Source: Chloroflexota bacterium | GTDB taxonomy: Bacteria > Chloroflexota > Limnocylindria > QHBO01 | NCBI GenBank assembly: GCA_040003165.1 | Contig: JBDUDC010000002.1 | Span: 1-32,053, forward strand | Reading direction: 5' to 3' | DNA length: 32,053 nt | Shown: positions 1 to 32,053 of the stretch, in pieces | How positions within the stretch are numbered: position 1 is the first letter of the stretch | Layout of the letters: each line of letters opens with the position of its first letter | Program-made: the position numbers and the translations under genes | Notes under the pieces: model-generated | What the model was told of the DNA's origin: nothing | The model's database searches: none | Seen by the model: only the letters and a program-made list of their open reading frames with translations

Positions 1-80
1 GTCCGTCTTCGGTTGGAGGCGCATCCTAGGCTGCGGCCCGCGGCGGGGTCAAGCGGGGCGGCTTCGCGCGCCTCCGCTCC

Positions 81-86
81 TATACT
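81..86 (+). promoter_or_regulatory. Candidate -10 hexamer TATACT, 9 nt upstream of the thrB ATG (leaderless-type geometry)
   Basis: TATACTcgcaccgccATG. No Shine-Dalgarno sequence lies between the hexamer and the ATG at 96. The same hexamer-to-ATG geometry recurs at arsR, the hydroxyacid oxidase and upp. Confidence 0.3.
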
Positions 87-95
87 CGCACCGCC

Positions 96-1022
96 ATGTC
101 ACGCCCAATCGCCGCCGTGGAGGTGCCGGCCAGCAGCGCCAACCTCGGGAGCGGCTTCGATTGCTTCGCCGCGGCGCTGAGCCTGAAGCTGCGCGCGGAG
201 CTGTTCATGGGCGACGAGGCCGGGATCACGCTCGTGGCCCGCGGCGAAGGTGCCTCGGCCGACGACCGCCACGACCAGGAGAACCTATTGGTGCGCGCCT
301 TTCGCGAGGGCCTGCGTGCCGCACTCGGCTCGAGCGCCGGGTCCGGCGCGTGGCGGATCGAGGCATCGAGCATGATCCCAGCGGCGCGCGGACTGGGGAG
401 CAGCGCGGCCGCGATCGTTGCTGGCCTCCTGCTTGGCGCCAGCATCGGCCGTCGATCTCCCGAAGCGGACGAGCTGCTCCTCCTGGCGGCCCAGATCGAG
501 GGGCACGCTGACAATGTGGCTGCGGCGCTGTACGGTGGCTTCACGCTGGCGGTCTCGTCCCACCGAGCGATCCAGCTCCGACGATTCCGCGTCCCCGAGG
601 CATGGGTGCCGGTCGTCTTCATCGCGCAGCGCGAGAGCCGAACCCAGGAGATGCGCGCGGCGCTGCCGCAGATGATCCCGCACCGCGAGGCGGTCGCCCA
701 AGCCGGTCGCAGCGCGCTCCTCGCGACGGCGGTCATCACCTCGGACGCGGCGCTGCTGCAGGATGCGATGGAGGATCGGCTGCACCAGCCGTATCGGCTG
801 CCGCTGCTCCACGGCAGCGCGGACCTGATCGCCGCCGCCTACGAGCACGGCGCGGCCGGCGCCTGCCTCTCCGGGGCCGGGCCCAGCGTGCTCGCCATCT
901 GCGACTCCCCCGCCGTCGCGCACTCTGTCGAGAAGGCACTTAACGCGGTCGGCGTGCCGGGGATGGCGACCCGGCTCCGCTTCGACACGTCGGGCGCCAG
1001 GATCACCGCGGCCGAAGCATGA
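96..1022 (+). CDS. thrB: Homoserine kinase (GHMP kinase family)
   Basis: 308 aa. N-terminal PASSANLGSGFD motif and the GHMP ATP-binding motif GLGSSAAA. The length is typical of ThrB. Confidence 0.9.
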   Translation: MSRPIAAVEVPASSANLGSGFDCFAAALSLKLRAELFMGDEAGITLVARGEGASADDRHDQENLLVRAFREGLRAALGSSAGSGAWRIEASSMIPAARGLGSSAAAIVAGLLLGASIGRRSPEADELLLLAAQIEGHADNVAAALYGGFTLAVSSHRAIQLRRFRVPEAWVPVVFIAQRESRTQEMRAALPQMIPHREAVAQAGRSALLATAVITSDAALLQDAMEDRLHQPYRLPLLHGSADLIAAAYEHGAAGACLSGAGPSVLAICDSPAVAHSVEKALNAVGVPGMATRLRFDTSGARITAAEA

Positions 1023-3022
1023 GCCTCGTGACGCTCAGCGGGCTGGCGAAGAGCCACGGCGCGCAGCACCTCTTCTCGGGTGTCGATCTCCAGATCACCG
1101 GCGGGCGGCGCATCGCGATCGTGGGTCCGAACGGGGCGGGCAAGACGACCCTGCTCGAGATCATCACCGGCGAGCAGCAGGCGGACGCGGGGACCGTTGC
1201 GCGGGGCCGCGACGTGGTGATCGGCTACCTGCGCCAGGAGGTAGCCGAGAGCCGCGGCCGCTCGGTGCTGGCAGAGGTCCTGGCCGGGGCCGGGGAGCTG
1301 TCGGGGATCGGGCGCCGGATGCGCCACATCGAGGCCGAGCTGGCGGAGGCCAGCGAGGACGACGAGCTCGAAGAGCTGATGGCGGAGTATGGCCGTCTGC
1401 AGCACCGCTTCGAAGCGTTGGGCGGCTACTCGATGGAGGCGGAGGCTCGCCGCATCCTGGCCGGCCTCGGTTTCGCCGATTCAGACGTTGAGCGCGACAT
1501 CGAGCAGTTCTCAGGGGGCTGGATGATGCGAGTCGCCCTCGCCCGGCTCCTCCTGCAGAACCCTGACGTGCTTCTGCTGGACGAAGCGACCAACCATCTC
1601 GACCTCGCATCGGTCGAATGGCTTCAGGCCTTTCTGGCCGATTACGCAGGCGCGATCGTGCTGGTCAGCCACGATAGGGACTTCATCAACACGGTCGCCA
1701 ACCGTGTAGCCGAGCTCGCCCATGGACAGCTGACGGAGTACGTCGGCGACTACGCCGACTTCGTCGAGCAGCGCGAGGCGCGCGCCGCTCAGATCGAGGC
1801 TGCCGCAAAGGGGCAGGCGCGCAAGATCGCACACACCCAGGCCTTCATCGACCGATTCCGATACAAGGCCAGCAAGGCGCGCCAGGTCCAGAGCCGGATC
1901 AAGGCGCTCGACAGGGTCGAGCGAATCGAGACTCCGGTGACTCGCACGAAGAGCGTGAAGTTCCGCTTCCCGCAGCCACCGCGCAGCGGGCGGACGGTGA
2001 TCACCCTGCGCGACATCGTGAAGGGCTATGGCACCACCCACGTCTACGACGGGCTCGACCTTCAGCTCGAGCGGGGCCAGAAAGTGGCCCTCATCGGCCC
2101 GAACGGTGCCGGCAAGTCGACCCTCCTGAAGATCCTGGCCGGCGTTCTGCCGTTTGAGGGCGGAACGCGCGAGCTTGGGCTGAACGTGCGGGTGGCCTAT
2201 TTCGCGCAGCACCAGATCGAGGCGTTGAACCCAGCCAACACCGTCTTCGTCGAGCTCGAGACGGCCGCCCCGCGGATGAGCACCGCGGACATGCGACGGC
2301 TGCTTGGCGCGTTCCTCTTCTCCGGCGATGCGATCAGCAAGCCAGTCGGCGTTCTCTCCGGTGGCGAGCAGACCCGGCTGGCGCTCGCCAAGCTGCTCGC
2401 CGACCCGGCCAATCTGCTCTGCCTCGACGAGCCGACCAACCACCTCGACATCCAGAGCCGCGACGTGCTCGAGGACGCGCTCAACGCGTTTCCGGGCACC
2501 ATCGTGCTCATCACCCACGACCGATACCTGATCCGCTCGGTGGCGAACACGATCGTCGAGGTCAACGCAGGCGATGCGACCGTCTATCGCGGCGACTTCG
2601 AGTACTACGCCGCCAAGCGTGGGATCGATATCGAGCAGCGCGGAGCGGTCGAGGGTGTCGCAACGCCGCGCGGGGTGGTGGTCAGTCCTCCGAAGATCCG
2701 CGAGTCGGCGGCCGATGCCGCATCGCGCAAGCGCGAGGAGGCCGAGGCGAGGAACCGACGCTATCGACGCACCCGCGACCTGCGCGCCACGCTGGAGCGA
2801 GTAGAGGCCGACCTGCAGCGGGCCGATCACGAGCTTGCCGGCCTGGTCGAGCGGCTCGCGGACCCGGCCATCTACACCGACGGTGAGCTGGTGCGCGGAC
2901 TGATCGCTCGCCACAACGCCGCGCGCGAGGTGAGCGCCTCGCTGGCGTCCGAGCGCGAGCGGCTCAGCGGCGAGCTCGATGCCGCGGAGGGGCTCGAGGC
3001 TCCGGCCGGTGGCACGCGTTGA
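1019..3022 (+). CDS. ABC-F family ATPase (Uup/YheS-like, two ABC domains, no TM domain)
   Basis: 667 aa. Two Walker A motifs (GPNGAGKTTLL, GPNGAGKSTLL) and two signature motifs (FSGGWMMR, LSGGEQTRLALA). Arg/Glu-rich coiled-coil C-terminal extension. The ATG overlaps the thrB stop (ATGA at 1019-1022). Confidence 0.9.
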   Translation: MSLVTLSGLAKSHGAQHLFSGVDLQITGGRRIAIVGPNGAGKTTLLEIITGEQQADAGTVARGRDVVIGYLRQEVAESRGRSVLAEVLAGAGELSGIGRRMRHIEAELAEASEDDELEELMAEYGRLQHRFEALGGYSMEAEARRILAGLGFADSDVERDIEQFSGGWMMRVALARLLLQNPDVLLLDEATNHLDLASVEWLQAFLADYAGAIVLVSHDRDFINTVANRVAELAHGQLTEYVGDYADFVEQREARAAQIEAAAKGQARKIAHTQAFIDRFRYKASKARQVQSRIKALDRVERIETPVTRTKSVKFRFPQPPRSGRTVITLRDIVKGYGTTHVYDGLDLQLERGQKVALIGPNGAGKSTLLKILAGVLPFEGGTRELGLNVRVAYFAQHQIEALNPANTVFVELETAAPRMSTADMRRLLGAFLFSGDAISKPVGVLSGGEQTRLALAKLLADPANLLCLDEPTNHLDIQSRDVLEDALNAFPGTIVLITHDRYLIRSVANTIVEVNAGDATVYRGDFEYYAAKRGIDIEQRGAVEGVATPRGVVVSPPKIRESAADAASRKREEAEARNRRYRRTRDLRATLERVEADLQRADHELAGLVERLADPAIYTDGELVRGLIARHNAAREVSASLASERERLSGELDAAEGLEAPAGGTR

Positions 3023-3954
3023 GCGGACCGATCCTCGGCCTGGATATCGGCGGCAGCAAGATCTCGGCGCTGCTGGTCGACGACGATCAAGCGGTCCTCG
3101 AGCGCCGGTTGGCTCCGACCGGGGGCTCGCTGGGCGCGCAGGTCACGGAGCTCGGCCGCAAGGTCCTCGCCGGTCGCGTTCCGGCGGCAGTAGGGATCGG
3201 CGTGCCCGGCCGCGTCGACAGTCGACGCGGCGTCGTGCAGCTGGGCGTCAACCTCGGTGGCCGTCGACTGCCGCTCGCCGGGCTGGTGGGCGAGGCGCTG
3301 GGTGCGCCGACATTCCTCGAGCATGATGCGCGCGCCGCCGCGCTATGGCTCGTCGCCGAGTCGGGCGACCCCAACGCCACCCTCGCCTACCTGAGCATCG
3401 GGACGGGCATCTCGGTAGCGGTCGTCACGAATGGCACTCTGCTGCGGGGAGCCACCGGCCTTGCGGGCGAGATCGGTCATGTCAGCGTCGTGCCCGATGG
3501 TCCCTTGTGCGCCTGTGGCCTGCGCGGCTGCCTGGAGGCGGTCGCCGCAGGCCCGGCGGTGGCCCGGATCCTCGCCGAAGAGATTCGGGCGGGAGCGCCG
3601 AGCAGCCTGAACACCGACGTTACTCCGGCTGACCTGTTCCGCGCGGCCGCTGCCGGGGACGAGGTTGCCGACCGCATCGCCTACCAGGTCGGCGCGCACC
3701 TTGCGCGCGCCATCCGGGCCGTCGTCCTCTCCTTCGGCGTCGAGCGGGTCGTGATCGGCGGCGGCCTGTCGCGTGCCGGCGAGCCGTTCCTGCGCCCCAT
3801 CATCGTCGCGCTGGAGCGGGAGAGGGACACGTCCGACCTCGTCCGCGGCGCGGTGCGAACAGAATGCATCGAGCTGCTGGCCCCCGACAGCGATGCCGGA
3901 GCCCGGGGAGCGGTGCTGGTGGCGCGTGCCGGGCTGGCGGCGACCGACCGATGA
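3019..3954 (+). CDS. ROK family sugar kinase (probable N-acetylglucosamine/glucose kinase)
   Basis: 311 aa. N-terminal LGLDIGGSKI ATPase motif and ROK zinc motif CACGLRGCLE. TTG start overlaps the ABC-F stop (TTGA). Lies immediately upstream of nagA. Confidence 0.85.
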   Translation: MSGPILGLDIGGSKISALLVDDDQAVLERRLAPTGGSLGAQVTELGRKVLAGRVPAAVGIGVPGRVDSRRGVVQLGVNLGGRRLPLAGLVGEALGAPTFLEHDARAAALWLVAESGDPNATLAYLSIGTGISVAVVTNGTLLRGATGLAGEIGHVSVVPDGPLCACGLRGCLEAVAAGPAVARILAEEIRAGAPSSLNTDVTPADLFRAAAAGDEVADRIAYQVGAHLARAIRAVVLSFGVERVVIGGGLSRAGEPFLRPIIVALERERDTSDLVRGAVRTECIELLAPDSDAGARGAVLVARAGLAATDR

Positions 3955-5078
3955 GCCTCCTGCTCGCCGGGGAGCTGCCAGTTCTCATCGACCACGGACG
4001 CATCGAGGCGATCGGTGCCGAAGCCGATCGTCGCGCCGCGGGCGCGGGGCGCTTCGATGCGACCGGCCTGCGCGTCGCGCCGGGCTTCATCGATCTGCAG
4101 ATCAACGGCGCCTGCGGGCACGACTTCACGCAGGAGCCATCGGCCATCTGGGAGGTTGGAGCTGCGCTCGTGAAATACGGCGTCACCGCCTTCCTGCCAA
4201 CGATCGTCAGCTCGCGCATCAGCGCCGTCGAGGCAGGACGGGCGGCGGTCGCCGAGCGTCCGACCGGCTATCGCGGAGCCGAGCCGCTCGGCCTTCACCT
4301 GGAGGGCCCGTTCCTCTCGCCGGCGCACCGAGGTGCGCACGATGCCGATCGCCTGCTCGCCCCAGACCGAGCCGTCGCGGACGACTGGGCGCCGCCGAAC
4401 GGCGTGCGGATGGTCACCCTGGCGCCGGAGCTGCCAGGCGCCCTGGAGCTGATCGAGCTGCTCACGGGCCGCGAGGTGGTGGTGGGGCTCGGCCATTCCG
4501 GCGCGAGCGCGTCGCAGGCGGAGGCTGCCATCGACGCCGGCGCACGCTACGCGACGCACCTCTTCAACGCAATGCCGCCAATGCATCACCGTGACCCTGG
4601 GCTCGCCGGCCAGGTCCTGGTCGACAGCCGTGTCACGGTCGGCCTCATCGCCGATGGCGTGCACGTTGATCCCGCCATGCTGGCGATCGCCTGGCGGCAG
4701 CTCGGGCCGAAGCGCTGGTCGACCGTGACCGATGCTGTCGCGGCCTTCGGAGCGCGTGGCGGTCAGTTCACAGTCGGCGAGCTCCCACTCGATGTCGGGG
4801 AAGACGCCCCGCGCCTGGCTGACGGCCGGCTGGCGGGCAGCACCCTGAGCCTCGACCAGGCGGTTCGCAATGTGGTGCGGTTCACCGGCTGCTCGGTCGT
4901 GGACGCGCTGGCCACCGTTACCGCTACGCCGGCGGCCCTGCTGGGGCTGCCCGATCGCGGCCGCCTCGAGGCCGGCGCCCGGGCGGACCTCGTCCTGCTG
5001 AATAAGAATCTCGAGGTGGTGGCGACCTTCGTCGTCGGCGAGGCCGCCTACGTCGCGGAGGATGCGGCGTGGCGCTGA
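3951..5078 (+). CDS. nagA: N-acetylglucosamine-6-phosphate deacetylase
   Basis: Motifs GFIDLQINGACGHDF, LHLEGPFLS and HLFNAM. I chose the internal ATG at 3951 (MSLLLAGE...) rather than the ORF-track start at 3864, because it forms an ATGA overlap with the ROK stop and the upstream 29 codons are Arg/Gly-rich. Confidence 0.88.
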   Translation: MSLLLAGELPVLIDHGRIEAIGAEADRRAAGAGRFDATGLRVAPGFIDLQINGACGHDFTQEPSAIWEVGAALVKYGVTAFLPTIVSSRISAVEAGRAAVAERPTGYRGAEPLGLHLEGPFLSPAHRGAHDADRLLAPDRAVADDWAPPNGVRMVTLAPELPGALELIELLTGREVVVGLGHSGASASQAEAAIDAGARYATHLFNAMPPMHHRDPGLAGQVLVDSRVTVGLIADGVHVDPAMLAIAWRQLGPKRWSTVTDAVAAFGARGGQFTVGELPLDVGEDAPRLADGRLAGSTLSLDQAVRNVVRFTGCSVVDALATVTATPAALLGLPDRGRLEAGARADLVLLNKNLEVVATFVVGEAAYVAEDAAWR

Positions 5079-6097
5079 GGGACGAGATCGGTGAGCAGCC
5101 GGAGGTCGCCGCAAGACTGCTGGGCGAGGGCGCCGCACAGGTCGACCGGCTGGCGGAAGAAGTGCGCAGCCGTGGGATTGCGTTTGCGCTGATCGCGGCG
5201 CGCGGCACGTCGGACCATGCCGCGGTCTATGCGCAATACGCCCTGGGCGTGCAGGCCGAGCTCGCAGTCGCTCTGGCCACGCCCTCGGTCATCTCGCGCT
5301 ACGGGGCCAGGCCCCGGATGGGCCAGGCGCTGGTGCTCGGCATCAGCCAGTCAGGTGCTTCTCCCGACGTGGTCAGCGTCCTCGCCGAGGCGCGCCGCCA
5401 GGGAGCGCTCACCGCCGCCATCAGCAACGATCCAGCGTCGCCGCTGGCGGAGGCCGCCGAGTGGGCGCTGCCGCTGCTCGCGGGCCCAGAGCTCTCGATC
5501 GCCGCCACGAAGACCTACACCGCCGAGCTGCTGGTCATTGCCATGCTGGCGGCTGCGCTCTCCAGCCGATCGGATGCTCGAGACGAGCTGCGCGGCGTGC
5601 CGGCGGCCATGCGGAACGCCCTCGAGGCGGAGGATGCGGTCGCATTGACCGCGCAGCGGTATAGGTCGATGGATCAATGCGTGGTCCTCGGGCGGGGGTT
5701 CAACCTGGCCACCGCCCTCGAATGGGCGCTCAAGCTCAAGGAGCTCGCCTACGTGCGCGCGCATGCCTACTCGACTGCTGACTTCCAGCACGGACCGGTC
5801 GCCAGCGTCGAGCTCGGTGCGCACCTGCTCGCGATCGCGCCCCCCGGCGCGATGAGCGACGAGCTGTGGGCTCTGCTCGAACGGCTGCGCGCGGATCGCG
5901 ATGCGGCGCTGATCGCGATCAGCAGCCGCGCTGTCGAGGGGGTCGAGCGTCTGCCGTCTGCGGACGACCTGCCGGAGTGGCTCTCGCCGATCACCGGCAT
6001 CCTGCCGGCGCAGCTCTTCTGCTACCACCTGGCCCGCGAGAAGGGGATCGATTGGGAGACCCCGCGCGGCCTGAACAAGGTGACCCTGACCCGCTGA
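5069..6097 (+). CDS. SIS-domain sugar-phosphate isomerase/deaminase (GlmS isomerase-domain-like; probable NagB-II type GlcN6P deaminase)
   Basis: 342 aa. SIS motifs ARGTSDHAA and GISQSGASPD. Two-SIS-domain length. GTG start overlaps the nagA 3' end by 10 nt. The context with the ROK kinase and nagA supports the call. Confidence 0.8.
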   Translation: MALRDEIGEQPEVAARLLGEGAAQVDRLAEEVRSRGIAFALIAARGTSDHAAVYAQYALGVQAELAVALATPSVISRYGARPRMGQALVLGISQSGASPDVVSVLAEARRQGALTAAISNDPASPLAEAAEWALPLLAGPELSIAATKTYTAELLVIAMLAAALSSRSDARDELRGVPAAMRNALEAEDAVALTAQRYRSMDQCVVLGRGFNLATALEWALKLKELAYVRAHAYSTADFQHGPVASVELGAHLLAIAPPGAMSDELWALLERLRADRDAALIAISSRAVEGVERLPSADDLPEWLSPITGILPAQLFCYHLAREKGIDWETPRGLNKVTLTR

Positions 6098-6270
6098 GGG
6101 TGCGTTTTAGCGTTGTCCGGCGGCAACGGCCCTTCTCACCAGACCCACCCGCAGCCCCGGGGACCCGTCCGGACCGGACCGCCGGAGGTACTAGGCGCTG
6201 ATAGGACCATCGGCTAGGGTCGGCTGCAGGACCCACCACCGTTAACAGGCGGGCCTACCAGGAGGGCGAA

Positions 6271-7011
6271 ATGCTGACTCACCGAGGAAACACCCGAGGA
6301 GCCGCTCGGCTGCTCACGTTGGGCGCAGGCATCGCGGCCCTGCTGGCCTTCGCGGCACCTGTCGCCGCAGCCAACCCGGCGGGCAACAACGGAACGGTCA
6401 AGATCGACCGCGTGGCGTTCGACGACGCGCCGAACAACGAGCCGCATGTCGGCTGCATCTTCCAAGTCGATTTCTACGGTTTCGATGCCGGCGATCTATC
6501 CGCCGACGTCATCTTCGAGGCTCACCCCCCGACCGGCAGCGGCGTGCTGCTCCAGGACAGCGTCTTCATCGGCGAGGACGACAACAGCGGGGGCGGCAGC
6601 GAAGCAGGGCTCGACGCGTCACGGACCTACGACCTCAGCGCGGCGCTCGCCAGCTATACGCCGCACCCGCAGCAGGGATGGCACGTCAAGCTGACGGTCC
6701 ACGCCCAGGGATCGCAGGGAGCGGACACGAAGCACAAGGTCTTCTGGGTGGAGGGCTGCGACCAGCCGGAGAATCCGCCGAGCAATCCTCCTTCGAATCC
6801 GCCGAGCAATCCTCCGTCGAATCCGCCCGCCAATCGGCCCAACGGCGGCACGCTCGGCGGGAGCGGCGGCCCCGGAGGCGGAGCGCTGCCCGACACCGCC
6901 CTTCCCGTCAGCGGCGAATTGCCCCTGATGCTGCTGGCAGGACTCCTGCTGGTCGGTGGGTCGGGGACATACGCCACGGTCGCGATCCGGGAGCGATCCC
7001 GAAAGCGCTGA
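6271..7011 (+). CDS. Secreted, probably cell-surface-anchored protein with an (NPPS)n linker and an LPxTG-like C-terminal sorting signal
   Basis: 246 aa. SD GGAGGG lies upstream. Signal peptide ends in AAPVAAA. A roughly 130-aa domain starts GNNGTVKID. ENPPSNPPSNPPSNPPSNPPANRP linker. The C-terminus reads LPDTALPVSGE + hydrophobic LPLMLLAGLLLVGG... + RERSRKR. Confidence 0.75.
   Translation: MLTHRGNTRGAARLLTLGAGIAALLAFAAPVAAANPAGNNGTVKIDRVAFDDAPNNEPHVGCIFQVDFYGFDAGDLSADVIFEAHPPTGSGVLLQDSVFIGEDDNSGGGSEAGLDASRTYDLSAALASYTPHPQQGWHVKLTVHAQGSQGADTKHKVFWVEGCDQPENPPSNPPSNPPSNPPSNPPANRPNGGTLGGSGGPGGGALPDTALPVSGELPLMLLAGLLLVGGSGTYATVAIRERSRKR
6771..6842 (+). repeat. Coding tandem repeat, 24-bp unit x3 (third copy degenerate), encoding the NPPS repeats
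   Basis: gaatccgccgagcaatcctccttc / gaatccgccgagcaatcctccgtc / gaatccgcccgccaatcggcccaa, read directly from the sequence. Confidence 0.9.
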
Positions 7012-7052
7012 CCGCGGCAGATCGGGGGACCGTGGGGGAACGTGGGGGAGAA

Positions 7053-7091
7053 GGAACCGGGGTCGACGCCAGGAGCGGCGGCCCCGGTTCC
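7053..7091. terminator. Candidate bidirectional terminator hairpin between two convergent genes
   Basis: 10-bp perfect stem GGAACCGGGG (7053-7062) / CCCCGGTTCC (7082-7091) with a 19-nt loop. It lies between the stop of the secreted-protein gene (7011) and the stop of the aspartokinase gene (7097). There is no clear U-tract. Confidence 0.4.
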
Positions 7092-7096
7092 CCTTG

Positions 7097-8131
7097 TCAG
7101 GTCTGCGGGCTGAGCATGAAAGTCGCGTAGATCGCCTGCGCGGCCCGAGCGGCAGCCGCGAGCGGAACCTCCGCCCACACCACGCGCATTCCTCCCTCGT
7201 CGAACGAGCCCTCGTTGTGCGCCGGCAGTGGCAGGATCTCGGGCATTCGCAGAGCCGGACCAACCAGGCTGATGCGCGCGATCCGCTCCTTGCGGTCGAC
7301 TGCCAGCATCAGGACACCGCCCTCGCCCGATGCGGCCGGTCGGACGACGGTCATCGGCGCGTCGTCATCGAGCGCCCGGACCACCAGCTGCAGACGCCCG
7401 CGGCGCGCACGCCGCACGGCGACCGGGTGCACGACTTCGGCGCCCAGCTCGGCCAGCAGCTCGAGCTGCAGGGCATTCACCACCGGCAGGAAGCGCGCGC
7501 CGGGGACCAGGTGCGGATCCGCGTCGAGCACTCCCCCGACGTCCTTGAAGAGCTCGCAGCGATCTGCGCGCAGCGCGACCGCCAGCGCGACTGCCGAGAG
7601 GTCCGTCCCGCCTCGGCCCAGCGTGGTCAGCTCGCCGTGAGTGCCGATCCCCTGGAAGCCAGCGACGACCGGGACCAGGCCTTCGCCCAGCGCGCGGCGG
7701 AGGGGCCGCGAGAGGACGCGTCGCACCTCCGCGCCCAGGTGCGCCGCCGCGGTGCGGATGCCCGCCTCGGCACCGCTGAACGAGCGCGCGGGGATATCCC
7801 GCGCCTGGAGTCCGAGGGCGAAGAGGGCGGCCGAGAGTGCCTCGCCGGTGGCCAGGGCGCGATCCGTCTCGCGCGCCAGGGCGGAGCCGGCGTCGTGGCG
7901 CGGCTCGAGCAGCGAGCTTCCGGCGTCGGGCAGCAGCACGGCGGCGGCGGCCAGGATGGTGTCGGTAACGCCCTCGAACGCGCTGACCACCACGATCGGC
8001 CGCATGCCGGCGGCGCGCTGACGAGCGACCACCTCCACGGCGGCGACGATGTCCCCCGGACGCCGCAGCACCGAGCCGCCGAATTTGTCGACGACGACTG
8101 CAGGCGAGCCGGCGTCAAGGCGGTTGCGCAT
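7097..8131 (-). CDS. Aspartate kinase (amino-acid kinase family) with a shortened C-terminal regulatory region
   Basis: 344 aa. VVDKFGGS N-terminal motif and GRGGTDLSAVALAVALRADRCELFKDVGGVLDADP, which matches the aspartokinase GRGGSD...TDVDGVYTADP block. Only about 100 aa follow the catalytic domain. Confidence 0.8.
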   Translation of the reverse strand: MRNRLDAGSPAVVVDKFGGSVLRRPGDIVAAVEVVARQRAAGMRPIVVVSAFEGVTDTILAAAAVLLPDAGSSLLEPRHDAGSALARETDRALATGEALSAALFALGLQARDIPARSFSGAEAGIRTAAAHLGAEVRRVLSRPLRRALGEGLVPVVAGFQGIGTHGELTTLGRGGTDLSAVALAVALRADRCELFKDVGGVLDADPHLVPGARFLPVVNALQLELLAELGAEVVHPVAVRRARRGRLQLVVRALDDDAPMTVVRPAASGEGGVLMLAVDRKERIARISLVGPALRMPEILPLPAHNEGSFDEGGMRVVWAEVPLAAAARAAQAIYATFMLSPQT

Positions 8132-8162
8132 CGCCGCAACGGTAACGCAGCCGCGCGAGGCG

Positions 8163-9080
8163 ATGCCGACTGGTACCCTCGCCGCCGTGGCCCAACACCT
8201 GCCCGCGCCAGCCCTGGCGGCGATCCGCCATCAGCTGCTGAGCTGGTATCGGCACGAGCACCGCGATTTCCCGTGGCGCCACACTCGTGACCCCTACGCG
8301 GTGCTTGTCAGCGAGATCATGCTGCAGCAGACGCAGGCATCACGAGTCGCCGAGCGGTTCCCCCGCTTCATGGCTCGATTCCCGACCGCCGCGGCGCTCG
8401 CCGGCGCCCCGCAGGCGCACGTGCTGGCCGAGTGGACCGGGCTCGGCTACAACCGGCGGGCGCTCGCGCTCCAGCGTGCCGCGCGGGCGATCGCTGACCA
8501 CGGCTGGCCGGCGGATGTGGTCGGGCTCGAGCGTCTGCCCGGAATCGGTCCCTACACGGCGCGAGCGGTGGCGAGCCTCGCCTTCGGCCACCGCGCCGGC
8601 GTGGTCGACACCAACGTCCGGCGCTGGCTGGTGCGCCGTTTCGGGACGGATCCCTGGGACCGCGCCGGGCTCCAGTCGCTGGCCGATGCCCTCGCCGGAG
8701 CGGGCGGCGGCAGCCGGAAGGAGACCGCAGCCTGGACGCACGCCACCATGGAGTTCGGCGCGCGCGTCTGCGCGGCGCGGTCGGCGCGCTGCGACGAGTG
8801 CCCGATCGCCGATGGCTGCCCGTCGCGGGGAGCTGCCGAGCGTGTGCCCGTCGCGCGCCAGGCGACCTATCCCGGCTCCTCTCGGGCGCGACGCGGCGCC
8901 ATCCTGCGGCTGCTCGCTGTCGCCGACGGCAACAAGCTGGAGGTGCAGGCGACGCGCCGGCAGCTGAAGGTCGACAGCGAGACCTTCCAGGGCCTCGTCT
9001 CCGGACTCGAGCGCGATGGGCTACTGCATCGGTCTGGTCGCCGGCTCTGGCTGGGCGGTGCCCCTACAATCGGCCGATGA
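8163..9080 (+). CDS. mutY: A/G-specific adenine DNA glycosylase (HhH-GPD family with 4Fe-4S cluster)
   Basis: Motifs FPWRHTRDPYAVLVSEIMLQQTQ, GLGYNRRA, LPGIGPYTA, VDTNVRR and the Cys cluster CAARSARCDECPIADGC. I chose the start at ATG 8163. The ORF-track start at 8049 would overlap the divergent aspartokinase gene and adds a low-complexity N-terminus. Confidence 0.85.
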   Translation: MPTGTLAAVAQHLPAPALAAIRHQLLSWYRHEHRDFPWRHTRDPYAVLVSEIMLQQTQASRVAERFPRFMARFPTAAALAGAPQAHVLAEWTGLGYNRRALALQRAARAIADHGWPADVVGLERLPGIGPYTARAVASLAFGHRAGVVDTNVRRWLVRRFGTDPWDRAGLQSLADALAGAGGGSRKETAAWTHATMEFGARVCAARSARCDECPIADGCPSRGAAERVPVARQATYPGSSRARRGAILRLLAVADGNKLEVQATRRQLKVDSETFQGLVSGLERDGLLHRSGRRLWLGGAPTIGR

Positions 9081-9589
9081 GCCTCAAGATCAAGGTTGGC
9101 GACCGGGTCCCGTCGGTCGGCCTCCGGGCCAGCGACGGCTACCTGCTGAACCTGCGCAGCTGGGTGACGAAGGAGCCGGTCGCGCTCCTGTTCTTCGGCG
9201 CGGCGACGCTGGAGGGAGCCGCGCGGCGGCGCGGCAGCAAGGCGGCCATGGCACTCGGGGACGGCTACCCGCGGCTGCGCGAGGCCGGGATCGATGTTGC
9301 CGGGGTGAGCTGCGACAGCGCTGAGCAGCAGACCGAGTACCTGAAGGAGACCAGGCTTCCCTACCTCCTGATGAGCGATGAGCGCCGCACCGCGGTCGAG
9401 ATGCTGGGCGTGCCCACGGTGGCGGATGGCGAGAACGTGAACATCGTGCAGCCGCTCCTGATCGTCGTCGGACGCGAGGGCGAGGTCCGCGCCGTGCTGA
9501 CCGAGCTCGATCCCGCCAAGGTCGTCGATCAGGTGATGTCCACGCTCGCCGAGCCGATGCCACTGGCGGAGACCCTGCCCGGCTCCTGA
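9077..9589 (+). CDS. Bcp/AhpC-TSA (thioredoxin-fold) family protein lacking the peroxidatic cysteine
   Basis: 170 aa starting MSLKIKVGDRVP. It is colinear with Bcp (KxGDxxP, DG..vnL, GVS.DS, LLSDe..., GV), but the TPGC(T) active-site block reads ATLEGA. ATGA overlap with the mutY stop. Confidence 0.7.
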   Translation: MSLKIKVGDRVPSVGLRASDGYLLNLRSWVTKEPVALLFFGAATLEGAARRRGSKAAMALGDGYPRLREAGIDVAGVSCDSAEQQTEYLKETRLPYLLMSDERRTAVEMLGVPTVADGENVNIVQPLLIVVGREGEVRAVLTELDPAKVVDQVMSTLAEPMPLAETLPGS

Positions 9590-10605
9590 TGCTCGCGGTC
9601 CGTTTGCACTCCGCCGGCGAGCGCCTGCGCCTCGAAGAGGTACCGACTCCCGAGCCGACGGGGGGCGAGGTCCGGATCCGCGTCGCGGGCTGCGGGGTCT
9701 GTCGGTCGGACCTCCACATCGTCGACGGGGCGCAGCCGAAGGTCGAGCTCCCCGTCACCCTCGGGCACGAGGTCTCGGGCTGGATCGATGCCACCGGGCC
9801 CGATGCCACCCGACCGATGCGGAAGACTCGCCTGCGAGTCGGCGATCCGGTGGTGGTCTTCGGCGGCTGGGGGTGCGGGAGCTGCCGCGAGTGCCTAGCA
9901 CTCGAGGAGCAGCGCTGCCCGCACGGTCGCTCACCGGGCTTCCAGCTCGACGGCGGCTACGCGGAATACATGCTCGTCCCCGACCAGCGGCACCTCGTCC
10001 CGCTCGGCGCCATCGACCCGATCGACGCAGCCCCGCTCGCCGACGCCGGCCTCACGCCGTTCCGCGCCGTGCGGCGCGCCAGCCCGTGGCTGCGCCCGGG
10101 AGCGCGGGTCCTGGTCATCGGGCTGGGGGCGCTCGGGCAGTTCGGGCTGCAATACCTGCGCGCCTCGAACGCCGGTTCGGAGATCGAGGTCGCGGTTCGT
10201 GAGCTCGAGCCCATCCGCCTCGAGCTGGCCGCGAGCCTCGGCGCCGACCTCGGCCTGCTGGGCGACGCGCCGCTGCCCTGGCAAGCGGACGCCGTCTTCG
10301 ATTTCGTGGGAAGCGACACGTCGCTGGAGAGCGCCGTGCGCGACCTCGCGCCCAACGGCCTTCTTCTGGTGATCGGCGAAGACGGCGGCCACTTCGAGGT
10401 GGGCATCGACAGGATCCCGACCGAAGCATGGCTCTCGAGCATCGCCTGGGGAGCCGTGGACGAGCTGCACGAGGTGGTGCGCCGCGCCCGACGCCGGAAG
10501 ATGCGTTGGAGCGTCGAGCGCATGCCGCTGGCCGAGGCGGAGGAGGCCCACCGCCGCCTGCGAGCCGGCGAGGTCGAGGGCCGGATTGTGCTCGTGCCCG
10601 GCTGA
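9589..10605 (+). CDS. Zinc-dependent alcohol dehydrogenase (MDR superfamily)
   Basis: 338 aa. GCGVCRSDLH, GHEVSG, structural-zinc motif CGSCRECLALEEQRC and Rossmann motif IGLGALG. The start overlaps the upstream stop by 1 nt (TGATG). Confidence 0.88.
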   Translation: MLAVRLHSAGERLRLEEVPTPEPTGGEVRIRVAGCGVCRSDLHIVDGAQPKVELPVTLGHEVSGWIDATGPDATRPMRKTRLRVGDPVVVFGGWGCGSCRECLALEEQRCPHGRSPGFQLDGGYAEYMLVPDQRHLVPLGAIDPIDAAPLADAGLTPFRAVRRASPWLRPGARVLVIGLGALGQFGLQYLRASNAGSEIEVAVRELEPIRLELAASLGADLGLLGDAPLPWQADAVFDFVGSDTSLESAVRDLAPNGLLLVIGEDGGHFEVGIDRIPTEAWLSSIAWGAVDELHEVVRRARRRKMRWSVERMPLAEAEEAHRRLRAGEVEGRIVLVPG

Positions 10606-10620
10606 GAGCCGCGGTCGAGC

Positions 10621-11343
10621 TCAGTCGCCCAGGAGGCGCGAGAGGAAGCCCTTCGCCGGTCGCGTGACGACGTAGAACGGCGCGGCGATTGCGTCGAACT
10701 GGTCGCGCAGCGCCGGTGTGCGCAGATCTGTGACGGTCAGCAGGGTCCGCGACCCGAGGTGCTCGGTGGCAAGCGCGTGGAGGTTGTTGCGCACGGCGTC
10801 GAAATCGGCGAGCTCTGCATCGGGTACCAGTCCGATTCCGGCAACCCAGCGCTCGCCTTCGCGCAGCAGCCAGGCGCGCTGGACCTGCGGCATCCCTTGC
10901 ACCGCGCGGCGCAGCTGCGAGCCGAAGGGTTCGGGGATGTCGCTCGGCGGCTCGAGTGACGGCAGGTCCCCGAGCGGCCGCCGCGCGCGCTGAGCATCGG
11001 GATGGGTGGGATCGAGGCCGGCGGCGAGGAACGGCAGCACCCCGACTGCAACGACCACCTGCGAGGGCGCGCCCGGATCGACAACCACGCGCTCCCGGGC
11101 TTCGTCCGCGCGGGCGAAGAGAAGGCGCGCCGGCAGGGTCACGTGGTCGCTGCCCGCCGGCCCGAACTCGGCGAATGTCTCGGGGCTGGCGAACGCGGCG
11201 AGGAAGCGGTTGCCATCCTCGTCTGTTCCATGCCGCATCTGGTCGAGCCCCACCTCGCCGGGATCGGGCCTCTCGCCGGAGGACGAGCGGATCGGCACGA
11301 TCAGGTCGTACGGCATCAAGTCGGCAAGCCTCGGCTCGGTCAT
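10621..11343 (-). CDS. SseB-family-like protein (function unknown)
   Basis: 240 aa from the internal ATG at 11343 (MTEPRLADLMPYDLIVP...). The sequence resembles the SseB N- and C-domain pattern (DEDGNRFLAAFASPETF..., VVVDPG...). ATGA overlap with the gltX stop. The longer ORF-track version (to 11670) is Arg/Gly-rich and overlaps gltX. Confidence 0.5.
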   Translation of the reverse strand: MTEPRLADLMPYDLIVPIRSSSGERPDPGEVGLDQMRHGTDEDGNRFLAAFASPETFAEFGPAGSDHVTLPARLLFARADEARERVVVDPGAPSQVVVAVGVLPFLAAGLDPTHPDAQRARRPLGDLPSLEPPSDIPEPFGSQLRRAVQGMPQVQRAWLLREGERWVAGIGLVPDAELADFDAVRNNLHALATEHLGSRTLLTVTDLRTPALRDQFDAIAAPFYVVTRPAKGFLSRLLGD

Positions 11344-12845
11344 TGCAGCTTGGCGAGCGCCTCGTCGATTCGCGCCAGGCACCGGTCGCGCCCCAGCAGC
11401 TCCATCGAGGCAAAGAGCGGCGGCGAGACCGTGCGGCCGGTGAGCGCCACCCGGTTCGGCTTGAACAGGTCGGCTGGCTTGATGCCGAGCTCCGCGGCCG
11501 CCGCCCGGAAGCGGTCCTCGAGCACGTCCGCGGAGAAGTCGGCGGCATCGAGCTCCGCCACCATCTCGCGGGCCCGTGACAGGGCCAGCGCCGCTTCCGC
11601 CGGGCCGCCGCCCTTCGGCGCCAGCAGCTCCGCCTCGTAGCGGGAGGCGACGACGGCATCGGGCTCCCACAGGAAGCTCGCCAGCTCAACCACATCCGCG
11701 AGCCTGACCAGGCGCTCCCGGACGAGCGGCACCAGGCGAATGATCGCCGCATCGTCGATCACCGCCGGCACGAACGGCCGCAGGCGGAGGGCGAGCTGCT
11801 CGTCGCCGAGGGATCGGACATAGGTGCCGTTCAGGTAGTCGAGGCGGTCGGCATCGAAGACCGCCCCCGCCTTGTGGACCTTCTCGATCTCGAAGCGGCT
11901 CGCCAGCTCGTCGAGGCTGAAGATCTCCTCCTCGGTGCCCGGCGACCAGCCCAGGAAGGCGAGGAAGTTGACGAGCGCCTCGGGAAGGTATCCCAGGCCT
12001 CGATACGCACTCACCGCGGTCTGCGTCTTCCGCTTGCTCATCTTCGACCGATCCGGGTTGAGGATCAGCGGCACGTGGCCGAAGAGCGGCACGTCGTAGC
12101 CGAGCGCCTCGTAAAGCGCGATCTGCTTCGGCGTGTTCGAGAGATGCTCCTCGCCGCGGAGGACGTGGCTGATCGCCATCGCCGCGTCGTCGATGACCGC
12201 CACGAAGTTGTAGAGCGGCATGCCGTCGGTTCGGACGATCACGAAGTCGCCCAGCAGCGCGTTGTCGAACTCGACCCGGCCCCGGATGATGTCGTCGAAG
12301 ACGACCTTCTCCGGGGGAACCGCGAAGCGGATGGCCGAGGTGCGGCCCTCCGTCTCGAACGCCTCCCGCTCCTCCTCGGAGAGCTTTCGGCAGCGGCCGG
12401 AGTAGCGGGGCGCCTCCCGGCGGGCCTGCTGCTCGCGACGCTCGGCTTCGAGCTCATCGGGCGTGCAGTAGCAGCGGTAGGCCGAGCCCGCGGCAAGCAG
12501 GCGCTCCGCTTCAGCGGCGTATCGGTCCATGCGCTGGCTCTGGCGGTACGGGCCGAAGGGGCCGATGTCGTCTCCGCCGGCGACCTGCGGACCCTCGTCC
12601 CAGCTGAGCCCCAGCCAGTGCAGACCCTCGATGATCTCACGCTCGTAGGCCTCGTTGCCGCGTGCCACGTCGGTGTCCTCGATGCGCAGCACGAAGGTGC
12701 CGCCCGTGTGCCGGGCGACGAGGAAGTTGTAGAGGCTTGTGCGCGCGGTGCCGATATGCAGCGGGCCGGTCGGGCTGGGCGCCATGCGCACGCGCACGGC
12801 CTTTGGGCTGGTGGTCGTCATGGGTTCCGCGATGGTAGCAGGCAC
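11340..12845 (-). CDS. gltX: Glutamate--tRNA ligase
   Basis: 501 aa. APSPTGPLHIGTARTSLYN (HIGH-class motif) and KMSKR. The start at 12845 is GTG. An alternative ATG at 12821 (MTTTSPKAVRVR...) is preceded by TACCAT 10 nt upstream. Confidence 0.93.
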   Translation of the reverse strand: MPATIAEPMTTTSPKAVRVRMAPSPTGPLHIGTARTSLYNFLVARHTGGTFVLRIEDTDVARGNEAYEREIIEGLHWLGLSWDEGPQVAGGDDIGPFGPYRQSQRMDRYAAEAERLLAAGSAYRCYCTPDELEAERREQQARREAPRYSGRCRKLSEEEREAFETEGRTSAIRFAVPPEKVVFDDIIRGRVEFDNALLGDFVIVRTDGMPLYNFVAVIDDAAMAISHVLRGEEHLSNTPKQIALYEALGYDVPLFGHVPLILNPDRSKMSKRKTQTAVSAYRGLGYLPEALVNFLAFLGWSPGTEEEIFSLDELASRFEIEKVHKAGAVFDADRLDYLNGTYVRSLGDEQLALRLRPFVPAVIDDAAIIRLVPLVRERLVRLADVVELASFLWEPDAVVASRYEAELLAPKGGGPAEAALALSRAREMVAELDAADFSADVLEDRFRAAAAELGIKPADLFKPNRVALTGRTVSPPLFASMELLGRDRCLARIDEALAKLQ

Positions 12846-12916
12846 GCCCCGACCGCTGGGCGTGGGTGAAAAGCGGGCCTATCATCCGGAGCCTAGGGCA
12901 GCAGTGAGGCAGACCG

Positions 12917-13363
12917 ATGGAAGACAACCTGGGCGATTTCAATCCCGACGATCTCTACGATCAGTTCCCGCGTGGCGACGAGAACGGCTTCGGACCATCC
13001 GAGGGATACAACAGCTGGGTGCGGATCAACGATCCGGAGCTGTTCACCGAGGAGGCCCGACAGCACCCGGTCGTCAAGGAGTTTCTCGCGGCACCGTTCA
13101 GTGTGAACTATGCGCAGTTCAAGAGCAGCTATCGCGAGACCGAGTACTTCATCCACAAGCCGTCCAGAGCGCTGGGGGGCGGCGTCGAGGGGATCGAGGG
13201 CAGGGTCGAGGGCTTCCCCGACTCGCCCGAGGAGCAGCGGCTCGCGACGCTCGTCCTCAACCACGAGATCGGGCTGGCCTTCCGCATCACGCGCTCGCTG
13301 GTCATCGAGGACGGTGCCGTCGCCGGACAGCTGATTCACAAGGAGGGAGAGCACTCCAGCTAG
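12917..13363 (+). CDS. Hypothetical acidic cytoplasmic protein, no family recognised
   Basis: 148 aa. Balanced, protein-like composition (F, Y, K, N, E rich), unlike the Arg/Pro/Ala shadow ORFs. No TM segment or signal peptide. Ends 17 nt before the cyclase-STAND gene on the same strand. Confidence 0.6.
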   Translation: MEDNLGDFNPDDLYDQFPRGDENGFGPSEGYNSWVRINDPELFTEEARQHPVVKEFLAAPFSVNYAQFKSSYRETEYFIHKPSRALGGGVEGIEGRVEGFPDSPEEQRLATLVLNHEIGLAFRITRSLVIEDGAVAGQLIHKEGEHSS

Positions 13364-13379
13364 GGGTGGCTTCTTACCG

Positions 13380-16300
13380 ATGGGCTGCTCGAGCTGCGGT
13401 TCGGTAAATTCCGAGTCCGCGCGGTTCTGCGGCGCGTGCGGAGCGCGGCTCACGGCCAGCTGTCCCCACTGTCGCGCCGACGTCACACCGGGCCTCCGTT
13501 TCTGCAACGCGTGCGGTGGGCCGATGCCCGAGCTGCCCGGCATCGGCGAGCCTGCCGAACGAACGCCAGATTCGTCTCTCCCCTCTGAGCGGCGGCTCGT
13601 CTCGGTGCTGTTCGTCGACCTGGAGAACTTCACCGAGCTGGCTGAGGCGCTCGATCCCGAGGACGTGCGCAGCCTGCAGTCGCGGTACTTCGAAGTGGCG
13701 CGCTCCGCGGTCAGTCGTTACGGCGGCACAATCGAGAAATTCATCGGCGACGCAGTTATGGCGGTCTGGGGAGCTCCCACGGCGCACGAGGACGACGGGG
13801 AGCGCGCCGTCCGGGCGGCGCTCGCCCTGGTCGCGGAGGTCGGCAGGCTGAACGGACCGGTACCCGGCGGCTGGCTGGCCGCGCGAGCCGCGGTGGCGAC
13901 CGGGGAGGCGGCGGTGACCCTCGGCGTCGAGGGGCAGGGCATGGTTGCCGGCGACCTCGTCAACACCGCCGCCCGGCTGCAGGCCGCGGCCACACCGGGC
14001 GGTGTCCTGGTGGACGAGGCCACCCGTCGCATCGTCGGTGGTGCGGTCACCTTCGACGACGAGCAGGCACTCACGCTCAAGGGCAAGAGCAGATCCGTAC
14101 CCGCCTGGCGCGCCACAGGGCTGGCCGACACGCGCGGCCGCGGCCGCGGCGCGGGTCATTCGGGGAGCTTCGTGGGTCGGCAGGTTGAGCTGGAAGAGCT
14201 GATCGAGCTCTACCGGCGCGCCGTGGCCGATCGTCGAAGTCGCCTCATCTCCGTGCTGGGCATCGCTGGCATTGGCAAGAGCCGGCTCATTTGGGAGTTC
14301 GAGCAGCATCTCGACGCGCTGCCTGATCCCGTGGCGCTCCACATCGGCCGCGCTCCTGCCTATGGCGAAGGAATCACGTTCGCCCCGCTGGCGGAGATGG
14401 TGCGACGACGCGCACGCATCTCGGAGGGGACCGAGACAGAGGTGGCGAGGCGGCAGCTGGCCACCACGCTCGTCGAGCTCGTCCCCGACGAGGCCGAGCG
14501 GCAGTGGATCGAGCCGCGAGTGGCCACGCTGTTGGATCCGGGCTCGCACGTGGCATACGAGCGGGAGGAGCTGTTCTCCGCCTGGCGCCACTTCTTCGAG
14601 CGCGTGTCGGAGTGGGCTCCAGCCTTGCTCGTGTTCGAGGATCTCCAATGGGCCGATGGGGCACTGCTCGACTTCATCGACCACCTGGCGACATGGTCCC
14701 GCGGTCATCCGATCCTGATCATCGCGGTGGCGCGTCCCGAGCTGATGGACCGGCGCCCGACCTGGGGGGCGGGACAGCGCAGCTTCACGGCGATCCACCT
14801 AGAGCGCCTCGACGACGATGCAATGACCGCGCTGCTGACGGGGCTGGGGCCCGGGATGCCGGAGCCCGCGGTCCGACAGATCCTGGACCGAGCCGGCGGC
14901 GTTCCCCTGTACGGGGTCGAGGTTGTCCGCATGCTCATCGATCGGGGTCAGCTCGTCGGGCGCGACGGCCGCTTCGAGCTCCTCGAAGGGATGGATGGCA
15001 TCGAGATTCCCGAGACGCTGCACGCGCTCGTCTCGGCTCGGATCGACGCCCTGCCGGCCGCCGAGCGCAGGACAATCCTCTCGGCCGCGGCTCTGGGCCG
15101 TCGCTTCCATCCCGACGCCCTGGCTGCGATCTGCGGGCTGGAGCCACGAGAAGCGCGCGAGCGGATGGCGAGCCTTGTTCGCCACGAGCTGCTCGCCGTC
15201 GACGATGAGCTGCGATCCCCCGGTCAGGGCCAGCTCTCCTTCGTCCAGGACGTCGTGCGTGAGGTCGCCTATCGCACTCTGTCACGGCAGGAGCGCCGGA
15301 CATTGCACCTGGCCGCGGCCGATCACCTGGAGTCGCTGCACGAGAGCGATCTGGTGGAGGCGGTCGCCGAGCACCTCGTCGAAGCGCACCGCGCGGCTCC
15401 CAATCATCTCGAGGCGCCCGCGGTGGCGGAGCGCGCGGTCGGCGCCCTGCGCGAGGCGGCGAGGCGAGCCCTCGCGCTGCACGTGCCGCTGCGGGCACTC
15501 ACGCACATCGAGCAGGCGCTGGAGCTGGTCGCCGATGGCGCGACCCGAGCCGAGCTGTGGGAGGAAGGTGCGCTGGCCGCGCGCGCGGTACCGCGCTTTG
15601 ACGTGGCGGAGCGCCTGCTTCGGCAGCTGATCGGCTGGAGCACGGAGAACGGCGAGCGCGCTGGTGCCGCTCGTGCGCGTGCGCAGCTCGCGAGCCTGCT
15701 TCTCGCCACCGAGCGCCACGGCTCAGCCCTCGGCGATCTGGAGGTCGCGCTGGAGGGTATTTCTGATCTTGCATCGGACCCCGCAAGCGCCGAGCTCAGC
15801 GGCCAGCTTGCTCGGGCGTACGTGCTGATCGGCGAAGACCAGAAGGGCCTCGAGTGGGCCAACCGTACCCTCGAGGTTGCGGAGAAGCTCGGACCAGCCG
15901 CGGTGGCGGTTGACGCACTCATCACGCGAGGCACAGCCCAGATGCGGCTCGGGAACGACGGCGCCGGCCTGGCCGATCTTCGTGGGGCTATCGCGCAGGC
16001 ACAGGTGCAGGAGCTGATCAGCGCTGAGCTTCGCGCGAGGAACAACCTCGCCTGGCTTGTGGTCGCCGACGATCCGCACGTCACCATTGAGTCGGCGCGC
16101 GGCGGAATGGAGCTGGCCGCGCGCATGGGCGTTGGGGACATGCGGCTGCAGTTCGCCGAAGTGGCATGCGCCGTGGCGTCGGATACCGGTGACTCAGATT
16201 GGGCGCTCGTCACGCTCGATGACGTTCGGGATCAACCACAGGCCCCCGCCCACCGCATCCAGTTTGCCGCCAGCGAGGCGATCCTCCGCGCGCTGCAGGG

Positions 16301-16847
16301 CGACGCGCGAGCCGTGAAGGTGCTCGAGGCGCTCGAGCCAGTCGATTCCGACACCGAGCCCCAGATCATGGCATCGATCGACTTCGCGGCGGCGTGGATC
16401 GCGTTCCTGGACCACCGCTTCGAGGACGCGCGGCGGCTCGCCGAGGGCGCTGCGGCTCGGTCCCTGGGCGCTGAGCAGCATGCCGCATTCGCACTCGCGG
16501 CCCGCGCCTGCCTCTGGCTGCGCGATACCGAGCGGGCAGCCACGCAGTTGGCAGCGATCGGCGCCTTGCGCACCCGAGGCCGCGCGATCGATGCGGTAAC
16601 AGGAAACCTGCAGGCTGGCCTCTCCGCGCTGATCGGTCGGAATGACGCCGCGGAGGCCGAGTACGCCGCGGCGGCGGATCGTCTAAGGGACTTGGATCTG
16701 CCCCTCCAGCTGGGGATCGGCCTTCTCGAGCGCGCGAAATTCCTCACTATGGATCGCTCGAATCTCGCTGAGGCGATCCGCGTATTCGAGCGGATCGGCG
16801 CAGGCGCCCTTCTCGCAGAAGTTCGTGAGCCGACTCGCAGCGCCTAG
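13380..16847 (+). CDS. Multidomain STAND-type signalling protein: double zinc ribbon + class III adenylate/guanylate cyclase + P-loop NTPase (AAA_16-like) + TPR/helical repeat region
   Basis: 1155 aa. Two zinc ribbons: CSSCG...CGACG and CPHCR...CNACG. Cyclase motifs: VLFVDLENFT, KFIGDAVMAVWGAP and LVNTAARLQ. Walker A: LGIAGIGKSRL. Walker B-like: LLVFEDLQWAD. Long Ala/Leu-rich repeat C-terminus with no recognisable HTH. Confidence 0.88.
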   Translation: MGCSSCGSVNSESARFCGACGARLTASCPHCRADVTPGLRFCNACGGPMPELPGIGEPAERTPDSSLPSERRLVSVLFVDLENFTELAEALDPEDVRSLQSRYFEVARSAVSRYGGTIEKFIGDAVMAVWGAPTAHEDDGERAVRAALALVAEVGRLNGPVPGGWLAARAAVATGEAAVTLGVEGQGMVAGDLVNTAARLQAAATPGGVLVDEATRRIVGGAVTFDDEQALTLKGKSRSVPAWRATGLADTRGRGRGAGHSGSFVGRQVELEELIELYRRAVADRRSRLISVLGIAGIGKSRLIWEFEQHLDALPDPVALHIGRAPAYGEGITFAPLAEMVRRRARISEGTETEVARRQLATTLVELVPDEAERQWIEPRVATLLDPGSHVAYEREELFSAWRHFFERVSEWAPALLVFEDLQWADGALLDFIDHLATWSRGHPILIIAVARPELMDRRPTWGAGQRSFTAIHLERLDDDAMTALLTGLGPGMPEPAVRQILDRAGGVPLYGVEVVRMLIDRGQLVGRDGRFELLEGMDGIEIPETLHALVSARIDALPAAERRTILSAAALGRRFHPDALAAICGLEPREARERMASLVRHELLAVDDELRSPGQGQLSFVQDVVREVAYRTLSRQERRTLHLAAADHLESLHESDLVEAVAEHLVEAHRAAPNHLEAPAVAERAVGALREAARRALALHVPLRALTHIEQALELVADGATRAELWEEGALAARAVPRFDVAERLLRQLIGWSTENGERAGAARARAQLASLLLATERHGSALGDLEVALEGISDLASDPASAELSGQLARAYVLIGEDQKGLEWANRTLEVAEKLGPAAVAVDALITRGTAQMRLGNDGAGLADLRGAIAQAQVQELISAELRARNNLAWLVVADDPHVTIESARGGMELAARMGVGDMRLQFAEVACAVASDTGDSDWALVTLDDVRDQPQAPAHRIQFAASEAILRALQGDARAVKVLEALEPVDSDTEPQIMASIDFAAAWIAFLDHRFEDARRLAEGAAARSLGAEQHAAFALAARACLWLRDTERAATQLAAIGALRTRGRAIDAVTGNLQAGLSALIGRNDAAEAEYAAAADRLRDLDLPLQLGIGLLERAKFLTMDRSNLAEAIRVFERIGAGALLAEVREPTRSA

Positions 16848-17011
16848 CCCCGCGTTGGAGGAAGCGTCAGGGTGAGGTTGAAACGTATGGGCTTGGCTCG
16901 AGACTCGGCTCCGGCGGCGGGCTGGAGCTCTCTAGCGCGGGCCGGCGAGGCGCTCGTCGTCGGCGACGACGGGGACGGAGTCTCGGCGGTGGCGCCCGGC
17001 GTCGAATCGGC

Positions 17012-18856
17012 CTACGGTGCGCGACCCGCGTCGACTCCAGGATCGGTCCGGCCGTCGCGGTCAAAGAAGACCCGCAGCCAGACCTCGAGGTTGATCGCGC
17101 GCCAGAAGAAGAGTGACTCGACGGAGCGACCGTCGAGGACGTCGCGGAAGGCGGCGAGGACCGCGGAGCCGTCCCAGTAGGGACGTGACGCGAACGAGGG
17201 AGAGCCGACCAGCTCCTCGAAGAAGTCGCGCTCGGCGCGAATCCAGCGCATCTCCGGCGTCGTGAAGCCGACCTTCCAGCGACGCAGGCGAATCTTCTCG
17301 GGGAGCAGGCCCTTCATGGCGTCGCGGAAGATTGCACGGCTCCAGCCGTTGTGGATGATCGCGGCGGGCGGCAGGCTCAAGACGTGGTCGACCAGCTCTT
17401 GGTCGAGGAAGGGGACGCGCGACTCGACCGAATGGGCCATCGAGTTGCGGTCGTCATAGCGCAGCAGCGAAGGGAGGCTGTACATCGTCAGGTCCTGGAC
17501 CAGCCGCAGCTTCAGATCGTCGCGAACGCGATCGTCGACCGGCCGATTCACCCGCCGCCGGTAGTCGGGTCGGAGCAGGGCGCGCGGAGCAAGCGCCCGG
17601 CGCCGTTCGGTGAGGCGGCGTTTCAGCATCGGCCAGAGGAGGTCGCGCGCACGCCAGGCCTCGCTTAGCAGCGCACCGAAGCGGCGGAGCCGTAGCAGCT
17701 CGCGCAAATAGACGAAGTGGTACGGGGTGTAGCCCGCCAGCAGCTCGTCGCCGCCCTGCCCGTCGAGCAGCACCTTGACCTTTGACGCCGCCAGGCGCAT
17801 CACGCACCACTGGGCGTAGGGGCCGGTCGAGACCATCGGCTCGTCGGCGTACCAGACCACGCGCGGCAGCTCCTCGACGAACTCCGAGGAGGCAGGCCGC
17901 ACGAAGTTGCCCTCGGCATCGGTTGCATCCAGGACGACGGCGATGTAGTCGCGCTCGTCGATCGGGTCGTTGTCGAAGATCGCGCTGAAGGTCTTGAGGC
18001 GGTCGCCCATCGACGCCGCGTCGGGAACGTGGGCTCGCAGCTGCTGGTTCATGACCATCACGATCGACGACGAGTCGAGGCCGCCCGAGAGGCAGGTCCC
18101 GACCGGGACGTCGGCCACCAGGCGGCGCTGCACGGAGCGCTCGAACAGCTCGCGGAAGCGGGCCGGCGATGGATCGCCCGAGGTAGAGAGGCGAGGCTGC
18201 CAATACGACTCTTCGCGCAGATGGCCGTCCTCGACCACGGCGAAGGAGGCAGGCGCCAGCTGGTGAATCCCGGCAAAGAATGTATCGCGGTCGTGGTCAT
18301 GCAGCCCGGCGACGAGGTAGTCGTAGATCCGCTGCTCGTTCGGCTCCCGCCTGACCGATTCATCTTGGAGCAGCCCCTTGATCTCGCTGCTGAAGAGCAG
18401 ACGCTCGCCGGCGCGAGTCCAGTAGAGCGGCTTGATGCCGAAGTGGTCGCGGCACAGCACGAGGCGCGACCGCTCCCCGCGCAGGTCCAGGATCGCCAAG
18501 GCCCACATGCCGTTCAAACGCGCGAACGCATCGGTCCCCCAGGCCTCGTAGGCGCGCAGGACCACCTCGGTGTCGGAATCGGTCTCGAAGGCGCAGCCGG
18601 CCGATACCAGCTCGGAACGGAGCTCGCGGTAGTTGTAGACCTCGCCGTTGTAGGCGATCTGGAGCGTGCCGTCGGGGGTGTGCATCGGCTGGTGGCCGTG
18701 GGCCAGGTCGATGATCGAGAGGCGGCGGCTGCCAATGCTCGCTTCGTACGACTCGAAGTGGCCGGAGTCGTCGGGGCCTCGATGGCAGATCACCTCGGTC
18801 ATGGCCGTCAGCAGCGCGGCGTCAGGCGCTCCCCAGAATCCGCTGATGCCGCACAC
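17012..18856 (-). CDS. asnB: Asparagine synthase (glutamine-hydrolysing) family amidotransferase
   Basis: 614 aa. N-terminal MCGISGFWG (Ntn Cys2 of class II glutamine amidotransferases; GTG start). PP-loop motif CLSGGLDSS. Confidence 0.9.
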   Translation of the reverse strand: MCGISGFWGAPDAALLTAMTEVICHRGPDDSGHFESYEASIGSRRLSIIDLAHGHQPMHTPDGTLQIAYNGEVYNYRELRSELVSAGCAFETDSDTEVVLRAYEAWGTDAFARLNGMWALAILDLRGERSRLVLCRDHFGIKPLYWTRAGERLLFSSEIKGLLQDESVRREPNEQRIYDYLVAGLHDHDRDTFFAGIHQLAPASFAVVEDGHLREESYWQPRLSTSGDPSPARFRELFERSVQRRLVADVPVGTCLSGGLDSSSIVMVMNQQLRAHVPDAASMGDRLKTFSAIFDNDPIDERDYIAVVLDATDAEGNFVRPASSEFVEELPRVVWYADEPMVSTGPYAQWCVMRLAASKVKVLLDGQGGDELLAGYTPYHFVYLRELLRLRRFGALLSEAWRARDLLWPMLKRRLTERRRALAPRALLRPDYRRRVNRPVDDRVRDDLKLRLVQDLTMYSLPSLLRYDDRNSMAHSVESRVPFLDQELVDHVLSLPPAAIIHNGWSRAIFRDAMKGLLPEKIRLRRWKVGFTTPEMRWIRAERDFFEELVGSPSFASRPYWDGSAVLAAFRDVLDGRSVESLFFWRAINLEVWLRVFFDRDGRTDPGVDAGRAP

Positions 18857-18910
18857 GCCCTCGATGATGCGGGCGTGCGCTCCGGCTTGGCAAATGGACC
18901 GATACGGCCC

Positions 18911-20542
18911 TCAGCGGTTGCGTGCCAGCCGGCGCCGCACCAGGTCGCGCAGCTGAGCGAGCTCCGGGCTGTGAAGCGCGGCGGCCACGACGAGGTAGAT
19001 CGCGATGCCCGCGCCGGACAGCACGAGTAGCACGATGAAGCGGCCGAGCGCACTCCCGATCAGGCCGGCGAACGCGGAATGGACCACCTGCAGCCCGCCC
19101 AGCATCAGGAGGCCCGCCGCCACGGCCCCCACGCCGGCACGCAGGACGGCACGCCCGATAGATGCGCCCTCGATCGAGTGGATCCGGTTGCGAAGCGCCC
19201 AGACCAGCCCCATCGCCTCCGCGGTCGCGGTGATCGAGAGGGCCAGGGCCAGGCCACCGATCCCCATCGGGCCGACCAGCCATACCATGAGCGGGACGTT
19301 GAAGACGACGGCCAGGATCGCCCACAGGACGGGCGTTCGCGTGTCATGCATGGCGTAGAAGGCGCGCACCAGAACGTGGACGGCCGAGTTCGCGGCGAGG
19401 CCGATGGCGAAGAAGAGTAGCGCCCCCGCCGTCCGCGATGCCGCTCGCGCGTCGAAGAGGCCGTACTGGAAGAAGACGCCTGTGATCGGCTCGGCGAGCA
19501 CGATCATGATCGCGGTGATCGGCAGCGCGATGAACACGATCACGCGCAGGCTGCCCGCCACCTGGCGCCGGATCTCGCTCAGCCGTCCCAGCGCAGCGTC
19601 GCGCGAGAGGGTCGGGAAGAGGGCGACCGCGATGCTGACCCCGACCACCCCGGCGGGGATCATCGAGAGCTGGAACGCATAGTTGTACGCGGCGACGCTG
19701 CCCTCCGCCAAGCCGCTGGCGAGCACCGTCGACACGATCAGGTTGATCTGTCCCGCGGCCAGCCCGAGGGTCCGCGGGCCCGTGAGCAGCGCGACGCGGC
19801 GCACGCCCGGATGGCGCAAGCCCAGCGTCAGGTCGTAGCGCTGCCCGACCGCGGCAAGGCTCGGCAGCTGGATAGCGAGGTGCAGGAGGGACCCGACTGC
19901 CACGCCCACCGCCAGCGCCTCCACGCCAAGGAACGGTGCGACGAAGATCGCAGCGAAGATGATCGACAGGTTGTAGACGAGCGGCGCCATGGCCGGCACC
20001 GCCCAGCGGTCGTAGGTGTTGAGGATCCCGGTCACCACCGCACCAAGGCCGATGAAGATCGGGCTGAGCAGCATGATCCGCGTCAGGCGCACCGTCAGGT
20101 CCGTCGTTGGCGCGTCGAACCCAGGCGCGACCAGCGGAACGAGCGCGGGGGCGAAGACGGCCACAACCACCGCCAGCAGCGCCAGCGCGATGACGAGGAT
20201 GTTGACGACGCTGCTCGCCACCCGCCAGGCCTCGTCATCCTGGTCGCGGGCGCGATAGCTCACGAAGACCGGCACCAGGGCGGTGAAGAGCGCCCCCGCC
20301 ACGACCAACTGGAAGATGGCATCGGGGATCAGGAACGCGGCGAAGTACGCGTCGAGCTGATCTGAGGCCCCGAACTGCGATCCGATCACGACCAGGCGCA
20401 CCCAGCCCAGGATCCGACTGGCGACCGCGGTGGCGGCCAAGATCAGGCTTGCGTCGAGGACGATCTGTCCCGCCGAGCGCCCCGGGCTCGGTGCCGGATA
20501 CTCGGTCGGGCTTGGGCCGCCCGGGGCCTCGATCTCGCTCAT
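18911..20542 (-). CDS. murJ: Lipid II flippase MurJ (MOP superfamily)
   Basis: 543 aa polytopic membrane protein. N-terminal block ILGWVRLVVIGSQFGASDQLDAYFAAFLIPD matches the MurJ/MviN signature. The ATG overlaps the SGNH hydrolase stop (ATGA). Confidence 0.88.
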   Translation of the reverse strand: MSEIEAPGGPSPTEYPAPSPGRSAGQIVLDASLILAATAVASRILGWVRLVVIGSQFGASDQLDAYFAAFLIPDAIFQLVVAGALFTALVPVFVSYRARDQDDEAWRVASSVVNILVIALALLAVVVAVFAPALVPLVAPGFDAPTTDLTVRLTRIMLLSPIFIGLGAVVTGILNTYDRWAVPAMAPLVYNLSIIFAAIFVAPFLGVEALAVGVAVGSLLHLAIQLPSLAAVGQRYDLTLGLRHPGVRRVALLTGPRTLGLAAGQINLIVSTVLASGLAEGSVAAYNYAFQLSMIPAGVVGVSIAVALFPTLSRDAALGRLSEIRRQVAGSLRVIVFIALPITAIMIVLAEPITGVFFQYGLFDARAASRTAGALLFFAIGLAANSAVHVLVRAFYAMHDTRTPVLWAILAVVFNVPLMVWLVGPMGIGGLALALSITATAEAMGLVWALRNRIHSIEGASIGRAVLRAGVGAVAAGLLMLGGLQVVHSAFAGLIGSALGRFIVLLVLSGAGIAIYLVVAAALHSPELAQLRDLVRRRLARNR

Positions 20543-21126
20543 TGCAGCAGCTCACCTACGGCCGGCGCGATGGCATCCGCCCAGAGCGCGTACTGGGCAC
20601 CGCTCGGGTGCAGACCATCGGCCGCGACCAGGCTTCGCCCCGCCGAGCGGCTGAGCTCGAATATCTCCGGCACGAACCTGATCTTCCGCGCCATCGCGGC
20701 CTTGTGCAGCGCATCATTGACGCGCTGGATGGCGGCGCTCTGGCGCTTCGGGTCGCCGAAGGCCGCTCCCTGCGGAGTGACGGTGTAGTCCGGCGTGGCG
20801 ATCGCGAGGATGCGTCGCTCCGGCAGTCGCGCCAGAAGGTCATCGAGGATGGCCGCCACGTTCGCCGCATAGGCGGCCAGGCCGACCTGCTGGACGACGT
20901 CATTGACCCCGATCAGCACGCTCACGAAATCGGTCTTCAGCCCGTCGAGCCGAGGAAGCTCGTCGCGAATCAGGTCGCCGGAGGTGTAGCCGTTCACGCC
21001 GAGGTTGGCGATCAGCTCGAGCCCTGGTGAGCCATCGAGGCGCCGCACCAGCTGGTTCGGCCAGCTCTCAGACTCGGCCACGGAGGTCCCGATCGTGTAC
21101 GAGTCACCGAGTGCCACGTAGCGCAA
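20539..21126 (-). CDS. SGNH/GDSL-family hydrolase
   Basis: 195 aa. Block I ALGDSYT, block III LIGVNDV, block V DGLHPS. TTG start preceded by AGGAGGG. Confidence 0.82.
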   Translation of the reverse strand: MRYVALGDSYTIGTSVAESESWPNQLVRRLDGSPGLELIANLGVNGYTSGDLIRDELPRLDGLKTDFVSVLIGVNDVVQQVGLAAYAANVAAILDDLLARLPERRILAIATPDYTVTPQGAAFGDPKRQSAAIQRVNDALHKAAMARKIRFVPEIFELSRSAGRSLVAADGLHPSGAQYALWADAIAPAVGELLQ

Positions 21127-21216
21127 CCCACCCTCCTGACCGATCCTCCTGGCCGATGATCACCGTACGCGGCGGGCGGGGCCCCCGGTCGGTCACTTTC
21201 GCACACAATCAGCCTC

Positions 21217-21948
21217 GTGTTCCTGACTGGCACCCTGCTCAACGTCGCCACCGTTCTGATCGGCACCACTGCCGGCCTGCTTCTCGGCGCTCGGCTGCCG
21301 CCGAGGATGCAGGAGAGCCTGACCAGCGGCCTCGGCCTCTTCACCCTGCTGATCGGGGTGGCGATGGGATTGCGCATCTTCACCGATCCCGCCGCGCGTC
21401 CGGGCGACGAGCTCACCGTGCTCGCGGCCCTGCTGCTCGGGGTCGCGCTCGGCGAGCTGCTCCGGCTGCATGACGGGCTCCAGGCGCTGGGCGGCTGGTT
21501 CCAGCGCCGGCTCTCGCGCGGCGATCGCGGCTCGCGGATCAGCGAGGGGTTCGTCACGGCATCGCTCGTCTTCTGCGTCGGCCCTCTGACGATCCTGGGC
21601 TCCCTCAACAACGGGCTGCGCAGCGACGCCACCCTGCTGGCGATCAAGTCGCTGCTCGACGGGGTCGCCTCGATCGCCTTCGCGGCTGCCCTCGGGCCCG
21701 GGGTCTACCTGTCGGCGTTGACCATCTTGGTCGTGCAGGGCGGGATCGCGGCCGGCGCGTTCCTGCTGCGCGACGTGATGGACAGCGCCACCGTCCTCGC
21801 GATATCGGCCACGGGGGGCCTCCTCCTGGTGGGCGTGGGCCTCCGGCTGCTGGAGCTCAAGGCGATCCGCGTCGCCAACTTTCTGCCGGCCCTGATCCTC
21901 GCTCCCCTCTTCCTCCGCCTCGCCGATCTTCTCCGTGCGAGCCTCTGA
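21217..21948 (+). CDS. DUF554 family membrane protein (YdfK/YqgA-like)
   Basis: 243 aa. N-terminal GTLLNVATVLIGTTAGLLLG pattern and multiple TM segments. GTG start. Confidence 0.7.
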   Translation: MFLTGTLLNVATVLIGTTAGLLLGARLPPRMQESLTSGLGLFTLLIGVAMGLRIFTDPAARPGDELTVLAALLLGVALGELLRLHDGLQALGGWFQRRLSRGDRGSRISEGFVTASLVFCVGPLTILGSLNNGLRSDATLLAIKSLLDGVASIAFAAALGPGVYLSALTILVVQGGIAAGAFLLRDVMDSATVLAISATGGLLLVGVGLRLLELKAIRVANFLPALILAPLFLRLADLLRASL

Positions 21949-21960
21949 TGAGCGCGAGCC

Positions 21961-22974
21961 TCAGCTCAGCCGGAACGCGGGCCGCACCTCGCCAGAGGGC
22001 TCACCGCGTGGATCCAGTACGGGGGGCGAGACAAACTCGCGGAGCCGGTCCGGGATCTCGCGCACCAGGCCCAGCTGCTTAAGCACCGCGACCGATACGA
22101 CGTCCCCTGCGCGCCGGCCCAAGTTGCCGTCCTCGATCGTGGCGGCAATGCCGAGCGGCGCGTCATCGGTCGCGCCCTTGAGGAGGCCCATCGCCAGGAC
22201 CCCTTCCGCGCCGCCCTTCGAGGCGATCTGCCCCGGGTAGGAGCGCATCAGGGCGGTATCGATCCGGCGCCGCTCACCGGCAACCAGCTCCGGATGCTCG
22301 ATCATCGCGTCGCGAATTCGGGTCAGCGCGCCGCGCAGGGGTGGATCGGCGACGGCCGAAGGATCGGCCAGGCGAGCGAACGCCAGGGCCAGGCCCTTGA
22401 GCGGCATGCCGAAGGTCACGACCCCACAGCCGTCAGTCGCCGTCGCGATCTCCTCGACCGGGACGTCCGAGAGGGCGGAGACGGTCTCCAGCGCGAGGCG
22501 CTGAACCGGATGATCGGGCTGCCAGTAGGTCTCGATCGGCCAGCCCGATGCCTTCGCGAAGAGAATCATGCCGGTGTGCTTGCCACTGCAGTTGTGTCGC
22601 AGCGGCGTGGGCTGCTCGCCGTCGCGAATCAGGCGCTGTGCGGTCTCGACGTCGTACGGCGCATGCGTGCCGCATTGCAGCGCGGAGGAGGGCACGCCGG
22701 CAGTGCGCAGGATTGCCTGGACCGTGCGAACGTGGCGGTCCTCGCCGGCATGCGAGGCGGCCATGATGGCGAGCGCATCGGTCCCGAGCCGGTACTCGTC
22801 GAACCGACCCGAGGCGACGAAGGGCGCAAGCTGAAAGGGCTTGGCCGACGAGCGCGTGAAGATGAACTGGTCGGCGTCACCAACCGACGCCACCGCCTGG
22901 CCCGACGGCGTGACGACCGCAATCGAGCCGCGGTGGCGAGATTCGACCTGGTCGCCGCGTGTGACCTCGACCAG
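21961..22974 (-). CDS. L-asparaginase II family protein (Rhizobium etli AnsA-like); start codon uncertain
   Basis: Motifs TRSSAKPFQ, SHAGEDRHV, CSGKHTGM and TDGCGV. The first canonical start is GTG at 22893. However, the conserved family N-terminus VEVTRGDQVESRHRGSIAVV is encoded in frame upstream, with no ATG/GTG/TTG available. CTG at 22974 is the only plausible initiator. Confidence 0.8.
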   Translation of the reverse strand: MVEVTRGDQVESRHRGSIAVVTPSGQAVASVGDADQFIFTRSSAKPFQLAPFVASGRFDEYRLGTDALAIMAASHAGEDRHVRTVQAILRTAGVPSSALQCGTHAPYDVETAQRLIRDGEQPTPLRHNCSGKHTGMILFAKASGWPIETYWQPDHPVQRLALETVSALSDVPVEEIATATDGCGVVTFGMPLKGLALAFARLADPSAVADPPLRGALTRIRDAMIEHPELVAGERRRIDTALMRSYPGQIASKGGAEGVLAMGLLKGATDDAPLGIAATIEDGNLGRRAGDVVSVAVLKQLGLVREIPDRLREFVSPPVLDPRGEPSGEVRPAFRLS

Positions 22975-22994
22975 GACCGGAGGCGCGCTGCGGC

Positions 22995-23663
22995 TTACTG
23001 GCCGCCGCCGCCGGTGTTGGATGGCTGGCGCTCCCCAGAGGGTTCGCGGTCCTGCTTGCTGAAGATGCTTCCGCCACCGCTTCCGCCACCCGATGGCGCG
23101 GCCGCCCCGGCCGGCTGCGGGGATCCCTGGCGCTGCGGAGCCGCGGGTGGCTGGTCATTGCGCTGGCCGGGTGAGCCCTGACCCTGCGAAGGCGCAGGCC
23201 GCGGGCCTGCTTCTCGGCTCATCGTCACCGAGCCTTCCCAGTGGGCGCCCTCCTTGACCACGAGGACCTGGGTCTTGACCGTCCCCTTGACGCGACCGGT
23301 TGAACCGATCTCGAAGCGTCCGCCGCAGTCGACGTCGCCTTCGTAATCGCCGTTCACGATAACGTTGTGGGCCTTGATCGCGCTGCGCACCTTGGCCTGC
23401 GGGCTGATGATCAACGTGCCCTGGCACTCGATCTCGCCCTGCGCCTCTCCCTCGATTCGCAGGTCTCGATCCGACACGTACTTCCCGTTGAAGCGGGCGT
23501 GCGGATCGATGACGCTCTCATTGCCGCGCTCGTCGCGGCGGAACTCGGGTGGTGACTGGGCCACATCGACCTCGCTCGTGAGACTATCCGGATAGAGATT
23601 GCCGACGACATCTTCGCGCGTCAGCCCGTCTGGCTTCGTTTCACGCTTCGACCCGAAGACCAT
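22995..23663 (-). CDS. Bactofilin family cytoskeletal protein with a long Pro/Gly/Gln-rich C-terminal tail
   Basis: 222 aa. Beta-helix repeat region GTLIISPQAKVRSAIKAHNVIVNGDYEGDVDCGGRFEIGSTGRVKGTVKTQVLVVKEGAHWEGSVTM. Strong SD (AGAGGAGGAAGCAAGC-ATG). Confidence 0.82.
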   Translation of the reverse strand: MVFGSKRETKPDGLTREDVVGNLYPDSLTSEVDVAQSPPEFRRDERGNESVIDPHARFNGKYVSDRDLRIEGEAQGEIECQGTLIISPQAKVRSAIKAHNVIVNGDYEGDVDCGGRFEIGSTGRVKGTVKTQVLVVKEGAHWEGSVTMSREAGPRPAPSQGQGSPGQRNDQPPAAPQRQGSPQPAGAAAPSGGGSGGGSIFSKQDREPSGERQPSNTGGGGQ

Positions 23664-23797
23664 GCTTGCTTCCTCCTCTGGCGAGATCCGGTGACGGGCG
23701 GAGGCACGGTCCGCGCGAATAGCTGTAACGACCCCCTAGCCTAGCAGCCAACGCAAAGCGGCGATACCCATGCCTCAGACCGATCCGGACGCCGGCG

Positions 23798-23803
23798 TAG
23801 AAT
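23798..23803 (+). promoter_or_regulatory. Candidate -10 hexamer TAGAAT, 8 nt upstream of ATG 23812 (leaderless geometry)
   Basis: TAGAATCGGCttcgATG. This is nearly identical to the motif upstream of upp (TAGAATCGGCcgcgATG at 24849). Confidence 0.4.
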
Positions 23804-23811
23804 CGGCTTCG

Positions 23812-24870
23812 ATGCCGGACCTGTTCAACCTCGGCGACTTCGAGGCCCCGGCCAGGGCACGGATGGCGCCCGAGCACTTCGATTACGTGGCCGGCGGCGC
23901 CGGCGATGAGCGCAGCCTCGCCGAGAACCGGGCCGCGTTCGGCCGCTACCAGCTCCGGCCGCGCATGCTCGTGGACGTCTCACGCGTCGACCTCGCCACG
24001 ACCTGGCTCGGGACCCAGATGGCACTCCCCATCGGCGTGGCCCCGATGGCGATGCAGGGGCTCGCACACCCGGACGGAGAGCTGCCACTCGCTCGCGCGG
24101 CGGCCGCGGCTGGCGTCCTGTATTGCCTCTCGACCGTATCGAGCTGCTCCCTCGAGGAGGTGGCCGAGGTGTCGACGGGGCCCCGATGGTTTCAGCTCTA
24201 CCTCAACAATCGGCCGCAGGCCAGGCGGCTGGTCGAGCGCGCGGAGGCGGCTGGATACAGCGCGACCGTCCTGACCGTCGACCTTCCCGAGCTCGGCTAC
24301 CGGGAGCGCGACCTGCGCAACGGGTTCGTGCTCGCGGGGCCGTGGGGGAACCTCCCGGCCGACGAGCACGAAGGCCTCGACGATCTGCTCGACATGCGCG
24401 GGGTGGCGCTCACCTGGGCGGACCTCGCGGAGATCCGCTCGTGGAGCTCCCTGCCGCTGGTCGTCAAGGGGATCCTGACCGTGGAGGATGCGCTGCTGGC
24501 CGTGGAGCACGGGGTGGACGGGATCGTGGTCTCGAACCACGGCGGCCGTCAGCTGGACGCCGTTGTCGCACCCATCGATACTCTCGCAGAGGTGGTGGCC
24601 GCCATCAAGGGCCGCGCCGAGGTCTACCTCGACGGCGGAGTCCGCCGCGCCACGGACGTGCTGGTCGCGCTCGCGCTCGGAGCGCGCGGCGTGTTCATCG
24701 GGCGGCCGTTCTTCTACGCCCTGAGCCTCGGGGAGGAAGCAATCGCCCGCGCCTTCGCGATCGCGCGCGAGGAGCTTGAGCTCGCCATGGCGTTGCTGGG
24801 CACGCCGTCGGTGGATCGCATCGGACCGGCGCACGTGCGGGCCGCCGCTAGAATCGGCCGCGATGGCTGA
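23812..24870 (+). CDS. FMN-dependent alpha-hydroxy acid oxidase/dehydrogenase (L-lactate dehydrogenase / glycolate oxidase family)
   Basis: Motifs FDYVAGGAGDE, YQLRPRML and SNHGGRQLD. I chose ATG 23812 (MPDLFNLGDFE...) because of the -10 hexamer 8 nt upstream. The ORF-track start at 23770 adds 14 aa and remains possible. Confidence 0.88.
   Translation: MPDLFNLGDFEAPARARMAPEHFDYVAGGAGDERSLAENRAAFGRYQLRPRMLVDVSRVDLATTWLGTQMALPIGVAPMAMQGLAHPDGELPLARAAAAAGVLYCLSTVSSCSLEEVAEVSTGPRWFQLYLNNRPQARRLVERAEAAGYSATVLTVDLPELGYRERDLRNGFVLAGPWGNLPADEHEGLDDLLDMRGVALTWADLAEIRSWSSLPLVVKGILTVEDALLAVEHGVDGIVVSNHGGRQLDAVVAPIDTLAEVVAAIKGRAEVYLDGGVRRATDVLVALALGARGVFIGRPFFYALSLGEEAIARAFAIAREELELAMALLGTPSVDRIGPAHVRAAARIGRDG
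24849..24854 (+). promoter_or_regulatory. Candidate internal -10 hexamer TAGAAT, 8 nt upstream of the upp ATG, inside the 3' end of the oxidase gene
   Basis: TAGAATCGGCcgcgATG. There is no SD before the upp ATG at 24863. Confidence 0.4.
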
Positions 24871-25612
24871 GAGCGCGCTGCCCCCTAACGTCCACGTCAG
24901 CCCCCATCCGCTCGTCGCACACAAGCTCAGCCTGCTGCGCGGCACCGGGACCGACACCAAGCAGTTCCGCGAGCTCGTGCGCGAGCTCTCGTGGCTGCTC
25001 GGCTACGAAGCGATGGCCGATCTCGAGACGACCGCCGTGCGGGTGACCACGCCGCTCGAGGAGATGTCCGGGGAGCGGCTCGGCCCCAAGGTCGGCCTCG
25101 TCCCGGTCCTTCGGGCCGGCCTGGGGATGGTCGACGCCATGCTCGAGCTGCTCCCTGCGGCGCAGGTCTGGCACATCGGTCTCTATCGTGACGAGCGCAC
25201 GTTGAAGCCGGTCGAGTACTACAACAAGCTGCCGGATGCAGCGACCGTCCAGGTCTGCCTCATCCTGGACCCGATGCTGGCCACCGGTGGCTCGGCCGCG
25301 GCCACGGTCGACATCCTGAAGGCGTGGGGCGCGGCGCGCATCAAGCAGGTCTCGCTCATCGCCGCCCCGGAGGGCATCACCACCCTCTCGACCGCGCATC
25401 CGGACATCGATATCCACGTTGCTGCGGTCGACCGCGAGCTGAACGAGAGGGGGTACATCGTGCCGGGCCTGGGCGACGCCGGCGATCGGCAATTCGGGAC
25501 CTTCGCGGGGCCGGCCTCGGAGCCTGGCCACGGATCCGACGAGGAGACGGCCGAGGTGGTTCGGCGCCTGCAACAAAGAAACGTCCCGAAGGAACGTCCG
25601 CCAGTCCGTTGA
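24863..25612 (+). CDS. upp: Uracil phosphoribosyltransferase with a 36-aa C-terminal extension
   Basis: Motifs HPLVAHKLSLLR, VPVLRAGLGM, ILDPMLATGGSA and GYIVPGLGDAGDRQFGT. The start at the internal ATG 24863 overlaps the upstream gene by 8 nt. The sequence continues 36 aa past the usual ...FGT end. Confidence 0.9.
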   Translation: MAESALPPNVHVSPHPLVAHKLSLLRGTGTDTKQFRELVRELSWLLGYEAMADLETTAVRVTTPLEEMSGERLGPKVGLVPVLRAGLGMVDAMLELLPAAQVWHIGLYRDERTLKPVEYYNKLPDAATVQVCLILDPMLATGGSAAATVDILKAWGAARIKQVSLIAAPEGITTLSTAHPDIDIHVAAVDRELNERGYIVPGLGDAGDRQFGTFAGPASEPGHGSDEETAEVVRRLQQRNVPKERPPVR

Positions 25613-25702
25613 TGCAATCTCTGGAGCTGTTGGTCGCCCCTCCGGGACAACCACAGGATAGGGGCCGGCCGGTTCGGCCCACAACCCCGGTTATCCCCGA
25701 GA

Positions 25703-25720
25703 TCGGCCGGCCGCGGCCGA
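25703..25720 (+). terminator. Weak candidate terminator hairpin downstream of upp
   Basis: TCGGCCG-gccg-CGGCCGA (7-bp stem, 4-nt loop) followed by CTTCTCC. A second small hairpin, GGGCCG/CGGCCC, lies at 25662-25680. Confidence 0.25.
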
Positions 25721-25760
25721 CTTCTCCACAGCCAATCCCCAACCGCAAGGAGACGCCAAC

Positions 25761-26174
25761 GTGAACTGGACCCTCGAGCTCATCGTCGTCCCCGTCTCGG
25801 ACATCGATCGCGCCAAGGCCTTCTACGTTGAGAACGCAGGCTTCAACCTGGATGTCGACCACAGCGCCGGCAAGGACTTTCGCGTGGTGCAGCTGACGCC
25901 GCCGGGCTCGGCATGCTCAATTGCGCTGATGAGGAGCCCAGAGATGGCGGCAGGCTCGATCCATGGCCTGCATCTGTGTGTTCCCGACATCGAGGCCGCG
26001 CGGGCCGAGCTCGTCGAACGAGGCGTGGATCCCAGCGAGATGTGGCACATGGAGGGAGGCGGCCAGGCACCTGGGCCGGATCCGGAGCGCCGGAGCTATG
26101 CCACGTTCCTCTCCTTCAACGATCCGGATGGCAACACCTGGCTGGTCCAGGAGAAGCGTGCGCCGACGTCATGA
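25761..26174 (+). CDS. VOC (glyoxalase/bleomycin resistance/dioxygenase) family protein
   Basis: 137 aa. VPVSDIDRAKAFYVE..GF and FNDPDGNTWLVQE patterns. GTG start preceded by AAGGAG. Confidence 0.75.
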   Translation: MNWTLELIVVPVSDIDRAKAFYVENAGFNLDVDHSAGKDFRVVQLTPPGSACSIALMRSPEMAAGSIHGLHLCVPDIEAARAELVERGVDPSEMWHMEGGGQAPGPDPERRSYATFLSFNDPDGNTWLVQEKRAPTS

Positions 26175-26611
26175 CCGGCGCACCTCCCGCGGCCCGCGAA
26201 CGCGTGATCTTCCTCTGCACGCACAACAGCGCGCGGTCGCAGATGGCCGAGGGGATGCTGCGCGCCTGGGGCGAGGGAAGGTTCGACGCGTTCAGCGCGG
26301 GCACCATCCAGAGCGACCTCCGTCCCGAAGCGGTCGAGGTCATGCGCGAGATCGGGATCGATATCGGCGCCCAGCGGAGCAAAGCGATCGATCAGCTCGC
26401 CGGCCAGAGCTTCGACCGGTTGGTGACAGTGTGCGACGAGGCGAGGGAGAGCTGTCCCACACTGCCCGGAGTGACCGAGCAGCAACACTGGCAGATCGAC
26501 GACCCTTCTGCGGCTGAGGGCGACGAGGAGCAGCGCATCGGTGCCTTCCGCCGGGCGCGCGACGAGCTGGCGGAGCGCGTGCGCGACCTCGTCGCGGAGG
26601 CCGGGAGGTAG
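26171..26611 (+). CDS. arsC: Arsenate reductase, thioredoxin-coupled LMW-PTPase type
   Basis: 146 aa from the internal ATG (MTGAPP...). CX5R P-loop in IFLCTHNSARSQMAEG, plus the downstream redox cysteine pair in VTVCDEARESCPTLPG. ATGA overlap with the VOC stop. Confidence 0.85.
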   Translation: MTGAPPAARERVIFLCTHNSARSQMAEGMLRAWGEGRFDAFSAGTIQSDLRPEAVEVMREIGIDIGAQRSKAIDQLAGQSFDRLVTVCDEARESCPTLPGVTEQQHWQIDDPSAAEGDEEQRIGAFRRARDELAERVRDLVAEAGR

Positions 26612-26642
26612 GCGCCGGCCCGGCAGCGGCCGCACCGGCGCC
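26611..26642. terminator. Candidate bidirectional terminator hairpin between arsC and the Cys-rich sORF
   Basis: GGCGCCGG (26611-26618) / CCGGCGCC (26635-26642), with inner CGGC/GCCG pairing in the loop. It sits between the arsC stop (26609-26611) and the sORF stop (26654-26656). Confidence 0.4.
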
Positions 26643-26653
26643 CGATCAGCGGC

Positions 26654-26716
26654 TCAGCAGCAGCCGGTCCGGCAGCATTCGCCGCAGTCGCATTCGCAGT
26701 CAGCATCCGATCGCAT
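26654..26716 (-). CDS. Unannotated 20-aa cysteine-rich peptide MRSDADCECDCGECCRTGCC (candidate mini-metallothionein)
   Basis: ATG at 26716 is preceded by AAAGGAGG with 8-nt spacing. 8 of 20 residues are Cys, all encoded TGC. TGA stop at 26654-26656. A hairpin lies 12 nt downstream. It is divergent from arsR across an AT-rich operator region. It is too short to appear in the ORF track. Confidence 0.45.
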   Translation of the reverse strand: MRSDADCECDCGECCRTGCC

Positions 26717-26739
26717 GGCAGGCACCTCCTTTCCCAGAT

Positions 26740-26745
26740 ACTATA
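26740..26745 (-). promoter_or_regulatory. Candidate -10 hexamer TATAGT (minus strand) for the Cys-rich sORF
   Basis: The minus strand reads ATCGATATAGTATCTGGGAAAGGAGGTGCCTGCCATG. The hexamer sits about 23 nt upstream of the ATG, which leaves a short SD-containing leader. Confidence 0.35.
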
Positions 26746-26780
26746 TCGATGCCCGTCAATATAGACGAAGGCTGATATAG
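26741..26780. promoter_or_regulatory. Candidate ArsR/SmtB operator: inverted repeat CTATATCGA-N6-TCAATATAG plus a third half-site CTGATATAG
   Basis: 9-6-9 inverted repeat at 26741-26764 (8 of 9 complementary). A direct copy of the right arm lies at 26772-26780. This is the only strongly AT-rich island in this part of the window. It overlaps both candidate -10 elements. Confidence 0.45.
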
Positions 26781-26781
26781 T
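26773..26781 (+). promoter_or_regulatory. Candidate extended -10 promoter TGaTATAGT for arsR (leaderless geometry)
   Basis: TGATATAGTgacccgcgATG. The hexamer ends 8 nt before the ATG at 26790, and there is no SD. Confidence 0.45.
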
Positions 26782-26789
26782 GACCCGCG

Positions 26790-27077
26790 ATGAAGTCTGC
26801 CGACCCTGATGTCCTGCTCCTCTCCGCGCTGGCCGATCCGACGCGTCTGGAGATCGTTCGCCAGCTCGCCGCGGGCGGTGCCTGCGCGTGCGACTTCACC
26901 GATTGCTGCGGCGTCAGCCAGCCGACCATCTCGCACCACCTCAAGGTCCTTCGCGACGCGGACGTGGTCCAGAGCGAGCGCCGCGGCACGAACATCTACT
27001 ACTCGCTGGCGCCGTCGGTGGCCGGACGCTTCGCTTCGATCGGAGCCAGCCTCGCGGGGCTGGTTCGCATCTCCTGA
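26790..27077 (+). CDS. arsR: ArsR/SmtB family metalloregulatory repressor (thiolate alpha3-type site)
   Basis: 95 aa. LADPTRLEIVRQL and the wHTH block VSQPTISHHLKVLRDADVV. Cys32-x-Cys34 aligns with the ELCVCDL motif of ArsR, and an additional Cys39-Cys40 pair follows. There is no C-terminal His-rich alpha5 site. Confidence 0.88.
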   Translation: MKSADPDVLLLSALADPTRLEIVRQLAAGGACACDFTDCCGVSQPTISHHLKVLRDADVVQSERRGTNIYYSLAPSVAGRFASIGASLAGLVRIS

Positions 27078-27099
27078 TCGCCGCGCTACCCTTGATACG

Positions 27100-27603
27100 G
27101 TGACCCTCACCGTCCCCGCATGCCCGCACTGCGCCGGTCCGGATGAACAGCCGCTTATCTGCGCGCGATGCGCATGGCGCTGGTACTCCAATCCGAAGCC
27201 GGCGGCGGGCGTGATCCTCGAGCGCGACGGATCGATCCTCCTCCTGCGCCGTGCCGTCGAGCCCGGCGCAGGAGCATGGGATCTGCCCGCCGGTTATCTA
27301 GATCCGGGCGAATCGCCGGAAGAGGCGGCGCGCCGCGAGACGCTCGAGGAGGCCGGGCTTGACGTGGAGCTCCTCCGTCTCCTGGGCGTCTACACCAGCA
27401 GGCCGGGGAATGCGGTGGCATGCATCTATCTCGCGAGGATGCGGGATCCATCGGCCCCCGTACGGCTCGACCCCGAGTCAAGCGAATTCGCCTGGGTCCG
27501 GCACGAGGAGGTGGCCGACTGGCTGCCGCGCCTGGCGTTCCGATCGATGGCCGCCGCGCTCGCCGACTGGCGGGTGAATCGGTCGGGCGAGCCCCAGTCC
27601 TGA
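27100..27603 (+). CDS. Nudix hydrolase with an N-terminal zinc ribbon
   Basis: Nudix box [24 protein letters not shown]-terminal CPHC...CARC. I chose the GTG start at 27100; upstream codons of the ORF-track frame overlap arsR. TACCCT lies 7 nt upstream of the GTG. Confidence 0.8.
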
Positions 27604-27620
27604 CCTCAATTGGGCTGCGC

Positions 27621-27626
27621 TACACT
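27621..27626 (+). promoter_or_regulatory. Candidate -10 hexamer TACACT upstream of mdh
   Basis: TACACT lies 26 nt upstream of the ATG at 27653. GGAGA SD at 27644-27648. Confidence 0.25.
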
Positions 27627-27652
27627 CGAATGACCGCCCGACTGGAGACGAG

Positions 27653-28641
27653 ATGCCTGACTCCCACGTGAAGGTCGCCGTCACCGGCGCTGCCGGGCAG
27701 ATCGGCTATGCGCTCGTCTTTCGCATCGCTTCGGGACAGATGTTCGGGCCGGAGACCACGGTCGGGCTGCAGCTCCTCGAGCTCGAGCAGGCGTTGCCGG
27801 GCCTCGAGGGCGTTCGCATGGAGCTCGAGGATTGCGCCTTTCCGCAACTGCGAGAGGTGGTGACCACGTCGGAGGCCCCGAAGGCCTTCGATGGCGTGAG
27901 CTGGGCGCTCCTGGTGGGCGCGGTGCCGCGCAAGGCCGGGATGGAGCGCAACGACCTGCTCACCATCAACGGCGGAATCTTTAGCGGCCAGGGGCATGCG
28001 ATCGGCGCGCACGCCGATGACGACATCCGCGTGCTGGTGGTCGGCAACCCGTGCAACACCAACTGCCTGATCGCCGCCGCCAACGCGCCCGACATTCCCC
28101 CCGACCGATGGTTCGCAATGACGATGCTCGATGAGAACCGGGGCCGAAGCCAGCTCGCGAAAAGGGCCGGCGCTCCGGTCGACGAAGTCCGCGACCTTGC
28201 CATCTGGGGCAACCATTCGAGCACGCAGTTCCCGGACGCGTACCACGCCACCATCGGCGGACGACCGGCGCACGAGGTGATCGCCGACGACCCGTGGCTG
28301 CAGGGCGATTTCATCAGCACCGTTCAGCAGCGCGGCGCCGAGATCATCAAGGCGCGCGGACAGTCGAGCGCAGCATCGGCTGCGAACGCGATCATCGACA
28401 CCGTGCGAAACATCGCCCGGCCGAGCGGCGAGATCTTTTCGGCGGCGGTCCCCGCACCGGCGCAGGGCGCGTACGGCGTGCCGGAGGGAATCGTCTTCGG
28501 ATTTCCGCTGCGTGCGAGCGGCGGCGGCCGGGTCGAGATCGTGCAGGGAATCGAGCACGGAGAATGGGCGCGCGGCAAGATCGATGCGACGCTGGCCGAG
28601 CTGCTGGAGGAGCGCGACGCGGTGCGAGAGCTGATCCACGC

Positions 28642-28645
<4 letters not shown>
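27653..28645 (+). CDS. mdh: Malate dehydrogenase
   Basis: 330 aa. [25 protein letters not shown] and VVGNPCNTN motifs, typical of the Thermus/actinobacterial-type MDH. Confidence 0.93.
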
Positions 28646-29949
<1,304 letters not shown>

Positions 29950-29950
29950 G

Positions 29951-30733
29951 TTGCGCCTCACCGTTCTGGGCCGCTCGCCGGCCCGCCCGAATGCAAACGA
30001 GGCATGCGCCGGCTACCTGGTGGAGGCGGGCGGGTCGCGGGTCCTCCTCGACGCCGGCCCCGGGGTGGTGGCGCAGCTGCTCCGCATCGGACACCCCGAG
30101 GAGCTCGATGCGGTGGTGATCAGCCACATGCACACGGATCACTTCCTCGACCTCGTTACGCTGCGCTACGTCTACCCGTGGAGCGACGAGGCGCGTCGCA
30201 AGCTGCGGGTCATCCTGCCGCCCGGATCGATGGAGCAGATGGGCGACATGGCCCGCGGCGCGGGCTACCCCGACTTCTGGGAGAAGGCCTTCACCCTCGA
30301 GGAGCACGATGGAGAGCGGCCGTTCGAAGTCGCGGCGCTCCGGCTCGAGCCGGGTCCGACGCAGCACTACATCCCGACCTGGGGCTTTCGGATCACCGCG
30401 CGCGGCGCAGATGAAGACCCCTCGCGGCTCTTCGTCTACAGCGCGGACAGCGCTCCCTGCCAGCAGCTCGACCGTCTCATCGCCGGCGCTCACCTGCTCC
30501 TGTGCGAGGCGACGCTTCGTTCGCTGCAGGAGGACGCCTCCCCGCCCGAGCCGCGCGGACACCTCCTCCCTGCCGAGGCGGGCGAGATCGCGCGCCGCGC
30601 CGGCGTCGAGCGCCTCCTGCTGACCCACCTGCCGGCCGGGCCGTCGGGCGCGCCCGAGGCACGCCAGCAGGCGACGCAGGCCTTCGGAGGCGACGTGGGC
30701 ATCGCAGAGCCGCAGCGCAGTTACGACGTCTGA
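29951..30733 (+). CDS. MBL-fold metallo-hydrolase
   Basis: 260 aa. VISHMHTDHFLDL (HxHxDH motif). TTG start 1 nt after the gltA stop. Confidence 0.78.
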   Translation: MRLTVLGRSPARPNANEACAGYLVEAGGSRVLLDAGPGVVAQLLRIGHPEELDAVVISHMHTDHFLDLVTLRYVYPWSDEARRKLRVILPPGSMEQMGDMARGAGYPDFWEKAFTLEEHDGERPFEVAALRLEPGPTQHYIPTWGFRITARGADEDPSRLFVYSADSAPCQQLDRLIAGAHLLLCEATLRSLQEDASPPEPRGHLLPAEAGEIARRAGVERLLLTHLPAGPSGAPEARQQATQAFGGDVGIAEPQRSYDV

Positions 30734-30736
30734 CCG

Positions 30737-30755
30737 GCCGAGCGAGCTACTCGGC
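30737..30755. terminator. Small candidate bidirectional hairpin between two convergent genes
   Basis: GCCGAG-cgagcta-CTCGGC (6-bp stem). It overlaps the TAG stop of the minus-strand membrane protein gene and lies 4 nt after the MBL stop. Confidence 0.25.
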
Positions 30756-31286
30756 GCGAATCCGGGCTCGGGCGATGTAGCGGTCCGCGGACCAGACCGC
30801 CAAGGCCCACAGCTGGCTCACCAGCAGCACCGCCACCACCAGCATCGCGTCGAGCAGCAGCACGCCGACCCCCGGCAGGTTGCCGAAGACGAGCACGGCC
30901 AGCAGCACCATCGCGATCGTGATGGCTACCATTACCAGGCCGATCTTCGCGGCCGTCCACGCGAACCAGCCCAACGAGTGGCCCTGCGCGCGGCCTGCCA
31001 GCCAGAGGATGCATGGCCCCGACGCGCCGGCCAGCGCGACGTAGAACCCGAGGCTCGAGAGCAGGCTGTCGAGCCCCAGGCGCGTACCCGACACGATCCA
31101 TACAAAGAGCCAGACCGCCAGCAGGCCGGTCGCGGCGCCGATCCCGATCAGCCACGCCAGCAGCAGCGTGGCCGTGGCGCCGGAGAGGCGCTCCACGAGC
31201 TCACCGTCGTCAGTCTCGACCAGCTCGGTTGGGCTGTCGTCGGCCAGCTCGGGCGGCGAGTCGGGTTCCGGGTCGGACCGCGTCAC
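30747..31286 (-). CDS. Hypothetical integral membrane protein (about 4 TM segments, acidic N-terminus)
   Basis: The C-terminal 150 aa of the ORF-track frame contain clear hydrophobic helices (LLLAWLIGIGAATGLLAVWLFVWIV, VMVAITIAMVLLAVLVF, VLLLDAMLVVAVLLV). I chose GTG 31286, 14 nt after the upstream gene's stop. The longer version overlaps the PLP enzyme gene and is Arg/Gly-rich. Confidence 0.5.
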   Translation of the reverse strand: MTRSDPEPDSPPELADDSPTELVETDDGELVERLSGATATLLLAWLIGIGAATGLLAVWLFVWIVSGTRLGLDSLLSSLGFYVALAGASGPCILWLAGRAQGHSLGWFAWTAAKIGLVMVAITIAMVLLAVLVFGNLPGVGVLLLDAMLVVAVLLVSQLWALAVWSADRYIARARIRAE

Positions 31287-31300
31287 CGGCAGCGGGGCGC

Positions 31301-32053
31301 CTAGGCGGCGGCCGCAAAGGCGGCGTCGAGGTCCGCCACGAGGTCGTCCACGGCCTCGATCCCGACCGAGAGGCGGATGAGCCCGGGCGGAACGGCGAGC
31401 GGAGAGTCGGCGACCGAGAGATGGGTCATGGCCGCCGGCAGCTCGATCAGGGACTCGACCGCGCCGAGTGATTCCGCGAGTGTGAAGAGGCGCGTCGCGC
31501 CCACGAAGCGCCGCCCGCCTTCCTCTCCGGTGCGCAGCTCGAAAGAGACCATCGCGCCGGGGAGGCGCATCTGGCGGGCGGCCAGCTCCGCCTGCGGGTG
31601 CTCGGCGAGGCCCGGGTAGTGAACCGCCTCGACCTCGGGGCGACCGGTCAGCCATTCAGCGATGACGGCCGCGTTGGCGGAGGCGCGCTCCATGCGCACC
31701 GTCAGGGTTCGCAGGCCGCGCATCACGAGCCAGCAATCGAACGGGCTCGGCACCGCGCCGGCGGCGTTCTGGTGGAAGCGCAGCAGGCTGGCAAGCTCGT
31801 CGGAGCGGGTGGCAGCCAGCCCTCCGATCACGTCCGAGTGCCCGCCGAGGTACTTCGTTGCGGAGTGCAGGACGAGGTCAGCTCCCAGCTCGAGCGGGCG
31901 CTGCAGGTACGGCGTGGCGAACGTGTTGTCGACCACCGTGACGGCGCCCACGCCCGCTGCGAGGCGAGCGACCGATGCGATGTCGACCACCTTCAGCAGC
32001 GGGTTGGTTGGTGTCTCGACCCAGACCATGCGCGCCGGCTTTGGCTCGCGCAG
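31301..32053 (-). CDS. Cys/Met metabolism PLP-dependent enzyme (cystathionine gamma-synthase/beta-lyase/sulfhydrylase family), 5' end truncated by the window edge
   Basis: ETPTNPLLKVVDI, VVDNTFATPYLQRPLELGADLVLHSATKYLGGHSDVIGG (PLP-lysine motif SATKY). The reading frame stays open to the window end. Confidence 0.88.
   Translation of the reverse strand: MREPKPARMVWVETPTNPLLKVVDIASVARLAAGVGAVTVVDNTFATPYLQRPLELGADLVLHSATKYLGGHSDVIGGLAATRSDELASLLRFHQNAAGAVPSPFDCWLVMRGLRTLTVRMERASANAAVIAEWLTGRPEVEAVHYPGLAEHPQAELAARQMRLPGAMVSFELRTGEEGGRRFVGATRLFTLAESLGAVESLIELPAAMTHLSVADSPLAVPPGLIRLSVGIEAVDDLVADLDAAFAAAA

Follow-up and report, generated by a model that had tools for sequence, protein, structure and literature searches.

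A 20-codon cysteine-rich reading frame divergent from an ArsR-family repressor: a candidate thiolate peptide of arsenic loci in soil bacteria

The question raised by this locus is whether a very short, cysteine-rich open reading frame (sORF), located on the minus strand between genes for an arsenate reductase homologue and an ArsR/SmtB-family repressor of a Chloroflexota bacterium, is a gene, and what its product could do. A preliminary description of the DNA had pointed it out as a candidate mini-metallothionein. The window, as the term is used here, is the whole stretch of DNA that was analysed (32,053 nucleotides). The features of interest are listed in Table 1.

Table 1. Coordinates of the sORF and of the elements surrounding it in the window
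Feature	Position	Strand	Remarks
sORF	26716..26654	-	20 codons plus TGA stop; 7 Cys; product MRSDADCECDCGECCRTGCC
Shine-Dalgarno sequence AAAGGAGGTG	26723..26732	-	GGAGG core 26729..26725, ending 8 nt before the ATG
Putative ArsR operator, three half-sites	26740..26781	.	between the sORF Shine-Dalgarno sequence and the arsR start
ArsR/SmtB-family repressor	26790..27077	+	95 aa; alpha3 motif CACDFTDCC; divergent from the sORF
GC-rich stem-loop	26611..26642	.	between the convergent sORF and arsC; without U-tract
arsC, LMWP-type arsenate reductase homologue	26171..26611	+	convergent with the sORF

The reading frame and the codons described earlier for 26654-26716 (-) were recovered. The frame opens with ATG CGA TCG and closes with TGC TGC TGA, and the cysteines, all encoded by TGC, occupy positions 7, 9, 11, 14, 15, 19 and 20 of the peptide. 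The recount thus gave seven cysteines in 20 residues (35%), not the eight (40%) of the preliminary description. The CxCxC, CC and C-terminal GCC motifs that had been named are all present (the first as CECDC), and the peptide is indeed devoid of aromatic residues. Two pairs of Cys codons (14-15 and 19-20) are consecutive, as is typical of polycysteine leaders. Like a metallothionein, the product is small and Cys-rich (20 aa with 7 Cys; 39% Cys in the family described below), and CxC and CC motifs in a sequence free of aromatic residues, likewise a metallothionein trait, were found in the window peptide; aromatic residues and His are absent from all 26 family peptides. When all six frames were searched with all nested starts, the sORF was the sole ORF of 12-60 aa with at least 25% Cys in the 32-kb window. 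None of 300 windows simulated with a third-order Markov model contained an ORF of 12-40 aa with at least six Cys and at least 30% Cys. The sORF was left uncalled by the gene callers on identical public contigs, where the repressor and arsC are called as genes.

Searches of Pfam, NCBIfam and PDB sequences with the window peptide yielded no match even at E <= 10, a soft negative given that HMMER filters are weak on 20-residue queries. Ten further family peptides found no match in NCBIfam, and no Rfam family matched the segment 26200-27300 at E <= 1. Three other readings of the frame were rejected. The GTG start at 26725 (23-aa product) lies inside the Shine-Dalgarno sequence, and a 104-aa ORF at 26392-26706 (-) runs antisense to arsC in a frame other than that of the sORF. 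Selenocysteine insertion at the TGA, with read-through into an in-frame 179-aa ORF antisense to arsC was discarded on two grounds: nine of the 27 family members end in TAG, and the sequence following the stop is unconserved, with indels that are not multiples of three, which is not the pattern of a selenoprotein.

The gene divergent from the sORF had been taken for an ArsR/SmtB repressor, and profile matches to HTH_5 (E = 2e-15) and to NCBIfam HTH_metalloreg (94 bits, cutoff 55) agree with this. Its best PDB matches were ArsR proteins (8qkf, 6j0e). The gene lacks a Shine-Dalgarno sequence and a TATAGT hexamer resembling a -10 element ends 8 nt before its ATG, so the arsR transcript may be leaderless. 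The start codons of the sORF and arsR are separated by 73 nt. Inverted repeats were detected in this region: an exact 7-6-7 palindrome, ATATCGA-N6-TCAATAT, at 26743-26762, and a third half-site, GATATAGT, at 26774-26781. The 7-6-7 palindrome occurs once in the 32 kb (0.03 copies expected). The putative operator is 8 nt away from the Shine-Dalgarno sequence of the sORF and 9 nt from the ATG of arsR. A palindrome of the form ATATYGA-N6-TCRATAT was found upstream of arsR in most relatives. In locus L002 the sORF lies 1.8 kb from arsR, yet the sole exact copy of the operator is located 36 nt upstream of the sORF. The arrangement is that of a divergon, with an ArsR/SmtB-family regulator and a palindromic operator in the common intergenic region. 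Because an ArsR-type palindrome falls within the 73-nt gap between the two start codons, control of the sORF by ArsR is geometrically very plausible.

A canonical Shine-Dalgarno sequence at 8-nt spacing, an AT-rich island on the promoter side and a GC hairpin shortly 3' of the sORF had also been described, and all of them were found again. The GC content drops to 0.47-0.53 at 26700-26819, compared with 0.65-0.83 in the flanks. A simple scan of 26000-27400 for sigma-70 promoters and U-tract terminators returned no sites and hence no sigma-70-type promoter for the sORF. The stem-loop begins 11 nt past the sORF stop (12 nt in the earlier account), and its first base is the last base of the arsC stop codon. 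The fold of 26596-26660 (-) has a free energy of -39 kcal/mol (z = -2.8), and none of 200 shuffled sequences folded as well. The stem-loop probably terminates transcription from both sides. In 24 of the 26 family loci checked, a comparable hairpin begins 0-25 nt past the stop, the exceptions being L006 and L010. The arsC gene at the other side of the hairpin matches LMWPc (E = 4e-18) and scores 129 bits with arsC_pI258_fam, under the cutoff of 174; its start overlaps the stop of a VOC/glyoxalase gene (25761-26174) by 4 nt. Judged by these elements, the sORF is a real, self-contained minigene in which an ArsR operator/promoter region and a strong ribosome-binding site precede the 20 codons and a terminator-like hairpin follows them.

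Homologues of the sORF were present in 26 of 160 loci that had been fetched solely via ArsR similarity, so that the family has at least 27 members including that of the window. The carriers, none of them cultured, are soil Chloroflexota (Ca. Limnocylindria) and Actinomycetota. In most cases the ORFs comprise 12-21 codons with 5-8 Cys, six being the commonest number, and all are located upstream of arsR on the opposite strand. GGAGG was found 5-9 nt upstream of the start in all 27 members. The peptides terminate in CC in 24 of 26 cases, followed by TGA or TAG. Their average composition (26 peptides) is 39% Cys, 15% Gly and 15% Asp; Phe, Trp, Tyr and His do not occur. The net charge ranges from 0 to -4 and is negative in 25 of the 26. 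The minimal peptide is MCCDPDCCSDCC. When 718 kb of related loci were scanned on both strands for ORFs of 10-40 aa with at least five Cys and at least 30% Cys, 23 matches were obtained. All 23 were upstream of arsR on the opposite strand, and none was found elsewhere.

The differences between related members are of the coding type. Five close pairs differ by 17 synonymous and 11 non-synonymous codon changes, distributed over codon positions 1, 2 and 3 as 8, 4 and 19. Some Cys codons are exchanged between TGC and TGT, every cysteine is retained within the close pairs, and the alignment decays directly past the stop. Compared with its close relatives L081 and L082, the window sORF shows mainly synonymous or third-position changes, D/E swaps and one in-frame 3-nt indel. 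Across the family, length and sequence of the peptide vary, whereas frame, cysteines and CC-stop persist. A mere requirement for Cys codons would not explain the conservation of the acidic, Gly and Pro spacing and of the terminal CC. The ORF, the ribosome-binding site and the operator context have all been preserved, with substitutions of the coding type. A search for synteny and frame conservation beside arsR homologues had been suggested in the preliminary description; start, Shine-Dalgarno sequence, frame, Cys pattern and CC-stop were all found to be kept there, in two phyla. The operator architecture is the same in the Chloroflexota and Actinomycetota loci, but homology between the peptides of the two phyla cannot be proved, the sequences being short and of low complexity. 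Searches that included plasmids and actinobacterial ars loci revealed no cultured organism with the sORF: tblastn with an Actinomycetota-type peptide against 72,556 plasmids gave no match, and none of four actinobacterial plasmid ars loci whose arsR is about 50% identical carried it.

The only constant neighbours of the sORF are arsR and the operator; the others vary (arsC, upp, ychF, GDPD, PiT, DinB, ChrA). Most loci contain arsC, arsM or an MIP channel gene nearby, and the arsM products score 288-292 bits (cutoff 263). No arsA was found near the sORFs. In sister loci and in plasmids of cultured actinobacteria the homologous arsR has arsM, arsD-arsA or an MIP channel gene as its divergent partner. 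In the family and sister loci ArsM bears appendages that resemble the sORF peptides: a C-terminal ...GCGCGSGGCC and, in L095, an N-terminal CCGDDAGCGCGDACC. The arsenic reading of the family is contextual. The sORF of L120 adjoins a NicT nickel transporter gene, not arsenic genes, and the cognate ion may therefore differ between loci.

The reading that best accounts for these observations, to which we assign a probability of roughly 0.55, is that the sORF product is an ArsR-repressed thiolate peptide binding As(III) or soft metals. Without inducer, ArsR dimers would occupy the palindrome with its three half-sites; given the location of the operator between the ribosome-binding site of the sORF and the start codon of arsR, both divergent promoters would be blocked. 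Binding of As(III) or another thiophilic ion to the CxC...CC site in helix alpha3 of ArsR would release the repressor. The sORF would then be transcribed and efficiently translated into an acidic peptide with about 35-40% Cys and no hydrophobic core, whose Cys doublets and CxC triplets could form two S3 sites for As(III) or one small metal-thiolate cluster. Inside the cell, such a peptide could be induced to serve as a thiolate buffer, as a sink or as a ligand for hand-off, and would be the gene-encoded equivalent of phytochelatins, short fungal metallothioneins and the vicinal-cysteine sites of ArsD. The lower level of free As(III) would also feed back on ArsR. We infer transcription, induction, translation and metal(loid) binding, as well as the ion, from the architecture and conservation of the locus, and the label 'mini-metallothionein' should be taken in the same sense.

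The peptide could be translated and yet have a main job other than sequestration, for example as an anti-repressor of ArsR or in inducer delivery, as a redox or Fe-S ligand, as a precursor or substrate in thiol chemistry (e.g. of a DinB/mycothiol-S-transferase-like enzyme), or as a RiPP precursor. The tight coupling of the sORF to arsR and the operator would be compatible with such a role, as would the DinB_2/MST gene starting 12-15 nt past the stop in L006 and L010 and the further small cysteine-terminated ORFs in the same divergons. However, the sORF has no consistent link to a maturase, radical-SAM or transporter gene, and the conserved neighbouring maturation enzyme or exporter typical of RiPP loci was not found. 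Moreover, in composition and in its CC and CxC motifs the peptide agrees with thiolate metal-binding peptides and with the Cys-rich ArsM appendages in the same loci. A role of this kind is therefore considered unlikely.

Alternatively, the sORF could be a cis-acting leader in which ribosome pausing at Cys codons, when tRNA-Cys or thiols are scarce (e.g. under arsenite stress), controls the translation of downstream genes or read-through into them, as in the mycobacterial polycysteine short ORFs. Its consecutive Cys codons at the 3' end resemble those of Ms5788A (bioRxiv 10.1101/834739), and in about ten loci a same-strand gene does follow: DinB_2 in L006 and L010, DUF47-PiT about 80-150 nt past the sORF and beyond the hairpin in L009, L011, L091, L093 and L108, or ChrA. 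A cis-regulatory or operon-linked role is conceivable in these loci. In the window and 13 other loci, however, the next gene (arsC, upp, ychF, GDPD, VOC and others) is convergent, which leaves nothing for a leader to regulate; the preliminary description had argued in this way from the orientation of arsC. The downstream genes, where there are any, are not genes of cysteine metabolism, and all members have a strong Shine-Dalgarno sequence, in contrast to the leaderless attenuators of mycobacteria. A comparison of the coding region with the 5' arm of the hairpin revealed no pairing above background (mean z +0.38 in 23 loci, none below -2), and a classic leader-peptide attenuator was rejected. 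Neither a co-transcribed cysteine-related operon nor a leaderless mRNA nor a competing RNA structure, the marks of leader attenuators, was found. The 14 loci with a convergent gene and the lack of antiterminator pairing thus support the view that the sORF is not a leader peptide, and so does the conserved residue spacing; a leader function seems quite improbable.

That the sORF is a chance ORF in a GC-rich spacer, its conservation stemming from DNA or RNA elements (operator, terminator, small RNA), is extremely improbable. Its shortness and lack of annotation would fit this view, as would the frequency in GC-rich DNA of hairpins and of GCA/GCC alanine codons, which give TGC-rich frames when read in reverse. 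However, the simulated windows and the remainder of the 718 kb were free of such ORFs, the Shine-Dalgarno sequence is kept in every member, the substitutions, the in-frame indel and the TGC/TGT swaps are those of a translated frame that retains its cysteines and CC-stop while length and sequence vary, and Rfam had no match.

A wider proposal can be made, whose chance of being correct we put somewhat below even. The sORFs would represent a new family of the ars regulon encoding ribosomally made poly-cysteine peptides of 12-21 residues, most commonly with six Cys, the number required by two As(III)S3 sites. No smaller gene-encoded metallothionein-like molecules would be known. Induced by arsenite, the peptides would serve the abundant, uncultured Chloroflexota and Actinomycetota of soils as 'genetically encoded phytochelatins' or as hand-off ligands in the manner of ArsD, and the Cys module would also have been fused to ArsM. 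To our knowledge, the Chloroflexota and Actinomycetota carriers lack glutathione or do not use it as their main thiol. One argument against the thiolate-peptide reading is that products of only 12-21 residues may not be stable, a possibility raised for the cysteine attenuator peptides of mycobacteria (PMC13096801).

If the peptide binds As(III) or soft metals, bacterial arsenic resistance, whose known ars systems work by reduction, export, methylation or chaperoning of arsenic, would gain a component missing so far. Our literature search found neither a description of an inducible gene-encoded thiolate buffer in arsenic resistance nor an ArsR-linked poly-cysteine peptide. The size floor of metallothionein-like molecules would drop from 22 aa to about 12-20 aa. 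The family is missed by standard annotation, since gene callers skip the sORF on public contigs and there is no HMM for it, and its recurrence in abundant uncultured soil lineages illustrates the blind spots for small ORFs. Natural (Asp/Glu-Cys)n peptides with a matched ArsR operator might be of use in biosensing and bioremediation; the arsR-operator-sORF unit fits into about 480 bp of DNA, and the 20-residue peptide can be synthesized.

Among known systems, the mycobacterial polycysteine sORFs (Canestrari et al.), attenuators that respond to cysteine, are likewise unannotated, have about 10-30 codons with runs of Cys codons that are often 3', and are, like the present family, conserved in position rather than in sequence. 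They are leaderless, always precede cysteine-related operons, and require pairing with the downstream ribosome-binding site (bioRxiv 10.1101/834739). The window sORF, in contrast, has a strong Shine-Dalgarno sequence, stands alone (as in 13 further loci), shows no competing pairing and is part of an ArsR divergon. A close parallel in layout is smtB-smtA of Synechococcus PCC 7942. In both cases an ArsR/SmtB repressor is divergent from a small Cys-rich product, an operator-promoter region with inverted repeats is common to the two genes, and the expected logic is derepression by the bound ion with feedback by sequestration. SmtA, with about 56 aa, has a zinc-finger-like fold and belongs to Pfam Metallothio_Pro, whereas the window peptide has 20 aa and matches neither Pfam nor NCBIfam. 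The context also differs, being zinc in smtB-smtA and arsenic (arsC, arsM, MIP) here, and in place of the alpha5 zinc site of SmtB the window repressor has an alpha3 CxC...CC site.

The Cu-metallothionein of Neurospora crassa has 25 aa and 7 Cys. This protein and MMT1 of Magnaporthe grisea resemble the sORF peptide in size class, Cys fraction, CxC and CC motifs and lack of aromatic residues, and the six to seven Cys of the fungal metallothioneins and the sORF peptides suffice for one small metal-thiolate cluster. The fungal proteins are eukaryotic, unrelated in sequence and subject to other regulation. With 22 aa, MMT1 is the shortest accepted metallothionein (PMC12508003), which corrects the figure of about 25 aa in the preliminary description; the sORF family, for which metal binding is putative, extends below this published limit, down to 12 aa.

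Phytochelatins, (gamma-Glu-Cys)n-Gly, are metal(loid)-inducible and are known ligands of As(III) and Cd. Together with engineered (Glu-Cys)n they show the alternation of acidic residue and Cys that is seen in CECDC and CDCDCC of the sORF peptides. In PMC11314372 phytochelatins are described as built enzymatically from glutathione, not on ribosomes, whereas the sORF peptides would be gene-encoded alpha-peptides. In related loci ArsD and ArsM hold the same position divergent from arsR as the sORF. In ArsD, As(III) is bound by vicinal cysteine pairs; ArsD, however, is a folded protein with a length of about 120 aa, functions together with ArsA and has no sequence similarity to the sORF peptide.

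The short cysteine-rich ORF (sORF) on the minus strand beside the arsR-type repressor gene reads ATG CGA TCG GAT GCT GAC TGC GAA TGC GAC TGC GGC GAA TGC TGC CGG ACC GGC TGC TGC TGA, and its translation is MRSDADCECDCGECCRTGCC. The peptide contains seven cysteines (35%), not eight (40%) as counted in the preliminary description. The surroundings agreed with that description: the GGAGG of the Shine-Dalgarno sequence ends 8 nt before the ATG, the ArsR/SmtB repressor gene is divergent, the next gene on the other side is a convergent arsC, the stop codon is followed by a GC hairpin (-39 kcal/mol, z = -2.8 when 26596-26660 was folded), and the start region is an AT-rich island (GC 0.47-0.53 at 26700-26819 versus 0.65-0.83 on both flanks). 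Among ORFs of 12-60 aa in the six frames of the 32-kb window only the sORF has at least 25% cysteine, and none of 300 windows simulated with a third-order Markov model contained a 12-40 aa ORF with at least six cysteines and at least 30% cysteine. Gene callers left the sORF uncalled on two identical public contigs.

Features of the sORF-arsR region in the window, and sORF peptides of related loci (L numbers) fetched through ArsR similarity
Feature	Position	Orientation	Sequence or remark
sORF	26716..26654	(-)	20 codons + TGA
sORF Shine-Dalgarno	26732..26723	(-)	AAAGGAGGTG, GGAGG core
GC stem	26611-26642		11 nt after sORF stop
arsC, LMWP-type	26171-26611	convergent with sORF	
arsR, ArsR/SmtB	26790-27077	divergent from sORF	
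Putative ArsR operator	26743-26762		ATATCGA-N6-TCAATAT
Third half-site of putative operator	26774-26781		
L081 peptide			MRSECDCECCGDCCRTGCC
L001 peptide			MRLNDGCCDGNCDCAGRACC
L005 peptide			MCCDPDCCSDCC
L010 peptide			MEPTRCDCDCCSEGCCSPGCC
L022 (Actinomycetota MAG) peptide			MSANQCECDCCKGGNCC
L153 peptide			MRGCECDCDCCKGGGCC

With the ArsR protein alone as bait, 160 loci were collected (80 from species-representative genomes and 80 from metagenomes), and 26 of them carry a comparable sORF, which gives a family of 27 with the window. The closest ArsR relatives (56-96% identity) belong to uncultured members of Ca. Limnocylindria, a class of Chloroflexota. The order upp-arsC-sORF-arsR-mdh-citrate synthase is common to the window, L002 and L005, which makes an origin of the window in that class probable. 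A strict scan of both strands of the 718 kb of fetched loci (at least five cysteines, at least 30% cysteine, 10-40 aa) returned 23 matches, every one of them upstream of arsR and on the strand opposite to it, and none elsewhere. L089, L090 and L115 narrowly miss these thresholds, as does L107, which is longer. GGAGG precedes the start codon by 5-9 nt in 27/27 members, the stop is TGA in 18 and TAG in nine, and 24 of 26 peptides end in CC. The peptides mostly have 12-21 residues, most commonly six of them cysteine; Cys (39%), Gly (15%) and Asp (15%) dominate the composition, and Phe, Trp, Tyr and His are absent. All carriers in this ArsR-seeded genome and metagenome set are uncultured. The family spans Chloroflexota and Actinomycetota, the peptides being too short to tell homology from convergence. 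L001 (contig CAYVCE010000085.1) bears the label of a Steroidobacteraceae (Gammaproteobacteria) MAG, yet has the closest ArsR of the genome set (73% identity) and an sORF, operator and arsM typical of Limnocylindria loci, and may be mis-binned.

In five close sORF pairs 17 codon differences were synonymous and 11 non-synonymous, with 8, 4 and 19 changes at the first, second and third codon positions. TGC/TGT swaps occurred, no cysteine was lost within a pair, and alignment identity dropped sharply just past the stop. For the window, L081 and L082, whose ArsR proteins are 95-96% identical, the sORFs are told apart by a single 3-nt indel that keeps the frame, by D/E exchanges and by silent changes; the indels downstream are not multiples of three. 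The substitution pattern, the loss of identity after the stop and the in-frame indel argue for selection on the translated product. We assign a probability of about 0.9 to the reading that the sORF is a real, translated gene under peptide-level selection. An Rfam search gave no RNA family match.

Could the peptide be a leader? A same-strand gene follows in about ten loci: DUF47 plus a PiT phosphate transporter (L009, L011, L090, L091, L093, L108), a DinB_2/mycothiol-S-transferase-like gene 12-15 nt downstream (L006, 2196-2666; L010, 2365-2832) or ChrA (L001). However, a strong GC hairpin starts 0-25 nt past the stop in 24 of 26 loci checked, and the sORF coding region showed no excess complementarity to its 5' arm (mean z +0.38 over 23 loci, none below -2), so the alternative pairing that defines an attenuator is absent. 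As the preliminary description had noted, the window offers no gene to lead; its downstream neighbour is convergent, and the same holds for 13 other loci, the genes concerned being arsC, upp, ychF, GDPD, VOC and a DUF6220-like membrane protein. On these grounds the reading as a classic leader-peptide attenuator was rejected. Selenocysteine read-through of the TGA was ruled out, since nine members stop at TAG and the sequence past the stop is unconserved. The 179-aa frame open beyond the TGA (26096-26635, minus strand), antisense to arsC, is a typical GC-rich shadow ORF.

The unit has the appearance of a monocistronic minigene in which an operator, a ribosome-binding site, 12-21 codons and a hairpin follow one another, and in some loci it precedes further genes of the regulon. 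In L006 and L010 the 12-15 nt spacing points to a cysteine peptide whose translation is coupled to that of a thiol-transferase-type enzyme. The DUF47 (PhoU_div) and PiT (PHO4) pair lies behind sORF and hairpin in the presumably ArsR-controlled divergent unit, sometimes with ChrA next; an arsenic-regulated phosphate transporter would be of interest for arsenate/phosphate discrimination. In L090 the minus strand at 1809-2021, between sORF and DUF47-PiT, encodes a DUF1059 protein of 70 aa that contains a CxC motif (within AVDCECGTT).

An inverted-repeat array takes up nearly all of the 73 nt that separate the sORF and arsR starts. Its 7-6-7 motif, ATATYGA-N6-TCRATAT, has a single occurrence in the window (0.03 expected) and closely precedes arsR in most relatives. 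The Actinomycetota loci are built in the same way, with one copy directly adjoining the sORF Shine-Dalgarno (TTCATCGAT-N4-ATCGATGAA-AGGAGG) and a second at the arsR start. L002 has a large gene between arsR and sORF, which are 1.8 kb apart, and the sole exact copy of the locus is 36 nt upstream of the sORF; staying with the displaced sORF, it indicates that the sORF has its own putative ArsR box. In the window the array leaves 8 nt to the sORF Shine-Dalgarno on one side and 9 nt to the arsR ATG on the other; this geometry implies that the promoter of either gene must overlap it, and the sORF is probably under ArsR control. A sigma-70 consensus scan found no promoter for this region. At 26776-26792 the arsR gene has, instead of a Shine-Dalgarno sequence, a -10-like hexamer, TATAGT, ending 8 nt upstream of its ATG, which suggests that its mRNA may be leaderless or nearly so, in contrast to the sORF with its strong Shine-Dalgarno; relatives have TTGTCA-17-TATAAT at the same place.

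Most of the context indicates arsenic. Most sORF loci are flanked by arsC, arsM (NF008823, 288-292 bits; cutoff 263) or a MIP channel. In those sister Limnocylindria loci that lack the sORF, arsM or an FAD-oxidoreductase gene is divergent from arsR; on cultured actinobacterial plasmids (arsR about 50% identical) this place is taken by arsD-arsA, arsM or a MIP channel. CACDFTDCC of the window ArsR presumably aligns with the As(III) site CVCDLC of E. coli R773 ArsR. Actinomycetota ArsRs have an additional N-terminal CC, as in Corynebacterium ArsR, whose structure (PDB 6j0e) was among the best matches. In the sORF-bearing Actinomycetota locus L120 (2405-3803) arsR is followed by a NicT/HoxN-type (NiCoT) nickel/cobalt transporter (343 bits; cutoff 333) rather than by arsenic genes, and the ion recognised may differ from locus to locus, one peptide and repressor module serving different metals.

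Cysteine motifs also occur in neighbouring proteins. ArsM ends in GCGCGSGGCC in L009 (2811-3617), L011 (3319-4122), L090 and L091. The L095 ArsM, upstream-divergent of arsR at 1891, has an N-terminal insert, CCGDDAGCGCGDACC, comparable to the L113 sORF peptide MPRALSCCDDAGCCGDDCC. These tails and the N-terminal insert of the L095 ArsM (AAGCCGDDAGCGCGDACCG) closely resemble free sORF peptides, as if one cysteine module existed both fused to ArsM and free. The same divergons contain other conserved ORFs of about 50-65 aa, nearly all ending in cysteine motifs (ATATCAC, PSTCSC, RIRACCNPS...GQPVAC, MSQRCEPC, SSASCDCTD). In L016, L018, L020 and L100 they are on the sORF strand, with the arsR operator on one side and arsM on the other, and they occur also in L017 and L109, in L009, L089 and L090, and in L014 and L104. 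They seem to be additional families of small cysteine-bearing proteins in the ArsR regulon that annotation has missed. The gene after arsR (window 27100-27603; L081 2810-3313) encodes a NUDIX hydrolase with an N-terminal zinc-ribbon-like CPHC...CARC motif, a linkage kept in the three closest loci.

The arrangement of sites suggests that ArsR would repress both the sORF and itself from the common operator and be released by As(III) or another thiophilic ion. The strong Shine-Dalgarno would then drive translation of an acidic poly-thiol peptide without hydrophobic core, whose three cysteine doublets or CxC groups could form two S3 As(III) sites or a small metal-thiolate cluster. By buffering the ion or passing it on, the peptide would lower the inducer available to ArsR. 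As(III) is coordinated by trigonal S3 sites in ArsR, ArsD and ArsM and forms complexes with phytochelatins and metallothioneins, which supports the mechanism by analogy. A role as thiolate sink or chaperone is slightly favoured.

In composition the peptide falls within metallothionein criteria and would be a candidate metal binder. Profile and structure-database searches matched no metallothionein sequence family. The smallest metallothionein given in the literature, Magnaporthe grisea MMT1, has 22 aa (PMC12508003), compared with 12-21 aa here. Among bacterial elements already described, the closest are the leaderless polycysteine short ORFs of mycobacteria, which attenuate cysteine-related operons (bioRxiv 10.1101/834739; PMC13096801); the sORF departs from such attenuators in three of their four defining features. 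An ArsR-linked poly-cysteine peptide was not found within a corpus of 8.3 million full texts and a 2024 review of bacterial metal homeostasis. The layout of repressor and divergent thiolate protein is that of smtB-smtA, with a proposed likeness in working, and in mode of action the peptide may be likened to short fungal metallothioneins, phytochelatins and the vicinal-cysteine sites of ArsD. As a thiolate peptide encoded by a gene and probably controlled by a repressor, the sORF product would belong to a known kind, and would be new in being ultra-short, ars-linked and present in two phyla.
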